64,000 bases of DNA, taken from NCBI GenBank assembly GCA_963836075.1, contig CAWIIB010000009.1:2048001-2112000 (forward strand). The letters run 5' to 3'. The translations under genes were made by a program, and so were the position numbers. The notes under the pieces are model-generated. The model did no database searches and was not told where the DNA came from. It saw only the letters and a program-made list of their open reading frames with translations. The stretch is from an uncultured Acidobacteriota bacterium (GTDB lineage Bacteria; Acidobacteriota; JAQAZP01). Positions 1 to 64,000 of this stretch are shown here, in pieces (within the stretch, counting starts at the first letter, position 1; each line of letters starts with the position of its first letter).

Positions 1-59
1 GACAGGCCCAGCAGCAGGCAAATAACGCACGTACTGACGATCAGTCTGGCTCTACGCAT
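1..59 (-). CDS. 5' end of a secreted protein (runs off the window)
   Basis: Minus strand AGGAG RBS then ATG at 59: MRRARLIVSTCVICLLLGL, typical signal peptide. Confidence 0.6.
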   Translation of the reverse strand, partial: MRRARLIVSTCVICLLLGL

Positions 60-280
60 GATGTACTCCTGAAAAATTGATGGGAACAAGGGAAACTGCG
101 CTCAATGGCTGGATGGTAGTTCCTGAATTGAATAAATACCTGTATATCAGGGGCGTCCGGGGAAAATGCCACTGGGTCCGCCCGGCAATCAACCAAATCA
201 ATCCACTAACTGTTCATTAATAATAAGGGATTTTCAACTGAAATGCCAGCAGGGCCGCTCCCGCGGGTGGGCCGCCGGCA

Positions 281-2248
281 CTATCGGGTGGTCGTGGACA
301 GCAGTTTGGTCAGCTGCTCTTCGGCCTGCAGGACCAGGCTGCGGGCCCGATCACTCCGTTCGTCGGCCACCGGTAAGCCCGACGGGTGATACGTGCGGGC
401 CAGATCCAGGGCGGAACGGATCAACTGTTCCCGGCCGGCTGATTCTTCCTCCGGCTGGAGAGCGGGGGGGAGCGGTTCCGCTTCCACATACCCCAGCGCA
501 ACCAGCTTCTGACGAACTTCCTCGGAGACCTGCCGGGCCTCGTCGACGGCAGGGATCGATGCGTGACGCTCGAGCCACCCGGTCAACTGCCCGGAGAGCC
601 GCTGGCAGCTCCGGCTGGCCTCCAGCAGGTATTCCGCAGCGTCCAGTTCGTTCCCCGGGGCGGCGGACAGCGCCGCTTCCTTCAGTTCATCACCGTCCAG
701 GGCCAGCAGGTTCAGCCGTTCGCCCGGATCATTTTCCAGGTCGTAGAGCTCCTGGTGGGCGATGGGAAAACTGCGGTCAGGGAGACAGGGGTAGGGCACC
801 TTTCGCGGGTGAAAACCCGACGGGTTGAGCAACAGTTTCCAGCGGGCGTCGCGCACCGAGTAGACCCCGTCCATCGGCGGCTCGGCCTCCATCCCCTGCG
901 GCAGGCCGTGGCTGAGCTCGGCAAAGGCGAGGGAGCCGGAAGGATCCGTGTCCGTACCCCGCAGCGGCAGCAGGCTGCGGCCCGGGAGATCATCCGGTTG
1001 CGGCAGTCCCGCGGCATGGAGGATGGTGGGCATGAGATCGGTGATCTCAGCCAGGCGGTCCACGGTGCCGGCGGGCGCTATCCGGCCTGGCCAGCGCAGG
1101 ATCAGCGGCACGTGCAGGACACCCTGGTAGATCGAGGCGCTGTGAAAGAAGTAGTGGTTGTGATCGAAGAGTTCGTCTCCGTGGTCCGATGCGAGAATGA
1201 CCAGCGTGTTGTCTTTCAGCCCCAGTTGGTCCACGGTCTCCAGCAGCCGGCCCACGCAGCGGTCGGCCGTCCGGACTTCCGCATCATAGCGCGCGTGAAT
1301 GTAGGCCAGGTCCGCCGCGGAGAGGTCCACCCGCTGCAGGACGATGAGGTCGAGCAACTGGTCAAAGGTCAGGTGCCAGTCCTGCTTCTGCATCAGCTCG
1401 AGGTAGTCCATGCCCAGCCACGGTTTCCAGTAGCGGGCATGGACGAACTCGTCGAACTGTTCTTCGGTCACCGGGATGCGGCCGTCACGGATGCCCTTGT
1501 TCAGGTCGGTCAGCGACACCTTGTCGTCCAGCCACCCGTCGTAATCATCCATCGGCATCAGGAGTTCACGCTCTGCGGCCGGGGGGTCGTACGGGCGGTG
1601 GGGGTTCATCAGGTGTACCCAGGTGAAGGTGGGCTGGCCCTGATTTCCGGTAAGCCAGTCGACCGCCTTGTCGGTCATGCTGTCGTCCCACTGGTCCTGG
1701 GGCGTGGAACTCGAGACATCGGCACGAACAATGTGATCGAACCCGAAGGCATCCTTGGAAAGGATCGCGTCGCCGAAATTGGCCAGGAAAGCGGCGGTGC
1801 GGTATCCGGACTCCCGGAGGTATTCCGGCAGCAGGTCGAGGTGTTCACCAGGGAGGATCGAGTTGTTGCGTACGCCGTGTTCCAGGGGGTAACGGCCGGT
1901 GAGCAGGGAAGTGAGGGCCGGCCAGGTCTGGCCCCGGGGGACCTGGGTCTGGTTGAACCGGACTCCCTCGGCGGCCAGGCCGTCCATGGCCGGGCTGGTG
2001 GGCCGGGGGTAGCCGTAGCAGCCGAGGTGGTCGGCGCGCAGCGCGTCGAGGGTGATCAGCAGGATGTGGAACGGCGGCGCTTGGTCCCCGCCGGCCGCGG
2101 GGGTCACCGTCGAGCCATGGTCGCCTGACCAGCAGCCCAGGCCGAAAATGGACAGATAGAGGACAAGGCCCAGCGGCAGACACAACAACGCCGCCGAGCG
2201 GAGAATGCGGGCAGACTTCAATTGTTGCAGGGGGGCTGGCAGGGCCAT
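281..2248 (-). CDS. Sulfatase-like / alkaline phosphatase superfamily protein, membrane anchored
   Basis: LLITLDALRADHLGCYGY, TWPALTSLLTGRYP, HLMNPHRPY, SDHGD and ELYDLENDPGE motifs, C-terminal LVALGYV; N-terminal hydrophobic segment; start chosen at MALPAP. Confidence 0.85.
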   Translation of the reverse strand: MALPAPLQQLKSARILRSAALLCLPLGLVLYLSIFGLGCWSGDHGSTVTPAAGGDQAPPFHILLITLDALRADHLGCYGYPRPTSPAMDGLAAEGVRFNQTQVPRGQTWPALTSLLTGRYPLEHGVRNNSILPGEHLDLLPEYLRESGYRTAAFLANFGDAILSKDAFGFDHIVRADVSSSTPQDQWDDSMTDKAVDWLTGNQGQPTFTWVHLMNPHRPYDPPAAERELLMPMDDYDGWLDDKVSLTDLNKGIRDGRIPVTEEQFDEFVHARYWKPWLGMDYLELMQKQDWHLTFDQLLDLIVLQRVDLSAADLAYIHARYDAEVRTADRCVGRLLETVDQLGLKDNTLVILASDHGDELFDHNHYFFHSASIYQGVLHVPLILRWPGRIAPAGTVDRLAEITDLMPTILHAAGLPQPDDLPGRSLLPLRGTDTDPSGSLAFAELSHGLPQGMEAEPPMDGVYSVRDARWKLLLNPSGFHPRKVPYPCLPDRSFPIAHQELYDLENDPGERLNLLALDGDELKEAALSAAPGNELDAAEYLLEASRSCQRLSGQLTGWLERHASIPAVDEARQVSEEVRQKLVALGYVEAEPLPPALQPEEESAGREQLIRSALDLARTYHPSGLPVADERSDRARSLVLQAEEQLTKLLSTTTR

Positions 2249-2498
2249 TACCCACGTGCTCCAGGTGTAGTGGCCCCCGACGAGCCGTTTATGAATTCGA
2301 ATCGACCGTGGCCATCCCGTTTCCAGGCCGTACAGTCGAAGCAATTGATGCAACCAGTATACCCCAAGGATCGGAATCCTGTACTTTTGGCGGTCCCGGG
2401 TCACCTGCTGAAGTGGACACGATCGGGGCGTGGCATACTTCTGGTGTCGGCGCAATACGCCATGAGCCCGGAGTGATCCGGCTGCTGCCGTGCGAGAG

Positions 2499-3710
2499 AT
2501 GATGATAAGAAAAAGACGCCCACATCCCGGTAGATCGATCCTCTTCCTGCTGCTGGCCCTGCAGGCCGCCTGTGCCGGCAGCCCGAAAAAGGTGATCTAC
2601 ACCCCGGACGAGTTCACCGCCGAGATGCGCAGTCTGGTGGGTGATGAGCATCCCGCGCTGGCGGTGCGGTATGACGAGCTTCTGGATGCCGGCAAGGAAG
2701 AATTCACCCTGGGGGTGGACCTGTTGCGGCCGCCCTATCAGCTGGACGCGGTTTCCCGGGAGCGGATCCTCGACTGTGTCGGTTTCTCGGGGAGCGAGGC
2801 GCTGCGGCTGATGCAGCTGCGCGACTGCGTGATCAACCGGCCGGCGAAAATCAGCTACAACGGCACCCTGACCCTCGACGCCGCCGGCTGCCTGGAACTG
2901 CGGGAGGGCAACTGTTTCGCACTGACCAACCTCTTTATCGGCGCGGCCCGGGAGGCCGGGCTCCGTTCCTACTACGTGATGGTGGAGGACGTGATCACCA
3001 ACCGCTCCGCCGGGCAGCAGGTCTTTCACATCAACCACATCGTCAGCGGGGTGATCGTCAACAGCGGCCACCGGATGGTGGACTTCATCCCCGATTCCCG
3101 GGAATACCACGTGCGGACCACGCTGAGCGATATCGAAGCCGCCGGTCTGTATTACAACAACCTCGGGGCGAACCTCATGATCTCCGGAGACCTCGACGGG
3201 GCGGGCTACCTGCTGGGGGTGGCCGAGCGGCTCTATCCCGATTCGTACCAGGTGCAGAACAATCTGGGCCTGCTGCACCGCCGCCGCGGCGACCTGGAGG
3301 AGGCCCAGCAGGCGTTCGAGAAGGCCTTCTCCCTCGCCCGGTTCCCCGACCTGATCATGGGCAACCTGCTCGCGCTGTACCGGGACACCGGCCAGGCCGA
3401 CCGGGCCGAGGACCTGAGGCAGCAGTTGAGCAGGGTCAGCCGCCGCAATCCCTACCTCTATCTCGCTCTGGCCCGGGAGTCGCTCAGGGGAAAGGAATAC
3501 CAGCAGGCGCTGGACCACCTGGCCGCCGCCCGGCGGATCGATCACCGGATCCCGGCGATCTATGCTCTGGAGAGCGAAATCTGGGAAACCCTGGATAACC
3601 CGCGGCGGCTGAAGCGGGCGCAGAAAAAGCTGGCGCGCCTGCTGGAGCTGGAGGGCGGTTCAGGGGCAAGCGAAATGGCCGAGGAGATCACCCGGACAGT
3701 TTCGGGTTGA
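2499..3710 (+). CDS. Lipoprotein with transglutaminase-like domain and TPR repeats
   Basis: Lipobox-like LQAAC; GNCFALTNLF...NHIV...MVDF (Cys-His-Asp); NNLG TPR motifs. Confidence 0.75.
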   Translation: MMIRKRRPHPGRSILFLLLALQAACAGSPKKVIYTPDEFTAEMRSLVGDEHPALAVRYDELLDAGKEEFTLGVDLLRPPYQLDAVSRERILDCVGFSGSEALRLMQLRDCVINRPAKISYNGTLTLDAAGCLELREGNCFALTNLFIGAAREAGLRSYYVMVEDVITNRSAGQQVFHINHIVSGVIVNSGHRMVDFIPDSREYHVRTTLSDIEAAGLYYNNLGANLMISGDLDGAGYLLGVAERLYPDSYQVQNNLGLLHRRRGDLEEAQQAFEKAFSLARFPDLIMGNLLALYRDTGQADRAEDLRQQLSRVSRRNPYLYLALARESLRGKEYQQALDHLAAARRIDHRIPAIYALESEIWETLDNPRRLKRAQKKLARLLELEGGSGASEMAEEITRTVSG

Positions 3711-4815
3711 GGGCCTGCAGATCCTCGGGAACGAACAGTCCGTCCTTGCGCACCAGTTCCCCGTCAAAGCGGATCTCCCCGCCGCCGTGATCCCCGTCCT
3801 GCAGGCAGACCAGGTCCCAGTGCACGGCGCTGCGGTTGCCGTTGTCGGTCTCCTTCCACTCGGTCAGCGAATCACCGGGGGTGAAGTGGTAGGACCCGGC
3901 GATCTTCTCGTCAAAGAGGATGTCGAGCATCGGCCGGGTGATCCGCGGGTTGAGGCCCAGGGCGAACTCGCCGATGTAGCGCGCCCCCGGATCGCGGTCC
4001 AGCACCTGGTTGAGATGCTCACTGTTGCTGCTGGTGGCCTCGACGATGCGGCCTTTCTCGAAGCGCAGGCGGACGTCCTCGTGGATCACGCCGTCGTCAC
4101 TGATAGTGGGAGCGTTGTATTGCACCACGCCTTCCGCGCTCTCCAGCACCGGGGCGGTGCAGACCTCGCCGTCGGGGATGTTGTTCCTCCCCTCGCAGCA
4201 GATCCCCCCCATCCCCTCCAGGGAGAAGCGGAGATCGGTGCCCGGGCCGGTGATCTGCACTTCCCTGGCCGCGGTCATCCGCTGGCCCAGGGGTTTCATC
4301 GCCCGGGCCAGCTCGCCATAGTCCAGGGTGCAGACGTCGAAGAAAAAGTTCTCGAAGGCTTCGGTGCTCATCCCCGCCTGCTGGGCCATGGAGGGATGGG
4401 GCCAGCGCAGCACCACCCAGCGGGTGTCCACGCAGCGGATCCGCAGGTGGACCTTCTCCCAGACGTGACCCAGGTAGTGCTGCTGCGACGCGGCGGGGAT
4501 GTCGGACAGTTCGGTGATGTTGCGCTGGCCGCGGATGCCGATGTAGGCATCGACGCTGTTCATCGCCAGCGCCTCCACCTCCCCCTGGAGCTGCATCTGC
4601 TCTGCACTGGCTTCCAGACGCAGCGCCCGGTCCACCATGGTGTCCTTGAGCAGCACCAGCGGGTGGGCCCCGGCGGCCCGCGCGGTGCGCACCAGCTGGC
4701 AGGTCATGGCCGTCGGAGTGTCGATGGCCTCGATGAGGACGTTCTCTCCCGGCTGCAGGGCCGTGGACCAGCTGATCAGGGTATGGGCCAGTTGCGAAAG
4801 GCGCGGGTCGTTCAT
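3688..4815 (-). CDS. Aminopeptidase, M29 family (AmpS/aminopeptidase T-like)
   Basis: NIPDGEV, IGEFALG, LFDEKIAGSYHFTPG and SAVHWDLV motifs. Confidence 0.9.
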   Translation of the reverse strand: MNDPRLSQLAHTLISWSTALQPGENVLIEAIDTPTAMTCQLVRTARAAGAHPLVLLKDTMVDRALRLEASAEQMQLQGEVEALAMNSVDAYIGIRGQRNITELSDIPAASQQHYLGHVWEKVHLRIRCVDTRWVVLRWPHPSMAQQAGMSTEAFENFFFDVCTLDYGELARAMKPLGQRMTAAREVQITGPGTDLRFSLEGMGGICCEGRNNIPDGEVCTAPVLESAEGVVQYNAPTISDDGVIHEDVRLRFEKGRIVEATSSNSEHLNQVLDRDPGARYIGEFALGLNPRITRPMLDILFDEKIAGSYHFTPGDSLTEWKETDNGNRSAVHWDLVCLQDGDHGGGEIRFDGELVRKDGLFVPEDLQALNPKLSG

Positions 4816-4991
4816 CCAGTGCCTCCGTTTGACTTCGGGTGGTGGACTGCGACGGAGGCCGCCGCAGGGTGCTGCCCATGGTATACGTCAGCGGTGCGGC
4901 CGAATCAAGCGCGATGGAGGGACGGCCAGCTTGCGGGCTGGCCTGGGCGGCCGAAAGCATATAGAGTAAAGGGACTGGAGACCTGTTGCCC

Positions 4992-6362
4992 ATGCCCTTG
5001 CCCTGGTACAAAAAGCTGCACTGGAAGATCATCATCGGCCTGGTGCTGGGGCTGGTCTACGGCGTGGTGGCGGCGGTCATGGGCTGGGGGGATTTCACCG
5101 CCAGCTGGATCTCACCCTTTGGCACCATCTTCATCAACCTGCTGAAGCTTATCGCAGTGCCGCTGATCCTGGCCTCGCTGGTCACCGGCGTGGCCTCCCT
5201 CTCCGACCTGAAGAAACTCTCGCGGATCGGCGGCAAGACCATCGCCATCTACATCGGCACCACCGCCGTGGCGGTGACCATCGGTCTCCTGCTGGTCAAC
5301 CTGCTCGGTCCGGGGTATGCCATCCCCGAGCAGTTGCACCACGAGCTGGCCGCGGTCTACGACGAGGAGGTCAGCACCCGGACCGGTCATGCTGAGACGG
5401 TGAAAGACCAGGGGCCGCTCCAGGCCCTGGTGGACATGGTTCCGGACAACTTCTTCGGGGCGGCCTCGAACAACCGCAACATGCTGCAGGTGGTTTTCTT
5501 CGCCATCTTCCTCGGCATCGGCCTGATCCAGGTGCCGGCGGAAAAGGCCAAACCGGTGCTCCGCTTTTTTGACGGTCTCAATGCGGTGGTTATCCGCCTG
5601 GTGGATCTGATCATGCTGATGGCCCCGCTGGGGGTCTTTGCCCTGATGGCCGGTGTGATCACCACCGTGGCCGGCGATGACGTGAGCCAGATCATCCACC
5701 TGCTGGGAGCTCTCGGCTTTTACTGCATCACCGTGATCGCCGGTCTGGCCCTGCACATGGCCATCACCTATTCCTGCCTGATCCGTTTCCTCACCCCGAT
5801 GAAGCTGCGCACCTTCTACGCCGGGATCGCCCCGGCCCAGCTGCTGGCCTTTTCCACCAGCTCCAGTGCGGCCACTCTGCCGGTGACCATGGAGCGCTGC
5901 GAGGAGAAGCTCGGGGTATCGGAGGAGGTCTCCTCCTTTGTCCTGCCGTTGGGGGCCACCATCAACATGGATGGCACCGCCCTCTACCAGGGTGTGGCCA
6001 CGGTCTTCATCGCCCAGGCCCTGGGCATCGATCTCGGCCTCGGCGCCCAGCTGACCATCGTGCTCACCGCGGTGCTGGCCTCCATCGGCACTGCCGCGGT
6101 GCCCAGTGCCGGGATCATCATGCTGCTGATCATCCTCGAGGCGGTGGGGGTGCCGGCCACCGGCATCGCGCTGATTCTCGGTGTGGACCGCATCCTCGAC
6201 ATGCTGCGCACGGTGACCAACGTCACCGGTGACGCGGCGGTGGCCTCGGTGGTGGCGGCCACCGAGGGTCAGCTGGGCACGCCGTCCCTCGATGAGTCCG
6301 CCGACGCGGTGCGCACCACCGCCGAGCGGGACCTGCACCAGGTGATCGAGGAAGGCGAGTAG
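4992..6362 (+). CDS. Dicarboxylate/amino acid:cation symporter (DAACS, GltP-like)
   Basis: AFSTSSSAATLP, GATINMDGTALY and DRILDMLRTVTNVTGD signatures. Confidence 0.95.
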   Translation: MPLPWYKKLHWKIIIGLVLGLVYGVVAAVMGWGDFTASWISPFGTIFINLLKLIAVPLILASLVTGVASLSDLKKLSRIGGKTIAIYIGTTAVAVTIGLLLVNLLGPGYAIPEQLHHELAAVYDEEVSTRTGHAETVKDQGPLQALVDMVPDNFFGAASNNRNMLQVVFFAIFLGIGLIQVPAEKAKPVLRFFDGLNAVVIRLVDLIMLMAPLGVFALMAGVITTVAGDDVSQIIHLLGALGFYCITVIAGLALHMAITYSCLIRFLTPMKLRTFYAGIAPAQLLAFSTSSSAATLPVTMERCEEKLGVSEEVSSFVLPLGATINMDGTALYQGVATVFIAQALGIDLGLGAQLTIVLTAVLASIGTAAVPSAGIIMLLIILEAVGVPATGIALILGVDRILDMLRTVTNVTGDAAVASVVAATEGQLGTPSLDESADAVRTTAERDLHQVIEEGE

Positions 6363-6377
6363 TACTTGCTCCACTTC

Positions 6378-7235
6378 CTACGGTTTTTCCGCGCTCACCG
6401 AGAGGCTCACCACGAAGTCACCGGGGCTGGTGCCCTCGGGCAGGGCGTCGAGGATCTTGCGGTACAGCGGGTCCTGCCATTCGGTCATGGAGTCGACGTA
6501 GCCGGACTTCTGATCCAGCTGGACCCCGATCAGGCCGGCCTGGCGGATCATCTTCGCGGTTTCCTCGATCAGCACCGCTCCGGAAACACAGCCCACCAGA
6601 GCCTCCACCATCTCCCGCACCTCATCGGGGAGCGGTCGCAGCAGGGCCAGGTCAGATATGGCTGCACGTCCACCCGGCTTGAGGACCCGGGCGATCTCGT
6701 TCCAGACCTGCTGCTTGTCCGGCGAGAGGTTGATCACACAGTTGGAGATCACCACGTCGGCGCTGTTGTCCGCCAGCGGCAGGTGCTCGATCTCGCCCAG
6801 GCGGAACTCCACGTTGTCCAGCCCGCTGGTCTCCCGGTACTGGCCCAGGTTGGTGCGGGCCTTGCCCAGCATCTCCGGGGTCATGTCCACACCGATGGCC
6901 CGGCCGGCTGGACCCACCGCCCGCCCGGCGATAAAGACGTCGAAACCGCCGCCGCTGCCCAGGTCCACCACCACCTCACCCGGCTCGAGGGTGGCCAGCG
7001 CCACCGGGTTGCCGCAGGAGAGGCCCATGTTGGCCCCTTCCGGGAGCTGGGCCAGTTCGGCTGCATCGTAGCCCACGGCCCGGGCCAGCTGTTCGGCGGC
7101 ATCCGGCCCGTCGGAACCGCAGCATGACGTCGGGCCGCAGCAACTTGATGCATTCTGCGTGGCGATCTTCGCGTATCCGTCCCGCACCGTGGCGCGGACC
7201 TCTTCCTGCTTCTCGAGATTATTGTGCTTGTCCAT
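6378..7235 (-). CDS. arsM: Arsenite S-adenosylmethionine methyltransferase
   Basis: MGLSCGNP, VVDLGSGGGFD, ISNCVINL and GCVSGA motifs; N-terminal CC pairs; downstream of ArsR. Confidence 0.92.
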   Translation of the reverse strand: MDKHNNLEKQEEVRATVRDGYAKIATQNASSCCGPTSCCGSDGPDAAEQLARAVGYDAAELAQLPEGANMGLSCGNPVALATLEPGEVVVDLGSGGGFDVFIAGRAVGPAGRAIGVDMTPEMLGKARTNLGQYRETSGLDNVEFRLGEIEHLPLADNSADVVISNCVINLSPDKQQVWNEIARVLKPGGRAAISDLALLRPLPDEVREMVEALVGCVSGAVLIEETAKMIRQAGLIGVQLDQKSGYVDSMTEWQDPLYRKILDALPEGTSPGDFVVSLSVSAEKP

Positions 7236-7266
7236 TGGTATTACTCCGTTGGTATGGGTTGGCTTG

Positions 7267-7629
7267 TCAGCGGTGGTAGTGGCAGCAGAGGGTTTCCTTT
7301 TCCTGTTTCAGCACTTTCTTGAGCTTTCTGGCACCGCTGCGGGCCGGTTGGCTGCGGCCCACCGAGCGTTCCACCCATTGCAGCGCCTCCTGCACCACCG
7401 GGGGTGCGTTCTCCCCGGCCAGCCGGTAGTACTGCCAGCGGCCGGCCTTGCGGCGGCGCACCAGCCCGGCCTGGAACAGCACGGTCATGTGCCGCGAGAC
7501 CGTGGATGGGGCGAGGCCCAGCAGCTCGATGATCTGGCAGACGCAGAGTTCACCCCGCCGCAGGTGGAGTAGCGCCTGGACCCGGCTGCCGTCGGAAAGG
7601 GCCTGGGCAATGTTGAGAAACTGGTCCAT
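7267..7629 (-). CDS. arsR: ArsR/SmtB family metalloregulator
   Basis: ALSDGSR..ELCVC..STVSRHM helix-turn-helix; C-terminal CC. Confidence 0.9.
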   Translation of the reverse strand: MDQFLNIAQALSDGSRVQALLHLRRGELCVCQIIELLGLAPSTVSRHMTVLFQAGLVRRRKAGRWQYYRLAGENAPPVVQEALQWVERSVGRSQPARSGARKLKKVLKQEKETLCCHYHR

Positions 7630-7645
7630 TCCTTTTCACTCCTAT

Positions 7646-7665
7646 ACTTCGCGAAATAACGAAGT
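7646..7665. promoter_or_regulatory. Probable ArsR operator
   Basis: Inverted repeat ACTTCG-N8-CGAAGT between the -10 box and the arsR start. Confidence 0.6.
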
Positions 7666-7666
7666 G

Positions 7667-7695
7667 AGTATAGAGCCCCACAGTACTTCTGTCAA
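7667..7695 (-). promoter_or_regulatory. Sigma70 promoter of arsR-arsM
   Basis: Minus strand TTGACA-N17-TATACT. Confidence 0.8.
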
Positions 7696-7759
7696 CTACC
7701 AGGTGCCCGTCCCCGTTTTCTTGCGAACCCTTCCTTGACATGATCCGGGGAATATGGGA

Positions 7760-7920
7760 ACTTGGTTCCGGGTGGCCCCCTGGGGCCTGAAAAGGGAAGA
7801 CGGTGTGAATCCGTTGCGGACCCGCCGCTGTAACCCGGGACGAAAGCCGCATGCTGCCACTGCCCCAAAGGGTGGGAAGGCGCGGCCGGTAGGATGATCG
7901 GGAAGCCAGAAGACCTGCCC
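7760..7920 (+). ncRNA. Cobalamin (B12) riboswitch
   Basis: AAAAGGGAAGACGGTGTGAATCCG...CGCCGCTGTAA...GCCACTG...GGGAAGGC...AGCCAGAAGACCTGCC (B12 box), upstream of a TonB receptor. Confidence 0.93.
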
Positions 7921-7990
7921 ACGGGTACAAGTGCACTGTCCGACCCTCGAGGAGCAGGGTCGAGACCCCCGCGGCCGAGGATGAATACGG

Positions 7991-8028
7991 ATCCCCGGAC
8001 TTGACGAACCAGGTCCGGGGATTTTTTT
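7991..8028 (+). terminator. Intrinsic terminator in the riboswitch expression platform
   Basis: ATCCCCGGAC...GTCCGGGGAT stem followed by a T-run, between the aptamer and btuB. Confidence 0.75.
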
Positions 8029-8057
8029 GTGCCTCCGCGGGGAGGAAAGGAGAAAAC

Positions 8058-10010
8058 GTGTTAAAGACCAGGGGAACGCTCGCTTTCGTTTCGATGCTCT
8101 GCCTGTTGCTGTGCGGCGGTGCCGATCCACCGGCCCGGGCCGGGGAGGCCAACGACGAGGAACCGCTGGAGCGGATCGAACTGCCCGAGCTGGTGGTCAC
8201 CGCCAACCGCCTGGATACGCCGCCGGACAAGGTGGGCAGCTCGGAGACCGTCATCACCCGCGAACAACTGGACCGGCTGCAGCAGGTGACCGTCTTCGAG
8301 GTGCTGAAAAACGTGCCGGGCCTCGACCTGTCGCGAAGCGGCGGGCCGGGCAGCCCCGCCTCGGTCTTCATCCGCGGCGCCAACTCCGGACAGACCCTGG
8401 TGCTGATCGACGGGGTGGAGGTCAACGATCCGATCTCCACCACCCGCTCGTTCAATTTCGCCGACCTGACCACTGACAACATCGAGCGGATCGAGATCGT
8501 CCGCGGGCCCCAGAGCACGCTCTACGGTTCGGACGCCATCGGCGGTGTGATCAACATCATCACCCGCCAGGGCGAGGGCCCACCCACCCTCTCACTATCA
8601 CTGGAAGGCGGCTCCTTCAACAGCTGGCGCGGCCAGCTCTGGTCCGGCGGTGGCGGCGAAAAGGTGAACTATTCCCTCGGAATGTCGCGCCAGGCCACCG
8701 AGGGCATTTCGGCCGCGGCCGAGAGCCAGGGCAACACCGAGAAGGACGGCTTCGAGAACAGTACGGTCTCGGCCCGGGTGGGTTTCACGCCCACCGGAAA
8801 CTTCGGGATAAACGTCATCGCCCGTTACGTCGATTCCACCACCGACCTGGACAACTTCGGCGGTCCGTGGGGCGACGACCCGAACCATGTGGGCGACCAG
8901 ACCCAGCTTGTCTTCAGGACCGAGGCGGAACTGACCTTGCTGGACGATCTCTACCACCAGAAGCTGGGGCTCTCGGTCACCGACATCGACCGCGAGTTCC
9001 GCAACGACTACGATGAGGCCCACTCGGCGGAGCGCAGCGAGAGCAGTTTCAAGGGGTCGATCGTCAAAATCGACTGGCAGCACAACGTTCACCTCGGAGA
9101 GGACAATACCCTGACCCTGGGCCTGGAGACCGAGGAGGAGAAGGGCGATTCCCATGTCTACTCCGAGAGCGAGTATGGGCCGTACAGCAGCGTTTTCGAG
9201 GAACAGACCGCGCGGACCAACGGCTACTACATCCAGGACAGCATCGCCGTTCTCGACCAGTGGTTCACCACCGCGGGGATCCGTCTCGACGACCACGACC
9301 GATTCGGGTCCGAAGTCACCTGGCGGCTGACCAGTGCCTGGCTCGTGCCGGACGCGGGAACCACGGTGCGGGGGTCGGTGGGCACCGGGTTCAAGGCGCC
9401 GTCCCTCTACCAGCTCTTCTCCGAGTACGGCAACGTGGACCTCCAGCCGGAGAAGAGCCTGGGCTGGGACGTGGGCCTGGAGCAGATGTTTGCCGGGGGC
9501 CGCGGGTCGGCCGGTGCCGCCTGGTTCGCCAACTCCTTTGACGACCTGCTCGATTTTGACCCGGTCAACTACGTCTACCTGAACATAGCCGAGGCGGAAT
9601 CCCGGGGCCTGGAGATTTTCGCCACCATGCAGGTGGGTGAGAACATCGACCTGGCGGGCAGCTACACCTTCACCGACACCGAGGACAGGACCACCGGCGA
9701 GGAACTGCTGCGCCGGGCCCGGCACAAGGGGGGGATCAACGCCAACTACAAGTTCCTCGAAAGGGGAAACCTCAATCTGGACCTGCTCTATATCGGCAGC
9801 CGCAAGGACAACGATTTCTCCACCTGGCCGGCATCGGTGGTGGAACTGGATCCCTATTTCCTGGCCACCCTGGCCGGCTCCTGGACGTTCGGCGATCACT
9901 TCCAGCTCCTGGGCCGGGTGGAGAACCTGCTGGACGAAGAGTATGAAACCGTGTGGGGATACGGCACCCCGGGCATCGGTGGTTACCTCGGGCTGAAGTT
10001 CAGCCTCTGA
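8058..10010 (+). CDS. btuB: TonB-dependent cobalamin receptor
   Basis: TonB box-like ELVVTANR, plug IERIEIVRGPQSTLYGSDAIGGVINIIT, GFKAPSLYQL; B12 riboswitch upstream; GTG start after AGGAG. Confidence 0.88.
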   Translation: MLKTRGTLAFVSMLCLLLCGGADPPARAGEANDEEPLERIELPELVVTANRLDTPPDKVGSSETVITREQLDRLQQVTVFEVLKNVPGLDLSRSGGPGSPASVFIRGANSGQTLVLIDGVEVNDPISTTRSFNFADLTTDNIERIEIVRGPQSTLYGSDAIGGVINIITRQGEGPPTLSLSLEGGSFNSWRGQLWSGGGGEKVNYSLGMSRQATEGISAAAESQGNTEKDGFENSTVSARVGFTPTGNFGINVIARYVDSTTDLDNFGGPWGDDPNHVGDQTQLVFRTEAELTLLDDLYHQKLGLSVTDIDREFRNDYDEAHSAERSESSFKGSIVKIDWQHNVHLGEDNTLTLGLETEEEKGDSHVYSESEYGPYSSVFEEQTARTNGYYIQDSIAVLDQWFTTAGIRLDDHDRFGSEVTWRLTSAWLVPDAGTTVRGSVGTGFKAPSLYQLFSEYGNVDLQPEKSLGWDVGLEQMFAGGRGSAGAAWFANSFDDLLDFDPVNYVYLNIAEAESRGLEIFATMQVGENIDLAGSYTFTDTEDRTTGEELLRRARHKGGINANYKFLERGNLNLDLLYIGSRKDNDFSTWPASVVELDPYFLATLAGSWTFGDHFQLLGRVENLLDEEYETVWGYGTPGIGGYLGLKFSL

Positions 10011-10085
10011 TCGAAACACTGGTTCCTGTTTCCTTCAGAAACAGGTATATCTGCATGGTGAAAACCCCTTGCGGGGGGGAAGGCC

Positions 10086-10441
10086 ATGTGGCTGATGGAG
10101 AATTTCCACCGACTGTTCGGCGTCGCGATGGCTTTGACCGTCGCGGCGCTTTTTTCTTTCCCCGCACTTGCCGCCGACATCCGGGTCCCCGACGACCACC
10201 CCACCATCCAGGCCGCCATCGACGCCGCCTCAGCCGGCAACCGCCTCCACGGTTCGTCCCCGTCGATTCGCGATTGCGTGTTCAGTGACAACCACAGCGG
10301 CGGCGCCGGCGGCGGGATCGCCTGTCTCGCCGCCGCGCACCCGATGGGGGAGTGGGCGATCTCGGCTATCACCACGGGGCGGACTGGGCCTCGGTGTGCG
10401 ACCTGGCCCTGCTGGCCTCGGTCTTCGGGGAGATGGGCTGA
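10086..10441 (+). pseudogene. Collapsed remnant of a secreted parallel beta-helix protein
   Basis: Signal peptide, DIRVPDDHPTIQAAIDAA, one beta-helix-like turn (SSPSIRDCVFSDN..GGGIAC), then in another frame PDGGVGDLGYHH..DLALLASVFG-stop. Confidence 0.5.
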
Positions 10442-10448
10442 AACCGGC

Positions 10449-11499
10449 TCAGGGCCTCATCGTATCCAGCAGGCCCCGTATCCGGTCCTTCTGGCTCTGG
10501 TCCTCCACCATCTCCAGGGCCTTGCCGTAATACTTCCTCGCCTGGTCGATCTTCCCCGCCGCGCGGCAGGCCTCGGCCAGGCTGTCGTAGGTGTTCCACG
10601 AATCGGGGTATTGCTCCACGTTCTTTTTGAACACCTCGATGGCCTGCGCGGTCTTGCCCTGCTGGAGGAGGGTGTAGCCGATCAGGTTGGATTCCTGTTC
10701 GTTGGCGATCTCCAGGGCCCGGTCCTGGATTTCCGCTGACTGGTCCGGGTGCCCGGCCTGTTCCAGCAGCCCGGCCTTGATCATCAGGTTGTTGGCGTTT
10801 TCCTCGATGCCGATTGAACGGTCGATCCACTGCAGGGCTTCTTCGTTGCTGATGTTGTTCTGCAGGCAATAGTTGGCGGCGTCGCGCCAGCCCCACCAGA
10901 AGAAGGCGGGCAGCGATTTGAGGTCATTGCGCAGCTTGTCCAGCACCAGTGCGTGGGTATCCGTCTCGATCCGCACCGGCACCCGCTTGCCGGCCCAGCG
11001 CAGTTCCAGCAGCGCCGAGGTCCCATCGAGGTCGGCAAAGCCGAATTCCAGCCACTCGACGAATTCACCGTCAAAGGCGGGTGCGGTAACCCGCAGGGCG
11101 TCGGCCGATTCGTCGTAGAAAAAGCTGCCCCAGGAGCGGTAGTCGTTGCTGAAAATAACGGTCCAGTCGGTTTCGGTGGGGATCATGTGCAGACCGTAGG
11201 TGCCGGCGGCAAGTTCCTGTCCCTCCACCTTCACCGGGTGGCTGAAGCTGACGGTGGTGTTTTCATTGGCTCCGGCCCGCCAGACCTGGTTGTAGGGCAC
11301 CAGGCCGCCGTAGATTGTCCGCCCCTTGACCCCCGGCCGGTGATAGCTCACCGTGACCGTGGTGATGCCGATGGTCTGGGTTATGGTTGCCGCCTGGCTC
11401 ACCTTGGGCAGACCGGTGATCTGGGCCGCCGCCGGCGCCGCCAGCAGCATTCCCGTCAGTACCCGTCAGACAGATCAGTATGCTTCCCTTAATCTTCAC
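10449..11499 (-). CDS. DUF2911-like secreted protein with C-terminal TPR (apparent frameshift in the signal peptide near 11463)
   Basis: YHRPGVKGR..LVPYNQVWRAGANENT..AGTYGL..WGSFFY; TPR YPDSWNTYDSLAEA; removing one G joins MKIKGSILICLT to VLTGMLLAAP. Confidence 0.8.
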
Positions 11500-11698
11500 C
11501 CTCTATTCCTCCCCCGCAGCAGTGCTGGTATGTTCGGGCTCCAGTTGATCCGCTTTTCCGTAAGTCGCTGTCGGATCAAGTATATCACGTGACCATGGAT
11601 CCTGAATCCGGGATGGTGAGATCGGAGGGACTGTATACAAGGGGGACTTGTTTCTCTATCATTGGGACACTTCTTTACCGCCATACGAGAGGAAGGGG

Positions 11699-13240
11699 AT
11701 GGCCCAGACCAAGGGGAAAAAACAGACCTGGTTCGAGAGCACCTGGGTCTCCACCACCTACTTTGCCGAAGGGCTGCCCTACATGATCATCAGGGCGCTC
11801 TCCGCCTACTATTTCACCCGCATCGGCCTGCGCGAGGCGGTGATCGGCATGGCCAATCTCTATGGCCTGGGCTGGAACCTCAAGTTTCTCTGGGCCCCTT
11901 TTATCGACATCTTTGGCAGCCGGCGGGGCTGGCTGCTCAAACTGCAGGCGATGCTGGTCATCGGCTTCCTGCTGGTCTCCCTGCTCAGCCTCTTCGGCCC
12001 GCCGATACAGCAGACCGGGGAGGACGGCGAGATGGTCCTGGTGGAGAGCCCGATGAAGGCCTCGATCAAGAGCCGAGTGCTCTCCCTGGTGGGGCAGGAG
12101 GAACTGGACCCGGTCACCGTCACCTGGGCCATCGCCATCCTCTTCTTCGTCCTCGCCCTGGTGGCCGCGACCCACGACATCGCCATCGACGGCTACTACC
12201 TCGAGGCCCTGCCGGACAAGGAGCGCCAGGCCGGCTACTCCGGCTTCCGCACCAGCGCCTGGCGGGTGGCCATCCCCTTTGCCCGCAGCTTCCTGGTCTG
12301 GATCGCCGCTGTCTCCTTCTGGTCGATGAGTTTCCTCGTCGGCGCCCTGACCCTGCTCGGCTGCTACCTCTTCCACTACTATTTCCTGCCCCGGCCGGAG
12401 TCGGACACCGGCAAGAATATCCAGGGCGCCGGCGACTTCTTCCGCACCCTGACCCGGGCCTTCGTGGTCTACACCCGGCAGCGGCGGGTCTGGATCATCA
12501 TCCCCTTCATCATCCTCTACAAGCTGCCCGACGAGATCATGTTCTCCATGAACACCACCTTCCTGATCCGCGAGCTGCGGATGAGCGACGCGCAGTACGC
12601 CTACCTCTTCACCTGGTTCGGCTTCGCCGCCAATGTGGCCGGCGCCATCTGGGCCGGCAAGCTGATCAGGAAGCACGACCTCTTCCGGGTGATCTGGCCG
12701 CTGACCCTGGTGATGTATCTGAGCAACGTGCTCTACGTCTTCCTCGCCTGGTTCCGGCCCACCGCCGACGCCGGGGCCGGCCAGCTGGCGGTGATCACCG
12801 CGGTGGCCACCTACGAGCAGCTGGCCGCCGCCTTCGGCTTCCCCATCCTGATGGTCTTCATCATGCGCACCTGCTTCCCCGAGTTCAAAGCAAGCCACTT
12901 CGCCATCGGCACGGCCATCATGTCGTTGGGCGGCACCATTTTCGGCGCATCGGGCGGGGCCATCGTCGAAGTGGGCGCGGCGATCCAGCAGGGTACGGCC
13001 AACCCCATCTCGGGGTTGAAGGGCGAGCTGCTCCACGGCATCTGCCAGCCGCTGATCTCCGCCTTCACCCGGCTGATGGACCTGGTGGGATTTGACGTGG
13101 TGGCCTACACCGACGACTCCAAGGCGCTGGGTTACGTGGCCCTCTACCTGGTCTCGGTGCTGCTGATCATTCCCGGGCTGGCCCTGATCCCCTTCATCCC
13201 CTACAAGCGGAAGGAAGAGGAGATCCGGGAGCGCCCGTGA
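11699..13240 (+). CDS. MFS transporter, AmpG-like muropeptide permease
   Basis: YFAEGLPY, LKFLWAPFID and ATHDIAIDGYY motifs; many TM helices. Confidence 0.8.
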   Translation: MAQTKGKKQTWFESTWVSTTYFAEGLPYMIIRALSAYYFTRIGLREAVIGMANLYGLGWNLKFLWAPFIDIFGSRRGWLLKLQAMLVIGFLLVSLLSLFGPPIQQTGEDGEMVLVESPMKASIKSRVLSLVGQEELDPVTVTWAIAILFFVLALVAATHDIAIDGYYLEALPDKERQAGYSGFRTSAWRVAIPFARSFLVWIAAVSFWSMSFLVGALTLLGCYLFHYYFLPRPESDTGKNIQGAGDFFRTLTRAFVVYTRQRRVWIIIPFIILYKLPDEIMFSMNTTFLIRELRMSDAQYAYLFTWFGFAANVAGAIWAGKLIRKHDLFRVIWPLTLVMYLSNVLYVFLAWFRPTADAGAGQLAVITAVATYEQLAAAFGFPILMVFIMRTCFPEFKASHFAIGTAIMSLGGTIFGASGGAIVEVGAAIQQGTANPISGLKGELLHGICQPLISAFTRLMDLVGFDVVAYTDDSKALGYVALYLVSVLLIIPGLALIPFIPYKRKEEEIRERP

Positions 13241-14420
13241 ACAATCCCTTCCAGAGAGTCACAGGTGATTTCCGCCGCGTTCTGCTGGCCACCCTCTTTT
13301 TCGGGCTGGCCTCGGGTGTGATCGCCGCGACCCTCAACAACTACCTCTCCGATGTCCACGGGTTTGATGCGGCGCACCGGGGCTGGCTCGAGTTTCCCCG
13401 GGAATTGCCCGGTTTTCTGATCTTTGCGGTCATCGGCCTCCTGCTGACCCGTTTGCGTGAAAGCCGGATTGCGGCGCTGGCCATGTTCTTCACCGGCCTG
13501 GGCGCCCTGGGCCTGGGCTACCTCTCGCCGGGCATGGGCTGGCTGGTGCTCTGGATCGTCATCTGGTCCCTGGGGGACCACATCATCTTTGCCGTGGAGG
13601 GGCCGCTGGGCCTCAAGCTGGCCCGGGTGGGGAGGGAGGGTCGGCGCCTGGGGCAGCTGGGCGGCGCGCGCAATCTGGGCACGATCCTCGGGGTGGTCTG
13701 CGTCTGGCTGCTGGCCCGGTTTGTCGGAGATCGCTACGACCTGTTCTACCTCATCTCCGGGGCCTGTGCCATGGCCGCCGGCGTCTTCTACTTCCGGTTG
13801 CGGCTGGGCCAGGGGGAGCCGTCCTCCCGCCGCCTGATCTACCGCCGGGAATACCACCTCTTCTATGCCATCAGCGCCCTGTTCGGCATTCGCAAGCAGA
13901 TCTTCCTGGTCTTCGGCACCTGGCTGCTGGTCTCGGTTTACGAGGTGCCGGTGTCCACCATCGCCCTGCTCTACTTCATCGCCTCGGCCCTCGGCGTCCT
14001 GTTGCGGCCCCTGCTGGGTGATGTGATCGACTGGCTGGGGGAGAGGAAGGTGCTGGCCGCCGACGAAATCATGCTGCTGGCGGTCTGCCTGGTCTACGCC
14101 TTTGCCGGCGACCTGCTGCCGGGCCCCTGGCCCCTGCGCTGCTCTACGCCGCCTACGTCCTGGACCACATCCTCTTCGCCCTGCGCGTGGCCCGCACCAC
14201 CTACCTGAAGAAGATTGCCGTCGATCCGGGCGACATCACCCCCACCATATCCCTCGGCATCACCATCGACCACCTGGTGGCGATGAGCCTGCCGGTCCTC
14301 TCCGGGATCATCTGGGAGCGCTACGGGTACCAGTGGGTCTTTCTGATGGCCGGGGCCATTGCGCTGGCCGGGTTCTTCATCTGTTTGCGGGTGCGGGTGC
14401 CCGAGCCGTCAGGGCAGTAG
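13237..14420 (+). CDS. MFS transporter (apparent frameshift near 14135)
   Basis: Two hydrophobic ORFs (13237-14208, 14187-14420) join into one MFS-sized protein; GTGA overlap with the upstream gene. Confidence 0.75.
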
Positions 14421-15284
14421 CAGGTCCCGTGCGTTTTTCCTGAAGACCCGGCGGGCCTCCTGCTCACCAAACCCCGCCCCGTCCAGCAGCCGGAGAATCT
14501 TGGGGATCTCTTCGGCGTGGCCGAACCAGGGCCAGTCGGTGCCGAAAAGGATGTGGGCGGCCCCGTGGTTACGGAGCAGGGTGATGAACTGCTCCGGCGT
14601 GAGGGTGTGGGCGGCATTGGAGGTGTCGAGGTAGAGGTTTTCCGCCGCCGGCAGGTCGCGGGCCAGCTCGTGGAAGTCGGCGGCCAGGCCGCCCATGTGG
14701 GCGCCGATGAAGTTGATCCCGGGGAAGCGGGCGGCCAGCCGGGCCAGGGTGGCCGGCCGGGTGAGAAAACGCTGGTCGGTGCCGAAGACCTTGTCGGCCA
14801 GGACAAAGGTGTCCAGCACCACCGCCGGTGTCATGCCCGCGGCCCGCCAGACGCTCTCTACCAGCTCCAGCATCCCGAAGGCTTCGCTGCCGCTGAAGTC
14901 GATGGCCTGGGAGAAGGAGCTGAATTTCAATCCCCGGGTGCCGGCTGCAACCAGCTGCTGGAGTTCCCTTTCGAGGTCCTCAAGGCCGGGGTGGGCGGTG
15001 CCCAGGGCGAACAGCGTGGAATCGTCGCCGTGCAGTTCCCGGGCCCGCCGGTTGGCTTCCGGGATCCGCTCCCGCCGGGCGGTGAAGAGCACCAGGCAGG
15101 CCTCCACTCCGGCGGACGCGGCCGAGGCGAGGAGCGACTGCGGGGTCAGCCGCCGGCGCACCTGGCCGAAGTCGAGGTGCAGGGCGTCCAGCGGATCGCG
15201 CAAACGCTCGACGCTGTCGATGACCCCGGGGGAGAAGAGGTGGCTGTGGGCGTCGATGATGCCGAAGTCCAGGTGTCGGTCCAT
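14409..15284 (-). CDS. Amidohydrolase_2 family metallo-hydrolase
   Basis: IIDAHSH, GAHMGG, YLDTS and ILFGTDWPW motifs. Confidence 0.85.
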   Translation of the reverse strand: MDRHLDFGIIDAHSHLFSPGVIDSVERLRDPLDALHLDFGQVRRRLTPQSLLASAASAGVEACLVLFTARRERIPEANRRARELHGDDSTLFALGTAHPGLEDLERELQQLVAAGTRGLKFSSFSQAIDFSGSEAFGMLELVESVWRAAGMTPAVVLDTFVLADKVFGTDQRFLTRPATLARLAARFPGINFIGAHMGGLAADFHELARDLPAAENLYLDTSNAAHTLTPEQFITLLRNHGAAHILFGTDWPWFGHAEEIPKILRLLDGAGFGEQEARRVFRKNARDLLLP

Positions 15285-15310
15285 CGGTCTCACGAAAAAT
15301 TAAGAACTGT

Positions 15311-15348
15311 ATCGGCGGGCCGCGGTCCGTCGGTCGCGGCCCGCCGAT
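15311..15348. terminator. Strong hairpin just downstream of the 15354-17958 gene
   Basis: 14-bp perfect stem ATCGGCGGGCCGCG / CGCGGCCCGCCGAT. Confidence 0.55.
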
Positions 15349-15353
15349 TGGTG

Positions 15354-17958
15354 TCAATCCACCTGCATGTCGGCCACCGCCACGTTGGCGCCGTAGCGCA
15401 CGCTGGACGAATCAAAGGCGAAGTAGTTGATCGAACCGATGGCCTCCGCGGCGCCGCCGTCGACGTTCCAGCCGCGGACGTGGGCCGGGAAGACCTGGCC
15501 CGGCCCGGGTCCGGTGACGATCTCGTCGATACCATCGTTGTCCACGTCGCCGCAGGTGACCTTGACCCCGTACTTCAGGGTGCCGTAGGCGAAGTAGCTC
15601 ACCCCGGGTATGGAGGAGAGGGTGGACCCGTCATAGTTCCAGCCGCGCACCTGCGGGCCGTAGATGGTGCCGGGGCCGGGGCCGGTGACGATCTCGTCGA
15701 TGCCGTCACCATCGATGTCGCCGCAGGCCACGTTGGCGCCCCACTTGGGAGAGCCGTAGGCAAAGTAGCTCACACCGGGAATCGAGGTGGCCGTACCGCC
15801 GTCCACGTTCCAGCCGCGGATGTGGGGTCCGAAGACCGCGCCGGGGCCGGCGCCGGTGATGATCTCGTCGTAGCCGTCACCGTCGATGTCGCCGCAGGCC
15901 ACGTTGACGCCGTACTTCAGGGTGCCGTAGGCAAAGAAGTTGATCCCCGGGATAGCGGCGGTGGCGTATTCGTTGTCGAAGTCCCAGCCGCGGACGTGGG
16001 GACCGAACACGTCGCCGGGACCGGGGCCGGTGATGATTTCGTCATACCCGTCACCGTCCACGTCACCGCAGGCCACGTTGACCCCGAACTTCTCCACGCC
16101 GTAGGCCATCTGATCGGAGCCATAGACACCGTAGCCGTTGAGGCGGTAGGCGTAGAACTGGGGCGGGGCGGTGGGGGCCGCGCCGTAGCCGCAGACGATC
16201 TCCTCCACCCCGTCACCGTCGATGTCGCCGGTGGCCAGGGTCAACCCGTGGGTGTATTCGGGATCGTGCTCCGCCTCACAGAACATCAGCGAGGGGTCGG
16301 AGGAGAGGAAGGTGCGGAACAGCGCCCCGTTGCTCGGGGATGGCCCGGGCGCGGCCACCAGCAGCGACATGTTGGGGTCGTCCTCGGCCCAGGCCATGTA
16401 GTAGTACTGGGCCTCGGGCATGTCGTATCCGGGATTGGTGCCGCCGGCGCCGAGGTTGAGCACCACCATCACCAGCCGCGCGCACTGGTTGGCTTCGGTG
16501 ACCTCCACCAGCAGGTTGCCGGTGTCGGTGGGCACATCGTGGATCTCTCGATGTCGCAGGCACCGCCCAGTTCGTAGTACTTGATGATCAGCAGCCGCCA
16601 GTTCAACGGCGTGCTGATCCAGTCCCTCTCGCCCTCGAAGAAGATCTTCAGCGTCTGCTGGTCGGTGATCGCCTCGTCGAAACGGACGTAGTTCATGCCG
16701 TAGAACTCGGGCATCCGGGGCAGCTCCACCGGGCAGAGCGCCGGCAGGGTGGTGTGCCGCTGGCTGGCGTCGATGGTCACCCGGTTGAAATGGTCCCCGT
16801 GGGTGTAGTGGGTGTCGTCGAACTCGTTGTTGCAGAAGTAGCGCCACTCGGCGAACTCGGTGAGCAGGTCGTAGAGGTGCCAGCCGTCGCCCCGCGGCCC
16901 GCCCGGCTCATACTGCTCGGCGATCTCGGATGATGGCGTCGAAGTAGTTGGTCTGGTTGGAGCCCGGGTTGTCCAGGGCGGCGATCCAGATGTCGCGGAT
17001 GATCTCGGGCTCCCAGCTGTTGAGCCGGTCGGCCAGATACTCGGGCCAGATAAACCCGCCGTACTGGAAGAGGCCGCGAGCTGTCGAACCAGCAGATCGC
17101 CTGCTGCGGCTCGCGCTGGCAGTACCAGGCGTATGCCCAGGCGTCGTTGGCGTACTCGAAGTAGACGTGGGGCTCGACCCAGGTGGCGCAGTTCTCGTAG
17201 AAGGTGGCGCTGGTCTCGTAGGCCATGGCCATCTGGCAGGCGTGGTTGAACTCGTGGCTGCCGGTGGTGCTGATCTGTGCGTCGGAGCTCAGGCCGCGGC
17301 TGTGCACGATGTGCGAAGTTCGGTCGTCCCACCAGGTGTCGGTGACCTGCTGCCCGGGGCTGGTGTAGCCGAGGACTCCGGTGCCGGTGGAACTGAGGTA
17401 GACGTCGTAGTCGTCGCTGCCGTCCACGCCGTAGTCGCCGGGCGGCTCGTAGAAGCCGATCTCGCCGCACTCCCGGGCCCAGGAGAACTCGTAGACCTCC
17501 AGGGTTTTCTGCGCCCGCTCCAGCTGGTCCGCGGTCTCGTAGTGCACCCGGAGCGGAATGACGCTCGATTCCAGGGTGAAGCTGTAATCGGGCCGGCCGC
17601 CAAGAATGGTGAGCCGGTCGGGCAGGCCGATACCGGCCAGGATGGCCAGGTCCTCTTTCTCCAGCTTGTCAAAGTTGCGGTCGATCTCCAGCAGCAGCGG
17701 TGTCCCGCAGCGCACGGTGACGTCGAGGGCGGACTGGTATTTTTCGGGGAGCAGGTCGCACTTTTTGAACCAGGTGATCTTCAGCCGCAACGACTCGCTG
17801 TAGTCGATCAGGCCTTCCTGGAGATCTTTCTCGATCAACTGGGGCACGTTCAGCCGGGGCGCCGGGCCGGATTCGCCGGCCTGGGCCTGGATCCCCACCG
17901 GGACCAGGAGCATGGCTGCCAGCAGAACGGGCAGCAGTGTAGCTGTTCTTCTCATCAT
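15354..17958 (-). CDS. Secreted zinc metalloprotease-like protein (HEFNH) with C-terminal FG-GAP-like repeat module; about three apparent frameshifts (~17075, ~16925, ~16540)
   Basis: Signal peptide MMRRTATLLPVLL; RCGTP; GSHEFNHACQ..YENCATWVE; three overlapping ORFs concatenate; GDIDGDG repeats. Confidence 0.7.
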
Positions 17959-18166
17959 TCCCCCCTCTTTGCGGTTTTCGACCGTGACGGAATCCGGCCT
18001 CCCGGAGTCCACCTGCAAACTCAATATTTATAATGGAATGGACAGTGTCAGGCAGGAGCGCCAGCGTTCCGGTAGATCCGGTTTACTCACCCACCGGGAC
18101 GCCGGGATCGGCTCGCCCCGGATGTCACAGGTGGTCACTCTAACGCAAATTTCAGGGAATTCATAG

Positions 18167-18197
18167 AAAAAGCGGGCCGGCGTTGCCGCCGGCCCGC
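18167..18197 (-). terminator. Intrinsic terminator
   Basis: 11-bp stem GCGGGCCGGCG / CGCCGGCCCGC with a T-run on the minus strand. Confidence 0.7.
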
Positions 18198-18297
18198 GTC
18201 ATGTGCGATCGCATAGCCGGTAAATGGCGCATTCCCGCCGCCCGCCGCCGTCTCCTCCATACATGGTGGACGGCGAAGGGGATGCGCCCCCGAGAGG

Positions 18298-19593
18298 TCA
18301 GGGCGTGTTGGCCACCACGACGCAGGTGCTGGTGGCCGTGTCACCCGAGGGCGGGTAGGGACACTGGTTGTAGGGCGCCGGGGTCACGTCCTCGGCAAAG
18401 AGCTGGAAGATGTTGTTGCCGATGACGCTGGCCACGGCGGGGAAGTTCTGGTTCCAGCTGGTGTTGAACGTGGCGCCGGCAGTGAGGTTGGTGTAACCGG
18501 CGCGCCAGCTGGGGTAGAAGGCCCCGTTGGCCAGGGTGACGTCGATGCGCGCGGCCACCCGGCGGGTCTGCATCGGGTAGAAATTGGTCAGGCTCACTGC
18601 CATGTTGGAGACAAAGGGTACCGTGCCCACGCTGGGGCTGCAGATGTAGGACGCCCCGATGGTGGGGGGATGAATCGGTGGTCCGGTGGGCGGTACTTCG
18701 GCGTCCATGGCGTCCAGCTCTTCATGGTCCAGCAGGCCCAGCTGCGGTGCCGGCCAGGTCATGAAGTTGGTGCCGGAGAGCGGCGACCAGTAGATGTCGG
18801 CGCCGTTGAGCGGGAACTTCATGTTCACCGCCGACCCGGGCAGGCCCGTGGCTCCCTGGGTGACGGAAAAATAGACATCGGTGATCTGGCCCGGGCTGCC
18901 CACCACGGTGAGGGCGTCCAGGTTGTCCTGGCCGCTGAGGCCGATCTGCCAGGCCGGGACCACCACCACCGGGACCATGCCGATGCGTGGGATCACGCCG
19001 AGGATGTCGTCCGGCGTGGCCCCGATGAGGGCCAGGGTGGGCGAACCGGGGGTGAGCGAGAAGTAGACCCACTCCACCATCGGCTCCGGTTCCCGGTCGT
19101 CCAGGGCGTCCAGGTCGTCCTGGCAGGCGAGACCCAGGTTCCAGTCCCAGAGACAGAGGAAATTCCAGCCGATATTGGCGTCGCACCAGAAGATGTCGGC
19201 GGTGTTGAACTGCCACTCGCGGTTCACCGCGGTCATCGGCATGCCCATGGTGCCGGTGTCCACCGAGAAACGCCAGAAGGGGTAATTGGGATGGACGTCC
19301 GCACCGTGCATCAGGCTGTAGGCATCGATGTTGTCGGTGGGCATCAGGCCGAGGTCGATGATGTTGTCGAAGAAGAGGAAGTTGTTCCCCGGCTGCCAGC
19401 CCGACAAACACATCGGGATGTCGGACATGAAGATGTCGCCCTCGTCCGGGGCGGCGTTCACCGCGGTGCCCGGCAGTCCAGTCCCCGGCAGGTCATGGGA
19501 GAAGAAGGGGATATTCATCTGGGCGGCGGCCGGCAGGCCCACTCCAAGGCCGACGATCAGGACCAGGGTTTGCAGCATCGTTCTGATTCGCAT
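18298..19593 (-). CDS. Secreted repeat protein with a distinct ~120-aa C-terminal domain
   Basis: AGGAGG RBS, signal peptide, four repeats ending LGL-xx-D(N/D/E)(I/L)DA, Pro linker, C-terminal beta-rich domain. Confidence 0.8.
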   Translation of the reverse strand: MRIRTMLQTLVLIVGLGVGLPAAAQMNIPFFSHDLPGTGLPGTAVNAAPDEGDIFMSDIPMCLSGWQPGNNFLFFDNIIDLGLMPTDNIDAYSLMHGADVHPNYPFWRFSVDTGTMGMPMTAVNREWQFNTADIFWCDANIGWNFLCLWDWNLGLACQDDLDALDDREPEPMVEWVYFSLTPGSPTLALIGATPDDILGVIPRIGMVPVVVVPAWQIGLSGQDNLDALTVVGSPGQITDVYFSVTQGATGLPGSAVNMKFPLNGADIYWSPLSGTNFMTWPAPQLGLLDHEELDAMDAEVPPTGPPIHPPTIGASYICSPSVGTVPFVSNMAVSLTNFYPMQTRRVAARIDVTLANGAFYPSWRAGYTNLTAGATFNTSWNQNFPAVASVIGNNIFQLFAEDVTPAPYNQCPYPPSGDTATSTCVVVANTP

Positions 19594-19712
19594 CTCATTC
19601 CTCCTTGGCGAAACGGATAATTCATCACCTCAACCATCCCTTGCACCTGAGTAGTGGCCCGCATCCGCCAGAATCTCACAAAAAGAGTGATATTATTTTT
19701 CAGGAGGGTCCG

Positions 19713-20492
19713 ATGGTCTGCAGCCACCCCCACCAGGCCGAGTTTCGCTTTTACGCCGAGTTGAATGATTTCCTCGGCCGGCGTCCGGGCACCGGACAGG
19801 TGGCCTACCGCTTTTCCGGTCACCCTTCGGTGAAGGACGCGGTGGAGGCTCTGGGAGTCCCGCACACCGAGGTGGACCTGTTGCTGGTCAACGGGGTCTC
19901 GGTGGGATTCAGCCATCCGCTGGCCCACGGGGACCGTGTGGCCGTCTACCCGGTGTTCGAGGGTTTGGACATCTCGCCGCTGAACCGCCTGCGGCCCCGG
20001 CCGCTGCGGCGGACCCGCTTCATCCTCGATGTCCACCTGGGCAAACTGGCCCGGATCCTGCGGATGCTGGGATTCGACACGCACTACGAGAACGACGCGG
20101 GCGACCAGCGTATCCGCCGGCTGGCCGCGGCGGAGGAGCGGATCATCCTCACTCGTGACCGCGGCCTGCTCAAGCACCGTTCGGTGACCCACGGTTACTG
20201 TGTCCGGTCACCGGACCCGCGGGAGCAGGCGGCGGAAGTGCTGCGCCGCTTCGATCTCGGCTCCAGTATCCGGCCGTTCAGCCGTTGTCCCTCCTGCAAC
20301 GGGGAGGTGGCTCCGGTGGAAAAAGAAGCGGTGGCCCACCTGCTCCCCGAACGCGCCAGACGGTTCTTTCACAGCTTCACCCGCTGCGCATCCTGCAATA
20401 AGATCTACTGGGAAGGGTCCCATCACCGGGCGCTGGCCCGGATGGTGGCCGGGCTGACCACCGGTGCTTCGGGCCCGGCGGCGAAACCGTAG
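19713..20492 (+). CDS. Mut7-C ubiquitin-like / PIN RNase domain protein
   Basis: FRFYAELNDFL, GVPHTEVDL, DVHLGKLARILRMLGFDT, RCPSCNG, CNKIYWEGSH. Confidence 0.9.
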   Translation: MVCSHPHQAEFRFYAELNDFLGRRPGTGQVAYRFSGHPSVKDAVEALGVPHTEVDLLLVNGVSVGFSHPLAHGDRVAVYPVFEGLDISPLNRLRPRPLRRTRFILDVHLGKLARILRMLGFDTHYENDAGDQRIRRLAAAEERIILTRDRGLLKHRSVTHGYCVRSPDPREQAAEVLRRFDLGSSIRPFSRCPSCNGEVAPVEKEAVAHLLPERARRFFHSFTRCASCNKIYWEGSHHRALARMVAGLTTGASGPAAKP

Positions 20493-22243
20493 GTCAGGAA
20501 CTGCCGGTCCTGGTGGAGTAGTTCCCCGCCCAGCCCGGTCTCCAGCAGACGGCGGATCAGCGCTTCGCCCTCCGGCGTGTAGCAGACCCGGGCCAGGGTG
20601 GCGAAGCGGATCCGGTTGCCGTGGAAGGTCGCTCGGACCTGGTGCAGAGGTGGGGGAGTCGACCGCTCCGGGCAATGATCGGCGAGGAAAATCAGGGTGG
20701 GATCGGTGATCGCCCCGGGCACCTGGCTCCCGATCATCCGCGAGTGGTGTCCCCCCACCATCCTCATCCCGTGGAAGGTCTGGTAGTAGAGGGTTTCATA
20801 GCGGCTGGTCCCCAGCCAGAAATCACCGCCCGATGCCCAGTAGGGCAGTTCGATCAGCGCGCCGTCCAGGGCCTCGTCCGCGGCGGCCTCACGAACCGCG
20901 CCCCCGGCCAGGTAGGGCGCGGGCACCGGCGGCGGATCGCAGATGTTCAGCGGCGCTTTCCAGAACTCCAGCCAGGTCACCAGTGCCAGAACCACGCAGA
21001 GCGCCGGTTTCCAGCAGCGGGCCGGCCTGCCGGGTGCGGGGGCCTCTCCGAAGAGCGCCCGGCAGAGAAATGCCGCCAGGATGGCCAGGGCCAGGGCCAG
21101 AGGGATGCAGAAACGGTAGAGGGCCCGGATGGCGCTCAGACCGGGCAGCTGTTGCAGGAGGAGAATCCCGGGATCCGTGCCCAGGGTCAGCCAGGCCAGA
21201 AGCGCCGCCATCAGGCTCCAGTAGCGCACCGCAAAGCCGGGATGCCCGCGGATCAGCAGGACCATCCAGCCGGCAACGATGAGCAGGCCTGGCGCGTAGC
21301 CGAACATCGGCCCGCATCGCGGCAGTGTCCGGTCGAAAATGCCGGCCAGCGGTCCCAGCGGGCCGCCGGCTTTCCAGTGCCGCCACCAGCGGTTGCGGGA
21401 CTGGTTGAAGAGCAGCCGTTGCGGGCCGATGGACAGCTCGCGCATCTGGGCCGGCCCGGGCGTAACCATCGTTCCCTGGCCGCTGCGGGCCATCTCCAGG
21501 GCCATGGGCGCCGAGAGGAGCAGGAAGAGGGCCAGGCCGGCAACGGCTCCCCGGGCCGGCGAACGCCGCACGGTCCCCGGACCTCGGCGCCGCAGCTCGG
21601 CGGACAGGATCATCAGGGCCAGCAGCGCGGTGAAGACGAACTGCTGGAACCCGGTGTAGAAGATCGCGGTGAGGCAGAGGGCCGCGGGCAGTGCCCGGCC
21701 CGGTCCGGGGGCCCGCAGGAAGCGGACCAGCAGCCAGAGGAACAGCGGCATCCACTGGATGCTCCAGAGATTCATCTGGCCGTGAAAGATCGCCGTCCAG
21801 AGCGGGGGGGAGAAGACAAAGATCACGGCGCCCAGCAGGGCTCCGGGCGCAAAGCCGCTCATCGTCCGCAGCAGGAGGAAGGTGAAGTACCCGGCAAGGA
21901 AGGTGGAGAGCAGCAGCAGGAGGTTGTAGACCAGGATCAGGTCGGTGGACGGCCCGGACAGCAGGCCGAACAGGCCGTTGGAGGTGCAGAGGGTGTGGAA
22001 GGCAAGGTTGCACCCTTGGGGGTAGAAGAGGAAATCGGTCCGCAGTGGCGACTGGTGGAGATGGAACAGTGTGTGCCGGACCCACCAGAGGTCCCAGAGG
22101 AAAATGTATTTGTCCCCGCGCCCGCCAACGGTCTTGCTGCCCAGCTGCCAGGTCAGCGGGTGGTAGGCGAGGAGTGTCAGGACGAGCAGCAGTCCGGCGG
22201 GGAGCAGGTGACGCAGGGCCCCGGGCATCCGTTGATTTGCCAC
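20423..22243 (-). CDS. Polytopic membrane protein, GT-C/YfhO-like glycosyltransferase candidate
   Basis: GDKYIFLWDLWW..FYPQG, many TM segments, IELP..YYQTFHG..VGG C-terminal motif; GGAGG RBS. Confidence 0.65.
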   Translation of the reverse strand: MANQRMPGALRHLLPAGLLLVLTLLAYHPLTWQLGSKTVGGRGDKYIFLWDLWWVRHTLFHLHQSPLRTDFLFYPQGCNLAFHTLCTSNGLFGLLSGPSTDLILVYNLLLLLSTFLAGYFTFLLLRTMSGFAPGALLGAVIFVFSPPLWTAIFHGQMNLWSIQWMPLFLWLLVRFLRAPGPGRALPAALCLTAIFYTGFQQFVFTALLALMILSAELRRRGPGTVRRSPARGAVAGLALFLLLSAPMALEMARSGQGTMVTPGPAQMRELSIGPQRLLFNQSRNRWWRHWKAGGPLGPLAGIFDRTLPRCGPMFGYAPGLLIVAGWMVLLIRGHPGFAVRYWSLMAALLAWLTLGTDPGILLLQQLPGLSAIRALYRFCIPLALALAILAAFLCRALFGEAPAPGRPARCWKPALCVVLALVTWLEFWKAPLNICDPPPVPAPYLAGGAVREAAADEALDGALIELPYWASGGDFWLGTSRYETLYYQTFHGMRMVGGHHSRMIGSQVPGAITDPTLIFLADHCPERSTPPPLHQVRATFHGNRIRFATLARVCYTPEGEALIRRLLETGLGGELLHQDRQFLTYGFAAGPEAPVVSPATIRASAR

Positions 22244-22347
22244 GATCGGCCTCCAGCGGTAGGACGGACAACGGTGGACGTGGCCGTTCCGTATTCCGGG
22301 CGGGGAACGGCCGGTGCAGGGGAGTGGATTGTCCATGAAAAGGCGGA

Positions 22348-23913
22348 TCAGCCGCTGGCGGGCGATTGCTCGGCCAGCAGGGCCAGGGGGAAGGGGTCGG
22401 ACTGGTACCGGGCTTCGAGGTCGGGGAGGAAGCGTGCCAGGTCGGTGACGTGGACCGGAGTGTCCCCCGGCAGTCCGGTGGCGGTCAGCGTACCGGCGAT
22501 ACGGACCAGTTCAGCACGAACCATCCGGGTGAAGGTGTCGGCGCTGAAGCTCTCTTCGGGCACGTCCTTGAACTCGAAGTATTCCCGCACGTTGTGCGGC
22601 GTCTTGAGGATCAGCTCCGGGTCCCGGCGGCTGTTTTCCTCCAGGCGGCCGCGCACCGCGGCTTCGTAGTACATCGGGGAGAGGTCCTCGTGACCCAGTT
22701 CCACCCCCTTCTCGTATGGCTGGTGGGGGAAGAAATCAACCGTGCCGTCCTCGGTGACCGAGATGAAGAAGATGCAGCCCCGGGAGAGGGCCCGGGAGGC
22801 GCGGAAGTCATCCAGCAGGATACGGCCGTATTCCTTGTCCTCGCCGGTGGTGGAAGTGTCGTCTTCGGCGGCCGCGGGCTCATCCGCCACCGGTCCGCCG
22901 GCCAGGTCCCCGTCCTGGTAGACCACCCGGAATTTCTCGCAGCGTGAGGCCCTTCGGGGCGGACTGGGGCGGTGGGCGAGGAATGGCAGGTCCACCGACA
23001 CGGTGGTTCCCTCTCTCAGCTCGCTCTCGATGCCCAGTGTCCCGTTGAAGTCCCGGATCGTCTGCCGGACAAAGACGAACCCCAGGGAGTGCAGTTCGCC
23101 GTCCAGCGAGTCGGGGTCGCTGAGCAGCTGTTCCCGCTTCACGCCGGTCATCCCGCCGCCGTTGTCGCGAACGGTGAGCCGCACCCGTTCCGGCCCGTGA
23201 CGGACCACGCTGATCCGCAGTTCCCCCACCGGCTGCCGGGACATGGCGTCCACCGCGTTCATCACCAGGTTGAACAGCATCCGGCGAAAACGGTGCCGGT
23301 TGCCGGAGACCACCGCCGAATCCACCTGGTCGAAATAGATGTCCACCCGGGAGCTGCTCTTCTCGGTGACGTAGCCCCGGATGACGTTGCGGGTGAAGTC
23401 CTCCACGTCGTGTCCCAGGTCGAACTCCTCGGACGTGCCGTCGAGGCTGCCTTCCTCGAGGAAGTGCTCGATGCGGTAGAAGACCCCGCAGATCCAGCGC
23501 AGGCAGTTGCGGTAGTGGTTCACTGACTTGAAGGAGCGGGAGTCGCGGGGCAGGAAGGACATCACCTTCTCGAAGCGGCCCCAGAGCGGGTTGATGATCA
23601 GCTGGCAGATATCCTGAATGGTGCCGATGTATTCCCGCCCGGCGGAGATGATGGTCTCCGGCGGCGAGAAATGCCGCACCGCGCTGGAATAGACCTGCAG
23701 GGCTCGCCGCTGGGCCTGGGCCTTGGTCTTCAGTTCATGCAGGTCCTCGCCGTGGATCTGGGCCACCTGCTCCACGTCGTAGATCTCCAGGTCGGTGTTC
23801 AACGTGACGTGAAAGTGGATGACGTCATTGATGAATTTTTCCACCCGCAGGTCGTGGATCAGGAACTTCAGCTCCGCCACATCCTTTTTCAGGCCGCTTT
23901 GAAAATCGGCCAT
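22348..23913 (-). CDS. Soluble HATPase_c (histidine kinase-like ATPase) domain protein
   Basis: LFNLVMNAVDAM (N box), VRDNGGGM (G1), GTTVSVDLP; G2 box degenerate. Confidence 0.75.
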   Translation of the reverse strand: MADFQSGLKKDVAELKFLIHDLRVEKFINDVIHFHVTLNTDLEIYDVEQVAQIHGEDLHELKTKAQAQRRALQVYSSAVRHFSPPETIISAGREYIGTIQDICQLIINPLWGRFEKVMSFLPRDSRSFKSVNHYRNCLRWICGVFYRIEHFLEEGSLDGTSEEFDLGHDVEDFTRNVIRGYVTEKSSSRVDIYFDQVDSAVVSGNRHRFRRMLFNLVMNAVDAMSRQPVGELRISVVRHGPERVRLTVRDNGGGMTGVKREQLLSDPDSLDGELHSLGFVFVRQTIRDFNGTLGIESELREGTTVSVDLPFLAHRPSPPRRASRCEKFRVVYQDGDLAGGPVADEPAAAEDDTSTTGEDKEYGRILLDDFRASRALSRGCIFFISVTEDGTVDFFPHQPYEKGVELGHEDLSPMYYEAAVRGRLEENSRRDPELILKTPHNVREYFEFKDVPEESFSADTFTRMVRAELVRIAGTLTATGLPGDTPVHVTDLARFLPDLEARYQSDPFPLALLAEQSPASG

Positions 23914-24021
23914 CGATCACCTCCGCCAGACTGTTTTGATGGTGCCACTATAGGCCATCCTCCGGGGAGCAGGCAATGCGGCGGGCCCTGTCCCCGGGCC
24001 CGCCGCCGCGGGTCAGCGGTA

Positions 24022-26373
24022 TCAGAACCGGCCGGCGGCCACGCTGCTGCCGTGGGTCACCGTGCTGTCGAAGGCGTCGAGGGTGAAGAGCAGTGCGGGG
24101 GTACCCCCGTCGAACCCGTAGACCCGCACCGGCGTGCCGGCCGCGGGGTCCGGGCCGGCGGCCACCACCAGGTCGGCCAGCCCGTCGCCGTCCAGGTCCT
24201 CGGCCGCATCGACCATGGCGCCGTAGCGCAGTTCCTCGGCGGGCCAGGCGAAGAAGTTGATCCCGGCCATCTCGGTGAGGGCCGTGCCGTCGAAGTTCCA
24301 GCCGCGGACATGGGCCGCGAACTGGGACGACGGCCCGGGGGCGGTGACCAGTTCGGCCATGCCGTCGCCGTCGATGTCGCCGCAGGTCACCCGCACACCG
24401 TAGTGGTTGGTGCCGTAGGCCAGGAAGCTGAGCGCGGACATGGCCTGGACCGTGCCGCTGTCCACCGACCAGCCCCTGACGTGGGGGCCGTAGATGGCGC
24501 CCGGCCCGGCGCCGGTGATGATCTCGTCGCGGCCGTTGCCGTTGAGGTCGCCGGCGGTGACGTTGACGCCCCACTTGGGCGAGCCGTAGGCGAAGTAGTT
24601 CACCCCGGAAACCGGGGTGACCGTGGACACGCCGTCGTAGCTGAAGGCTCTGACGTGCGGGCCGAAAACCGCCCCCGGACCGGCGCCGGTGACGATCTCG
24701 TCGGTGCCGTCACCGTCCAGGTCGGCGGTGGTCACGTTGACGCCGTATTTCAGGGTGCCGTAGGCGATGAAACTGAGGCCGGGCAGGGGAGTGCCGCCGG
24801 CCGTGAAGCCGCGGACGTGGGGCCCGTATATCGCCCCCGGCCCGGCGCCGGTAATGATCTCGTCCAGCTGGTCGCCGGAGACGTTGCCTGCGGCAACGTT
24901 GACCCCGTATCCCGTGGCGCCGTACGCATTCCACTCGGCCAGCGGCGCGGCATCCTGCTCCGGCGGAAAGACGCGCACCAGTGGCGGGTTGTCCGGGCCG
25001 GCTCCGGGACCGGAGAGCAGCCTGGGTTCGCCGCTGTCCAGCGGCACGGCCAGATCGGCAGCGGCGGCCAGGCCGGCCCGAGCCACGTTGGCCGCATAGT
25101 CCATGTCGAGGATGTCCGGCAGGTCGTTGGTGGTGTGGTACACCGGGTTGAAGTCGGCGGTCCAGGGTTCGGCCTCACAGCCGAAGATCGCCGGGAATCC
25201 CCGGGCCCAGAAGGCGGCGTGGTCGCTGGCGCCCATACCCGAGTCGTTGATCACCACCGGTTCCAGGTCATCGGGGAAGTAGTAGAGCGCCGCGTCGCGC
25301 AGCTGTTCGGCCACGACCATGGAATCGGTGTTGGTGTAGATGATCAGGTCGGGGGGCAGCGGGTCAGATCCCGAAAAGGCGATCATGTCGAAGTTGAAGC
25401 AGCCGATCACGTCCATGCCCGATGCTTCCACGTCGGCGGTGTAGGCGTAGCTGCCGTACAGCCCCTGCTCCTCGCCGGCGAAACAGGCAAGGATGATCGT
25501 CCTCTCGAAGGAGTAGCCCGAGAGCACCCGGGCCGCCTCGATCACCGCCGAACTGCCGCTGCCGTTGTCGTCGGCCCCGGGGGCGGCGTTGTAGGGGTCA
25601 TTGGAGGTGCTGTCGTAGTGGGCGGTGATGAACAGCACCTCGTTGGGATAGACCTGGCCGGGGATGGTGGCGATGATGTTCTCCCGGGTCAGGGAGGAGA
25701 TGCTGAACTCATCGCGCTCCACATCCAGGCCGAAGCTGGTCAGCTGGCCATGGATCCAGTCGGCGGCGTCGACGATCTCGTCCGAATAGGTGTAGCGGGT
25801 GCCGAAGTCCACCAGCGACTGCAGCGTGGCCGCATAGGTGGTTTCATTCAGCTGGGCCACCATCTGGTCGATCGCTCCACCAAACTGTGGTGCCGGCAGC
25901 GGGGCCGCCTCCTGCCGGTCCGTGCGCAGCGGGTGGGCGGTTTCCGGAATTCTGGCGATCTCCCATCCCCCCAGGGGCAGGCGCTCCGCTTCCTCCGGGG
26001 CGGCCCGGACCAGCAGTCTGTTGCCGTCGCGGAAGAGGATCTCCACGTCCGCCTCCTCTTCCGGCAGGGCGTCCTTTCGGCCGGGGTGATACGCCCAGTA
26101 CAGGGCCTCCCCGTCATGCCAGGGGCTGCGGTCCAGAACGGTGGCGGACCGCAGGCCGGGATCGGCCAGCTGCGCGGCATCCACCGTGGCGATCACCAGC
26201 CGTTGGGACTGCTGGTGGACCGGGGCGCCGCTGCCGGCCAGCAGGTCCAGCGCCGGCTGGTCGCCGGCCCGCACCAGCACCAGCACCTGCCCGCGGTCAG
26301 CATCGGCCATGGCGCCGGTGGCCAGCAGTGAAAAAGCGAACAGGGCAATGATCCATCGGGTCGGGCTGCGCAT
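24022..26373 (-). CDS. Secreted M28 family peptidase with C-terminal FG-GAP-like repeat module
   Basis: AHYDS, PGADDNGSG, FAGEEQGLYGS, NFDMI, SDHAAF, YHTTND; signal peptide. Confidence 0.9.
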   Translation of the reverse strand: MRSPTRWIIALFAFSLLATGAMADADRGQVLVLVRAGDQPALDLLAGSGAPVHQQSQRLVIATVDAAQLADPGLRSATVLDRSPWHDGEALYWAYHPGRKDALPEEEADVEILFRDGNRLLVRAAPEEAERLPLGGWEIARIPETAHPLRTDRQEAAPLPAPQFGGAIDQMVAQLNETTYAATLQSLVDFGTRYTYSDEIVDAADWIHGQLTSFGLDVERDEFSISSLTRENIIATIPGQVYPNEVLFITAHYDSTSNDPYNAAPGADDNGSGSSAVIEAARVLSGYSFERTIILACFAGEEQGLYGSYAYTADVEASGMDVIGCFNFDMIAFSGSDPLPPDLIIYTNTDSMVVAEQLRDAALYYFPDDLEPVVINDSGMGASDHAAFWARGFPAIFGCEAEPWTADFNPVYHTTNDLPDILDMDYAANVARAGLAAAADLAVPLDSGEPRLLSGPGAGPDNPPLVRVFPPEQDAAPLAEWNAYGATGYGVNVAAGNVSGDQLDEIITGAGPGAIYGPHVRGFTAGGTPLPGLSFIAYGTLKYGVNVTTADLDGDGTDEIVTGAGPGAVFGPHVRAFSYDGVSTVTPVSGVNYFAYGSPKWGVNVTAGDLNGNGRDEIITGAGPGAIYGPHVRGWSVDSGTVQAMSALSFLAYGTNHYGVRVTCGDIDGDGMAELVTAPGPSSQFAAHVRGWNFDGTALTEMAGINFFAWPAEELRYGAMVDAAEDLDGDGLADLVVAAGPDPAAGTPVRVYGFDGGTPALLFTLDAFDSTVTHGSSVAAGRF

Positions 26374-26611
26374 CGAACAGGTCTCCTCGGTATTGGCATC
26401 GGCCGGGGGCGGCTGGCTTCCGGCAAGCATGCGGGGTGCTGGGGCGGGGTGCATCGTGGGTCCGGTCGGTGAACAGATGAAACGACCCTCCGGCGTTGCC
26501 CCGTCCGGGACAATGCACCACGATCCAGAGGACGCTTCAACCGGGAAATCCCCCTTGATCACCCGCAATCATAGTAGATCAGGCTGACGGGGGACGCAAC
26601 TGCCGGTGGTG

Positions 26612-26728
26612 TCAATGGGAGACCAGGGAGGGGGCCAGCAGCAGAAGAAAAAAGGAGATGGTGAGCAGGACCAGGACGATTTCGCCGGGTGAGGCCAACG
26701 GTGCCCGGTTTTCGGTGATTTTGTTCAT
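26612..26728 (-). CDS. 38-aa single-pass membrane peptide (not in the ORF track)
   Basis: GAGGGAGG RBS then MNKITENRAPLASPGEIVLVLLTISFFLLLLAPSLVSH-stop. Confidence 0.5.
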   Translation of the reverse strand: MNKITENRAPLASPGEIVLVLLTISFFLLLLAPSLVSH

Positions 26729-26788
26729 ATCGGTTCCTCCCTCATTGATGTTCGGTATATAAAACGTGCAATGAGGCTGGAAAGTTCC

Positions 26789-26818
26789 TTGACACTCCTC
26801 GCCGGGCTGACGGATAAT
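26789..26818 (+). promoter_or_regulatory. Sigma70-type promoter
   Basis: TTGACA-N18-GATAAT about 50 nt upstream of the 26868 start. Confidence 0.6.
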
Positions 26819-26867
26819 CCGCGCACCCCAGTCAATACCATGGTTTTACCAGGAGGCACGGTTCCAA

Positions 26868-28235
26868 ATGGCTTCGGAGGAAAAGAAGGGCCTGCAGGAA
26901 AAAATCTTCCGCCATCTCAACACCCGGGTCAGCGAGGCAGCCAGGGGGGTGCGGGAGTCATCGAAAAAGCTCTTCCGGCAACTGGAGGAGCTCCCGGACG
27001 AGCTCGGCCGCCGGATCGAAGAGGGGGCGGCCGAGGCTGCCGGGGCCATGATGGAGGAGTTGTCCAGGGCCCGGGCCGAAGGCACCAGGGCGGCTGAGCG
27101 CAGTTCCGGCCTGGCCCGGGCTGTCTGCTCCATCCTGGAACAGAAGCAACAGCTCTCGGTGCTGGAAGCGCTGCTGGAAGGGGCTCTCCGCTTCACCGAC
27201 GGCGCCGTCATCTTCGTGCTCAAGGACGAGAACATCGGCGGCTGGCGTTCCGGTGGCCGTATCGAGGGGCAGCGAGCCAAGGCCCTTCATTTTCCGTTCG
27301 TGGCCGGCAACAGCGTGGTCAGTTCGCTGCGCCGGAGGGATGTGGTCTGTGTGACCGGTGAACTCTCCGGGGCGGACAGAGCGCTGTTCGAAGATCTCGG
27401 CGCCGGCCAGCCTGCCGGGTTCATCGCCGTTCCGCTGTTGATCCGTGAAAAGGCCCAGGCAGTTCTGCTGGGAGCCAATTTCTCTGATGCCGGCGCTGCG
27501 CCGGGTCAGGTGGAACTGGAAGCGTACAAGGCGCTGGCCGCTGCCGCCATATCGGTGATCAAGAATATCCAGGGCCGGCCCCGGCGGGAGCCCCGGGTCA
27601 GCTCTCCGGCTGGTCCGCCCCACCGCGACTATCTGGATCCCAAACCGGCCCCGCCGGTCCCGCCTGCTCCCGTGGAGCCTCCGGTCAAGAAAGCCGAGCC
27701 TCCCCTTCCGCCGCTGGAAGAGCGGCCGCGAAAAATAGTCCAGCCCGCACCGGTGCCCCCCGTCTCCACGGAAGGGACGAAAGCCGGAACCCGTCCCGTC
27801 CGGGAACCGGAGTCCGCGCCTCTCCCGAAAACAACGGGCAAGCCACGTTCGCCGTGGTTCACACCCACCACCAGGAACTCCACCTTCGGATCGAAGGCCG
27901 TCACCGCCGAGCCGTCAACGGGGCCGGTGCGGCGCAGTTCCAGGACGGAAGATTCCGGGGAGAAACCGCTGAGCGTGGAAGAGCAGGAGTTGCACGACGA
28001 CGCCAGGCGCTTCGCCCGCTTGCTGGTTTCGGAGATCAAACTCTACAACGAGGCCAAGGTAGCCACGGGCCGGCAGGAGAAGGACCTCTACCAGCGGTTG
28101 CGTTCCGACATCGAGAGAAGCCGGCAGATGTACAACGAGCGGGTCCCCCCCTCCATCGCGGCCAAGACGAACTATTTCATGGATGAACTGGTGTCTATTC
28201 TTGCCGAGGGTGATCGGGCGACCCTGGGGATGTAG
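26868..28235 (+). CDS. Coiled-coil / GAF-like / Pro-rich protein with C-terminal ARRFARLLVSEIKLYN domain
   Basis: AGGAGG RBS; GAF-like FIAVPLLIREKAQAVL; Pro-rich linker; helical C-terminal domain. Confidence 0.8.
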   Translation: MASEEKKGLQEKIFRHLNTRVSEAARGVRESSKKLFRQLEELPDELGRRIEEGAAEAAGAMMEELSRARAEGTRAAERSSGLARAVCSILEQKQQLSVLEALLEGALRFTDGAVIFVLKDENIGGWRSGGRIEGQRAKALHFPFVAGNSVVSSLRRRDVVCVTGELSGADRALFEDLGAGQPAGFIAVPLLIREKAQAVLLGANFSDAGAAPGQVELEAYKALAAAAISVIKNIQGRPRREPRVSSPAGPPHRDYLDPKPAPPVPPAPVEPPVKKAEPPLPPLEERPRKIVQPAPVPPVSTEGTKAGTRPVREPESAPLPKTTGKPRSPWFTPTTRNSTFGSKAVTAEPSTGPVRRSSRTEDSGEKPLSVEEQELHDDARRFARLLVSEIKLYNEAKVATGRQEKDLYQRLRSDIERSRQMYNERVPPSIAAKTNYFMDELVSILAEGDRATLGM

Positions 28236-29244
28236 ACCGGGCTGCCTGCTCCAGCAGTTCCAAGGGGATCACCGTTTCCAGCCGTACCGCCGGTCCTGCG
28301 GCCGACACCACCACTTTATCCAGTGTTTCCGCCACCAGACCCAGGGTCTCGTCGCCGCTGTCCGCCTTCTCGAACCATTGCGGGTTGGCCTGGATCAGCC
28401 CGGCGGCCAGTTTGATCCAGCCGTTGAGCTGGTTGGCCAGGCTGGCGGCCTCTTCGGCGGAGGGCAGCAGGGTGGTGCAGGTCAACTGGAGGTCTGGCGC
28501 AACATGGGCTGCCAGGCCCAGGTTCGCCAGGGTGGGAAGCATGCCCTGGACCGGAAGCCTCTCCTCCAGACCGGAGGTGGCACCTTCCGGCAGGAGCCCC
28601 GCGGCCCAGAGCGGGGTGGTGCGGTCAAGTTCGGCCAGCAACGGGCCGAAGCCGGGGTGCTGGTTCAGACTCTCCCCGCCGTCCAGGCGCCGGTCGATCA
28701 TGGCTGCGGCGCCCTCGCGGGTGCCGGCGAGGCCGATGGCGGTGCCGTCGAAGTAGACACCATACCACCGGTAGTGGACCGGGGCTCCAGGTCCGACGCT
28801 CTCCGGCGCCGGGGGGATGATCAGGGTGTGTTCCCTGTGTGTTGCCGAAGAAAAGCCTCTTTTCTCCAGCTGGGGCAGCAGCGTCTCCCGGTTGAATTTT
28901 CCGGTGAACACCGCCGAGAACTCTCCCGCAATACCGCCCTCCGGATAGAGCCCGGCCAGCAGCCGGCCCAGATCCTGGTCCGGGTCGATGCCGGCATCCT
29001 CCAGAAACAGGTCCAGGTCCACCAGGGCGTCGGGCGCACCGAGCCAGATGCCCTGCAGTTCCTGCCAGGTTTCGGAATTCCGCAGTGCCGGGATGTCGGC
29101 CGACATCACCCAGGCCGGTTCCCCGGGCAGCAGGGTGGTGAGGTCCAGCTGGTCGACGGGCGGGCCGCTGCAGCCGGCCAGGGCCGCCAGACAGACCACC
29201 AGTGTGCAGAGCGCATACCGGTGGTCTGTGAGCGTTTTTTTCAC
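28195..29244 (-). CDS. Hypothetical lipoprotein
   Basis: Lipobox LAGC; high-GC codon pattern; 2 nt from the upstream gene. Confidence 0.75.
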   Translation of the reverse strand: MKKTLTDHRYALCTLVVCLAALAGCSGPPVDQLDLTTLLPGEPAWVMSADIPALRNSETWQELQGIWLGAPDALVDLDLFLEDAGIDPDQDLGRLLAGLYPEGGIAGEFSAVFTGKFNRETLLPQLEKRGFSSATHREHTLIIPPAPESVGPGAPVHYRWYGVYFDGTAIGLAGTREGAAAMIDRRLDGGESLNQHPGFGPLLAELDRTTPLWAAGLLPEGATSGLEERLPVQGMLPTLANLGLAAHVAPDLQLTCTTLLPSAEEAASLANQLNGWIKLAAGLIQANPQWFEKADSGDETLGLVAETLDKVVVSAAGPAVRLETVIPLELLEQAARSTSPGSPDHPRQE

Positions 29245-29246
29245 GG

Positions 29247-30245
29247 TCAGTTGAGGTTGATCTGGATGTCCACCGAGTCGGTGGCATCGGGACCGGAGAT
29301 GGCGGTGATCTTGGCGTTGCAGGTGTTGCCCGTGATGGCGCAGTAGGAGCAGTTGCCATCGGTGAGGCCGAACTGAATTTTCACTTCGCCGTTGCTGTTG
29401 GACACGCCGTCGGTTTCAGAGATCCAGCCCACGCCCTCGAGGGAGAAGATGACCACCACCCCTTCGGAGGGGAACCCCGAGGCGTCGAGGCAGTAGGCGA
29501 TGATCTCCACATTGTCCCCGTTGTCGTCACAGGTATTGACGCTCGCCGGGTTCGCCGTCAGGTAGAGGGTGTGGGCGTAGCGGTCGTCCACCACCACCGT
29601 GGTGGATCCGCTCACGGCGTCCGCCACGCTGGCCACGATCTCAGCCGTTTCAGTTGTGGTCAGCAGGTCGTAGACCTCGCCGTTGGCATCGGTGACCAGC
29701 GGCGCGCCGCCCGAGCTGAGCGCTCCGGCCGACGTGCTCATGGAAACCGACACGTTGGGCATGGGGATGAAGTCCTCGTCGAAGACCACGGCCTTGATTT
29801 CACTCTGCCCGCCGCCGGGGGGCAGGAAAGGCGGGTCGGCGCTCACCGCCACGGAGCCGGGAGTGATGCCGATCACGATTTCCACTGTCACTCCGGCCAA
29901 TGCGCCGGAGTATGCAGTGACCAGGGCCGTGCCGCCCACGCCTTCGCTGTACAGGAAGTTGGTCACCCTGCCGTTGCTGGTGGTCAGTCTGGTGCTCTCC
30001 AGCCGGCCGAGGTCCGACACCATCTCGATCACCGTGCCGTTCACCACCGGATAGCCGTCGGTGTCGGTGACAATGGCGGTGAGTTCGGAAACACCCCCGA
30101 TGATCGATATGGTGGTGGGATTGGCGTAAAGCGTCATGGTGGCGTCCGCCGGCGCCACCGGGTCCACCAGGTCGCACTGCATCAGAACCAGGCAGGGCAG
30201 GAGGGCCAGCAGCGGCCAGGCGATCAGTGCTGATCGTTTTTTCAT
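29247..30245 (-). CDS. Exported protein with three bacterial Ig-like (Big_1/invasin-type) domains
   Basis: Signal/lipobox-like LMQC; repeated L(Y/T)ANP..I.A.V.D..G.P...T..NG motifs. Confidence 0.75.
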   Translation of the reverse strand: MKKRSALIAWPLLALLPCLVLMQCDLVDPVAPADATMTLYANPTTISIIGGVSELTAIVTDTDGYPVVNGTVIEMVSDLGRLESTRLTTSNGRVTNFLYSEGVGGTALVTAYSGALAGVTVEIVIGITPGSVAVSADPPFLPPGGGQSEIKAVVFDEDFIPMPNVSVSMSTSAGALSSGGAPLVTDANGEVYDLLTTTETAEIVASVADAVSGSTTVVVDDRYAHTLYLTANPASVNTCDDNGDNVEIIAYCLDASGFPSEGVVVIFSLEGVGWISETDGVSNSNGEVKIQFGLTDGNCSYCAITGNTCNAKITAISGPDATDSVDIQINLN

Positions 30246-30517
30246 CGTCTTCACCGTATGTGCCATCAGGACAGATATAATGTTCGAATAGACCGCTATC
30301 CCGGGCAAACGCACAGGCGACCAACCGGCCGGTGAGCACGTCTCAACCCCCTGATACGTCGGGGGGGATGCCACCGTCTACTCGGTCCCGCAGGTTGACA
30401 CAGTTCCACCCGGAACGACTGTAAACAGCTGATCGTAGCATATTTTCCGGGGAGAGTCACCAGCGGCGGCGCTGGTCCGGCACCGCTCCGCGGGGAGAAA
30501 TTCCTGTCAATCAGTGA

Positions 30518-30546
30518 TTGACCTTTGCGGGCCCATAATTTATAAT
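30518..30546 (+). promoter_or_regulatory. Sigma70 promoter
   Basis: TTGACC-N17-TATAAT in an AT-rich intergenic region. Confidence 0.75.
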
Positions 30547-30614
30547 AATCGTTTATCGTATTCTTTTACTTACAGTTAGCATCGAATCTGCCGACTGTTT
30601 CACATGGCGCTCAG

Positions 30615-33344
30615 GTGATGAACTTCTGGCTCCCCCGCCGAGGGGAGGTTTTTCTCTCCGCCCGATTCCCTGCCGGTTCCACCGGCCGGTTTTCCCGCCC
30701 GGGGAATGCCCTCCTCCTTTCTTTGATCTACCTGCTGTTCAGCCTGGTCTGCCCCGGTCCGGCCCGGGGGGATGAACCGGTGATTTTCGCTTTCGGCGAC
30801 AGCATTACCGAGGGGTGGGACGCCGATACGGGCAGCGAGGAGGCTGGCGGCTACGTGACGATCCTCGATGAACTTCTGGACACCCAGGTGGAGGAGAGCG
30901 TGGTCTACAACTTCGGGGTGGGGGGCGAAACCACCGCTAACGGGCTGGCCCGCCTGCCCTTTATTCTCTCGTTCATCGGGGACCGGATCCTGATCATGTT
31001 CGGGACCAACGATATCAGCTGGGGGATTTCCATCAACACCGCCCTGTTCAACCTCGAACAGATGCTCAACATGTGTCTTGCCGACGGTACAGCGCCGATG
31101 ATTTCCACCATCATCCCGCGCCTCGATGACCCCCGGGACCCGGACAACGCCCTGGCCCAGCAACTCAATGCCGGCATCGCCCTGCTGGCTCAGCAGGACG
31201 GCGTGGAGTTCTGTGACAACTGGGAGGTTTTCTACAACTACCTGCCGTCCCTTCGTGCCCTCTACTCCGACCGGTTGCACCCCAATGCCCTGGGCTACCA
31301 GGTGATGGCCGAGACGTGGCTCGGGGCGCTGGGCCGGCTCTATCCGCCGCCGTTTGTCAATACCATTTCACCCACCGGCATGGTCAACGGGCTTCCGGTG
31401 CCGGTGAGCATCACCGGAGGCAACTTCCTGCCCGGAGCCGTGCCGCACCTCGACCAGACCGAGTTGGTGTTCGTGGTGGTACCCTCCAGCGGCACCATCA
31501 GCGCCACGGTGCCGGCGGAGCTGCCCCCCGGGGTCTACGACGTGGTGGTGCTCAACCCCGGCGGCGTCGCGGGCACGCTGGCCAACGGTTTTACCATCAC
31601 CAATTCGCCGCCTGAGATCTACTCCATCACCCCCGACACGCTGGAGGCCGGGCAACGGGCCCGGGTCACGGTCCAGGGGCGGTTCATCGAACCGGGAGCC
31701 CAGTTGAGCGCCGGTGTGTTCGGCTTCGATCAGGTGAACGTGATCAGCGATTCGACGTTGCGGGCCCTCACCCCGGACGACATCGCGGTGGGGACATACG
31801 ACGTCCGGCTGTCCAATCCCGACGGTCAGACGGACCTGCTGGCCAACAGTTTTACCGTGGTGGACACCGGGGAGCCGGAGATCGGCAACTACTATCCGGC
31901 ACCAGGGTCCAGCGGCGCCTCGCGGCGCACCGGGATCAGGTTCAACCTGCGTGACAGCGGTTCGGGGATCAACATCGGCTCGCTCAACATGGTGGTCAAC
32001 GGCTCCGCTGTCATTCCCACCTCGAGCGGCACGCCCGGCGACTACTTCGTCGAATACCAGCCGCCGACCCAGTACGCGTTCGGACAGACGGTCTCGGTGT
32101 CGGTGGGGGTCAATGACTTCAACCAGCCGACGCCCAACGCGCTGAGCGTTCTCTACAACTTCACCGTCACCGGGTCCGCGGACAGTGACGCCGACAACCT
32201 GCCCGACGGCTGGGAAACGGCCAACAGCCTCGACCCCGGCAACCCCCTGGGGCTGGACGGCACGGCGGGCGACCCGGACCGGGACCTGCTGGGCAATCTT
32301 GCCGAGTACAACGGCGGCAGCGATCCCACCTCTCCCTGGCAGGTGGTGACCGGGCCGGGGCCGGGGCCCGGCAGCCGGCCGCTGATCAGGCTCTGGGACA
32401 CCAGCGGCGTGCAGCTGGGCGGCGTGGAGTGGACGCCTTACGGGGGCGGCGACTGGGGTGCCGACGTGGCCGCCGGGGACATCGACGGAGACGGACGCCA
32501 CGAGGTGCTCACCGGTCCCGGCCCGGGGCCGATCTACGGGCCGCAGGTCCGCGGTTTCGAGGCCGATGGCACCCAGGTGCCGGGGGTCAACTTTTTTGCT
32601 TACGGGACCAACCGCTACGGTGTGCGGGTGACGGCCGGCGACGTTGACGGCGACGGCGTCGACGAGATCGTCACCGGGGCCGGGCCGGGCGAAGTGTTCG
32701 GCCCCCACGTCCGCGCCTTTGACGTTTCCGGAAGTCTGGTGCAGTCCCTGCCGGGGATCAATTTCTTCGCCTACGGCACGCTGAAATACGGGGTCAACGT
32801 GGCCTGCGGCGACCTGGACGGCGACGGCGTCGACGAGATTGTCACCGGGGCGGGCCCGGGGGCGGTGTTCGGCCCCCACGTGCGCGCCTTCTCTTACAAC
32901 GGAGCGGGGGTGAGTGCGGTGCCGGGGGTCAGTTACTTTGCCTACGGCACACTGAAATACGGGGTCAACGTGGCCTGCGGCGACCTGGATGGCGACGGCA
33001 TCGACGAGATCGTCACCGGGGCGGGTCCGGGGGTGGTGTTCGGGCCCCACGTGCGGGGCTGGAACGTGGACGGCCACGCCGCGGCTGCCATACCCGGGGT
33101 CAGTTTCTTTGCTTTCAGCACCGACACTTACGGAGTCAACGTGGCCTGCGGTGACGTGGACGGCGACCGCCGGGACGAGATCATCACCGGCACCGGCCCG
33201 GGCCCGACTTTTGCCGCCCAGGTGCGCGGCTGGAAACTTGACCACGGTTCGGTGCAGGAGATTCCGGGGATGAATTTCTTCGCCTACGACCCATTCGTCT
33301 ATACCTACGGGGCCCGGGTGGCCGCGGGGCATTTCTACTACTAG
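30615..33344 (+). CDS. Secreted SGNH/GDSL hydrolase with IPT/TIG and Ig-like domains and C-terminal FG-GAP-like repeat module
   Basis: FGDSITEG, GVGGETT, GTND, DRLHPN; two IPT-like domains; DSDADNLPDGWE Ca motif; GDxDGDG repeats. Confidence 0.9.
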   Translation: MMNFWLPRRGEVFLSARFPAGSTGRFSRPGNALLLSLIYLLFSLVCPGPARGDEPVIFAFGDSITEGWDADTGSEEAGGYVTILDELLDTQVEESVVYNFGVGGETTANGLARLPFILSFIGDRILIMFGTNDISWGISINTALFNLEQMLNMCLADGTAPMISTIIPRLDDPRDPDNALAQQLNAGIALLAQQDGVEFCDNWEVFYNYLPSLRALYSDRLHPNALGYQVMAETWLGALGRLYPPPFVNTISPTGMVNGLPVPVSITGGNFLPGAVPHLDQTELVFVVVPSSGTISATVPAELPPGVYDVVVLNPGGVAGTLANGFTITNSPPEIYSITPDTLEAGQRARVTVQGRFIEPGAQLSAGVFGFDQVNVISDSTLRALTPDDIAVGTYDVRLSNPDGQTDLLANSFTVVDTGEPEIGNYYPAPGSSGASRRTGIRFNLRDSGSGINIGSLNMVVNGSAVIPTSSGTPGDYFVEYQPPTQYAFGQTVSVSVGVNDFNQPTPNALSVLYNFTVTGSADSDADNLPDGWETANSLDPGNPLGLDGTAGDPDRDLLGNLAEYNGGSDPTSPWQVVTGPGPGPGSRPLIRLWDTSGVQLGGVEWTPYGGGDWGADVAAGDIDGDGRHEVLTGPGPGPIYGPQVRGFEADGTQVPGVNFFAYGTNRYGVRVTAGDVDGDGVDEIVTGAGPGEVFGPHVRAFDVSGSLVQSLPGINFFAYGTLKYGVNVACGDLDGDGVDEIVTGAGPGAVFGPHVRAFSYNGAGVSAVPGVSYFAYGTLKYGVNVACGDLDGDGIDEIVTGAGPGVVFGPHVRGWNVDGHAAAAIPGVSFFAFSTDTYGVNVACGDVDGDRRDEIITGTGPGPTFAAQVRGWKLDHGSVQEIPGMNFFAYDPFVYTYGARVAAGHFYY

Positions 33345-33357
33345 GAGGGCTGGGGTG

Positions 33358-34555
33358 ATGGTTTGCCAGCGCTATACTCGCGGCTGCGGATTCCGCTTTT
33401 CTCCAGAGGCGGTGGTCCTGCTGCTGACTCTGGCCAGCGGTCTGTTCTTCCCCTCCCCGGCGGCCGGAGAAAACGGGGGGCGGGCACCCCTGGTGGCCAC
33501 CGGCCCGGCCCTGGCGGTCCTCGCTGGCCCGGCTGGGCGCGACCTGGACGGTCTCCCCGGAACCGACGGCCTCTTTACGGCGTTTTACACCGGGACCGGG
33601 ACGGCCGCCGTCTCCGGACGGGTGGCCTGGGTCTCGGGCATCTCCGGGACTGGCGCCGCCGGTAAAACGGCCGGGCTTCTGCCCCCGGGACGGCCGGGGG
33701 AACTCCAGGCTTACGGCCCCACGGCCCTGCTGCTGCCCGGGGATTCGCGTCCCTCCGCCGCCTGGGTGGAACGCCAGGACGGCGGCTGCCGGCTGTTTCT
33801 CTCCCGGCCCGCCGGGGCCGCAGGCGGCTGGTCCCCGCCGGAGCAGGTGATTCCCCGGCCGGTGGACCTGGTGCGCTTTCTGCAACGGTGCCGGGTCCTG
33901 GCTGGTCTGGGTCGAGTCGCGCACCTTGAACGATGACATTGTGGCCTGCCACCGCGGCCCGCAGGGCTGGGATCAGCCGGTGGCGGTGAGCCTGCGCGAC
34001 GACAGCGAGGATCTCGCCCCCCGGGTGGCCATTCACCCGTCGGGGAATCCCTGGGTCGTCTGGGCCGGAGCCCGTGACGGAGGTCGGGACGAGATCTTCC
34101 TCAGCCGGCTGAAACAGGGGCAGTGGGTCAGGGAGCAGCTGGTCAGCCAGGAGGACGACACCCCGGACGTGCTGCCCGACCTGGCCATCTCTCCCCACGG
34201 GCTGGCCTGTGCCGTCTGGCTCGGCTATGCCCGGGAGACCCGGGATTACCGGGTCACCAGCTCTTTCTCCACCGGTGGTGAAACCTGGAGCGCCGAAGTC
34301 ATCCTGGGGCAGGGATCCTTTTCCCGTCCCCCGAGGGTGGTGCTGCTGGGCGACGGCCGTTTTCTGCTGGCCTGGTGCGACGGGGCCGGGGTCCTCTGGC
34401 ATGCCGAGCAGGATGGGGAGCGCTGGTCCGCCCCGGCAAAAGTGCTCCCTTGCGGCAGTGACCCCACAGCGCTGGACGAGGCGGCGCTGCTGCTGCTCCA
34501 CCGGTCGAATCGCGGTGACGGAATCCTGGTGGCGGTTCCCCTGCGGTTGCCCTGA
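33358..34555 (+). CDS. Exported hypothetical beta-propeller-like protein (apparent frameshift ~33870)
   Basis: Signal-like N-terminus; repeated P....WVVW/AVW....W motifs across two overlapping ORFs. Confidence 0.55.
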
Positions 34556-34711
34556 GACCGATTGCGGATCGGCATGCGGGCGGCCTTACGAACATTTTTG
34601 GCGGTTCAGCCGTAAATCAGACGTGCAGTCAGGTCCCCGGCCAGGTTCCCCTGGTCCCGGGTGTTGTCGCGTTCAGGACGGCCAGAACACCCTAGAGGAG
34701 GTGTTTCAGAC

Positions 34712-35050
34712 ATGGAAACCATTCGGATGAAGGAGAAGATTCAGGCACTTCTGGGCTACGTGGAGTTGTGCCGCCTCGGCAAGCGCAAGGTGGTCTTCTG
34801 GTCCTACACGGTCACCGCCATTGCCGTTATCACCACCGTGGCCCTCGCCTTTTTCGGGGTGGCCATGGTGGAGGTCTTTGTCGGCACCCTGGCCGTCGCC
34901 CTGCTGGCCGGGCTGCTGGGCTACACGGTGAGCAGGGATCACCGTCGCTGGCGCTACGTCTCCGGTGAGCTGCGGGGCTGGCTGGCCGAGACGGAACGGG
35001 AGCTGCAGGAAAAACCGGCATTGCGCGATCGTTCTGGGGGAAGCATATGA
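34712..35050 (+). CDS. Small 2-TM membrane protein (gene 1 of the AAA operon)
   Basis: GAGGAGG RBS; two hydrophobic helices; ATGA overlap with the next gene. Confidence 0.75.
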   Translation: METIRMKEKIQALLGYVELCRLGKRKVVFWSYTVTAIAVITTVALAFFGVAMVEVFVGTLAVALLAGLLGYTVSRDHRRWRYVSGELRGWLAETERELQEKPALRDRSGGSI

Positions 35051-36157
35051 AACAGACCAGGGAAACCGCGTCCAAAGAGGCCCGGGAAATTCAGGAAAAG
35101 GGCCAGGTGGTCACCGGGATGTTCAAGGGCGACGTGGAGAAGTTCAAGGAGGAGTACAGCAAGTCGGAGCAGGAGGCCAAGGTCAAGATCAATCTCGACC
35201 ACGTGATAGCCCAGAAAACCCAGATCGGGATGGAGATCCAGGCCTCGGTGGAGAAGATCGTCCAGAACCTCGACGAGGCCACCCGCAAGATCATCGAGAT
35301 CAAGGGCCTCAGCGCCTGGGAGAAGTTCCTCTCCATCTTTGGCGGCAGCGGCAAGAACGCCGCGGTGCGCCACCACCTCCGGCGGGTCAAGTCGCAGAAC
35401 ATCTCCGAGAACATCAACACCACCATCGACTTTTCCCGCTACTATGAACAGTCTCTGGGCATGCTCATCGAGGAGGGGACCCGCGAGCTGGGGGAACTGG
35501 TGGCCCTGCGGGACCGCCTGAACCAGGACTACACCACCTCGGTGCGCGAAGCCCAGGAGCGCAAGGCCCGGCTGGACGAGCTGGACGTAAAGCTGGAGGA
35601 GAAGGAGAAGGACCGCGAGAACGCACTGGTGGAGGACCGGGGGGCCATCGAGGCCGGGATCAACCGCCTGCAGGACCAGCGGCGTGAGCTGCATGACCAG
35701 TGGCAGCAGGCTTCGATTCGCGGCCGGCTGGCCCAGGAGAACTACGAGACGGCCAAGAACTACGTGGCCGCTTTCGACACCTCGACCAAGAACCTCAAGG
35801 CGATCCAGCTCAAGCTGCAGGTACTCGCTGGACCAGACCGCCGAGATCCTGCAGAAGACCATCTCGGTGTTCAAGCGGGCCGAGACGGTCAAGGGGTCGG
35901 GGGCGATGTTCGACGCCTACCGCCAGACCCTCGACTCGCTGCACAGGATCACCGGCGACGCGGTGGAAGCGATCTCCGCGGAGACCTCGCGGATCCTCGA
36001 CCAGCCGTTGAACGATCCCGCGACCCAGGAGGCCAAGCGCAAGCAGATCGAGGAGGCCACCGAGCAGTTCCGTGAAGCGCTGATCCGGAACTACGACCGC
36101 CTGATCGAGAAGAACCGCGAGGCCGCGGCCGCGGGTGACGGGCCGGACGAGGCGTAA
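35047..36157 (+). CDS. Long coiled-coil protein (~369 aa after removing one extra G at ~35821)
   Basis: E/K/Q/R-rich helical sequence; CTGCAG-G-TACTCG joins ORF 35047 to ORF 35684-36157. Confidence 0.8.
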
Positions 36158-36174
36158 CCGGCACCGGGGGAACC

Positions 36175-37182
36175 ATGGAAAACGTGCTGCCCATCGAGGG
36201 CTGCGAGATCAATCCCTACCTCGAGCAACTCTCCTCGGCCCTGCAGGCCCTGGAAAAGGGCCTGCGTGCGGCGGACGAGGAGGACGTGGCCGACTACTGC
36301 CGGCAGATTGGCGATACCCTGGTCTTCTTCCGCTTCAGCGATGAGGACCAGAAGGAGGGCATCGATTCCCGGCTGCGCATCGACCCCAGCGCGTCCGGGT
36401 TCCCCAACAGCCTCGAGTTCATCCGGCTCTTCCAGGAAAAGAGCCGGGCCGGTGAAGTGCTGGCCGAACTGCCGGCCCAGGAAGACCTGGCCTCAGCCGC
36501 GATGCAGAAAATACTCGCCGGTGAGTTCCCGCTCGGTGAACAGCAGTCCAAGGTCCGCCTCGACTACTACCGCCGCCTGCGCGACATGCCCATCGTCAGG
36601 GATTTCGAGGTGGTGCGGGTGCGCGAGAACGGGTCCGGTGACGGCTGCCGGCGCTACCACCTCCACTGGCGGGGTCTGGACCAGTCGAAGAACCTGTTCG
36701 TGGCCTACTCCCTGGAACTGGAGCAGGACAAGGATGACCAACCGCTGGGCCGCAAGCACGGCAGCTTCGAACTGTTCACCACCCTGGAGCAGAAGTTCGG
36801 TCTGGGAGCGGCGCACCTGCTGAAGAGTGTGGATGCCTTTTCCGCCATCCACCCCAAGGCGGTGAAGCGCCACGTCATCGGGCCCTTCTACTGCGACCGG
36901 ACGCACAACGCCGGACCGCTGGCGGAGGTCTTTCAGGACGCACCCCAGCCATGGCTGCTGCGCTACCGCTGCGAGTCGGTGGTCAGCGAAAAAACGCTGG
37001 AGATCAAGAAGTCGATGTTTCGCAAGCCCGACCGGATGGAGCTCTGCTCCGACGAGGCGGCGGAGAACTTTGCCTACTGCCCGAACCGCATCCGCCAGGA
37101 ACTGGGTGAGATGTTCATCAACGGCGGCGAGGAGAACTACCGGGTGGTGGGTGTGGACGAAGAAGGACAAATCATTGATTGA
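36175..37182 (+). CDS. Hypothetical protein (gene 3 of the AAA operon)
   Basis: 335-aa ORF, strong GC3 codon pattern, RHVIGPFY motif, overlaps the next gene. Confidence 0.8.
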   Translation: MENVLPIEGCEINPYLEQLSSALQALEKGLRAADEEDVADYCRQIGDTLVFFRFSDEDQKEGIDSRLRIDPSASGFPNSLEFIRLFQEKSRAGEVLAELPAQEDLASAAMQKILAGEFPLGEQQSKVRLDYYRRLRDMPIVRDFEVVRVRENGSGDGCRRYHLHWRGLDQSKNLFVAYSLELEQDKDDQPLGRKHGSFELFTTLEQKFGLGAAHLLKSVDAFSAIHPKAVKRHVIGPFYCDRTHNAGPLAEVFQDAPQPWLLRYRCESVVSEKTLEIKKSMFRKPDRMELCSDEAAENFAYCPNRIRQELGEMFINGGEENYRVVGVDEEGQIID

Positions 37183-38896
37183 CGCGGAAAAACTGCTTCC
37201 CGGAGATCTGGCCGAGCACCGGAAAAAGGTCAAGGAACGTTTGCGGAACTTTCGTATCGACCCGCTGACACTCGACCTCTACCGCCTGGTCCGCGAGATC
37301 GACGACCAGGACCCGGACCTGATGAGTGTGGAGGAGACCAGCACCCTGCTGGCCGTGGAGGAGGGGCTTTCAGCCTTTTACGCCCTCTTCGGGCAGTTGG
37401 AGAACCTGCTGGAGATCCCGGCGCTGCGGGCCGATGCCACGCGGGACCGCAAGCTGCTGGAGCACCGCCTGACCTTCGCCTCGCTCTATTCCCTGTTCGC
37501 CGCCTCCTCGATCATCGCCGGCCGCACCGCCACCATCCGCGAGGGGCTGCCCCGGGAGGAGGTCCGCTCCTGGCCGCTGGACCTGGAAAGCGTGGCCGTG
37601 GATGCCAACGAGATCAGAACCTTCAACAACGTGGTCTCCCGTTTCCTGGTGGACCTCTGCGAGAAGAAGCCCGACCGCTCCCGGGTGGTGACCAGCAGCG
37701 CCGACTTCGTCTGCCTGACCCACGATTTCTTCCGCCAGCTGGCCGAACGCTGCACCCGGCTGAGCCAGTCCTACCTCGAGCTGCGCCCGGCGGTGGAGAA
37801 CCGCCACTTCCTCTTTGACGGGGTGTCGGTCTCCGGGTTCACCCTGCAGATCGAGGAACCGGAGAGCGTGGCGGTTTCCGGGGAGACCTTCGACCAGATG
37901 GTGGGCAACCGCGAACTGAAGACATCGCTGCTGGGCGTGGCGGACAAGATCCTGCTCTACGACCCGCGCACCCGCCGCAACCCGGCCAAGGAACTGGGTG
38001 ATTTCGCACGCACCCTCCTGCTCTACGGCCGGCCGGGAACCGGCAAGACCATGGCCATCAGCGCCCTGATCCACCAGTTGACCGTCAGGGCCAGGGAACT
38101 GGACAAGCCGTTCCGGGCGGTGCTCATCGGCAGCGACGTCAAAGATAAATATTTCGGCGAGTCGGTGAAAAATTTGAAGCGCAAGCTGGCCGAACTGCAC
38201 CGCGGCGACCGGATCTGCCTGGTGGCCATCGAGGACATCGACCTGATGCTGGCCTCCCGTGACGACGTCAATGTCAACGCCGCGGACAAGGATCTGCTGC
38301 ACGAACTGATGAACAGCCTGGAGGGTGTGGCGTCCCGGGACCTGGGCAACGCGGTGATCGTGGCCACCACCAACGACATCAAGGGCATCGAGGGCGCCCT
38401 GGCCGAGCGGCTGCAGGAGAACCCGCTGGAGGTCAGGGGGCCGGAGACCGCCGAGGACTTCGTTGCCCTGTTTCGCATCAAGCTGCGCCGCGGCCTGCCT
38501 GAATCGGAGGGCGGGGTGGGTGGCTATGTCCAGGTGCCGGACAAGGGCAGCCGCCGCCGGCCCGGGTGGCGGGAGATCGGCCAGGCCTGCCTGGAGTTCG
38601 GCTTCACCGGCCGTCCGGTGAAGAACATCTCCAAGCGGCTGATGACCGTCGCCGGGGAGTTCCCCATGCCCGAGGATGTTTATGGCCTCGACGGGGACCA
38701 GTGTGTGGACCGTCTGCGCGGCCTCTACCGGCCCATCGATGGTGCCACGGTGATGGCCGAGGTGGAGCGCTACCGGACCCACAGCCTGGCCCACGAGGAA
38801 GCGATGCGGGAGGAGCGGGTCCGCTCGCGCAAGGAAAGCCTGATCAACGAACTCCGGGCCAGCCGTCTGGCCCAGGAAGAGCTGCGAAAGGAGTAG
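37175..38896 (+). CDS. AAA+ ATPase, classic clade-like
   Basis: Walker A GRPGTGKT, pore loop KYFGES, Walker B VAIEDID, sensor 1 ATTN, GALAERL; TTG start assumed. Confidence 0.9.
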   Translation: MIDAEKLLPGDLAEHRKKVKERLRNFRIDPLTLDLYRLVREIDDQDPDLMSVEETSTLLAVEEGLSAFYALFGQLENLLEIPALRADATRDRKLLEHRLTFASLYSLFAASSIIAGRTATIREGLPREEVRSWPLDLESVAVDANEIRTFNNVVSRFLVDLCEKKPDRSRVVTSSADFVCLTHDFFRQLAERCTRLSQSYLELRPAVENRHFLFDGVSVSGFTLQIEEPESVAVSGETFDQMVGNRELKTSLLGVADKILLYDPRTRRNPAKELGDFARTLLLYGRPGTGKTMAISALIHQLTVRARELDKPFRAVLIGSDVKDKYFGESVKNLKRKLAELHRGDRICLVAIEDIDLMLASRDDVNVNAADKDLLHELMNSLEGVASRDLGNAVIVATTNDIKGIEGALAERLQENPLEVRGPETAEDFVALFRIKLRRGLPESEGGVGGYVQVPDKGSRRRPGWREIGQACLEFGFTGRPVKNISKRLMTVAGEFPMPEDVYGLDGDQCVDRLRGLYRPIDGATVMAEVERYRTHSLAHEEAMREERVRSRKESLINELRASRLAQEELRKE

Positions 38897-38900
38897 CCCC

Positions 38901-40277
38901 GTGCCGGTGACCTTCCAGCATGCGGTGGACGGGCTGAAGCGCCTCTTCGGCCGCAGCCGGGCCTTCCACCAGCTGCTGTCGGCCAGCGCCGGCCTCTTCC
39001 CGGTGGACGGCGCCCTGGCCCGGCGCTACCGCACCCTGCTGCGCGAGGTGCTGGGAATGGAGTGCGACCTCCCCTCCTTCACGGTGGACCGCGGAGGCTG
39101 GAGCCCCGAGGTGGCGCGGCAGCTGGGTCCCGACTACCTGCGCACCGGCGACACCACGCGGCTGCTGATCGTGCTCTCACCGGACCAGGCCCGGGCCGCC
39201 GTGCAGCACTGCGGCAGCTCCTACGAGCGGCTGGTCCTCCAGCGGCTCTACGAGGAGGGGCGGAAGCTCATCGGCTTCCTGACCTTCAAGCACCTGCTCT
39301 GGGGGGAGCTGGACGACCGGGCGGGCCTGATGGAGCGGCCGGACGACCTGCTGCTGGTGGAGACGGTGCAGCTCAGCCTGGACACCCAGTCGCGGGACCT
39401 GGAGAAACTGGCCCTCTTCCACCGCCAGGCCGCCGAGCTGCTCCGCGGGGACGGTCTCAACCGGGACTCCTCGATCCATGCCATGCTCCACCTGCGTGAC
39501 GAACTGGTCCAGCGGCTGGGCGACCTGCGGTCCCTGGAGTTCGACGGGCCGGTCACCCTGCGCATGGGCGTCGGTTCGTTCCACAGCGACCTCTTTGGCG
39601 GCTGCTACGTGCTGCGCGACACCGAATCGTGCCTGGTCCACGGGGACGGGGTGAAGCCCCCCGGGGAGCTGGTCTCCTCCAGCTTCCCCTGTTTCCGCTA
39701 CGATGCCCCCGAGCTGGTGGACTACCTGCAGGAGAAGGGTTTCGTCGAACTGCGCAGCGACCTGGTGGAACAGCGGATCAGGGAGATGGAAAACGAGCTT
39801 CTGCTGCAGCAGGACCTCAACCCGGCCCGGCTCCATTTTGTCCAGCGCCGCTACTACCTCAAGCAGCTGCGCAGCCTCTTTCCGGCCAGCTACTACGAAC
39901 TGCGCGACCTGCTGAAGATCCGCTCGGAACGCAAACACCGCAAGCGCATGGGCGAGCTGATGGCCCGCTGCGCGCCGGCCACCCGGCTCAAGCTGGCCGC
40001 GCCTGTTCGCCAGCCGGCCTTTGTCAGCCGGCTGCTGGCCGAGATCGACCCCACCGACTGCTACCGGCTCTACCGCTACAACACCGCGCGCTTCGAGGAC
40101 GTCTTCGGCCGGGCCTCGGAGGCGCACAAGACCTACATCTACGAATCCCTGCTCCTGGCCATCACCTCCACCGGGCAGTACAACCCGGAGGCCAACGCCT
40201 TCCTCAGCCGCTTCGTCGAACTGAATCGCCGGCTGAAGGTGCGTTTCGCCGAAGAGGATCAGGGCGCTTCCAGGTAG
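38901..40277 (+). CDS. DUF6638-like protein
   Basis: RYRTLL...FTVDRGGWSPEVA..LG.DYL and FHSDLFGGCYV resemble my recollection of DUF6638 proteins (not searched). Confidence 0.6.
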   Translation: MPVTFQHAVDGLKRLFGRSRAFHQLLSASAGLFPVDGALARRYRTLLREVLGMECDLPSFTVDRGGWSPEVARQLGPDYLRTGDTTRLLIVLSPDQARAAVQHCGSSYERLVLQRLYEEGRKLIGFLTFKHLLWGELDDRAGLMERPDDLLLVETVQLSLDTQSRDLEKLALFHRQAAELLRGDGLNRDSSIHAMLHLRDELVQRLGDLRSLEFDGPVTLRMGVGSFHSDLFGGCYVLRDTESCLVHGDGVKPPGELVSSSFPCFRYDAPELVDYLQEKGFVELRSDLVEQRIREMENELLLQQDLNPARLHFVQRRYYLKQLRSLFPASYYELRDLLKIRSERKHRKRMGELMARCAPATRLKLAAPVRQPAFVSRLLAEIDPTDCYRLYRYNTARFEDVFGRASEAHKTYIYESLLLAITSTGQYNPEANAFLSRFVELNRRLKVRFAEEDQGASR

Positions 40278-42129
40278 CCCAGCTCTTCCAGCTGTTTCCT
40301 GAGATCGTCGTCCCCGGTGGTGTGCCTGTCCCGCAGGGGCCAGCCGGTCCCGGGGAGCCCGTGGGCGTCCCGCGGTCTGTTCCAGCCGGCGGGCGAAATC
40401 GAGGAAGGGGGCGGCCAGCTCCGGGTTTTCGGCGAGGAGGTTGCTGGTCTCCTGCGGGTCGTCGTGCAGGTCGTAGAGCTCGTGCTGCCCGTCGCTGGAG
40501 TGGATGAACTTGTGCCTCCCCTGGACCAGCGAACGGCGGACCCGGTCGAACCGCTGGCCAAAGTCGGGATTCCGCTGATCGAATTTGAAGCTGTAGTAGT
40601 TCTCCGACACCGTGGGGCCGGTGCGCGGGGCCCCCAGGCTGACGCCGCTGACCGTGCCGGGAACCGGCAGGCCCAGGGCGGAGAGGACGGTGGGGAAGAC
40701 ATCCTCCAGCCCCACCGGTTCGGCAAAACGCCCCCGGGGCGACCCGCCGGGGTATTTGACCAGCAGGGGAATTTTCACCCCGCCCTCGTAGAGTTCCCGG
40801 CCGTGGAACACCAGCTGGTGTTCACCAAAGTATTCGCCGTGGTCGCTGGTGACGATGATCATGCTCGAATCGTAAAGGCCCCGGCGGCGCAGGTGGTCAA
40901 AGAGACGGCCCAGCTCACTGTCGAGGTAGCGGATCTCACCGTCATACTGGGACAGCAGGCCGGCCAGCTCCTGGTCGGTGAGGCTCCGCTTGCGGCCCAT
41001 CACGATTCTGCGCATCTGGAACTTGGAGAGGCTTGAGCCGCCCTTGCCGGGATAGACGGTGTCGTAGGGCGGCGGCGGCAGGTAGGGCCAGTGCGCGTCC
41101 ATGTAGTTGACAAAGAGAAAGAAGGGCGCCCGGGAGTGGCGGTCCAGCCAGTGGGTCACCCGGCCGTTGATCTGGCGGGCCGTGGCCGTCCCCTTGCGCA
41201 GCGTGGCCAGCCAGCCGGACCACGGGGAGGCCTGGAGAACCGGCTCGGTGAGCAGCGGGATCCGCGAGTTGCCGTTGCTCTGCCGGAGGTAGTCGTCGAA
41301 GCCCCGGTCGAGACGGAAGTGGGGATTGAGGATCGGGTTGGCGAAGATGGCGGCGGTCTGGTAGCCGGACTGCTGCAGCACCTGCGGCAGGGTGAGGATG
41401 GTGGAGGTCATGGGGTACGCCGCCAGCAGCAGCTGTCCTGTGGACCGCTCCTCCGGACGGTAGCTGTGCATGCGGTGCTGGCTGGGATAGAGCCCGGTGA
41501 ACAGCGAACCGTGGGCCGGCAGGGTCCAGGAGGCGGTGGACCGCGCCGAATCGCAGACCAGGCACTCTTCGGCAAATTCCTCCAGCACCGGCGTGGTGCG
41601 CTGCCGGTAGCCGTGAAGCGACAGGTGGTCGGCGCGCACCGTGTCCAGCAGCAGCACGATCACCGAGGCGCGTGTCGCAGCCTGTTCCCCGTTCTGCGGG
41701 AGGTCGGTGGTCTCGGTCCGCTTCCCGCAGGATTCGTCCATCCGCTGCCGCGGGAGACGCCCCTCGTAGAATCGGGGTGGCGGCCCGCAGGCCGAGGTAG
41801 ACCAGCAGCAGCAGAACGGCCAGGGCGGCAACCGTCCCGAACCCGCCCGGCGGAGCGGCCAGGGGCCGCGCCCGTCTCCGGGCCGCCAGCGCCAGGAGCA
41901 GCAGGGTGATCAGGCCGGCGGCCAGTCCGGCCAGGGCCCCGGCCGCGGTCACCGTGAGCCAGAGCCGGGTGAGCAGGGTCACTTCGATGAAGTCGCCGTT
42001 GAGCAGGATGCGCCGCCAGTCCACGGCCGCGGCCAGGGCACCGGCCACGGCGCCGCCAAGGGTGGCGGCGAGCAGGATCTGCGTGCCGCGCCGCACGGTG
42101 CCCCCCGCTTGCTCCGGGCTACTGCGCAT
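40259..42129 (-). CDS. Membrane-anchored sulfatase-like protein (apparent frameshifts ~41770 and ~40330)
   Basis: LLDTVRADHL, WTLPAHGSLFTGLYP, NYMDAHWPY, TSDHGE, ELYDLHDDPQE, LEELGYL; N-terminal TM helices. Confidence 0.8.
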
Positions 42130-43639
42130 TCGGTGACACTTCCCTCAGGCGCCCCACCAGGAAATCGGTGTCCAGGGTGGAGAGGAACCACCCGGCCCGC
42201 GGGCCCCGCTCCTTGCCCAGCAGGGAGAGATAGAGCGCGCGAAACACCGCTTTGGGCTGGGCCCCCGCCGCCTCGGCCGCGTCATAGAGCAGCTGGTGGA
42301 TCTGCTCGGCGTCGAGGCCCGGCTCCAGCTGGTCGGCCAGCCGGCCCAGGGCCGCCGCCGCTTCCGGAGGCAGGTCCGCCGCCGCTTCGGGCAGGGTGGG
42401 CTGCAGACAGAACTTCACCGCCTCCGGAGCGTGGGTCTCCAGCCAGCGGCGGGCGTAGGCCGCCCGGCCGCGGATCCCCTCCACGTTGCTCACGTCGTAG
42501 CCCCCGCGGCGCAGGATTTCGATCACCGCGTCGTCGCCGCCGTCGCCGGCGATCTGCACCACGGTGACCACGTGCTTGAACGGAACCCCCACCGGGGGCA
42601 CGCTGCCCAGGGACGAGAGCTGATATGAACGCTCGTCGGTGCCCGCCGCTTCGGTGTCGTCGAAGTCGTTGACCAGGTTGAGCAGCGGCATGCCGGGGTC
42701 GAAGGAGATGGTTTTCTTCGGCGCGCGCCGGATCACCAGGTAGCGCAGCACCTCCGGCGGGAGGATCTCCAGCATCTCGCTGATGGTCACCACGTTGCCC
42801 TTGCTCGAGGACATGTCTCCCACGCCGCCCAGCCTGATCCACTCGTAGACCAGCGGCATGGGCGCCGGCCAGCCAAAGACCTCCCTGCTGATCCGCTCCC
42901 CGCTGGCATAGGAGCCGCCGCGGGTGGCGTGATCCTTGCCAAAGGGCTCGAAGGTCACGCCCAGCACCCACCACTTGGCCGGCCAGTCCACCCGCCAAAC
43001 CAGCTTGCCCCCGCCGTTCATGCTCACCTCGCCCTCGTCGCCGCAGCGGCAGGTGTAGGCCACCGTTTCGGCCGGGCCGTCGAACCCGGTGACCCTGGTG
43101 CCGGTGAGCCGGCCGCAGCTGTTGCAGATCGCGGTGAAGGGGCTCCAGTGGTCCGGGGTTTCCCGGCCGGTCATCCCGTCGATGATCTCCGCCACCAGGT
43201 CCCGTTTCTCCAGGGCCAGCTTGATCGCCGGGGTCATGCGGCCCGACTCGTAGAGCTGGTGCAGCCGGACCACTTCGGCCTTGATGCCCAGCCGCTGGAG
43301 CGAGTCGAGGAACGGATCGAGGAAGTGGTCGGCGTAGCTGCGGCCGTCCCCTGCCGGCCCGGGGATGCGGGAGAGCGGCCGGCCCACCTGTTCCTCGTAG
43401 ACCGCGGGGTCGAGAAAGGGATAGACCTTGCGCAGGTTGTCGAAGTCGTCGGCGATGTAGTAGAAGCGCGGGTTCACCCCCTGGTCCTCGAGGGCGCGGC
43501 ACACCGCGTCGGCGGTGACCACCTCCCGCATATTGCCGATGTGTATGGGGCCGGAGGGTGAAATCCCGGTGCTGATCACCACGTCGCCCCCCCGTGCCAC
43601 CAGCCGGCTGGCTGCTTCGTCTGCCCAGTGCTCGCCCAC
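42119..43639 (-). CDS. lysS: Lysine--tRNA ligase, class I
   Basis: HWAD, GISPSGPIHIGNMRE, EPFGKDH, MSSSKGN, GPRAG. Confidence 0.95.
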   Translation of the reverse strand: MGEHWADEAASRLVARGGDVVISTGISPSGPIHIGNMREVVTADAVCRALEDQGVNPRFYYIADDFDNLRKVYPFLDPAVYEEQVGRPLSRIPGPAGDGRSYADHFLDPFLDSLQRLGIKAEVVRLHQLYESGRMTPAIKLALEKRDLVAEIIDGMTGRETPDHWSPFTAICNSCGRLTGTRVTGFDGPAETVAYTCRCGDEGEVSMNGGGKLVWRVDWPAKWWVLGVTFEPFGKDHATRGGSYASGERISREVFGWPAPMPLVYEWIRLGGVGDMSSSKGNVVTISEMLEILPPEVLRYLVIRRAPKKTISFDPGMPLLNLVNDFDDTEAAGTDERSYQLSSLGSVPPVGVPFKHVVTVVQIAGDGGDDAVIEILRRGGYDVSNVEGIRGRAAYARRWLETHAPEAVKFCLQPTLPEAAADLPPEAAAALGRLADQLEPGLDAEQIHQLLYDAAEAAGAQPKAVFRALYLSLLGKERGPRAGWFLSTLDTDFLVGRLREVSPNAQ

Positions 43640-43857
43640 GTATCCCTCCCCGGGGCCGTTGCCGCCCTGTTCAAGTTCCCTGTTCCCCGGCAGTACCGGG
43701 CCCATATCGAGGCGCTATTATCACACATTCTCCATGGCCTCTCCAGCGTCTCTCTTTCCTTTCCGGCACGATTGGACTATTCTTTTGCCTGCAGGGTTCA
43801 CCACGTTGACGACCGATGTTCAAGACTCCCCGGTCTTCCGGTTTCCAGTGCAGATCC

Positions 43858-44862
43858 ATGCGTTTACGAAACGTTTACAGCGCAGCAGCCGCGTCCATCC
43901 TCGCCGGCTTCATCCACTGCTCACCGTGGATTCCCCGCTCCCTGGCCCTGGCCGGCGGCGAGAAGCTGGGGGGGCTGATGTTCCGGCTGGCCTCCCGGAA
44001 GGGCAATGGCGCAGCTCCGCGGAGGGAGCGGCGCACCTTCATCGACCTGTCGCTGGAAAGGTCCCTGGACGACCTGGGACAGGCCTTCGGATCCTCGCTC
44101 ACGCCCGAGGAGATGAAGGCGGTGGCCCGGGCCTCCTACCGCACGGCCGGCCGCTCGCTCATCGAGTCGTTGCGGCTGCCCAAACTGCCCCCGGCTGAAC
44201 TGCTGTCGCTCATCGACGCCGACTCCTTCGACCCGGTGCACCGGGTGCTGGACCGCGGCAAGGGACTGATCATCCTCACCCCCCACCTGGGATCCTGGGA
44301 ACTGCTGGCCTCCTACCTGGTGCACATCCTCGACCGGCCGTTCAGCGCCATTGTGCAGCGGCAGCGCTTCGACCTCTACAACCACCTCTGCGACTCCATC
44401 CGCAACGAGGGGGCCGGCCTGCGGGTGATTTACCAGGACGCCGGTGCGCGGCCCATTCTCAGCGCCCTGCGGCAGAACCTGCCGGTGGGGATTCTGGGGG
44501 ACCTCGACCTGCCAAAGCTGAAGGGCGCATTTGTCCAGTTCTTTGGCCGGCCGGCCTACACCCCCATCGGACCGGCCGCCCTGGCCCGGTCGTCGGGGGC
44601 CGGGATCGTTCCCGTCTTCATCCGCTGGAAAACCGGCTCCGGGGACGGCGGCGCCCTGCGGCACCAGGTGCACGTCCTGCCGGAGATCGAGCTGGTGCGC
44701 AGCGGCGACAAGGATGCTGACATCCTGGAGAACACCCAGCGCTGGACCCGGGTGATCGAGGAGATCGTCAGGCAGTACCCCGAACAGTGGATCTGGTTCC
44801 ACCGGCGCTGGCGGACCCAGCCCTGTACAGCGGAAGCGCCGGGCCCGGGCCCGGCGCTTTGA
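43858..44862 (+). CDS. Lipid A lauroyl-type (LpxL/HtrB family) acyltransferase
   Basis: TPHLGSWE, FFGRPA, YPEQWIWFHRRW. Confidence 0.88.
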   Translation: MRLRNVYSAAAASILAGFIHCSPWIPRSLALAGGEKLGGLMFRLASRKGNGAAPRRERRTFIDLSLERSLDDLGQAFGSSLTPEEMKAVARASYRTAGRSLIESLRLPKLPPAELLSLIDADSFDPVHRVLDRGKGLIILTPHLGSWELLASYLVHILDRPFSAIVQRQRFDLYNHLCDSIRNEGAGLRVIYQDAGARPILSALRQNLPVGILGDLDLPKLKGAFVQFFGRPAYTPIGPAALARSSGAGIVPVFIRWKTGSGDGGALRHQVHVLPEIELVRSGDKDADILENTQRWTRVIEEIVRQYPEQWIWFHRRWRTQPCTAEAPGPGPAL

Positions 44863-44887
44863 ATCGTGGTGGTCTGGCGGCCGGCGA

Positions 44888-45754
44888 TCAGTCGCTGATC
44901 TTGATCACGTTTTCGTCGTAGATCCAGCCCAGGGTGCCGTCGGCGGTCTTCACCAGGTAGAAGTCGTCTTCCTTGTCGTAGGCGGTCAGTTCGGCGCCGC
45001 CGGTGACAGTGGCCTTGACCATGCCGTAGATGGTGGGGTCGGTCTTGATCTCGGCCTGGGGCACGTCGACGAACAGCATGTCCGGGGCGTCGTCGGTCAC
45101 CGCGTCCTCGTGGATGAAACCGGTGCGGCCGTCGGCCAGCTTCACCTGGTAGAAGTCATCGAACTTCATCAGCTTTTTCAGTTCGTCGCCGGCGGCCACC
45201 GTGCCGAGGCTCTCGCTCACCGGGGAGCAGGAGGCGTGGACCGAGGCGTTCATCACGTTGACGAAGAGGATTCCCGGGGGATCGTCGTCCACCAGGTCTT
45301 CGTGGATGAAGCCGATGGTGCCTTCGGCCAGCTGGACCTTGTACCAGTCGTCCTTCTTGCCCAGCGACTTCAGTTCCGTGCCGCCCGGCACCGTGGTCAG
45401 CACCGGGGAGTAGATGTTGTTCAGCTCCCGGACATTGGCCATCCCCACTTCAACGTAGAGCTTTTCCGGGTGGTCGTCGGTGACCAGCTCGTCGTAGATG
45501 AAGCCGGTCTTCCCGTCTTCCAGTTTCACCTGGTACCAGTCGCCCACGTGGTCCATGCCGTAAAGGCGGTCGCCAAAGACGGCGGTGGCCATGATCTCGC
45601 CCTGGATCGAGGGGAAGGTGCGGATATTGGCTTCATTGGACTTGACGTAGAGGAACTTCGCTCCGGCGGCGGCGCTGCCGGCCATGGCGAAGATCATCAC
45701 TCCGGCGATCAGCGCCGCGATCATCAGGGTTCCCTTGGTGTTCTTGCTGGTCAT
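44888..45754 (-). CDS. Secreted protein with four bacterial SH3 domains
   Basis: Four repeats ANIR.....D(W/F)Y.V.L.DG..G(F/W)I. Confidence 0.85.
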   Translation of the reverse strand: MTSKNTKGTLMIAALIAGVMIFAMAGSAAAGAKFLYVKSNEANIRTFPSIQGEIMATAVFGDRLYGMDHVGDWYQVKLEDGKTGFIYDELVTDDHPEKLYVEVGMANVRELNNIYSPVLTTVPGGTELKSLGKKDDWYKVQLAEGTIGFIHEDLVDDDPPGILFVNVMNASVHASCSPVSESLGTVAAGDELKKLMKFDDFYQVKLADGRTGFIHEDAVTDDAPDMLFVDVPQAEIKTDPTIYGMVKATVTGGAELTAYDKEDDFYLVKTADGTLGWIYDENVIKISD

Positions 45755-45834
45755 CTTCCTGCCCTCCGTTGATTCCTGTTGTTTTCTGTCCTTGTTCATT
45801 CAGTTGTCTGTTTCATCGTTCGCCGTAATACAGG

Positions 45835-45850
45835 AGCAAGGGCCGTGCCA
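45835..45850 (-). promoter_or_regulatory. Sigma54 (-24/-12) promoter
   Basis: Minus strand TGGCACGGCCCTTGCT matches TGGCAC-N5-TTGC. Confidence 0.75.
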
Positions 45851-45984
45851 GCTATTGTGATTGCGACCAAATGTTGAAATACAACAACTTGCTCCTGAGG
45901 ATGACCGGCGGCCCCGGTCCGGAACACCGGCGGAGTGTAAAAAAACCTGCGGGTGGCCCCAAGTTTCTTTCCGCCGGCGGCCTC

Positions 45985-47481
45985 TCAGAGACGGGAGAGG
46001 GACCGGCGGTCCGGCTTGCCGTTGCCGGTGCGGGGCAGCTCGTCGAGAAACTCGAATATCCGCGGCACCTTGTACGATGCCAGGTGTTGGCGGCAGAACT
46101 GCTTCAGCTCGGTCACCGAGGTCCTGGAGGAGACCACCACGTGGGCCATGGGGATCACCCCCCGGGCCCGGCTGCGGGCCGCCGCCACCACCACGTCCAC
46201 CACCCGGGGGTGCTGCCGCAGCACCTGTTCGATCTCCGCCGGGTAGACCTTGAGCCCGGCCACCTTCATCATCTCGTCCCGCCGGGCGGCAAAGTGGATG
46301 CCCCCCAGGGAATCCCGGCGCACCATGTCCCGGGTCAGATACTCGCCGTCCCGCAGCACGGCCGCAGTCTCGGCCTCGTTGTTGAGATAGGAGCGAAAGA
46401 CGGAACTACTGCGGATCGCCATCTCTCCCACCTCGCCGTCGGGCACCTCACCGCCCGACCCGTCCACCACCCGCACCTCCACCCCCTGGCAGGGCAGCCC
46501 CATCCCCTCCTCCCGGCGTTCCAGCGCCTGGAGGTTGCAGATGCAGACCCCGGCGGTTTCGGTGCTGCCCCAGACCGGCACGATCCGTTTCCCGGCCTGG
46601 CGCTTCCAGCGCTCGATCAGGTCCCAGGGGGTGACCATGCCGCCCGATTCCAGCAGCCGCAGGCTGGCGATATCGAAGCGGCTGGAGCGCAGGGTGGTCA
46701 GCAGCACTTCGTAGATCGGCGGCAGCCCCATGATGCAGCTGACCCGCCATTTCTCCACCGCCGAGGCGATGGCCTTGGGGTTGATCGAGTCGAGCAGCAC
46801 CGCGGTCCCTCCCAGGGTCACCGAGCGGGCGAAAATCTCGTGCGGGTGGGAGGAGATGGCGAACAGCGGCAGGTGGACGTCGTCGGGGCCGATGCCGAGG
46901 CTGTCCACCACCGACTCGGTGTTGGCGGTGATGGCCCGGTGGGTGGTGAGCGCCCCCTTGGGCCTCCCGGTGCTGCCCGAGGTGAAATCGATATAGGCCG
47001 TGTCCTCGGGCGCGGGTCCGGTGAACGAGCCGCCGCCGGCGGGGGAGGTGAGCAGCGCCTCCAGCGACCCGAAACCGGCGGCCGCCCCCGTCCCGCCGCT
47101 GACCAGACTCCTCTCCGCCGGGGGCAGGTGCTGCCGCAGCCGCTGCAGCTGGGGGATGCACTCCTCGTGGGCCAGCAGCAGTTGCAGGTCCAGCCGGTCG
47201 AGGATCGCCACCTGCCGGCTGTCCTCCAGCCGGACGTTCAGCGGCACCGCCACGGCCCCGGCACGCATGATGCCGAAAAAGGCCACCATGGTCTCGGGCC
47301 GCTTGCGCAGCATCAGGCCCACCTGCTGGCCCGGCTTCACGCCGGCGTTGCGCAGACCGTGGGCCGTGCGTTCGGCCAGCTCGTTCAGTTCGTGAAAGGT
47401 CAGGTTACCGCTGTCGGCAAGAAAGGCGTTGCGGTCCGCCCGTTCACGGGCGTGCCGCCTGAGGTGCTGGTCCAGGCTCAT
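45985..47481 (-). CDS. AMP-binding acyl-CoA/acyl-AMP ligase
   Basis: FTSGSTGRPKG, WGSTE, TRD, GLKVYPAEIE, LPRTGNGK. Confidence 0.9.
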   Translation of the reverse strand: MSLDQHLRRHARERADRNAFLADSGNLTFHELNELAERTAHGLRNAGVKPGQQVGLMLRKRPETMVAFFGIMRAGAVAVPLNVRLEDSRQVAILDRLDLQLLLAHEECIPQLQRLRQHLPPAERSLVSGGTGAAAGFGSLEALLTSPAGGGSFTGPAPEDTAYIDFTSGSTGRPKGALTTHRAITANTESVVDSLGIGPDDVHLPLFAISSHPHEIFARSVTLGGTAVLLDSINPKAIASAVEKWRVSCIMGLPPIYEVLLTTLRSSRFDIASLRLLESGGMVTPWDLIERWKRQAGKRIVPVWGSTETAGVCICNLQALERREEGMGLPCQGVEVRVVDGSGGEVPDGEVGEMAIRSSSVFRSYLNNEAETAAVLRDGEYLTRDMVRRDSLGGIHFAARRDEMMKVAGLKVYPAEIEQVLRQHPRVVDVVVAAARSRARGVIPMAHVVVSSRTSVTELKQFCRQHLASYKVPRIFEFLDELPRTGNGKPDRRSLSRL

Positions 47482-48419
47482 GTCCGATCCTTGTGGATTC
47501 CGCCAATCTGGGGGTCGGTTTCGAGATGCCTGATTATATACCACATCCAGTTGAACTGCCCGGGATCGGTCTGGATCAGCGGCCGGAACCGGGCCACCAG
47601 GTCGCTGGTCACCCGGTGGATGGCCAGATCGCCCGAGTCCCCGGCATCCACGGCAAGCGGCGGATCGACCCGGACCATGCAACTGCCGTCCGGACGCCGC
47701 AGGCAGACGGTGGTGAGCAGCGGGGCACCGGTGCGCAGGGCCAACCGGGCCGGCGCCGAGGAGAAGAGGACCTCGCGCCCCAGCAGGTCGACCCAGGCGC
47801 CCCGCGGGCCGCCGAAACCGCTGAGGGCCATGAACACCGCCTCACCGGCATCCAGGCTGCGGAACATCCAGCGGTGCGAGTTGCCGGTCTCCAGCGGGTG
47901 GAAGGCGCCGGCCGCCTTGAGCCGCGCCCGGCGGGCCGCCCAGCCGTAGTCGGCAAAGTCGGCGGAGAGGGCCCGGATGGGGAACCCCTTGAGGGCCAGG
48001 AGGATGTGCAACAGCCGCTCGTCGCCCATGTGCATGGTGGCCAGCAGGGCACCCCGTCCGCCTTCCAGCGCCGCTTCCAGGTGTTCCAGCCCCTGGAACT
48101 CCACCCAGCCTTCCAGGGCCTCGGGGGTCAGGTCGGGGGAGAGAAACAGCTCGAGGAAGGAGGCCTGGTGGTTGACCCAGAAGTCGAGGAGGATCTTTTC
48201 CCGTTCCCCAGGGGGGAGGCCGGGCAGGGCCCGGTCGATGGTCTCGAGATACAGGGCGCGGTTCCGCCCCCGGCCCACATAGCCCACCCGGCTGCGCAGG
48301 GCGCCGAGAACCCGGGCCAGGCCCATCACCCGCCGGCGGTCCGACCCGGTCAGCCGCAGCAGCCCGCTCACCAGCAGGTAGAGACTGTTCCTCGCCGTCC
48401 TGAAGACCAGGGATTTCAT
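47478..48419 (-). CDS. LpxL-like lysophospholipid acyltransferase family protein
   Basis: GLEHLEAALEGGRGALLATMHMG, PARLALRTGAPL, DPGQFNW; ATGA overlap with the ligase. Confidence 0.75.
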   Translation of the reverse strand: MKSLVFRTARNSLYLLVSGLLRLTGSDRRRVMGLARVLGALRSRVGYVGRGRNRALYLETIDRALPGLPPGEREKILLDFWVNHQASFLELFLSPDLTPEALEGWVEFQGLEHLEAALEGGRGALLATMHMGDERLLHILLALKGFPIRALSADFADYGWAARRARLKAAGAFHPLETGNSHRWMFRSLDAGEAVFMALSGFGGPRGAWVDLLGREVLFSSAPARLALRTGAPLLTTVCLRRPDGSCMVRVDPPLAVDAGDSGDLAIHRVTSDLVARFRPLIQTDPGQFNWMWYIIRHLETDPQIGGIHKDRT

Positions 48420-48587
48420 GGTTCACCACCAGCAAAATCAAGGCTGATCAATGATGCAAAACCTGATGAATCATATAGATATCAGGAAAGAGGAATCCTG
48501 CCACAGGGACCTGGGCAAGTCAAGGCAGGTCATCGGCCGGTTCGTGCAGTATCAGGCGATGAAGAGGATGACGTTTACAGATTATAG

Positions 48588-51186
48588 TTACGGTAAAAAT
48601 GGTGGAGCCTGATAGAAGTTACCAATAGCCAGCCGCGCCCCTGCCACATACTCCTCTTCTTCGAAGAGCATGAAGCTCATTCGGTCGATCTGAGTCAATA
48701 CTTCGCCATCGTAATTCCATGATTTCAACTGAGCTGGATTTTCTGGATGCGGTCCAGGTGCGGTAAGGATTTCATCGATGTGATCGTTGTCCAGATCACC
48801 ACAAGCCACCACACAACCCATTGAATTGGTCAGGTCGGAGTGAGAGAAGAAGTTCACTCCGGAGATCGAGGTAATGACTTCACCGTCATAGTTCCATCCC
48901 CGTACATGTGAACCGAATATCTCGCTTGGCCCGGGGCCTGTGACGATCTCATCGATTCCATCCCCGTCAATATCGCCACTAGCTACATTAACCCCCCAGC
49001 GAAGAGTGCCATAGGCGAAATAGCTCACAGCAGAAATAGGCCCCGCAGCCCCAGCCTCTACATCCCAACCTCGCACATGGGGACCGAACACGGCTCCGGG
49101 GCCGGCTCCGGTGATGATTTCCTCTTTTCCGTCTCCGTCGATATCACCACAGGCCACATTCACTCCCCAGCGATTTGTCCCGTAGGCCAGGAAGCTTACA
49201 TTCCCCAATGGCAGGATCTGGCCACCGCTCAGGTCCCAGCCCCTTACATGAGGGCCGTATACAGCGCCAGGCCCCGCTCCGGTGATAACTTCGTCATCAC
49301 CGTCACCATCCAGATCGCCGGCCGTGACAGTAACTCCATAGCGAGGTGTTCCATACGCTTGAATGGACCACAGTGACCCTCCCACGGTATCAAGTGCCAA
49401 CACGGTTGGAGGATGATGGGGGCCTGGTCCCGGACCTACGAGGATCTCGTCATAACCATCACCGTTCAGGTCACCGGCAGCCGGGTTGAGGCCGTAGCCC
49501 TGGACAAGGTAGGGGTAAAAGAGATCAGAAACACCGTTGGCATTGTAGAACGGATCCCAGAGGCGCATCTCGGAGGGGTTGGATACGTGGGGTCCAGGGC
49601 CGGCCATAACACGAGGCGGCCGATCGACGGGCAGGCCGTCGGAATAGAAGATGTAGATTGCGCCGCAATCATCGACTTCGGGACGATCGACCCCTGAATG
49701 ACCGATGAGAATGTCATTGTGACCGTCATTATTGATATCAGCAATCGTACCTGAAAGTATTGGTCGCATCCAGGTAGTTTTCACCGAGGATTCTCAAGGT
49801 GGGATAGGTCTCGGAAAGTTCCACCGAATGAAACGGCGGGTAATTACTAGCCCCGAGGAAGATATGATGCCCTCCAGACGCTGCCTCATCATTTTCCGTT
49901 GATTTCCATGAAGACAAGCACAACTCGTCCTTGCCATCACCGTTCAAATCACCTGCCGACAAAGACCTGCCCAGAGCAAACTGGTGAAGACCATCCCCGT
50001 AGAAACTGACATCGGCAGGTTCCGATCTCAGGTCAATGAGTGTTTGAGGCGTAAACCCCTCACGACCCCACACCAGGTATGCGGCCCCGATAGAAACAAC
50101 AGCTGTATTGTAAGAGTATTGACCCCCGCACAGGTCGCTCACACCATCGCCATTGAAATCACCGCAGACCACTTCGTCCCCGAAAGCTGAATGGTGCTGA
50201 TTGCCCAGCACGGTCACATCGGCCTCGCTCTCACTGAGATCGATATGGTGCTGGGGAGGAAAGCTATCAGACCCGAAAAAAGCATACATCGCCCCCAATC
50301 TCAGCCATTCCGACTCCCAATACCAGGCCCCCCAGGCCCCAACAACCAGGTCATCAATCTGATCCCCGTTCACATCGCCAACGGCCAGCGACTCACCGAA
50401 CCTGTCCCCGCCATACCTTCCATGAAGGGTTAAATCTGCCCCATCCAGAGCAAGATCAATCTCCATGGGCGTGGTGAAATCCTCAGACCCATAGAGCACA
50501 TAGACGGCGCCGGTCCCGCTCCCGGTTTGATTCGGACCATACTTCTCGCCGATGACCAGGTCGTCGATGCCGTCATTGTTGAGGTCAGCGCTGGCCAGAC
50601 TCGTTCCCAGCCAATCATCCTCTGATGACATATTACTGCTGTAGATGAAGATGTCGGACGATTCCTGGGACAGGTCGATGATCATTCCCGCTTGCCACCG
50701 TGAGCCACCCCAGAAAACGTCGACAGTGCCGCCCGCAATATGTAGGAATTGATCGGCTGTGGGATCCCCCACGGCCAGATCATCCACGCCATCATGATTC
50801 CAGTCACCCGTGGCAAGTGAAAATCCAAGCCATTTATTCACAGAAGGGTTACTGACTATGACGATATCGTGTTTTTCGATCGCATCCACAACTGGCACCC
50901 CGTGCCGGGATGAAAAATCTAAATACCCAAAAACGCACTCATCACCATAGGTTTCCTGAAAGGCCGCATCGCGAAGAAACAGGTCCACGGTTCCGGAATT
51001 ATCAATATCCAGAATAACCGCATTTTTAAGCGAACTGCGGTAGCTGGAACCGATAATTGTCGTATCCGCTTCAATGGAGTCAAGATCAATAACCGTCTGC
51101 CCGGTTACGGGGATGCTGACACAAAACCAATAAACCGCCAGAATTAAGATCAACGGCAGCCGAGATGAATGAAACAGACAATTCAT
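48588..51186 (-). CDS. Secreted integrin-alpha-like FG-GAP propeller protein plus C-terminal repeat module (apparent frameshift ~49750); lower GC
   Basis: FG.SLA.GD.NGDG.DDL.VGA...GAVY repeats; second ORF carries GPGPG..GPHVRGW repeats. Confidence 0.8.
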
Positions 51187-51351
51187 CGATATTCTCCCAG
51201 GGAGGCGGCCGGGATGTGCCGCATTGCCGAACCCGACCGCCCCGCTGAATCAGTTGCGCTAGAATTTAGGTTCAAGGGCGGGAAGTGTCAATGGAAATAT
51301 GTCAGAAACAGTTAAAGGGGGGGCTGTGAGGCGTCCACGGGCGACCGGCAG

Positions 51352-53970
51352 CTACTCCACCATGGACGTGGTGAAGTAGTCGATGGCCACGGTGCGAGTG
51401 TCCTGCATGGTCTGGTAGTGCGACGGGAAGAGAATTTCCAGCTGGTGTTCCCCGGCGGGGATGCGGAAGGGGAAGGCCACGGTATACAGTTTCCACTCTT
51501 CGGAGTCGAAGCGGATCCGCTCCTGCTGTTTGCCGTTGAGTGAGAGCAGGACCGTGGGAAAGCCGCTCTGGTCCTTGTCGGCCCGGGCCATGATCTCGAA
51601 CTGGTAGAAGCCGGTGACCCTGAAGGAAACCATGGTCTGCACCCCGGAGCGGTCATCGCCGAGGATGGTGATCTTGTCTTCGGCGCCCCACTTCGTCTTC
51701 CCGGTGGTCACTCCGTTCAACAGCTCCATGGATTCGGCTTCCACACGCTTGCCGGTGATATGGTCCGATTCGATGACCTCGAACTCGCTCTTGTTGAATC
51801 TCATTTTCAGACGGTTGGGCAGCTCTATCTTCAGTTCGCGGTCGTTCTCGGCCACCACTTTCCCCGTGAACTCCCGGCCGTCGTCCATCCGCAGGGAGGC
51901 CCAGTAGGGGAACCTGGGGGCAGTGCTTTGCTGGCGCATCGATTCCCAGAACTCGATTCGTTCCTCGGCGCGGTCACGGATGAACGGGGTGTTGCCATGG
52001 GTGGCGAGGCAGCTCTTCCAGTCGCGGATCCGGGCCTCCGGGTCGTTGTTTCCCAGGCGGTCCCGGGCGATGAACTTGTCCAGGGCGTCCTGCTTGCTCA
52101 CCACTGCCTTCCAGTGGCTGATCCGGCCTTTCGCTTCCTCGGCGCTGCTCCCGGCGGGGAATCCTTCCAGGTAGGCCCGCCAGTTTTCCAGCGCCGCCCT
52201 GGGATTTTCCCCGCCCGTGCCTTCGGCGGTGATCGCCCGGTCGAGCATCTCCTCTTCCATGATGATCTTCCCGCCGGACCCTGCGGTCTCCGTGCCGGCC
52301 GTACTATCGCCACCATCGCTGGTTATGCTGCCCGCCTCGTTGGCCAGCCGGGCAGCTTCGGCCTGGAATTCCTCGCCGGCTTTATCCAGCAGGAACAGGG
52401 CCGACTGTTTGAGGGTGTAGCCGGCGATGATTCCACTGCCGGCAAAGAAGAGGAAAAGGATAAAGACGAAGATCACCGGTTTGGGCAGATTCGGAAAGCT
52501 GTCCACGGTCTGCTGCAGGTGTTTTATCGTGCCCACCACGGCCACCAGCCCGGCTATCAGGGCCAGGAAGTAGACGCCCGTGGCGAGGATGAACTTGTCG
52601 CTCAGGGCCAGCGCGACGCCGCCGCTGAACAACAGCAGCGTGGCCAGCAGCGGAACGGACAGCCCCCGGGGCAGGCTGGAGAGATCGAAACCGCGGCCCT
52701 TCTTTTTCCGTGTCGCCGCTGTTTTCCCGGGGCTCTGCGCCACGGCCTGGTCCGGAGCTGTCGCGACCTCCGGCAGGATGGCCGGTGCCGCCTCAGCGGG
52801 TGCCGGTGTGTCGTCCAGGTCCGGGAGCAGCGGTTCGGCCGGCGGCGGCTCGTTGCCCATTATGGTCATCTCGTCGGCGGCTGGGCTGGCCAAGGTGGCG
52901 GGAATCTCTCCACAGATCAGGCAGATGCCGTCGGTCCCCTTCGGTCCTCCGCAGCCGCTGCAGACATCCACCCTCTCTCTTTCCGGTTCCGCACTAAGCG
53001 GGGCCAGCGGTTCGAAGGGGGAAGCTTCCGTTTCCCGCGCCGGCCCTGCCGCTTCGGGTGCGGCCGGTTCGGTTTCCACGGCCGGCCCCGGATCCTCGAC
53101 GTCCAGCAGAGCATCCAGCGAAATCCCGGCCTGCGTATCGGGCTGAGTCTCACCGGGTTGGGCCGGCTGGTCGGTCGGCATCATATCCTGCGGTATCTCC
53201 GCCACCACCGGTTCAGGCTGGACCGGCGGTTGCAGGGCCGGCTCGGGCGGGGGACAGATCAGGCAGGTACCGTCATGTTCCATGGGCCCGGCACAGGCGG
53301 GACAGACTCCCAGATTTTCAGGGGAGAGGAGGGCCGAGAGATCGTTCTCGATGGATATGGAATCGTCCGGCGCCGGCGCGGGCGAGTTGTCCGAGGCCCC
53401 CACTTCGATGTCTTCGCCGCCCGAATCCGCCTGAGCCATCTCGGGCTGGAGCGGATTCTGCTGCAATAGATCGGGGTCGAGCAACGAATCCACCGCTGGC
53501 AGTTCGATCTCCACGGCTCCCATGTCATCGGCGGCGGGCGTTTCCAGTTCCCGCGGCTTGCAGATCACACAGACCCCGCCTTCCTGCAGCTCTCGCCCGC
53601 AGAAAGGGCAATTCTGGTCGACGATTTCCGGCGGGGGTGGTGTGACCGCTGGTTCCGCGGCAATCTCCGGCGGCGGAGGTGGCGGTGGTGGTTCGAGCAC
53701 CGGTTCCGCTGCGAGCTCCGGCGCGGGAGGCTGAACTTCGGCCACGGCTCCCAGGTTGCGCAGCATGGCGGCACAGGATTCGGCCTGCTGGAGGCTCATG
53801 TTGCGTTTGAACACCCGGGGCGTCTGGCGGACGCTGGCCACCATCCGCTCGTATGGCTTGCTGAATTTTTCTGACAGCCGCCGTGCCACGGCATCGATGG
53901 CCTCCTCGCTGCCGTCACCGGCCGCCACGAAGAGAACCAGGTGTTGTCCAACTTCCTGTGTGCTGCCCAT
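51352..53970 (-). CDS. Large membrane protein: L7/L12-CTD-like N-terminus, three C4 zinc fingers, TM region, exported C-terminal domains
   Basis: CPFC..CVIC, CPAC..CLIC, CSGC..CLIC; acidic Pro-rich linkers; about three TM helices; beta-sandwich-like C-terminus. Confidence 0.75.
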   Translation of the reverse strand: MGSTQEVGQHLVLFVAAGDGSEEAIDAVARRLSEKFSKPYERMVASVRQTPRVFKRNMSLQQAESCAAMLRNLGAVAEVQPPAPELAAEPVLEPPPPPPPPEIAAEPAVTPPPPEIVDQNCPFCGRELQEGGVCVICKPRELETPAADDMGAVEIELPAVDSLLDPDLLQQNPLQPEMAQADSGGEDIEVGASDNSPAPAPDDSISIENDLSALLSPENLGVCPACAGPMEHDGTCLICPPPEPALQPPVQPEPVVAEIPQDMMPTDQPAQPGETQPDTQAGISLDALLDVEDPGPAVETEPAAPEAAGPARETEASPFEPLAPLSAEPERERVDVCSGCGGPKGTDGICLICGEIPATLASPAADEMTIMGNEPPPAEPLLPDLDDTPAPAEAAPAILPEVATAPDQAVAQSPGKTAATRKKKGRGFDLSSLPRGLSVPLLATLLLFSGGVALALSDKFILATGVYFLALIAGLVAVVGTIKHLQQTVDSFPNLPKPVIFVFILFLFFAGSGIIAGYTLKQSALFLLDKAGEEFQAEAARLANEAGSITSDGGDSTAGTETAGSGGKIIMEEEMLDRAITAEGTGGENPRAALENWRAYLEGFPAGSSAEEAKGRISHWKAVVSKQDALDKFIARDRLGNNDPEARIRDWKSCLATHGNTPFIRDRAEERIEFWESMRQQSTAPRFPYWASLRMDDGREFTGKVVAENDRELKIELPNRLKMRFNKSEFEVIESDHITGKRVEAESMELLNGVTTGKTKWGAEDKITILGDDRSGVQTMVSFRVTGFYQFEIMARADKDQSGFPTVLLSLNGKQQERIRFDSEEWKLYTVAFPFRIPAGEHQLEILFPSHYQTMQDTRTVAIDYFTTSMVE

Positions 53971-54099
53971 CGCTTCCCTGTACCTGGCCGAACAGAGGCT
54001 GTCCGGCGCGGTCCTCGGGGACCTGTTATTGAAACGTCTCTTAGTGAATCGCGCGATCGGGCGTCGGGCTTGAGGGAAATATTTACTCTGGGTGGGTGA

Positions 54100-56127
54100 T
54101 CAGCGGCCTGACGTCCCCGGGGTGTCCGGGTCAGCGGTGGAAAAATCCTGGAGGGCGGATTCCAGATCGGCCCCGGCCTGCTCCCAGCGATGGTAGAGTT
54201 GGGCCAGTTCCTCGCTGATCCGGTTGAGCCGGCCGGTGAGCTCCTTCATCCGGATGCCGTCGGCAAAGACGGACGGATCGGCCATCCGGGACTCGATATC
54301 GCTCCGCTCCTCCTCGAGGGTCTCGATCTCCGTCTCGCAGGTCTGCAGCAACTGACGTTGTGCGGCGGTGGCCCGGTATTGCCGGTTCCGCAGCTGGGCT
54401 TCCGAACGGCGCTGGGCCTTGCGCTGAATCTCGCCCCCGCTGTTCCGGGGGGCCTCCGGCTGCTGCCGCTTCTCCGCGGAGGGGGCGGCGGGTCCGGCCG
54501 TCCCGCGGTCATCGCCGCGGCCGCTCTTTTCCAGGAAGTAGTCGTAGTTTCCAGGGTAGTGGGTCAGCCGGCCGTTTTCCACATGGATCACCCTGGTGGC
54601 CACGCTGTTGATGAACCAGCGGTCGTGGGAGATGAAGCAGAGGGTCCCCCGGTGGTCCCGCAGGGCGTGCTCCAGGACATCCCTGGAGGCCATGTCCAGG
54701 TGGTTGGTGGGCTCGTCCATCAGAATCAGGCTGGCCGGCTTAAGCAGCATGCGGGACAGGGCCAGCCGGCTTTTCTCCCCACCGCTGAGCACGGCCACTT
54801 TCACGTCCACGTCATTGCCGCTGAAGCGGAAGGCGCCGAGGATGTCGCGGACCATGGGGGCGGTGGTGATGTCGGCGCTGCTCAGCAGCTCCTCGAGGAC
54901 GGTGCGCTTGGGGTCCAGCGCTTCCAGCTGGTGCTGGGCGTAGTAGTAGATGTCCACATTGTGTCCCGGCTCGCGGAATCCCGCCTCGAAGGGCAGCACT
55001 CCGGCCAGAATCTTGAGCAGCGTTGATTTCCCCGCTCCGTTGTCCCCCACCAGGGCGATCTTTTCGCCCCGGCGGATCAGCAGGTCGAGGTCGCTGTAGA
55101 TGGTCTTTGACCCGTATCGTTTTGCCACCCCGTCCAGGCGCATGACATCCTGGCCGCTCCGCCCGGGCTGCGGAAAGGTGAAGCGGACTTTTTTCTCCTC
55201 CCCCTCCACCTCGATCCGCTCGATTTTGTCCAGCATCTTCATCCGGCTCTGGGCCTGGCGCGCCCGGTCCTTGCGCACCCGGTTGCGGGCGACAAAGTCC
55301 TCGATCTGCTTGATCCGCTGGTCCTGCCGTTTCTTCGAGGCCAGCAGGATCTCGCGGCGCTGGGCCCGCTCCTCGAGGTAGAAGTCGTAGTTGCCGGCAT
55401 AGACCGCCAGCTTGCTCCGGGCCAGTTCCACGGTCCGCGTGGTCAGCCGGTTGAGCAGCCAGCGGTCGTGGGAGATCAGGATGTAGGTCCCCGGGTAGTC
55501 CAGCAGGTGCTCTTCGAGCCAGATGGTGGAGGAGAGGTCGAGGTGGTTGGTGGGCTCGTCCAGCAGCAGCAGGTCGGGCCGCTCGAAGAGGATTCGGGCC
55601 AGGGCCAGCCGCATCCGCCAGCCGCCGCTCAGGGTGTTCAGGGGGCGCTGGTGGTCCGCGTCGGTGAAGCCAAGGCCGGAGAGGATCGACTTGGCTTCCG
55701 CTTCGTAGCTGAACCCGCCCTCGCTTTCAAAGCGCTCCTGGAGTTCCCCGTAGCGCTGCTGCCACCGTCGATGCTGCTCCGGGTCGTCTCCCGCGCCGTC
55801 CCCGGCCATCTGCTCTTCCAGCCGGCGCATTTCGGCTTCCATGGCCGGCAGGCCGGCCCGGACCTCGAGGATGTTCTGCAGGACCGTTCCGCCCTCCAGC
55901 GGCTCGATTTCCTGGGGCAGCAGGCCCACACGGACCGCGCGCCCCTCCCGGGCCAGTTCGCCGCTGTCCGGCGATTCCTGGCCGGCCAGCAGGCGGAAGA
56001 GGGTGGTCTTGCCCACACCGTTGGCGCCCACCAGGCCGATCCGCTCCCCGTGGCCCACAAAGAGGCTCACGTCGTTGAGGACGATGTTTTCGCCGTAATT
56101 CTTACTCAGCCCGCTGGCTCGAAGCAT
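54100..56127 (-). CDS. ABC-F family ATP-binding protein
   Basis: Two ABC domains (GANGVGKT/LSGGW/LDEPTNHLD and GDNGAGKS/LSGGE/MDEPTNHLD), no TM, C-terminal coiled coil. Confidence 0.95.
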   Translation of the reverse strand: MLRASGLSKNYGENIVLNDVSLFVGHGERIGLVGANGVGKTTLFRLLAGQESPDSGELAREGRAVRVGLLPQEIEPLEGGTVLQNILEVRAGLPAMEAEMRRLEEQMAGDGAGDDPEQHRRWQQRYGELQERFESEGGFSYEAEAKSILSGLGFTDADHQRPLNTLSGGWRMRLALARILFERPDLLLLDEPTNHLDLSSTIWLEEHLLDYPGTYILISHDRWLLNRLTTRTVELARSKLAVYAGNYDFYLEERAQRREILLASKKRQDQRIKQIEDFVARNRVRKDRARQAQSRMKMLDKIERIEVEGEEKKVRFTFPQPGRSGQDVMRLDGVAKRYGSKTIYSDLDLLIRRGEKIALVGDNGAGKSTLLKILAGVLPFEAGFREPGHNVDIYYYAQHQLEALDPKRTVLEELLSSADITTAPMVRDILGAFRFSGNDVDVKVAVLSGGEKSRLALSRMLLKPASLILMDEPTNHLDMASRDVLEHALRDHRGTLCFISHDRWFINSVATRVIHVENGRLTHYPGNYDYFLEKSGRGDDRGTAGPAAPSAEKRQQPEAPRNSGGEIQRKAQRRSEAQLRNRQYRATAAQRQLLQTCETEIETLEEERSDIESRMADPSVFADGIRMKELTGRLNRISEELAQLYHRWEQAGADLESALQDFSTADPDTPGTSGR

Positions 56128-56216
56128 GGGCGGTCCTCATCGGACGGGTATGGTTTCCCGGCCGCGGCCGCAGCCAGGAACGAGGGAGACGGGCGGTATT
56201 GAGCGGCCGGGACGGG

Positions 56217-56561
56217 TCAGACCTTCAGCTCGTAGAGAAAGCGCTTGCAGTTCTCGCAGTTGCGAAGGCTCTCGTGATCGGTGGAACCGCTGGTGGGCTG
56301 GCGAATGAAGCAGCCCAGACAGATGTTGTCCGTGATCGGTACCACGGGTCGTTGATACTTTTTTCTCAGCTTGTCGTAGAGCGCGAGAGTCTCGGGTTCG
56401 ATTTCCTGCGCCACCTGCTCCCGTTTTTCCTTGAGCTTGTCCAGGCCGTCCATCAGGAAGCCGAGCTTCTTTTCGAATTCGGCCGCACGCTGGTTTTCCG
56501 TGTCCTGAATCAGCTGGTCAAGGTTGTGGAGGTTCATCAACCTCTGCACTTCTTCCCTCAT
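56217..56561 (-). CDS. Short coiled-coil plus C4 zinc ribbon protein (DUF164/zf-RING_7-like)
   Basis: CLGCF...CENCKRFLY. Confidence 0.8.
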   Translation of the reverse strand: MREEVQRLMNLHNLDQLIQDTENQRAAEFEKKLGFLMDGLDKLKEKREQVAQEIEPETLALYDKLRKKYQRPVVPITDNICLGCFIRQPTSGSTDHESLRNCENCKRFLYELKV

Positions 56562-56562
56562 C

Positions 56563-57021
56563 TCACCCCTCCAGAATCTTGAGAAAGTCTTCGAAGGAAT
56601 CGGTATCGATCAGTTTCTTGCGCCGCTTGTCGTCTTTGACCATCTCGACGATCTTTCCCAGCAGGGGCAGGTAGCGGTTTCCCTTGTCCTGGTAGGGGGC
56701 GAGGATCATGAAGACCAGATGCACCGGCTTTTTGTCCACCGCGCCGAATTTGATGCCCTTGGGTATCCTGGCGAAGATCACCGTCAGGTCGTTGCAGCCG
56801 AGCGAGCGGCTGTGTGGAATGGCCACCTGCTTGCCGATACCGGTGCTGCCCAGCTTCTCACGCTCCAGCAGGGTATTGAGGATCACGTTGCCGTAATCGA
56901 GGCCCCGAGCTTTCACCAGGTGATCCACCATCTGGCTCAGGGTGTCTTCCTTGTCCTTGGGGGCGAGGTCGGGTATGTAAAGATCGTGGTGGAAGAAAGA
57001 GGCCAGGTCCGGGTTGTCCAT
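56563..57021 (-). CDS. PTS EIIA (Ntr/Fru-type) protein
   Basis: EREKLGSTGIGKQVAIPHSR with the phospho-His; DKKPVHLVF. Confidence 0.9.
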   Translation of the reverse strand: MDNPDLASFFHHDLYIPDLAPKDKEDTLSQMVDHLVKARGLDYGNVILNTLLEREKLGSTGIGKQVAIPHSRSLGCNDLTVIFARIPKGIKFGAVDKKPVHLVFMILAPYQDKGNRYLPLLGKIVEMVKDDKRRKKLIDTDSFEDFLKILEG

Positions 57022-57150
57022 TTCACCGAGGCTCCTATTCTGTGAACGTCCGGCCCATGGACTACCATGGGAACCGATCCGTCCATTGCCCGTCTAAATC
57101 TATTATAGAAGCGGGGCGGGGTCAATCATGAACATAACCCGGTATCCCGG

Positions 57151-57852
57151 TCAGCGGTCCCAGCGGCCCTCCAGGTCCCGCCGTTTTCGCACCAGATATA
57201 CCAGATTTCCCAGGCCGTCGCGCCAGGGCCGGAGTTTGCTCGGTCCCACACGTGCCTTGTGGGTGTAAGGTACCGGGAACTCCCCGGCCCTGAATCCCCT
57301 GCGGCAGAACGTCTCGATCTTGATCTCTTCGGAGAGCGCCATCCCGTCGCTTTTCAGCTGGATCTCCTCCAGCAGCCGGCGGCGAAAAATCCACATCCCC
57401 GACTGTGAGTCCCGCAGGCCGATGCCGTAGATCAGCCGGAAGGAGAGGGTCAGGGCCATGTTGCCCAGGAACCGTTTCAAGGTGCTCAGGCTCAGTTCAC
57501 GGTTTTCCAGGTAGCGCCGGCAGGAGATGAAGTCCAGGGATTCGTCGAAAAAGTGGTCCAGGGCCGGCTGGATCATCCGGCAGGGGTAGGTTCCGTCGCC
57601 GTCCAGGGTGACGATGATGCCGTCGGTCACATGTTCAAAACCGGTCTTCAACGCCCGGCCGTACCCCCGTCGCGGTTCGGAAACCACCGTGGCCCCCAGC
57701 CCGGAGGCCACTTCGGCCGTCCGGTCGGTGGAACCGTTGTCCACCACCACCACCTCGTCAACAAAGGGCGGCACGATCTCGATCACCGCGCCGATTCCCC
57801 TCTCCTCATCGAGACAGGGGATGACTAGAGAGATTCTTTCGTTTCGGAACAT
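57151..57852 (-). CDS. GT2 glycosyltransferase, DPM1-like
   Basis: VIPCLDEE, VVDNGSTD, LDGDGTY, DSQSG, RVGPSKL. Confidence 0.9.
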   Translation of the reverse strand: MFRNERISLVIPCLDEERGIGAVIEIVPPFVDEVVVVDNGSTDRTAEVASGLGATVVSEPRRGYGRALKTGFEHVTDGIIVTLDGDGTYPCRMIQPALDHFFDESLDFISCRRYLENRELSLSTLKRFLGNMALTLSFRLIYGIGLRDSQSGMWIFRRRLLEEIQLKSDGMALSEEIKIETFCRRGFRAGEFPVPYTHKARVGPSKLRPWRDGLGNLVYLVRKRRDLEGRWDR

Positions 57853-58976
57853 GACGTTGCCGCCGCTCCCTTTCCCGGCTCGGAGCCGGGCCCGCCGACC
57901 CTGATCCACTCCCGCAGCAGGCGGGGGAGCATCCGGGGATTGAAGATGATGCTGTTGGTCAGAAAACACTCGTAGGTGCAGAAACAGCCGCTATCGTGAA
58001 TGTGGCGCCGCACCGCCTCGGCCTGGCCGCCGCGCCAGATCCGCTGGAAATCGAGACCCTCCTCGCGCAGGCTGCCCAGCTTGCGGTCCAGCAGCTCGCA
58101 GGGGTAGACCTCGCCGCGGCTGGTGATCACACAGCTCAGACTGGCCGCGTAGCAGGGAACCTGCTGCTGGTTTTCCCTGATGATCTTCCCGATCACCTGC
58201 TGGCGGACGTTCTTCATCGCGTTGATCAGCCCGGCAAAGCCGAAGCGGCTGTACCCCTCGAGACGACCCAGCCGGACCTCTTCGCCGAGGAGCCTGACAA
58301 AGGCCTCGTACCGCTCGGGGTCCACTCCCGCCGCCGCAGGGTCGCGGGGCGTCCCGCGGACCAGCAGCGGGTTGATGCAGCGCACGCGGAGCTCCTCGCT
58401 GAGGAAACGGTAGAGCTCTTCCAGGCGGTGCTGGTTCAGAGCCGAGACGGTCACCGCCACGTTGAGGTTGAAGCCCGGCCGGCGGTCCCGCAGCTGCTCC
58501 AGGCCCCGGTAGGTCTCCACCGCTTTCCGGAACAGCCCCGGGGTGCCCCGCAGACGGTCGTGTTCGGCCCCCACGCCGTCGAAGGAGACGTCGATGCCCA
58601 GGTCCATCTCCGGGCAGAGGTCGAGAATTTGCTCCACCCCGTTCACCACCCGTTCGGGCATTGACCCGTTGGTGGGTATTCCGGTGTTTCGCACATGGTT
58701 GTTGCGGTGGAATATCTCTACGATTCGGGGCAGGTCCTGGCGCAGGAACGGTTCGCCGCCGGTGGGGAGGAGGAAGAGGATCTCACCCATTCCCCGGCTG
58801 ATCGCTTCGTACTCCTCCAGCGTCAGTTCGCCCTCCCGGCCCGGACGGTCCTCGGGGCCCAGCAGGCAGTGCAGGCAGTTGGCCGTGCAGCGCTCGGTGA
58901 TGAAGAGGACCACGTAGAGCGGATCCTTGCCCCGCTTGCCCAGCAGCCGGTCGGCAAAGTGGAGGTATCCCTTCAT
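57825..58976 (-). CDS. Radical SAM / SPASM-domain protein
   Basis: CTANCLHC, TGGEPF, C-terminal CYA..GEVYPCE..CFCTYEC. Confidence 0.9.
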   Translation of the reverse strand: MKGYLHFADRLLGKRGKDPLYVVLFITERCTANCLHCLLGPEDRPGREGELTLEEYEAISRGMGEILFLLPTGGEPFLRQDLPRIVEIFHRNNHVRNTGIPTNGSMPERVVNGVEQILDLCPEMDLGIDVSFDGVGAEHDRLRGTPGLFRKAVETYRGLEQLRDRRPGFNLNVAVTVSALNQHRLEELYRFLSEELRVRCINPLLVRGTPRDPAAAGVDPERYEAFVRLLGEEVRLGRLEGYSRFGFAGLINAMKNVRQQVIGKIIRENQQQVPCYAASLSCVITSRGEVYPCELLDRKLGSLREEGLDFQRIWRGGQAEAVRRHIHDSGCFCTYECFLTNSIIFNPRMLPRLLREWIRVGGPGSEPGKGAAATSCSETKESL

Positions 58977-58996
58977 CGGTCTCCCGTCCGCTTCGG

Positions 58997-60022
58997 TCAG
59001 TAGCGCTTTCCGGCCAGACCGAAGGAGAGGCCCCCCCAGCAGAGCCCGGCGCTAATCCAGAACAGGTCGAGAAGGATCAGCGGGATCCCGCGCAGGGCGA
59101 AAAGCAGGCCGCCGCGCTGCACCATGAACCCGATAAATCCCCCGTGAAGCAGCAGACTGAGCAGCAGGCCGGCGGCGCCGCCGGCGGCAACCGGCCAACT
59201 GCCGATCACCGCGGCCAGGGCCAGCAGTACCAGCGAGGCCGATCCCAGCGCCACGCCGGCGATCACCGCGGTGGGCACCGAAGTCCTGTTCAGCTTCCTT
59301 CGCTTGCCCCGGGCGGCACCCGCACGGCGGCGCCGCAGCAGCAGCCGGGCCAGCTCGGCCGACCGCCGGAAGTCGGTGGTCAGCAGGGAGGGCAGCGAGT
59401 ATTCCTTACGGTGGTCCACCAGGAACCCCCGCCGAATCTCGATCTTTGCCTCCGCGTCACCCAGCCGCTGCCCGAACTCGGTGTCCTCCACCGCCGGTGT
59501 CCGGTATTCCTCGTCAAAACCGTTCAGGTCGAGAAAGAACTGCCGCCGGATCGCCGCCGCGGTGGTGTAGAACAGGGTCAGCGGGCCGCGCAGCCGGCGG
59601 TAACTGTACGACATCCACAGGTTCTTGAATCGCGAACAGTAGCGCTCGTAGGTCGCATCCGGATCCTGGATGCCCACCACTCCCAGCAACTGCGGGTCGG
59701 ACAGGGCCAGTTGCAGGGAGATGAACGCCCCCTTGCCGAAGACCACATCCGAGTCGGTGAAGACCAGCACTTCACCCCGGCTGGCCCGGGCGCCGGCGTT
59801 GCGCGAGGCGGATACGCCCTCGGCGGCCGGCACGTAGATCACTCGGCAGCCCCGGTCCTCGGCGATCTCGGCCGAGCGGTCGGCCGAGCCATTGTCCACC
59901 ACCACGATATCCATCCGGCCATCATCGAGGCCGGCTTCTTTTGCGCTCTCCCGGATCGAGGTGAGACAGCGGTCCAGCGTGGCGGCCCCGTTCTTGACCG
60001 GGATTACCACTGTGAAGGTCAT
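58997..60022 (-). CDS. GT2 glycosyltransferase with C-terminal TM helices
   Basis: VVIPVKN, VVDNGSAD, FTDSD, GFDE..EDTE. Confidence 0.88.
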   Translation of the reverse strand: MTFTVVIPVKNGAATLDRCLTSIRESAKEAGLDDGRMDIVVVDNGSADRSAEIAEDRGCRVIYVPAAEGVSASRNAGARASRGEVLVFTDSDVVFGKGAFISLQLALSDPQLLGVVGIQDPDATYERYCSRFKNLWMSYSYRRLRGPLTLFYTTAAAIRRQFFLDLNGFDEEYRTPAVEDTEFGQRLGDAEAKIEIRRGFLVDHRKEYSLPSLLTTDFRRSAELARLLLRRRRAGAARGKRRKLNRTSVPTAVIAGVALGSASLVLLALAAVIGSWPVAAGGAAGLLLSLLLHGGFIGFMVQRGGLLFALRGIPLILLDLFWISAGLCWGGLSFGLAGKRY

Positions 60023-60249
60023 TCGCGGCAGTTCCCCGGTTCTCCACGGCATTGGTCGTCGCCGCCCTTCCGCCCTGGCTCGCAAGCCTTTTTATATCAT
60101 TGAGATGCCAAGATCGCACCGCAGCCTTTTCCCTGTGTGGACTATAGCCCGTAACAGTGGGCCAGTCAAACCGCCCTGGCCGGTACAGGCGGAGCGAAGG
60201 TGGACTGTCCTCTCCTTCTGCTACAATTGCGCAAGCAGTGGAGGAGTTG

Positions 60250-61413
60250 ATGAACGATCCGAACCACAATGTGCTGCAGGACGAACTGCTGGAGCTGATC
60301 CGCACCGAGGGGCCGATCAGCTTTGCCCGGTTCATGGAACTGGCGCTCTACCACCCCCGTCACGGTTTCTACACCAGGGGCGGTGGACCGTGGGGCGCCC
60401 GCCGGGACTATGTGACCAGTGTTGACGCCGGCCCGGTATTCGCCTCCCTAATGCTGCAGCTGTTCCGGGCGTTCTGGCAGGCCCTGGGAGAACCGGGGGA
60501 GTACCTGCTGGTGGATGCCGGGGGTGGGGACGGGAGGTTTGCCTCATCGGTGGAGGAGGAGGCCCGAAACGATCCCGATTCCTTTTCCTCTGCGCTGCGC
60601 CCGGTCCTGGCCGACCGTTGTGCCGCCGGTGCGGAGTCTGTTCTCCCGCAAATCACCTTCCCGCCGGCCGCGGGTCACCCCCCCCTGGGGCCCTGCTGTG
60701 TCTTTGCCAACGAGCTGCTGGATGCCCTGCCGGTCCACCTGGTGCGCATGGCCGGGGGCCGGCTGGAGGAGGCGCTGGTGACCGGGCGAGCGGGGAGCCT
60801 GGCCTTCGACTGGTCCGAACCCGGCGGCCCGGAGCTGGCTTCATACTTCGAAAGCCTGGGCATTACCCTGGCGGAGGGCCGGCAGGCGGCGGTGAACCTG
60901 GAGGCGGAGAGATGGATTCGGGAGGCGGCCCGGGGCATCGAAACAGGGCACCTGGTGATCGTCGATTACGGGTATCCTGCCCCCGTTCTCTTCTCTCCCG
61001 AAACGGCCGCCGACCCGGTGCGCACCTATCGCGGCGGGCGGGAGGGCGGCGGTCTGCTGGAGGGCCCGGGCCGGCAGGACATCACGGCCATGGTCGATTT
61101 CAGTTCGCTGACCCGCTGGGCCGTGGAGGCCGGGTTCACCCTGCACTGCCTGACCGACCAGTATCGCCTGCTGCAGCGCCTGGCGGAGCAACTGTCCGGC
61201 GACCCGGCGGCCTGGGAACGGCTGGCCGGCAGCGGTGCCGCTGTCCCGGCCACGGAGCGGTTGAGGCGGGGGATGGGGCTGCGGGCCCTTCTCTCACCCG
61301 AGGGGATCGGCGGGAGCTTCCGTGTGCTGGTGCTCTCCCGCGGGGCCGTTCAGGCCCTGCCTCTGCTCCGCGGGCTCAAGGTCCCGCCGGGGATCGGCAT
61401 CAGGATTGAATGA
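60250..61413 (+). CDS. SAM-dependent methyltransferase, MidA/NDUFAF7 family
   Basis: GPISFARFMELALYHP, DYVTS, ANELLDALPVH, VDYG, QDITAMVDF. Confidence 0.88.
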   Translation: MNDPNHNVLQDELLELIRTEGPISFARFMELALYHPRHGFYTRGGGPWGARRDYVTSVDAGPVFASLMLQLFRAFWQALGEPGEYLLVDAGGGDGRFASSVEEEARNDPDSFSSALRPVLADRCAAGAESVLPQITFPPAAGHPPLGPCCVFANELLDALPVHLVRMAGGRLEEALVTGRAGSLAFDWSEPGGPELASYFESLGITLAEGRQAAVNLEAERWIREAARGIETGHLVIVDYGYPAPVLFSPETAADPVRTYRGGREGGGLLEGPGRQDITAMVDFSSLTRWAVEAGFTLHCLTDQYRLLQRLAEQLSGDPAAWERLAGSGAAVPATERLRRGMGLRALLSPEGIGGSFRVLVLSRGAVQALPLLRGLKVPPGIGIRIE

Positions 61414-62253
61414 GGCGTCCTTCAGCGTGATCAGCACCAGTTCCGGGGGACAGCGAAGTCGAGCCGGGATGATCGATGTCCCCACCCCCCGGGAGACGAA
61501 GAGCCAGGTCCCGTCGAGGTAGAAACGGCCGGCCACTGTCTGCCGGCTCCCCGGGGGAAGCCAGAGCGGGCCGATCAGCGGGAAGTTCATCTGACCGCCG
61601 TGGGTGTGTCCGGAGAGCACCAGGTCTACCCCCCAGCGCTGGGCCTTGCGGAAGATTTCCGGCGAGTGGGCGAGGAGCAGTTGGGGCAGGTTCCCGGGGA
61701 GTTCGAGAAAGGTGCTGTAGAAATCGGAGTGGCCGGTGTAGGGGTCGTCCAGGCCGAGGAGGACAAAAGCCGCCCCGCGGATCCTGATGGTCAGGTGCTC
61801 ATTGATCAGCAGCCGGATGCCCTCTTCCGCCAGCAGGCCGGCCAGGCGGCCGTGGGTCATTCGCACCTTGTATTCCCAGTTGCCCTGGATGGCGTACACG
61901 CCACCCGGTGCCTCGAAGCTTCCGAGGTATCCGGCCAGCGTGTCGGTACGGGTGAGCCAGGTGAAGTAGTCTCCGCCCAGCAGGATCAGGTCGGGACCGA
62001 AGGCCGCGATCTCCTCGGCCATCCGGCGGTGCAGGCGGCCCGGCCGGCGCACGTGGAGGTCGGAGACAAATACCAGGCTGACCCCCTCCGGCCCGCCGCC
62101 GAGACCAGGCAGGTAAAAGGTCTCCCGGGTCACCTGCAGCCGGTTCGGCTCCAGCAGCACCAGTTCGGCGCAGAACCAGATGAACAATACCAGGAACAGG
62201 CCCTGCGCGGCTCGCCTGGCCCAGGTCGTGTGTTGCTTGCGGTCCGGCTTCAT
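61294..62253 (-). CDS. Metallophosphoesterase (YkuE-like)
   Basis: SDLH, GGDY, GNWE, AHSP, SGHTHGGQ, SRGVG. Confidence 0.9.
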   Translation of the reverse strand: MKPDRKQHTTWARRAAQGLFLVLFIWFCAELVLLEPNRLQVTRETFYLPGLGGGPEGVSLVFVSDLHVRRPGRLHRRMAEEIAAFGPDLILLGGDYFTWLTRTDTLAGYLGSFEAPGGVYAIQGNWEYKVRMTHGRLAGLLAEEGIRLLINEHLTIRIRGAAFVLLGLDDPYTGHSDFYSTFLELPGNLPQLLLAHSPEIFRKAQRWGVDLVLSGHTHGGQMNFPLIGPLWLPPGSRQTVAGRFYLDGTWLFVSRGVGTSIIPARLRCPPELVLITLKDASFNPDADPRRDLEPAEQRQGLNGPAGEHQHTEAPADPLG

Positions 62254-63572
62254 TGCACCGCCTGGCCCATTCCCTGCAGGTGCTGGCGGGCCAGCTTTCC
62301 GTAGTTGCTCTCCGGGTCGATATTGAGCACCTGGCGGTAGTAGGCCACGGCCTTGTCACGCTGTCCCTGGTTCTCGTAGCAGAGCCCCTGGTAGTAGCGA
62401 ACGCCCGTCTGTTCGGGGATCAGTTTGTCGCACTTGTCGAACTCGCCCAGGGCCAGGTCCCAGCGCTGGATGTTGACGAAGTGGAAGCCGCTGTAGAACC
62501 GGCTCTGGAACAGTTCGGGATAGAGCTGCAGGGCCTTGTTCAGATTGCGTCTGGCGTTGCGGTATTCCTTGGCCTGGACATAGGCCACACCCAGGTCGGC
62601 GTAAAAGACGGCCTGTCCCGGGGCCATGTTGATGGCCTTCTCAAAAGTGTTGATCGACTCCCGCACCTTGCCCTCGGCCAGCAGCGCCTCACCCCGCTCG
62701 TACTCCTTGTACGCCGGGGCCATCTGCCGCAGCCTCATTGTGTTCTGGCGGAAGGTTTCCACGCCCATGGTGGCGCCCGGCGGCACCTCCAGGGTGGTGA
62801 TCCGCTGCCGGGAGGTTTCGATGCGTTCCGAGGAAAGCGGGTGGGTCAACAGCAGCGCTTCGAGGCGTGACGGTTCACGCTCGTGGGCGGCCAGCAGGAT
62901 TTCCTGCAGTTCCACCATGCCCTGGGGGTTGTACCCGGCCTTGATCACGTAGTCCATGCCCAGCTCGTCAGACTGCCGTTCGTTGTCCCGGGAGAAGCGG
63001 AGCATCATCAGCTGGGCAGCCATCAATCCGGCCGCGGAATAGTACTCGCCGTTTTTCATCTCCTGCTGCTGGAGGTAGATGCTCAGGCCCACCGCCGCGG
63101 TCTGGGTCAGGATCTGGCGGGTGATCATCTCGTTGACGTGCCGGGCCGTCACGTGCCCCACCTCGTGTCCCAGCACCGCGGCCAGCTGGGCCTCGTTGGT
63201 CATCTGCGAAAGCAGGCCGCGGGTGATGCTGATCTTGCCCCCGGGGAGGGCGTAGGCGTTCACCTCTCCGCTGTTGACCACGTTGAACTGGAACGGCAGG
63301 TCGGGGCGGTGGGAGACCGCCACCAGACTCTGCCCCACCCGTGAGACGTAGTCCTGCAGTCCCTTGTCCTGGTACAGGCCGCCGCTGATCTGGGTCATCA
63401 CCGGGTAGTTCTGCACGCCCATGGCCACTTCCTGCTCTTCCGAGATCAGGGAGAGTTCTTTTTTTCCGGTGACCGGGTTGACCATGCAGGCTGCCAGGCC
63501 AAGGCAGGCCAGAACCGTCATGGCACCGATCACCAGTGACGGCCGGAGCTCGCGAGTTGTATACCATTTCAT
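62250..63572 (-). CDS. M48 metalloprotease lipoprotein with TPR (BepA-like)
   Basis: LAAC lipobox, NAYALPGG, HEVGH, ERQSD, THP, TPR C-terminus. Confidence 0.9.
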   Translation of the reverse strand: MKWYTTRELRPSLVIGAMTVLACLGLAACMVNPVTGKKELSLISEEQEVAMGVQNYPVMTQISGGLYQDKGLQDYVSRVGQSLVAVSHRPDLPFQFNVVNSGEVNAYALPGGKISITRGLLSQMTNEAQLAAVLGHEVGHVTARHVNEMITRQILTQTAAVGLSIYLQQQEMKNGEYYSAAGLMAAQLMMLRFSRDNERQSDELGMDYVIKAGYNPQGMVELQEILLAAHEREPSRLEALLLTHPLSSERIETSRQRITTLEVPPGATMGVETFRQNTMRLRQMAPAYKEYERGEALLAEGKVRESINTFEKAINMAPGQAVFYADLGVAYVQAKEYRNARRNLNKALQLYPELFQSRFYSGFHFVNIQRWDLALGEFDKCDKLIPEQTGVRYYQGLCYENQGQRDKAVAYYRQVLNIDPESNYGKLARQHLQGMGQAVQ

Positions 63573-63641
63573 CGGTGGCCCTCCTGTTGAAGCCGGGTGG
63601 GTGTTCGGTGTTCCTCTGTTGGATGAGACCGGTGCACCGCA

Positions 63642-64000
63642 CTAGAAGTCACAGGGGAAACTGTCCGCTTTGAAGACCGCTTTCCCGTCCACCAGGGTGG
63701 CCAGGACTTCAATCTCCGGTATCTCCTCCGCTGCACAGAGCAGCGGGTTCAGTGCCAGCACGGTGAGGTCCGCCCGTTTCCCCGGCTCGATGGTCCCGGT
63801 CAGTTCCTCGCTGAACGAAGCGAAACTGGCATCGCGGGTGAACATGGCCAGGGCCTCGCCGGGGGACAGGCGCTCCTCCGGGCGCCACCCCCCCTCGGGG
63901 GTGCCGTCGAGGGCCTGGCGGCTGACCGCGGCATAGATACCCGTGAGCGGCGCCGGGGATTCCACCGGTGCATCCGAGCCGCCGGGTATCCGGCAGCCGG
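63642..64000 (-). CDS. Amidohydrolase_3 (YtcJ-like), 3' part only
   Basis: GSDAPVE, GTIEPGKRADLTVL. Confidence 0.85.
   Translation of the reverse strand, partial: GCRIPGGSDAPVESPAPLTGIYAAVSRQALDGTPEGGWRPEERLSPGEALAMFTRDASFASFSEELTGTIEPGKRADLTVLALNPLLCAAEEIPEIEVLATLVDGKAVFKADSFPCDF

Follow-up and report, generated by a model that had tools for sequence, protein, structure and literature searches.

What do five tightly packed genes from an uncultured Acidobacteriota bacterium do together, and do they make up a system not yet described? The genes, g1 to g5, lie co-oriented on the + strand at positions 34712–40277 of the window, that is, of the whole 64,000-nucleotide stretch of DNA that was analysed (Table 1). 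The answer put forward here, to which we give about an even chance of being right, is that four of them form the conserved core of a dedicated ATP-driven protein-remodelling module, in which a complex of g3 with the DUF6638 protein would be assembled, reset, or activated by the AAA ATPase.

Layout and components of the operon

The genes had been described from the sequence alone as co-oriented, with overlapping or 4–17 nt junctions and unrelated flanks, and all of this holds: g1 and g2 overlap by 4 nt (ATGA), g2 and g3 are separated by 17 nt, g3 and g4 overlap by 8 nt, and 4 nt separate g4 from g5. A GDSL lipase/FG-GAP protein and two unnamed ORFs lie upstream, and a convergent sulfatase, a class I LysRS, and a lipid A acyltransferase lie downstream; these flanks are kept across the genus of the window. 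The region has about as many terminator-like sites as chance would give (5 observed versus 4.4 expected). Each of the five genes is under purifying selection (dN/dS 0.08–0.33 versus two relatives), and the locus is best read as a functional operon. Only g4 and g5 match a family above the Pfam cut-off (PF00004 and PF20343, respectively); g1, g2, and g3 match none. GTG 37151 is another possible start for g4.

Table 1. Features of the operon, in window coordinates
Feature	Position	Strand	Description
g1	34712-35050	+	112 aa; AGGAGG ~10 nt 5' of ATG
g2	35047-36157	+	~370-aa coiled-coil protein; two frames in the present assembly
Single-base insertion (extra G) breaking g2	35818-35823	+	DNA alignment and sequencing-run contigs
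g3	36175-37182	+	335 aa; unnamed family
g4	37175-38896	+	AAA ATPase, 573 aa from TTG 37175; AAGGA 8-9 nt upstream
g5	38901-40277	+	DUF6638 family, 458 aa; PF20343 match above cut-off

The g4 protein matches PF00004 with an E value of 9.7e-18 (65.3 bits versus a cut-off of 21.2) and comprises one AAA module, a helical N-domain of ~245 aa, and a C-terminal extension that carries an invariant FTGR motif and is ~100 aa long in g4 and ~150 aa in archaeal homologues. Its best matches among PDB sequences are Cdc48, VAT, and AFG2 (E 3.5e-15 to 1e-12), and these nearest solved relatives, together with a conserved K-aromatic-aromatic-G pore loop, bear out the earlier placement of g4 in the classic clade. 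Across 12 AAA homologues, G.PGTGK, [ED]-D at Walker B, the pore-loop K, TN, and AL..R are invariant, with g4 T434, N435, and R447 falling in the second region of homology (a sensor-1 Asn and one arginine finger); pore loop 1 reads K-Y-F-G in g4 and K-[YFWM]-[FY]-[GS] in the homologues. Walker B is IED in the genus of the window and DD in the homologues from archaea and Trueperaceae, with Asp invariant at its second acidic position; as this replaces the catalytic Glu, normal ATP hydrolysis by g4 is not assured. The g4 module shares its best sequence matches (E 3.5e-15 to 1e-9) and its Walker A, pore-loop, and SRH pattern with the Cdc48/p97/VAT and PAN unfoldases but differs from them in having one AAA module rather than two, in NCBIfam scores far under the family cut-offs (38 bits versus 500), in N- and C-terminal domains unlike theirs, and in lacking a proteasome or ubiquitin-like context. 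A profile of the N-domain gives no significant match against the PDB (best E 0.029).

The g5 protein matches DUF6638 above the cut-off over model positions 12–392 of 439 (E 1.3e-16, 60.9 bits versus a cut-off of 27; 57 bits in a six-frame search), and 52 columns are invariant across 10 bacterial and archaeal members; g5 has no match among PDB sequences, and a literature search returned no paper naming DUF6638. At E ≤ 1e-3 the g3 family has 441 cluster representatives, of which 293 remain at E ≤ 1e-10, with no Pfam family common to more than one of 51 members. The AF2 model of g3 (pLDDT 71, pTM 0.73) shows a helical bundle at the N terminus, then an alpha/beta domain, and at the C terminus a tail that is conserved but modelled with low confidence; neither its sequence, compared with PDB sequences, nor the model, compared by Foldseek with the PDB and BFVD at E ≤ 1e-3, finds a match. 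Prediction of a g3–DUF6638 complex, run on alignments built within the present analysis, gives a median ipSAE of 0.41 (runs 0.41, 0.29, and 0.57; best control 0.00), with contact agreement of at least 92% and a partner pLDDT of at least 80. This is a weak pass: of 80 solved complexes, 58 reach the same mark, as against 2 of 110 mismatched pairs, but just 7 of the 80 complexes and both of those mismatched pairs do so with an ipSAE of 0.60 or below. The model lends weak support to the idea that g3 may bind DUF6638.

The g2 model is all helix (pLDDT 54) and confident only in a hairpin at residues ~140–250. When members from Acidobacteriota, archaea, and Deinococcota are combined into a profile, it finds, over nearly full length, proteins of Vibrio (E 2.5e-26), Sinorhizobium (E 6e-23), and Rhizobium (E 1e-21); those of Vibrio and Sinorhizobium carry no annotation beyond hypothetical protein. 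The Foldseek rows for this low-scoring model are headed by ClyA-family toxins, chemoreceptors, and SMC arms, with E values of 5e-3 to 6e-2 and TM of ~0.2–0.37. The ClyA-family toxins at the top (AhlB/C, SmhB, MakA, and YaxB) are likewise long helical hairpin proteins, of 250–350 aa, but g2 has neither a sequence match to them nor an export signal, and the modelled resemblance may be no more than a general helical likeness.

Distribution of the four-gene core

Synteny of coiled coil, g3, AAA, and DUF6638, in that order, is seen in one Acidobacteriota genus, in Deinococcota, in Vibrio, in Sinorhizobium and Rhizobium, which are easily handled in the laboratory, and in DPANN archaea. This verifies the statement in the sequence-only reading that DUF6638 genes adjoin AAA ATPases in other phyla, and the synteny whose failure that reading had named beforehand as its refutation extends to other genomes and other domains of life. 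All five genes occur in 5/5 loci of the genus of the window (L005, L006, L019, L020, and L021), and g3, g4, and g5 occur in order in 9/9 DPANN loci (tblastn); profile searches find the full four-gene cassette in L049, L050, Vibrio vulnificus (L054), Sinorhizobium meliloti (L055), and Rhizobium leguminosarum (L056). Looser arrangements also exist: a Trueperaceae genome keeps coiled coil, g3, and AAA together with DUF6638 130 kb away, and in two further Deinococcota genomes g3 and DUF6638 are 2.1–2.2 kb apart on one strand. The AAA profile finds the middle gene weakly in one distant archaeal locus (L044, E 2.2e-9) and misses it at E ≤ 1e-3 in two others (L046 and L048), the L048 gene having a Pfam AAA match only (E 0.0044).

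The cassette is sparse, being present in 3 of the 401 Acidobacteriota genomes sampled (1 of 227 genera), 8 of 301 sampled from the archaeal phylum, and 3 of 251 from the Deinococcota. Bacterial and archaeal rows are interleaved in the g3 tree, and on sequence grounds the cassette is judged to move between lineages. Such a sparse, cross-domain spread points to a putative accessory function in stress or conflict rather than to housekeeping. No characterised system was matched in Pfam, NCBIfam, PADLOC, or PHROGs, so that the candidate undescribed system proposed earlier stands, and these searches support the view that the four-gene cassette probably corresponds to no characterised system.

The remaining gene, g1, stands outside this core. 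It encodes two hydrophobic helices (residues ~29–50 and 52–72), has Pfam matches only below cut-off, and weakly matches PHROG 14455 (unknown function; E 3.3e-5). It is 66%–93% identical among the five loci of its genus, with dN/dS 0.11–0.33, but is confined to that Acidobacteriota genus, most archaeal loci having no equivalent at the corresponding place. It is a lineage-specific accessory gene, and its proposed part as the membrane anchor of the system is not supported. Other lineages have membrane neighbours of their own: DUF2333 in Sinorhizobium, a TM protein of 605–666 aa in DPANN archaea (hydrophobic stretch called in 4/9), and a TM lipase-like hydrolase beside the core in one archaeon. 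These lineage-specific proteins suggest that the output of the cassette is at the membrane; as they are unrelated to one another across lineages, however, the membrane link is a theme and not a conserved part.

A candidate remodelling module and its alternatives

In the proposed module, g3 and DUF6638 would form a complex, for which the coiled-coil protein may serve as scaffold or adaptor. The AAA ring, via its conserved pore loop, would then pull on a co-encoded partner—the choice of substrate being a guess—and this pulling would assemble, reset, or activate the complex. What the complex needs would be generic ATP-driven protein remodelling, as may be read from an archaeal variant (L045) in which a J-domain protein and an Hsp90-like ATPase take the place of the AAA. 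The order there is J-domain coiled-coil protein, g3, DUF6638-like gene (E 9e-18 in a profile search), and a 708-aa ATPase of the Hsp90 family, sacsin-like (E 1.8e-16). The J domain is C-terminal (NCBIfam DnaJ E 1.9e-8; HPD in the translation; PF00226 precomputed), and the coiled-coil protein carrying it is not matched by the g2 coiled-coil profile and is therefore a positional analogue only. Likeness to Hsp70 J-domain co-chaperones and Hsp90-type ATPases is confined to this variant, which is known from a single archaeal lineage (2 protein clusters), whereas the cassette in the window has neither domain. Envelope remodelling, stress response, and defence are all possible roles for the cassette.

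Somewhat improbable, though the best placed of the alternatives, is an anti-phage or other conflict system in which the core senses or regulates and lineage-specific neighbours act as killing or arresting effectors. Candidates for such effectors are the two-TM g1, a 710-aa archaeal TM alpha/beta hydrolase of lipase-like type (PGAP1, Lipase_2, and DUF676 matches), a second P-loop ATPase (763 aa), and an ATPase of GHKL type with a match to PADLOC TmtA (E 1e-13); variable accessory genes beside the core and its sparse, cross-domain distribution would fit such a role. A PADLOC check had been called for, and PADLOC-DB 2.0.0 matches no defence system; as this release dates from 2023, newer systems fall outside its coverage. 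Here g4 gives weak matches through its AAA domain only, to IetA and TRIP13 models (E 1e-4 to 1e-3; best IetA 1.2e-4), but g1, g2, g3, and g5 give none, and nor do the archaeal accessory proteins that were tested. IetAS and other AAA-containing defence systems resemble the cassette in having an AAA ATPase within a small accessory operon of patchy distribution; the cassette nevertheless has no IetS-type protease, and no component besides the g4 AAA domain matches. Moreover, the cassette has ordinary neighbours (LysRS, sulfatase, tdk, fhs, and mfd) rather than defence islands, both in the window and in Sinorhizobium and Vibrio, and within the genus its flanks stay the same. No relatives were found on viral contigs or phages, which is neutral for a conflict function.

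A less probable account still, and the one towards which the sequence-only reading leaned, makes the coiled-coil protein a membrane polymer of PspA/ESCRT-III/TelA type, anchored by g1 and taken apart by a Vps4-like AAA motor during envelope remodelling. The all-helical g2 with its long confident hairpin, the classic-clade g4 with its pore loop, and the overlap of the small two-TM gene g1 with the start of g2 would suit it, and PspA and Snf7 clades linked to AAA+ ATPases have been described (PMC11237479). With Vps4/CdvC–ESCRT-III (Snf7/CdvB) and the PspA/Vipp1 clades, the cassette shares a single-ring classic-clade AAA with a pore loop beside a helical partner and, sometimes, adjoining membrane proteins. 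The profile searches are, however, negative throughout. Of 15 coiled-coil proteins, 10 searched at E ≤ 1 and 5 at E ≤ 0.1, none matches the Pfam models of PspA_IM30, Snf7, and TelA, and a six-frame search of the whole genome returns no match to PF04012 (PspA_IM30), PF05816 (TelA), PF03357 (Snf7), or PF04212 (MIT), the controls being positive in 9, 4, 1, and 1 (Sulfolobus) of 14 genomes, respectively. The MIT domain is not among the Pfam matches of g4, and the Foldseek rows for the low-confidence g2 model, a comparison suggested earlier, list no ESCRT-III, PspA, or Vipp1. TelA toxic-anion-resistance proteins share with g2 a length of ~370 aa and an all-helical composition but likewise go unmatched. 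The g4 N-domain of ~245 aa has no relative among solved structures, the g4 Walker B is [ED]-D, g1 is absent from other lineages, and the two obligatory partners with the tightest linkage, g3 and DUF6638, have neither a place in this account nor a counterpart in the known systems. A membrane-bound polymer with a Vps4-like motor is thus not supported.

The break in g2

As had been noticed from the sequence, g2 is split in the window between a frame starting at 35047 and one ending at 36157, by one extra G near 35820–35821: the window reads CAGGTAC where three aligned relatives (L005, L019, and L020) read CAGTA[CT]. The gene is unbroken, at 370–371 aa, in 5/5 related loci; one base is missing at 35820 from contigs of sequencing runs X1, X3, and X6, and in run X2 the contig is clipped right at the break (35821). 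Both halves of g2 have dN/dS 0.08–0.13.

It is very improbable that the operon is a relic in decay, or rides on a mobile element or virus as cargo that does nothing for the cell, with a real frameshift marking its loss: the frameshift in the window, the evident movement of the cassette between domains, and an IS4-like element with an endonuclease-domain gene inside the cassette of Sinorhizobium meliloti Ak57 would favour this, but the extra base is missing from every relative and from the contigs of three runs, selection on both halves (dN/dS ~0.1) persists, there is no integrase, g2, g3, and g5 have no PHROG match, and viral contigs hold no relatives. The neighbouring sulfatase gene, too, changes frame partway and differs by indels at 40338–40341, which points to indel errors in the assembly. 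As the extra G is absent from all five relatives and from three runs' contigs, g2 is most likely intact in nature; for its break, these alignments make either a private mutation or an error of assembly the most likely cause.

Operon layout and conservation of gene order

The five co-directional genes (Table) overlap by 4 nt at g1/g2 and by 8 nt at g3/g4, and are spaced by 17 nt at g2/g3 and by 4 nt at g4/g5, which bears out the operon described in the sequence-only reading. A Pfam search of g1 to g5 matched just two of them: g4 to AAA (PF00004, E 9.7e-18) and g5 to DUF6638 (PF20343, E 1.3e-16, 60.9 bits against a cut-off of 27). The neighbours are unrelated to the operon, comprising a GDSL lipase/FG-GAP protein and two unnamed open reading frames upstream, and a convergent sulfatase, a class I lysyl-tRNA synthetase, and a lipid A acyltransferase downstream. 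The upstream lipase-type protein keeps its position in the loci of the genus. A promoter scan found 0 sigma-70-like sites against 0.5 expected, a comparison that is uninformative for this phylum.

Features of the operon and its flanks (window positions)
Feature	Position	Strand	Description
Upstream protein	30615-33344		909 aa; GDSL lipase domain, TIG domain, and FG-GAP repeats
Operon g1 to g5	34712-40277	+	Five genes
g1		+	112 aa; two hydrophobic helices
g2		+	~370 aa; all-helical; frame shifts near 35820
g3		+	335 aa
g4	start TTG 37175 (if used)	+	AAA ATPase; 573 aa with this start
g5		+	458 aa; DUF6638
Sulfatase gene	40259-41831	-	Split over two frames
Sulfatase, first part	40727-41831	-	Pfam Sulfatase domain
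Sulfatase, second part	40259-40726	-	Plausible C-terminus

Homologues are syntenic elsewhere, the point on which the sequence-only reading had made its proposal depend: the cassette (coiled-coil gene, g3, AAA ATPase, and DUF6638 gene, in this order) occurs in DPANN archaea, in Pseudomonadota, and partly in Deinococcota. Scanning a DUF6638 alignment against one genome per species returned 12 loci, of which two belong to the window's genus, nine to DPANN archaea, and one to a Trueperaceae bacterium. The DPANN loci span Woesearchaeota, Nanoarchaeia, Pacearchaeota, and unnamed groups; tblastn placed g3, g4, and g5 in the same order in all nine, and a coiled-coil gene of 368-413 aa lies directly upstream in all eight that reach that far. 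The Trueperaceae genome (G404) holds coiled coil, g3, and AAA together (L034), with its sole DUF6638 gene (L018) about 130 kb off among unrelated genes. Two further Deinococcota genomes carry g3 and DUF6638 on one strand, 2.1-2.2 kb apart, and a coiled-coil gene upstream.

Complete cassettes were also found in Vibrio vulnificus, Sinorhizobium meliloti, and Rhizobium leguminosarum by tblastn of plasmid and chromid records. Profile matches in these three Pseudomonadota cassettes reach E 1e-61 to 1e-72 for g3, 1e-72 to 1e-81 for the ATPase, and 1e-35 to 1e-52 for DUF6638, and the coiled-coil profile matches at near full length (E 2.5e-26, 6e-23, and 1e-21, respectively, by species). By hhalign alone, the Acidobacteriota and archaeal coiled-coil proteins have a 50% probability of homology; the case for homologous coiled-coil proteins across the lineages is convincing at the level of profiles because the joint profile matches the proteobacterial proteins over their full length. 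A word-based homologue search with the coiled-coil alignment gave four proteins only, low-complexity candidates having crowded the search. In S. meliloti Ak57, a gene with an endonuclease domain lies, together with an IS4-like ISRm16 transposase, between the ATPase and DUF6638 genes (L055, 6997-8742), and only 3 nt separate DUF6638 from the DUF2333 membrane protein gene behind it.

Beyond these loci, the g3 family is large and unnamed: at E<=1e-3 it takes in 441 cluster representatives out of 1.84 billion, and no Pfam family is shared by more than one of the 51 members scanned. Its distribution is sparse, with members in 3 of 401 Acidobacteriota genomes (a single genus out of 227), 8 of 301 genomes from the archaeal phylum of genome G401, and 3 of 251 Deinococcota genomes. 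Bacterial and archaeal rows are interleaved in the g3 tree (29 rows, unrooted, long branches flagged), in which the 'DPANN' label on metagenome rows is an assumption. There, Deinococcota join two archaeal rows with support of 92/79, and the clade of the window groups with a Woesearchaeota protein and one further protein from Acidobacteriota (93/85, drawn open). Sparse spread and interleaving, taken together, form the pattern of what would be an accessory cassette moving between lineages.

Distant archaeal loci keep the coiled-coil gene before g3, with the ATPase and a DUF6638-like gene after it, and have extra genes added. Three of them (L044, L046, and L047) share a conserved trio: a ~760-aa P-loop ATPase with weak Mg_chelatase/AAA matches, and proteins of ~270 aa and ~470 aa that matched no family. 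One (L047) has in addition a 710-aa transmembrane alpha/beta hydrolase of the lipase type. The archaeal accessory genes g6, g7, and g8 matched no Pfam, PADLOC, NCBIfam, or PHROG family and had no homologue in the window's genome. Unrelated membrane proteins adjoin the core in several lineages, namely g1 in the window, DUF2333 in Sinorhizobium, and a 605-666-aa transmembrane protein in DPANN archaea, for which a hydrophobic stretch was called in four of nine.

A further archaeal locus (L045; G578:C7, 5781-11761) is a cassette variant without AAA, in a genome that also holds an AAA-type cassette on another contig (L044). Its order is coiled coil, g3, and DUF6638-like gene, followed by a 708-aa Hsp90 family/sacsin-like GHKL ATPase, and its coiled-coil protein ends in a C-terminal J domain with an HPD motif. 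A J domain and an Hsp90-like ATPase here stand in place of the AAA; if this positional replacement, seen in one lineage, is meaningful, the coiled coil-g3-DUF6638 set would need an ATP-driven protein-remodelling motor of whichever kind.

The ATPase and its partner proteins

By sequence, the closest solved relatives of g4 are Cdc48, VAT, and AFG2 (E 3.5e-15 to 1e-12). Walker A, a pore-loop lysine, the sensor-1 TN, one arginine of the second region of homology, and a C-terminal FTGR are invariant in 12 homologues. The pore loop reads K-Y-F-G in g4 and K-[YFWM]-[FY]-[GS] in the other homologues, the sequence signature of a putative substrate-threading ring. Walker B (window 38234-38236 region) is [ED]-D: where classic AAA proteins have their catalytic glutamate, the 12 aligned homologues have an invariant aspartate. 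No solved structure is related to the 245-aa N-domain (profile against PDB sequences, best E 0.029), and Pfam found no MIT domain in g4.

For the partner proteins g3, g5, and g2, PDB sequence profiles gave nothing significant, and the ESM Atlas held no usable g5 match and g3 scores of <=0.84. The g3 model, of moderate confidence (pLDDT 71, pTM 0.73), combines a bundle of five helices with an alpha/beta domain and ends in a C-terminal tail that is conserved but of low confidence; Foldseek matched it to nothing at E<=1e-3 in PDB or BFVD. Weak Foldseek rows for GTP cyclohydrolase I/QueF-like proteins (TM 0.15-0.4) and levivirus maturation proteins (TM ~0.1) were taken as noise. The g2 model is poor (pLDDT 54) except for a long helical hairpin, and its Foldseek rows were generic long-helix proteins only. 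An alignment of bacterial and archaeal DUF6638 members shows 52 invariant columns. Complex prediction for g3 with DUF6638 returned a median score of 0.41, the best control scoring 0.00, and gives weak support to a predicted g3-DUF6638 interaction.

Candidate roles of the cassette

The cassette has roughly an even chance of being a dedicated protein-remodelling module. The main rival, a role in conflict or defence, is unlikely. NCBIfam, PADLOC, and PHROGs returned weak matches only, restricted to the AAA domain, and one weak g1 PHROG without assigned function. Membership in a known defence system was rejected, PADLOC finding no system beyond the weak AAA matches, as was a phage or mobile origin, since g2, g3, and g5 had no PHROG match; DUF6638 and g3 patterns found no relatives in viral contigs, and tblastn found no g3 match in phage records. 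The membrane-polymer mechanism of the PspA/ESCRT-III/TelA type, favoured in the sequence-only reading, is not supported, and membership in these families was rejected on Pfam scans and genome-wide family searches: PspA_IM30, Snf7, and TelA matched none of 15 coiled-coil proteins, and neither these families nor MIT has a match anywhere in the window's genome (94.7% complete), the same searches being positive in control genomes (PspA in 9 of 14).

The same reading's proposal of a candidate undescribed system stands. We found no literature naming 'DUF6638' or 'PF20343'. The passages covered of two comparative-genomics papers, PMC11237479 and PMC6393860, describe no comparable cassette; supplementary tables of these papers (e.g. 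Table S3 and Text S2.2 of PMC11237479) could list related AAA neighbourhoods. Three of the cassette's four conserved proteins are without a known fold relative, function, or publication. The order of its genes is the same in tiny DPANN archaea as in Vibrio and rhizobia, and such conservation almost always indicates a physical machine. A classic unfoldase-type ATPase is paired here with partners other than ESCRT-III, PspA, proteasome, or protease, which would give the AAA family a new client system.

Beyond the protein-remodelling module itself, a fuller scheme is tentative and somewhat doubtful. The cassette would be an unrecognised machine, spread horizontally over Bacteria and Archaea, in which an interchangeable motor of the chaperone type acts on a three-family complex (coiled coil, g3, and DUF6638). 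Most lineages would use a classic AAA unfoldase as this motor, and one lineage a J-domain/Hsp70 plus Hsp90-like ATPase. The machine's output would be directed to the membrane via lineage-specific partners, and the whole would form a stress or immune module of a new class, with regulated protein unfolding at its base.

Since rhizobia carry the cassette, it is directly testable by ordinary genetics and pull-downs in the harmless and tractable S. meliloti and R. leguminosarum, and no cultured Acidobacteriota or DPANN strain is needed. The S. meliloti gene SMc02733, from the map near trpE and choX, may be a cassette gene; this possible lead to an envelope-stress regulator is not counted as evidence. 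A passage in PMC3687685 places a ChvI-bound DNA fragment inside SMc02733.

The g2 frameshift and the assembly

In the window, g2 is interrupted by one extra G, a DNA alignment giving CAGGTAC against CAGTA[CT] in three relatives, and in each of the five related loci of the genus (L005, L006, L019, L020, and L021) it runs through as one frame of 370-371 aa. In three sequencing runs the contigs lack a base at 35820, and a fourth run's contig is clipped exactly at the break; all run data compared are DNA contigs, and uncovered parts in runs X1 and X2 carry no meaning. Against two relatives, dN/dS is 0.08-0.13 for each half of g2 and 0.11-0.33 for g1, g3, g4, and g5. The window's assembly totals 6.23 Mb in 10 contigs, and the split sulfatase gene, together with single-base indel differences at 40338-40341 in other runs' contigs, suggests that it contains indel errors. 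Given the intact frames of relatives, the run contigs, the low dN/dS, and the split sulfatase, the g2 break reads as a private mutation or an indel of the assembly rather than as gene decay. Contigs of runs X3 and X6, from more distant strains, have an extra G behind 38895, at the final g4 codons just before the g5 start.
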